Assembly: GCF_000143415.4 (NCBI RefSeq)
Contig: NW_003314741.1
Coordinates: 1 to 5,242 of the forward strand
Source of the DNA: Selaginella moellendorffii
Lineage: Eukaryota > Plantae > Lycopodiophyta
Direction of reading: 5' to 3'
DNA length: 5,242 bases
Under the pieces are notes generated by a model, which saw only the letters and a list, made by a program, of their open reading frames with translations, was not told where the DNA came from and did no database searches. The position numbers were made by a program, and so were the translations under genes. Shown here piece after piece: positions 1 through 5,242 of the stretch. Each line of letters begins with the position of its first letter. Position 1 is the stretch's first letter.

Positions 1-10
1 CCACCTCTCC
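1..10 (-). ncRNA. First 10 nt of a further copy of the small RNA, truncated by the window edge
   Basis: CCACCTCTCC is the reverse complement of the 5' end GGAGAGGTGG and equals 1250-1259, implying the array continues leftward. Confidence 0.55.
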
Positions 11-217
11 GTTACATATTTCGTGTCGGTTAAATTTATTGGGTTTGTGGGGGAGGGGGTTTAACTAGCAAAGGGCGATTATGGGGAGCGCTTAGTGCGA
101 TTAAGTGGGGCTTAAGTTGGGGCAATCGCGGCCGTCGGTGCGGTGGGGTGGTTGACCGGCGGCGATGAGTTTGACCGGCGGTCCCCGTGACACGTGGCTA
201 GGGCTAGGGTCTGGATA

Positions 218-511
218 TGGGTTTTGCGCGAGTGGGCAAGATCCATGGCTCGGTTTGCGGTGGGACTTGAACCGTTGGAAAGCTTGCGTGAGTCCACCCG
301 TTTCCACAGAAACGGATCTGGATTTCGTCGCTCCACCGGCCCGCACCATTGCGATGGGTTTGACGCTGGGTTTTCGAGCGAGTGGGCAACATCCATGGCT
401 CGGTTTGCGGTGGGACTTGAACCGTTGGAAAGCTTGCGTGAGTCCACCCGTTTCCACAGAAACGGATCCCGATTTCGTTGCTCCACCGTCCCACACCATT
501 GCAATGGGTTT
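218..511. repeat. Internal 150-bp-period direct duplication in the spacer (copy A ~218-361, copy B ~367-511)
   Basis: 228-361 aligns to 378-511 with 7 mismatches in 134 bp, and 241-318 is identical to 391-468. Two copies in units 1, 3 and 4, one in unit 2, truncated in unit 5. Confidence 0.97.
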
Positions 512-560
512 TGTGCTGTTCCCGTTGCCATATCTCGTGGACCGTGGGCCCCCTTTCGCC

Positions 561-615
561 CTTGGGCACATGGGAGCAACTGGGGCGGTGCGCGCAACTG
601 GCCCATGTGGCCAAG
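561..615. repeat. 14-bp inverted repeat (13/14 match) enclosing two GCAACTGG direct repeats
   Basis: CTTGGGCACATGGG (561-574) and CCCATGTGGCCAAG (602-615), with GCAACTGG at 576-583 and 594-601. Present in every full unit. Confidence 0.85.
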
Positions 616-1159
616 TACATTTTTCCATGTCCTGGGCGCCTGCTTTTGTGGTTTTTCCCACGGAAGAAGATGCGTCCCACGTGGCGATCCGTGTGCCCGC
701 CCGCACTCCGGCACCAACGGGGCCGGCCGGCGTGACGCCCCGGTCGCGGCCGTGCCAACGGATCGCGGGCCCCATGCGTGGGCTGCCGCCGGGAGTGCAT
801 CTCACTCTCGAGGAAAACACCGCACTGGCGCTCGGGCCTGCACTGGAACGCGACCCCAGGAGCGCCGTGGCGAAGCCCGCGTCGAGGGCATCGATCCGAA
901 TTGGCTGGGCCCCCCATGCCATGCTGGCACCGTGCGTGCCTTGTCGAAAACGGCACACCCTTGCGACCGCTGGGCGAAAGGGGCAAACCCCGAGAGGTCC
1001 TTGCACCTCCTGTCACTGGGGAGGGTGCCCCCCACGAACACGAACCCAACGGCGCCAGTCCCACGCGAAACGCACGCACGGTTCGCGAGAAAACGGCCCC
1101 CAACGCCCGCATTCTCCATTATTCCGAGAGAATATTCCCTCCACTACTTAAATTGTGCC

Positions 1160-1164
1160 AAAAA
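1160..1164 (-). terminator. Pol III oligo-dT terminator, T5 (also 2264-2268, 3513-3517, 4762-4766)
   Basis: AAAAA on + is TTTTT on -, directly at the 3' end of the terminal stem and the first T4+ run after the inferred start. Confidence 0.7.
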
Positions 1165-1180
1165 GAGGTGGCTCCGGGTG

Positions 1181-1190
1181 GGTCTCGACC
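1181..1190 (-). promoter_or_regulatory. Pol III internal promoter, B-box-like (also 2285-2294, 3534-3543, 4783-4792)
   Basis: GGTCGAGACC versus GTTCGANNCC (T>G at position 2), 45 nt downstream of the A-box end, a normal A-B spacing. Confidence 0.65.
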
Positions 1191-1235
1191 CAGGGACCTA
1201 TTTGAGTGGACTTGTTTTTAGATTGGGGGTCTCTG

Positions 1236-1246
1236 CCACTAGGCCT
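1236..1246 (-). promoter_or_regulatory. Pol III internal promoter, A-box-like (also 2340-2350, 3589-3599, 4838-4848)
   Basis: AGGCCTAGTGG versus consensus TRGCNNAGYGG (1 mismatch), at +14..+24 from the inferred start. Confidence 0.7.
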
Positions 1247-1278
1247 CTACCACCTCTCCGTTACATATTTCGTGTCGG

Positions 1279-1289
1279 TTAAATTTATT
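1279..1289 (-). promoter_or_regulatory. TATA-like AT-rich upstream element at -30..-20 (also 30-40, 2383-2393, 3632-3642, 4881-4891)
   Basis: AATAAATTTAA on the minus strand, 11 consecutive A/T in a GC-rich unit, at the position where TFIIIB/TBP binds Pol III genes. Confidence 0.6.
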
Positions 1290-2263
1290 GGGTTTGTGGG
1301 GGAGGGGGTTTAACTAGCAAAGGGCGATTATGGGGAGCGCTTAGTGCGATTAAGTGGGGCTTAAGTTGGGGCAATCGCGGCCGTCGGTGCGGTGGGGTGG
1401 TTGACCGGCGGCGATGAGTTTGACCGGCGGTCCCCGTGACACGTGGCTAGGGCTAGGGTCTGGATATGGGTTTTGCGCGAGTGGGCAAGATCACATCCAT
1501 GGCTCGGTTTGCGGTGGGACTTGAACCGTTGGAAAGCTTGCGTGAGTCCACCCGTTTCCACAGAAACGGATCCCGATTTCGTTGCTCCACCGTCCCACAC
1601 CATTGCAATGGGTTTTGTGCTGTTCCCGTTGCCATATCTCGTGGACCGTGGGCCCCCTTTCGCCCTTGGGCACATGGGAGCAACTGGGGCGGTGCGCGCA
1701 ACTGGCCCATGTGGCCAAGTACATTTTTCCATGTCCTGGGCGCCTGCTTTTGTGGTTTTTCCCACGGAAGAAGATGCGTCCCACGTGGCGATCCGTGTGC
1801 CCGCCCGCACTCCGGCACCAACGGGGCCGGCCGGCGTGACGCCCCGGTCGCGGCCGTGCCAACGGATCGCGGGCCCCATGCGTGGGCTGCCGCCGGGAGT
1901 GCATCTCACTCTCGAGGAAAACACCGCACTGGCGCTCGGGCCTGCACTGGAACGCGACCCCAGGAGCGCCGTGGCGAAGCCCGCGTCGAGGGCATCGATC
2001 CGAATTGGCTGGGCCCCCCATGCCATGCTGGCACCGTGCGTGCCTTGTCGAAAACGGCACACCCTTGCGACCGCTGGGCGAAAGGGGCAAACCCCGAGAG
2101 GTCCTTGCACCTCCTGTCACTGGGGAGGGTGCCCCCCACGAACACGAACCCAACGGCGCCAGTCCCACGCGAAACGCACGCACGGTTCGCGAGAAAACGG
2201 CCCCCAACGCCCGCATTCTCCATTATTCCGAGAGAATATTCCCTCCACTACTTAAATTGTGCC

Positions 2264-2363
2264 AAAAAGAGGTGGCTCCGGGTGGGTCTCGACCCAGGGA
2301 CCTATTTGAGTGGACTTGTTTTTAGATTGGGGGTCTCTGCCACTAGGCCTCTACCACCTCTCC
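2264..2363 (-). ncRNA. Putative Pol III small ncRNA, vault-RNA-like; copy 2
   Basis: Identical to 1160-1259 (offset 1104). Confidence 0.75.
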
Positions 2364-3512
2364 GTTACATATTTCGTGTCGGTTAAATTTATTGGGTTTG
2401 TGGGGGAGGGGGTTTAACTAGCAAAGGGCGATTATGGGGAGCGCTTAGTGCGATTAAGTGGGGCTTAAGTTGGGGCAATCGCGGCCGTCGGTGCGGTGGG
2501 GTGGTTGACCGGCGGCGATGAGTTTGACCGGCGGTCCCCGTGACACGTGGCTAGGGCTAGGGTCTGGATATGGGTTTTGCGCGAGTGGGCAAGATCCATG
2601 GCTCGGTTTGCGGTGGGACTTGAACCGTTGGAAAGCTTGCGTGAGTCCACCCGTTTCCACAGAAACGGATCTGGATTTCGTCGCTCCACCGGCCCGCACC
2701 ATTGCGATGGGTTTGACGCTGGGTTTTCGAGCGAGTGGGCAACATCCATGGCTCGGTTTGCGGTGGGACTTGAACCGTTGGAAAGCTTGCGTGAGTCCAC
2801 CCGTTTCCACAGAAACGGATCCCGATTTCGTTGCTCCACCGTCCCACACCATTGCAATGGGTTTTGTGCTGTTCCCGTTGCCATATCTCGTGGACCGTGG
2901 GCCCCCTTTCGCCCTTGGGCACATGGGAGCAACTGGGGCGGTGCGCGCAACTGGCCCATGTGGCCAAGTACATTTTTCCATGTCCTGGGCGCCTGCTTTT
3001 GTGGTTTTTCCCACGGAAGAAGATGCGTCCCACGTGGCGATCCGTGTGCCCGCCCGCACTCCGGCACCAACGGGGCCGGCCGGCGTGACGCCCCGGTCGC
3101 GGCCGTGCCAACGGATCGCGGGCCCCATGCGTGGGCTGCCGCCGGGAGTGCATCTCACTCTCGAGGAAAACACCGCACTGGCGCTCGGGCCTGGACTGGA
3201 ACGCGACCCCAGGAGCGCCGTGGCGAAGCCCGCGTCGAGGGCATCGATCCGAATTGGCTGGGCCCCCCATGCCATGCTGGCACCGTGCGTGCCTTGTCGA
3301 AAACGGCACACCCTTGCGACCGCTGGGCGAAAGGGGCAAACCCCGAGAGGTCCTTGCACCTCCTGTCACTGGGGAGGGTGCCCCCCACGAACACGAACCC
3401 AACGGCGCCAGTCCCACGCGAAACGCACGCACGGTTCGCGAGAAAACGGCCCCCAACGCCCGCATTCTCCATTATTCCGAGAGAATATTCCCTCCACTAC
3501 TTAAATTGTGCC

Positions 3513-3612
3513 AAAAAGAGGTGGCTCCGGGTGGGTCTCGACCCAGGGACCTATTTGAGTGGACTTGTTTTTAGATTGGGGGTCTCTGCCACTAGGCCTC
3601 TACCACCTCTCC
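3513..3612 (-). ncRNA. Putative Pol III small ncRNA, vault-RNA-like; copy 3
   Basis: Identical to 1160-1259 (offset 2353). Confidence 0.75.
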
Positions 3613-4761
3613 GTTACATATTTCGTGTCGGTTAAATTTATTGGGTTTGTGGGGGAGGGGGTTTAACTAGCAAAGGGCGATTATGGGGAGCGCTTAGTGC
3701 GATTAAGTGGGGCTTAAGTTGGGGCAATCGCGGCCGTCGGTGCGGTGGGGTGGTTGACCGGCGGCGATGAGTTTGACCGGCGGTCCCCGTGACACGTGGC
3801 TAGGGCTAGGGTCTGGATATGGGTTTTGCGCGAGTGGGCAAGATCCATGGCTCGGTTTGCGGTGGGACTTGAACCGTTGGAAAGCTTGCGTGAGTCCACC
3901 CGTTTCCACAGAAACGGATCTGGATTTCGTCGCTCCACCGGCCCGCACCATTGCGATGGGTTTGACGCTGGGTTTTCGAGCGAGTGGGCAACATCCATGG
4001 CTCGGTTTGCGGTGGGACTTGAACCGTTGGAAAGCTTGCGTGAGTCCACCCGTTTCCACAGAAACGGATCCCGATTTCGTTGCTCCACCGTCCCACACCA
4101 TTGCAATGGGTTTTGTGCTGTTCCCGTTGCCATATCTCGTGGACCGTGGGCCCCCTTTCGCCCTTGGGCACATGGGAGCAACTGGGGCGGTGCGCGCAAC
4201 TGGCCCATGTGGCCAAGTACATTTTTCCATGTCCTGGGCGCCTGCTTTTGTGGTTTTTCCCACGGAAGAAGATGCGTCCCACGTGGCGATCCGTGTGCCC
4301 GCCCGCACTCCGGCACCAACGGGGCCGGCCGGCGTGACGCCCCGGTCGCGGCCGTGCCAACGGATCGCGGGCCCCATGCGTGGGCTGCCGCCGGGAGTGC
4401 ATCTCACTCTCGAGGAAAACACCGCACTGGCGCTCGGGCCTGCACTGGAACGCGACCCCAGGAGCGCCGTGGCGAAGCCCGCGTCGAGGGCATCGATCCG
4501 AATTGGCTGGGCCCCCCATGCCATGCTGGCACCGTGCGTGCCTTGTCGAAAACGGCACACCCTTGCGACCGCTGGGCGAAAGGGGCAAACCCCGAGAGGT
4601 CCTGGCACCTCCTGTCACTGGGGAGGGTGCCCCCCACGAACACGAACCCAACGGCGCCAGTCCCACGCGAAACGCACGCACGGTTCGCGAGAAAACGGCC
4701 CCCAACGCCCGCATTCTCCATTATTCCGAGAGAATATTCCCTCCACTACTTAAATTGTGCC

Positions 4762-4861
4762 AAAAAGAGGTGGCTCCGGGTGGGTCTCGACCCAGGGACC
4801 TATTTGAGTGGACTTGTTTTTAGATTGGGGGTCTCTGCCACTAGGCCTCTACCACCTCTCC
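4762..4861 (-). ncRNA. Putative Pol III small ncRNA, vault-RNA-like; copy 4
   Basis: Identical to 1160-1259 (offset 3602). Confidence 0.75.
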
Positions 4862-5242
4862 GTTACATATTTCGTGTCGGTTAAATTTATTGGGTTTGTG
4901 GGGGAGGGGGTTTAACTAGCAAAGGGCGATTATGGGGAGCGCTTAGTGCGATTAAGTGGGGCTTAAGTTGGGGCAATCGCGGCCGTCGGTGCGGTGGGGT
5001 GGTTGACCGGCGGCGATGAGTTTGACCGGCGGTCCCCGTGACACGTGGCTAGGGCTAGGGTCTGGATATGGGTTTTGCGCGAGTGGGCAAGATCCATGGC
5101 TCGGTTTGCGGTGGGACTTGAACCGTTGGAAAGCTTGCGTGAGTCCACCCGTTTCCACAGAAACGGATCTGGATTTCGTCGCTCCACCGGCCCGCACCAT
5201 TGCGATGGGTTTGGCGCTGGGTTATCGAGCGAGTGGGCAACA

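Follow-up and report, generated by a model that had tools for sequence, protein, structure and literature searches.

A 1249-bp tandem repeat of Selaginella moellendorffii with a putative type-2 Pol III unit in each copy

Organisation of the tandem array

The window analysed here, which is the whole stretch of 5,242 nucleotides, is a satellite-type tandem repeat made up of 4.2 near-identical units joined head to tail. The units start at positions 1, 1250, 2354, 3603 and 4852, and the period is 1249 bp throughout except in unit 2, which is 1104 bp long. Apart from this single shorter unit, the 1.25-kb array of near-identical copies described in the first-pass annotation is confirmed. The repeat features are as follows.

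1..1249, repeat unit 1, 1249 bp
1250..2353, repeat unit 2, 1104 bp, with a 145-bp deletion (seen by alignment and by the lack of a two-copy 150-bp array)
2354..3602, repeat unit 3, 1249 bp, with a private base change at 3194
3603..4851, repeat unit 4, 1249 bp, with a private base change at 4604
4852..5242, partial unit 5, 391 bp, with private base changes at 5214 and 5224
218..517, two 150-bp internal subrepeats with a mutual identity of 91-93% (equivalent pairs at 2571-2870 and 3820-4119)

Between any two full-length units there are 1-2 base differences per 1249 (~0.1%), and the differences between units amount in total to four single-base changes and the 145-bp deletion, which merges the two 150-bp subrepeats of unit 2 at a junction around 1490-1497. 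Whereas whole units differ from each other by ~0.1%, the 150-bp subrepeats within a unit differ by 7-9%, indicating that the whole unit is what gets copied or homogenised. Recent amplification and long-term concerted evolution account equally well for such near-identity between units. Insertions interrupting the units were not seen in the window, nor were telomere runs of TTTAGGG or TTAGGG.

A coding role of the spacer was rejected, as its ORFs have no Pfam match and GC content is flat over the three codon positions. When the spacer ORFs were used as protein queries, a word-index search gave no match and ten exact ORF look-ups likewise gave none, in collections that hold no plant genomes. The CpG observed/expected ratio of the spacer is about 1, which one would not expect of an inert satellite that is old and heavily methylated, and which in that respect counts against the explanation of the array favoured below.

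The 100-nt cassette and its Pol III signals

Exact string search of the window detects a 100-nt segment in four identical full copies, one per unit and all on the same strand, together with the 5' end of a fifth, just as first described. Bases 1-10 of the window are the final 10 bases of the plus-strand segment and therefore represent the 5' end of the fifth copy on the minus strand, which is the RNA-like strand of the cassette. The copies, and the elements located in and around copy 1, are listed below.

1160..1259, minus strand, Pol III-type cassette copy 1, 100 nt including the T5 run (string search and cassette scan)
2264..2363, minus strand, Pol III-type cassette copy 2 (string search)
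3513..3612, minus strand, Pol III-type cassette copy 3 (string search)
4762..4861, minus strand, Pol III-type cassette copy 4 (string search)
1..10, minus strand, first 10 nt (5' end) only of a fifth cassette, cut by the window edge (string search)
1279..1289, minus strand, TATA-like AT run AATAAATTTAA, -30 to -20 upstream of the cassette (read directly)
1249..1258, minus strand, 5' arm of the predicted terminal stem, RNA nt 2-11, pairing with 1163-1172 (nt 88-97) in the minimum-energy fold
1236..1246, minus strand, box A-like motif AGGCCTAGTGG, RNA nt 14-24, matching 8 of 9 specified consensus positions
1181..1191, minus strand, box B-like motif GGGTCGAGACC, RNA nt 69-79, matching 8 of 9 specified consensus positions
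1160..1164, minus strand, T5 terminator run, RNA nt 96-100

The cassette occupies 8% of the unit, and all five differences between units fall outside it, in the spacer. This distribution had been noticed before, with the caution that the differences were too few to show selection, and the caution is well founded: five events falling at random in a 1249-bp unit would all spare a 100-nt target with a probability of 0.66, so that an unchanged cassette is to be expected and the pattern is uninformative on selection.

The cassette scan required a box A and a box B each matching at least 8 of 9 positions, a spacing of 30-70 nt, a downstream T4 run and no internal T4 run; on the minus strand, no T4 run is present inside the cassette. 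This combination of box A, box B and terminator, which is the layout of type-2 Pol III genes, occurs once per unit and on the minus strand only. Of 20,000 units simulated with a first-order Markov model, 11 contained this combination, which means that the promoter and terminator signals are not due to chance. Judged by these signals, the type-2 Pol III unit of the cassette looks transcription-competent.

GC content is about 0.49-0.52 in the cassette and its flanks, against 0.57-0.75 in the spacer around them, and this AT-richer island is CpG-poor, whereas the surrounding spacer is CpG-rich. AT-rich surroundings are usual for plant Pol III genes. In the predicted fold of the RNA, the terminal stem comprises 10-11 bp with pair probabilities of 0.93-1.0, and the fold as a whole is of unremarkable stability (z between about -1.5 and -1.8; ~10% of spacer windows match it).

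Possible origin and role of the cassette

The cassette has no Rfam match and fits no known RNA family. In E-value mode, stretches of 1401 nt and 151 nt returned only noise (a trypanosomatid snoRNA and a microRNA model), and the Rfam tRNA model had no match in either stretch at E values up to 10. ARAGORN, run with default and relaxed thresholds and with and without introns, found no tRNA on the cassette strand; the relaxed thresholds gave weak calls on the opposite strand only. A tRNA gene was rejected because neither ARAGORN nor the Rfam tRNA model finds a cloverleaf, and a 5S rRNA gene because there is no Rfam 5S match. The notion that the 150-bp subrepeats are decayed copies of the cassette is likewise unsupported (best local alignment, E = 1.4).

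Relatives of the cassette were sought with a box A-gap-box B DNA pattern containing 24 specified bases in metagenome, prokaryote genome and viral contigs. No match was obtained in prokaryote genome or viral contigs, and the single match in metagenome contigs lies on a bacterial contig (L001) whose genes, by reading of the sequence, are of respiratory-complex type; given the 24 specified bases of the pattern, this match is attributed to chance. As these collections contain no plant genomes, the blank pattern searches are uninformative. Three cassette strings of 15-16 nt had no match in the literature text searched, and nothing relevant was found there on a described Selaginella satellite.

Features of inserted elements were also considered. 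A 124-nt segment is bounded on both sides by the 7-nt direct repeat AATTTAA, but such a repeat is also present in 7.8% of shuffled flanks; the cassette segment has no poly(A) tail. Neither TG..CA ends with a duplication, nor a primer-binding site, nor an LTR layout was found. At least one other repeat of S. moellendorffii, the TRIM Helenus-1_SMo, has a tRNA-derived Pol III promoter (PMC10886601). A solo LTR of this element is disfavoured, as no TG..CA pair is accompanied by a duplication and the sequence differs by eye from the published LTR.

The explanation that we favour, with modest confidence, is that the array is a satellite, either homogenised or amplified recently, which carries an orphan Pol III unit that is probably derived from a tRNA and seemingly transcription-competent. 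Each unit of the array would contain one complete type-2 Pol III unit on the minus strand, in which a TATA-like AT run at -30 to -20 precedes a box A starting at +14, a box B at +69 and the T5 run at +96; the cassette, if transcribed, would yield an RNA of ~96-100 nt with its ends paired in a 10-11-bp stem and a U tail. Motif-level resemblance points to a tRNA gene, or else an element derived from a tRNA, as the most likely ancestor, the tRNA-like traits being a D-loop-like box A, a stretch resembling a variable loop and T-arm, and an acceptor-like terminal stem. The cloverleaf would have been lost, leaving the cassette as an orphan that rides in the repeat. Uniformity of the units may have arisen through unequal crossing-over of whole units together with gene conversion, or else through recent amplification.

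Alternatively, the array might be a true high-dosage gene family encoding a new functional ~100-nt panhandle Pol III RNA and kept uniform by concerted evolution, as is 5S rDNA. Every copy retains its promoter, terminator and terminal stem intact, the units carry one copy each, all on one strand, and the AT-rich, CpG-poor island in a GC-rich, CpG-rich spacer could reflect constraint. Yet the RNA matches no known family, its fold stability is ordinary and its unchanged sequence is expected by chance, making this possibility unlikely and a dedicated function of the cassette RNA, on balance, doubtful. The first-pass annotation had proposed a high-dosage ncRNA locus that would be annotated as anonymous satellite: the same-strand array, the Pol III-type unit and the expected annotation as satellite hold good, but a functional-RNA gene is unsupported in the light of the missing Rfam family and the ordinary fold. 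Rather unlikely, too, is a more novel reading, in which lycophytes would possess a specific, abundant ~100-nt Pol III panhandle RNA with a vault- or Y-like layout and unrelated sequence, encoded in long, partly chromosome-end arrays old enough to have acquired site-specific retrotransposons of their own, like the rDNA, snRNA and spliced-leader arrays.

The cassette might also act as DNA, with repeated TFIIIC-binding B boxes serving as chromatin boundary or organising sites, or the repeat might just offer site-specific retrotransposons a safe landing site. TFIIIC sites are established as boundaries in yeasts, and three additional B-box-like motifs per unit lie on the cassette strand, with none on the other. 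At least three such motifs on one strand occurred in 0.2% of simulations (simulated mean, 0.28), although the enrichment is post hoc, one duplication accounts for two of the motifs and 8/9 is a loose threshold. No unit of the window is broken by an insertion, and a role at the DNA level appears improbable. It is highly improbable that the array is an assembly artefact produced by over-expansion of a low-copy locus: a collapsed or duplicated assembly would also yield near-perfect unit identity, but the private variants and the 145-bp deletion in one unit argue for distinct physical copies.

As it stands, the array is an ordinary to moderately interesting repeat. If the RNA is made and used, it would be a new multicopy small-RNA system of an early vascular plant hidden in annotated satellite DNA, and would parallel, in a plant, the arrays in which site-specific retrotransposons reside. 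If the cassette is only a passenger, the array would be a clean case of a satellite preserving an intact tRNA-style Pol III unit, with a bearing on the prediction of tRNA and small-RNA genes and on the spread of Pol III/TFIIIC sites in plant genomes.

Comparison with known Pol III systems

Like the predicted cassette RNA, vault RNA (Rfam RF00006) is ~100 nt long, carries A and B boxes, pairs its 5' end with its 3' end and finishes in a U tail. An array of vault RNA genes would accordingly account for the length, the internal A/B boxes with the box B core GTCGAGACCC, the terminal panhandle and the T-run, but tRNA-style Pol III genes in general show these features. To our knowledge, vault RNA genes do not form homogenised 1.25-kb arrays. 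The Rfam Vault covariance model gives no match to the cassette, either at the gathering score or at E values up to 10 (151-nt search), and vault particles are reported to have probably been lost from plants (PMC3762200), which leaves a vault RNA identity extremely improbable.

SINE-derived satellites occur in scaled reptiles (PMC10702118), and the present array is like tRNA- or SINE-derived satellites and Helenus-1_SMo in being a repeat family with a tRNA-like Pol III promoter that encodes no working tRNA. Unlike in those elements, there is no target-site duplication clearly above chance, and the cassette is 8% of a long unit rather than the repeat unit itself. By eye, the Helenus LTR and the cassette have in common only the generic variable-loop and T-arm motif.

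The layout of the array matches that of 5S rDNA, as had been pointed out earlier, and also that of plant tandem tRNA-gene clusters. 5S arrays have a single small Pol III gene in each unit on one strand and a spacer evolving in concert, a layout that the present array with its putative Pol III unit would share; however, 5S genes have a type-1 internal promoter, and the cassette has no Rfam 5S match. 5S rRNA is conserved across all life, whereas the cassette RNA is without a known relative.

Tandem arrays of tRNA type are known in plants from the Ser-Tyr-Tyr and Pro clusters of Arabidopsis and the Ile and Ala arrays of maize, and such clusters are often silent under standard conditions (PMC13437025). 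They encode real tRNAs, in contrast to the cassette with its GC-rich spacer, predicted ~96-100-nt product and no detectable cloverleaf. They share with the present array a head-to-tail arrangement of type-2 Pol III units, a repeat length on the kilobase scale, highly uniform flanks and poly(T) terminators (PMC13437025).

Array organization and differences between units

The array is a real and nearly uniform tandem. Tandem Repeats Finder and a repeat finder, run on the window, detected direct repeats of long period with start-to-start distances of 1249, 1104, 1249 and 1249 bp, and a 150-bp subrepeat present in two copies (A and B) inside each unit. The 1.25-kb period proposed in the first-pass annotation holds for the full-length units (1249 bp) but not for unit 2, which is shorter (1104 bp). 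An exact string search bore out its description of four identical copies of a 100-nt segment, here termed the cassette, plus the 5' end of a fifth, one per unit; to this can be added that the RNA-like sequence is read from the minus strand of the window.

Cassette copies in the window
1160-1259, minus strand, full cassette (exact string search)
2264-2363, minus strand, full cassette (exact string search)
3513-3612, minus strand, full cassette (exact string search)
4762-4861, minus strand, full cassette (exact string search)
1-10, minus strand, first 10 nt of a fifth cassette, read on that strand (string search)

Alignment of the units reveals five differences in total across the window, and none of the units here is broken up by an insertion. 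In unit 2, a 145-bp deletion joins both 150-bp subrepeats (junction about 1490-1497); as the junction is 5 bp out of register, the deletion looks like the product of end-joining or slippage rather than of in-register unequal crossover. The single-base differences (3194, 4604, 5214 and 5224) are each private to one unit, and any two full-length units are 1-2 bases apart per 1249. The private changes at 5214 and 5224 lie 10 bp apart in partial unit 5, near the window end, and may have been introduced by a small tract of conversion from a variant unit, or may be errors in the sequence close to the contig end. All five differences fall in the spacer (the rest of the unit), as had been noted from the sequence, and the accompanying caution that they are too few to show selection is justified: a 100-nt target would escape all five events with P = 66%, so their confinement to the spacer is uninformative on selection.

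Pol III signals and affinities of the cassette

The scan for Pol III signals used a generic tRNA-gene consensus, not the observed sequence, and required box A and box B each to match at least 8/9 positions and to lie 30-70 nt apart, followed within 45 nt by a T4 run and with no such run internally.

Pol III-type features of the cassette
Cassette nt 14-24, minus strand, box A-like motif (8/9 specified consensus positions)
Cassette nt 69-79, minus strand, box B-like motif (8/9 specified consensus positions)
Cassette nt 96-100, minus strand, T5 run (no T4 run inside the cassette)
-30 to -20, upstream of the cassette, minus strand, AT run

This combination of box A, box B and T4 occurs once per unit and only on the minus strand. 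Among 20,000 simulated 1249-bp units (first-order Markov), 11 had a matching combination. Such rarity indicates, at the level of sequence, that the Pol III signals of the cassette are real, whether working or else inherited.

Three further B-box-like motifs per unit share the cassette strand, the opposite strand having none.

Extra B-box-like motifs
263-273 and 413-423, minus strand, GGTTCAAGTCC, one in each 150-bp subrepeat; again at, for example, 2616-2626 and 2766-2776
887-897, minus strand, GGATCGATGCC, the remaining motif of the unit; again at, for example, 3240-3250

Simulated units reached three or more such motifs on a single strand in 0.2% of cases (mean 0.28); the enrichment was noted post hoc, and two of the three motifs are one duplicated copy. 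There is no box A or T-run near them.

The 5' and 3' ends of the cassette RNA are predicted to form a 10-11-bp stem (pair probabilities 0.93-1.0). Compared with dinucleotide shuffles, stability of the whole-cassette fold is ordinary (z-score -1.5 to -1.8); when 100-nt windows are tiled over the spacer on both strands, about 10% of them equal it. By eye, the cassette retains a D-loop-like box A, the common run that spans variable loop and T-arm, and a terminal stem like that of an acceptor arm, together with about 20 nt of extra length and no cloverleaf; this resemblance to a tRNA suggests that it is probably tRNA-derived. Rfam at gathering thresholds gave no match in the whole window, and its E-value mode (E up to 10), applied to 1401-nt and 151-nt stretches around the cassette, gave noise matches only, with none to tRNA, Vault, 5S, Y or 7SL. 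ARAGORN found no tRNA in the window, and at relaxed thresholds made weak calls on the opposite strand only.

A solo LTR of Helenus-1_SMo, a tRNA-promoter TRIM element of S. moellendorffii (PMC10886601), was rejected as a source: no TG..CA pair accompanied by a duplication is present, and the sequence differs by eye. A 7-nt direct repeat, AATTTAA (minus strand; 1148-1154 and 1279-1285), brackets a cassette-bearing 124-nt segment and could be a trace of an old insertion; 7.8% of shuffled flanks also have one.

Cassette sequence strings had no match in the literature searched. The box A-gap-box B pattern had no match in prokaryote or viral contigs, and matched one bacterial contig in metagenomes by chance.

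Spacer composition and subrepeats

None of the long spacer ORFs has a Pfam match or coding-like codon-position bias. A protein word search with spacer ORFs and an exact look-up of ten of them returned no match in collections that hold no plant genomes. Spacer GC is 0.57-0.75 and unit-wide CpG observed/expected is 0.97; the cassette lies, together with its flanks, in an island richer in AT and poorer in CpG than the spacer (GC 0.50 and CpG observed/expected 0.26 in the 125-bp bin with the cassette). The absence of CpG decay in the spacer is not what would be expected of an old, methylated satellite, and CpG retention there could result from GC-biased gene conversion or lack of methylation.

Subrepeats A and B diverge by 7-9%, whereas whole units differ from each other by about 0.1%, which means that homogenization or copying works on the whole unit and that the duplication behind A and B long predates the uniformity seen today. 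Such uniformity could stem from concerted evolution over a long time or from a recent amplification burst. Each subrepeat also contains a perfect 7-bp hairpin (CCGTTTC, 4-nt loop, GAAACGG; 296-313 and 446-463), which on the minus strand would mimic an anticodon loop (5-bp stem, 7-nt loop); a tRNA at this site is unsupported by the tRNA finder or Rfam.

Possible roles of the cassette and related systems

In each repeat unit lies an orphan Pol III unit that looks intact and is probably tRNA-derived. On balance, and with modest confidence, the cassette would be a transcription-competent passenger with no dedicated RNA function. A genuine, functional multicopy RNA gene seems unlikely, and a role of the cassette as DNA, whether as a TFIIIC site or as a landing pad, is quite improbable. 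Vault RNA is disfavored and has very little probability, as the Rfam Vault model has no match and vault particles have probably been lost from plants (PMC3762200); an assembly artefact is likewise given very little credence. For the array bearing this putative passenger, the closest known systems are plant tandem tRNA-gene clusters (PMC13437025), 5S rDNA arrays and tRNA- or SINE-derived satellites.

Follow-up and report, generated by a model that had tools for sequence, protein, structure and literature searches.

A complete, gene-like RNA polymerase III unit repeated with a 1.25-kb satellite of Selaginella moellendorffii

Introduction

Small size, internal A and B boxes and an oligo-T terminator occur together in tRNA genes, SINEs, snaR genes and the genes for viral VA and EBER RNAs as well as in vault RNA genes, and the combination is not diagnostic. 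The snaR RNAs are about 120 nt long, have an internal promoter, were amplified in tandem arrays and are lineage-restricted. In African great apes they are encoded by small Pol III RNA genes (PMC3045588). Among plants, the tandem tRNA gene clusters of Arabidopsis are described as heterochromatic and mostly silent (PMC12308677), and S. moellendorffii has 1290 tDNAs, of which nearly all adjacent pairs are parallel, tandem parallel clusters being typical (PMC2888827). SINE-derived satellites, for example those of scaled reptiles, are likewise tandem repeats with a Pol III promoter module that comes from a small RNA (PMC10702118). Helenus / TRIMp3 elements are LTR elements of small size whose LTRs contain a tRNA-like Pol III unit that has decayed; one fish Helenus family is reported in tandem arrays, and Helenus-1_SMo of S. 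moellendorffii is the only plant example (Kojima 2024, PMC10886601). Vaults, the particles to which vault RNAs belong, are probably missing from plants (Daly et al. 2013, PMC3762200).

Here we analyse a window of 5,242 nucleotides from S. moellendorffii (assembly GCF_000143415.4, contig NW_003314741.1, positions 1 to 5,242), in which a candidate Pol III unit of about 100 nt recurs along a tandem satellite. As in the Arabidopsis Ser/Tyr 'SYY' tRNA cluster and the parallel tDNAs of Selaginella (PMC12308677, PMC2888827), kb-scale repeats follow each other head to tail, and the type-2 Pol III genes, or here the gene-like units, that they carry all point the same way. The array differs from tandem tRNA clusters in that ARAGORN and Rfam do not recognise the unit as a tRNA, and in that the predicted RNA of about 100 nt has its terminal stem farther outside the boxes. 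Vault RNA (RF00006) is similar in length (about 100 nt), in having A and B boxes inside the gene, in the pairing of its 5' end with its 3' end, in its oligo-U end and in the B-box string UCGAGACCC; the Selaginella unit, in contrast, is satellite-borne, gives no covariance-model match, resembles vault RNA only in the promoter boxes and does not favour the panhandle fold. [quoted passage not shown] SINE-derived satellites likewise have a Pol III promoter module in a tandem repeat, whereas the present unit ends at its own terminator right after the stem and has no SINE body or tail. Finally, snaR RNAs are expressed and bound by NF90, while the RNA of the satellite unit is a predicted one. A literature search returned no description of the satellite, nor of any string from the unit.

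Results

A complete set of Pol III elements on the minus strand

An earlier note on this DNA had pointed to a small Pol III RNA gene on the minus strand, with a TATA-like element, a purine start, A and B boxes, a terminal stem and a T5 run. All of these elements are present on that strand and at the positions claimed:

1160..1259, minus strand: candidate Pol III unit of about 100 nt, comprising terminal stem, A box, B box and T5 run
1279..1289, minus strand: TATA-like element AATAAATTTAA, at -30 to -20, within an AT-rich island
1259, minus strand: putative start G
1250..1259, minus strand: 5' arm of the terminal stem, GGAGAGGUGG, with inner-pair probabilities of 0.93-1.0
1236..1246, minus strand: A box AGGCCTAGTGG, agreeing with TRGCNNAGTGG at 10 of 11 positions (RNA positions 14-24)
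1181..1191, minus strand: B box GGGTCGAGACC, agreeing with GGTTCGANNCC at 10 of 11 positions (RNA positions 69-79)
1162..1171, minus strand: 3' arm of the terminal stem, CCACCUCUUU, which shares bases with the beginning of the T-run
1160..1164, minus strand: T5 run, putative Pol III terminator

Read along the minus strand, GGAGAGGTGG is followed by the A box, a 44-nt A-rich middle, the B box, CCACCTC and TTTTT, so that the two boxes, with one mismatch to the consensus in each, are spaced 44 nt apart. AT-rich sequence (60-70% AT) borders the unit on either side, as an island in surroundings of about 30% AT. The terminal stem had been described as 10 bp long. The pairing of 1259-1250 with 1171-1162 is present; the longest helix has 8 Watson-Crick base pairs, or 11 when G-U pairs are counted, and runs partly into the T-run.

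Lone A-like or B-like motifs are frequent in DNA of this composition, at about 0.5 each per shuffled monomer, many windows were scanned for features, and the overall fold is unexceptional, all of which would suit a chance constellation of short motifs in a GC-rich satellite that was never a Pol III unit. The joint architecture argues strongly against this: an A box (at most 1 mismatch), followed after 30-60 nt by a B box (at most 1 mismatch) and then by T4 within 40 nt, did not occur on either strand of any of 5000 dinucleotide-shuffled versions of the 1249-bp unit. Furthermore, a bracketing terminal helix at least as long as the one observed arose in only about 0.5% of local shuffles (110 of 20000 with Watson-Crick pairs, 78 of 20000 with G-U pairs included), a TATA-like patch lies at -30 within the AT island, and a rough product of these rates falls far below one expected occurrence per genome of such size. 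We regard a chance origin as very improbable; the evidence supports a complete, gene-like Pol III unit with internal A and B boxes, terminal stem and oligo-T terminator, well beyond chance expectation.

One identical unit in each monomer of a homogenised satellite

The earlier note had taken the element for a single hidden gene. That description does not hold, as an identical unit recurs once per monomer of a tandem satellite that occupies the entire window:

1..5242, no strand assigned: homogenised tandem satellite with partial monomers at both ends
1160-2263: full monomer (1104 bp)
2264-3512: full monomer (1249 bp)
3513-4761: full monomer (1249 bp)
2264..2363, minus strand: second copy of the unit, identical
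3513..3612, minus strand: third copy of the unit, identical
4762..4861, minus strand: fourth copy of the unit, identical
2571..2864, also 218-511 and 3820-4113: paired 150-bp internal sub-repeats, 91-93% alike

The four identical copies in the window share one orientation and follow each other with a period of 1249 or 1104 bp, so that every repeat of the head-to-tail array has a single complete Pol III unit. The shorter monomer owes its length to a single 150-bp sub-repeat in place of two. Otherwise the monomers are near-identical throughout, the only differences being a handful of substitutions, an indel of 5 bases and the one 150-bp sub-repeat. Because this near-identity extends along whole monomers, the copies of the unit are uninformative on selective constraint.

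Several further features of the monomer were recorded. The short monomer has 5 extra bases near 1490, which are missing from the contigs of both public runs compared. Every 150-bp sub-repeat contains a perfect 7-bp hairpin, CCGTTTC-TGTG-GAAACGG (for example at 2801-2818, minus strand). A telomere-like doublet, ACCCTAGCCCTAGCC, lies about 190 nt upstream of the unit in each monomer (3798-3812, minus strand) and resembles the plant CCCTAAA repeat or telo-box. As for the identity of the satellite, it is not the known centromere repeat of S. moellendorffii, for which Melters et al. 2013 give a different repeat of 241 bp; their read-based method could probably not have seen a unit of 1.25 kb.

The B box of the unit is not the only motif of its kind in the monomer. 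On the minus strand of every monomer, four motifs come within 1 mismatch of GGTTCGANNCC; the plus strand has none, and the expectation from shuffles is about 0.28 per strand:

2616-2626, minus strand: B-box-like motif
2766-2776, minus strand: B-box-like motif
3240-3250, minus strand: B-box-like motif
3534-3544, minus strand: B-box-like motif

The same places are occupied in the other monomers. In a satellite of high copy number, this one-sided excess could point to a role at the level of the DNA, with the satellite serving as an array of TFIIIC sites (a chromatin boundary or organiser) or as a tolerated landing pad for a site-specific retrotransposon. Two of the four motifs, however, belong to one duplicated sub-repeat, the others besides the flagged one are bare of a proper A box and terminator, and the 5,242-nt window contains no LINE insertion; we consider such a role distinctly unlikely as well as speculative.

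Resemblance to vault RNA is that of the promoter and terminator

The earlier note had proposed that the unit encodes a divergent vault RNA, which would imply that the RNA forms part of vault particles together with MVP/TEP1. The unit does have the size (90-140 nt), the internal A and B boxes and the oligo-T terminator of a vault RNA gene, together with the terminal stem, and the string UCGAGACCC, common to the unit and to human vault RNAs, is the B box itself. Furthermore, the human vtRNA1-1 sequence given in the note agrees with the published one, and its alignment to the unit stands out from shuffles of the whole sequence (z = 3.1). Against shuffles in which only the two boxes and the T-run stay in place, the same alignment falls to z = -0.16, and 1747 of 3000 shuffles score as well, which identifies the resemblance as that of a generic Pol III promoter and terminator.

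Rfam, searched at E<=10 over the whole window and, with laxer filters, over a 161-base stretch, gave no match to Vault (RF00006), tRNA, tRNA-Sec, Y RNA or 7SL, and thus none to any of the families for which the earlier note had proposed a search (Vault, tRNA, Y RNA, SRP). The matches that did appear, to Yar_3, TB6Cs1H3 and mir-1281 (E 0.6-5), are at chance level, and the Yar_3 match recurs because the satellite itself repeats.

The folding prediction bears on the same question. The unit has a minimum free energy (MFE) of -32.7 kcal/mol (z = -1.62, with 11 of 200 shuffles folding equally well), so that its overall folding energy is unexceptional, and the favoured predicted fold has the terminal stem closing two local hairpins. 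The vault-like panhandle of the earlier note was built on complementarity between GUGG (1239-1236) and CCAC (1181-1178) and between GACCC (1231-1227) and GGGUC (1191-1187), with 35 nt between them. These complementarities are confirmed, and a fold forced to contain them reaches -32.3 kcal/mol against the MFE of -32.7 kcal/mol, so the pairs can form; what did not stand is the panhandle as the preferred structure, its inner pairs having an ensemble probability of about 0.04. The reading of the change from GCGG/CCGC to GUGG/CCAC as compensatory is likewise unsupported, as it compares two sequences only, with no intermediates, for a pairing of about 4% ensemble probability.

Taken together, the absence of an Rfam Vault match at E<=10, a vtRNA1-1 similarity fully accounted for by boxes and T-run, a panhandle that makes up about 4% of the folding ensemble and the probable lack of vaults in plants (PMC3762200) leave the vault RNA reading with next to no likelihood. 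The array setting also counts against it: the Selaginella unit is part of a repeated monomer, and we know of no vault RNA genes that occur as satellite monomers.

A tRNA-gene-type promoter in a unit that is not a recognisable tRNA

ARAGORN, relaxed thresholds included, found no tRNA on the strand of the unit. A tRNA-Val with an intron that it placed on the opposite strand appears at the lowest thresholds only and was disregarded. In the register set by the B box, a T-stem would have only 2 pairs, and the terminal stem sits six bases outside the place expected of an acceptor stem. [quoted passage not shown] A relic of a tRNA, a tRNA-Sec or a class II tRNA was rejected on these grounds, ARAGORN and Rfam being negative and the similarity to Helenus-1_SMo being at shuffle level. 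The promoter is of the tRNA-gene type, and derivation from a tRNA is not demonstrable at the level of sequence. On the same searches, the unit would be classed neither as a vault RNA nor as a recognisable tRNA, nor as a member of any Rfam family.

A promoter of the plant snRNA type, in which an upstream sequence element (USE) stands at a fixed distance from a TATA box, was also considered. The TATA-like element is present, but the USE (RTCCCACATCG) is absent upstream on the strand of the unit, all matches with at most 2 mismatches lying on the other strand, and this promoter type was set aside. These USE-like matches number 8 in the window against 3.2 expected, a count reached by 3 of 200 shuffles, and they represent two distinct sites per monomer. 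A search of the monomer for a PBS, a polypurine tract and LTRs or terminal direct repeats found none, the 150-bp pair being the sole internal repeat, and a tandemly arrayed TRIM/LTR element of the Helenus kind was rejected.

Public reads and coding potential

Between 92 and 94% of the sampled words of the monomer are present in seven public runs. In two contig runs, which are very small sets (4.0 and 0.9 Mb), the monomer is joined head to tail and covered to an even depth, which doubles only where the sub-repeat is duplicated. Even depth over the whole unit is the behaviour of a high-copy DNA repeat, unlike that of a 100-nt RNA. No read turned up among the 9.2 million records of each of two RNA-seq runs (paired, 150 nt), from libraries that lose 100-nt RNAs without poly(A) and in which the presence of the organism is unconfirmed; this is weak evidence, which counts against long polyadenylated transcripts and says little on a 100-nt Pol III RNA. 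Two metagenome pattern scans for related DNA returned no match.

Four overlapping open reading frames of 301-362 aa lie in different frames on both strands at 2454-3635 and cover nearly the whole monomer. None of the four matched Pfam, and the 362-aa frame has no homologue among 5.8 billion proteins; a protein-coding unit was rejected. The long frames probably arise because the sequence is GC-rich and poor in stop codons, and they could mislead gene callers.

These data also bear on whether the array is a functional, lineage-specific gene family, that is, a multicopy cluster producing an abundant Pol III RNA of about 100 nt and of an undescribed class, comparable to 5S rDNA, primate snaR or tandem tRNA clusters. 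All promoter and terminator parts are intact and correctly spaced, the terminal stem, which would protect the ends of the RNA, exceeds chance, and one unit is kept intact in every monomer. Weighing against such a family are the zero RNA-seq reads, although these are a weak test, the ordinary folding energy (z = -1.62), the lack of relatives in our searches, and with it of any sign of conservation, and the identity of the monomers over their entire length, well beyond the unit. On this evidence we consider a functional gene family unlikely, and would place a little lower still its more specific form, in which a lycophyte-specific, abundant Pol III RNA of about 100 nt, of an undescribed class and with a long terminal stem and two hairpins, is kept by selection in every monomer.

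Discussion

On balance, the evidence leans towards an orphan but complete Pol III unit of type 2 that was carried along passively in the amplification of a high-copy, homogenised 1.25-kb satellite of S. moellendorffii and that is probably largely silent. In order to rationalise this reading on the molecular level, we infer how such a unit would be used. TFIIIC would recognise the B box and the A box where chromatin permits, and TFIIIB would occupy the AT-rich, TATA-like patch at about -30. Transcription by Pol III may then start near 1259-1262 and stop within the T5 run, yielding a predicted RNA of 96-100 nt with an oligo-U tail, whose ends would be paired in a terminal stem of 8-11 bp that closes two internal hairpins. 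The unit most likely originated as an ordinary Pol III gene or a tRNA-like relic, and unequal crossing-over and gene conversion could have multiplied it passively along with its flanks. By analogy with other tandem Pol III gene clusters of plants, such as the tDNA clusters of Arabidopsis, the resulting array is probably largely silenced, a view that fits the many parallel tDNA clusters of Selaginella. Intact promoter parts would also fit a gene under selection, and since the monomers are identical, selection and homogenisation are inseparable here.

The genome provides parallels for both the arrangement and the type of unit: tandem parallel clusters typify the tDNAs of Selaginella (PMC2888827), and with Helenus-1_SMo, S. 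moellendorffii has a further repeat that carries a tRNA-like Pol III unit in decayed form (PMC10886601). As nothing in the present unit is vault-specific, it has no bearing on the question of vaults in plants.

If the unit is a passenger only, it is a clean example of a satellite preserving a fully formed look-alike of a Pol III gene, a second Selaginella case beside Helenus, and a warning for the prediction of small-RNA genes in plants. If it is expressed, the tandem array could potentially yield one of the more abundant small RNAs of this lycophyte, one that belongs to no known family.
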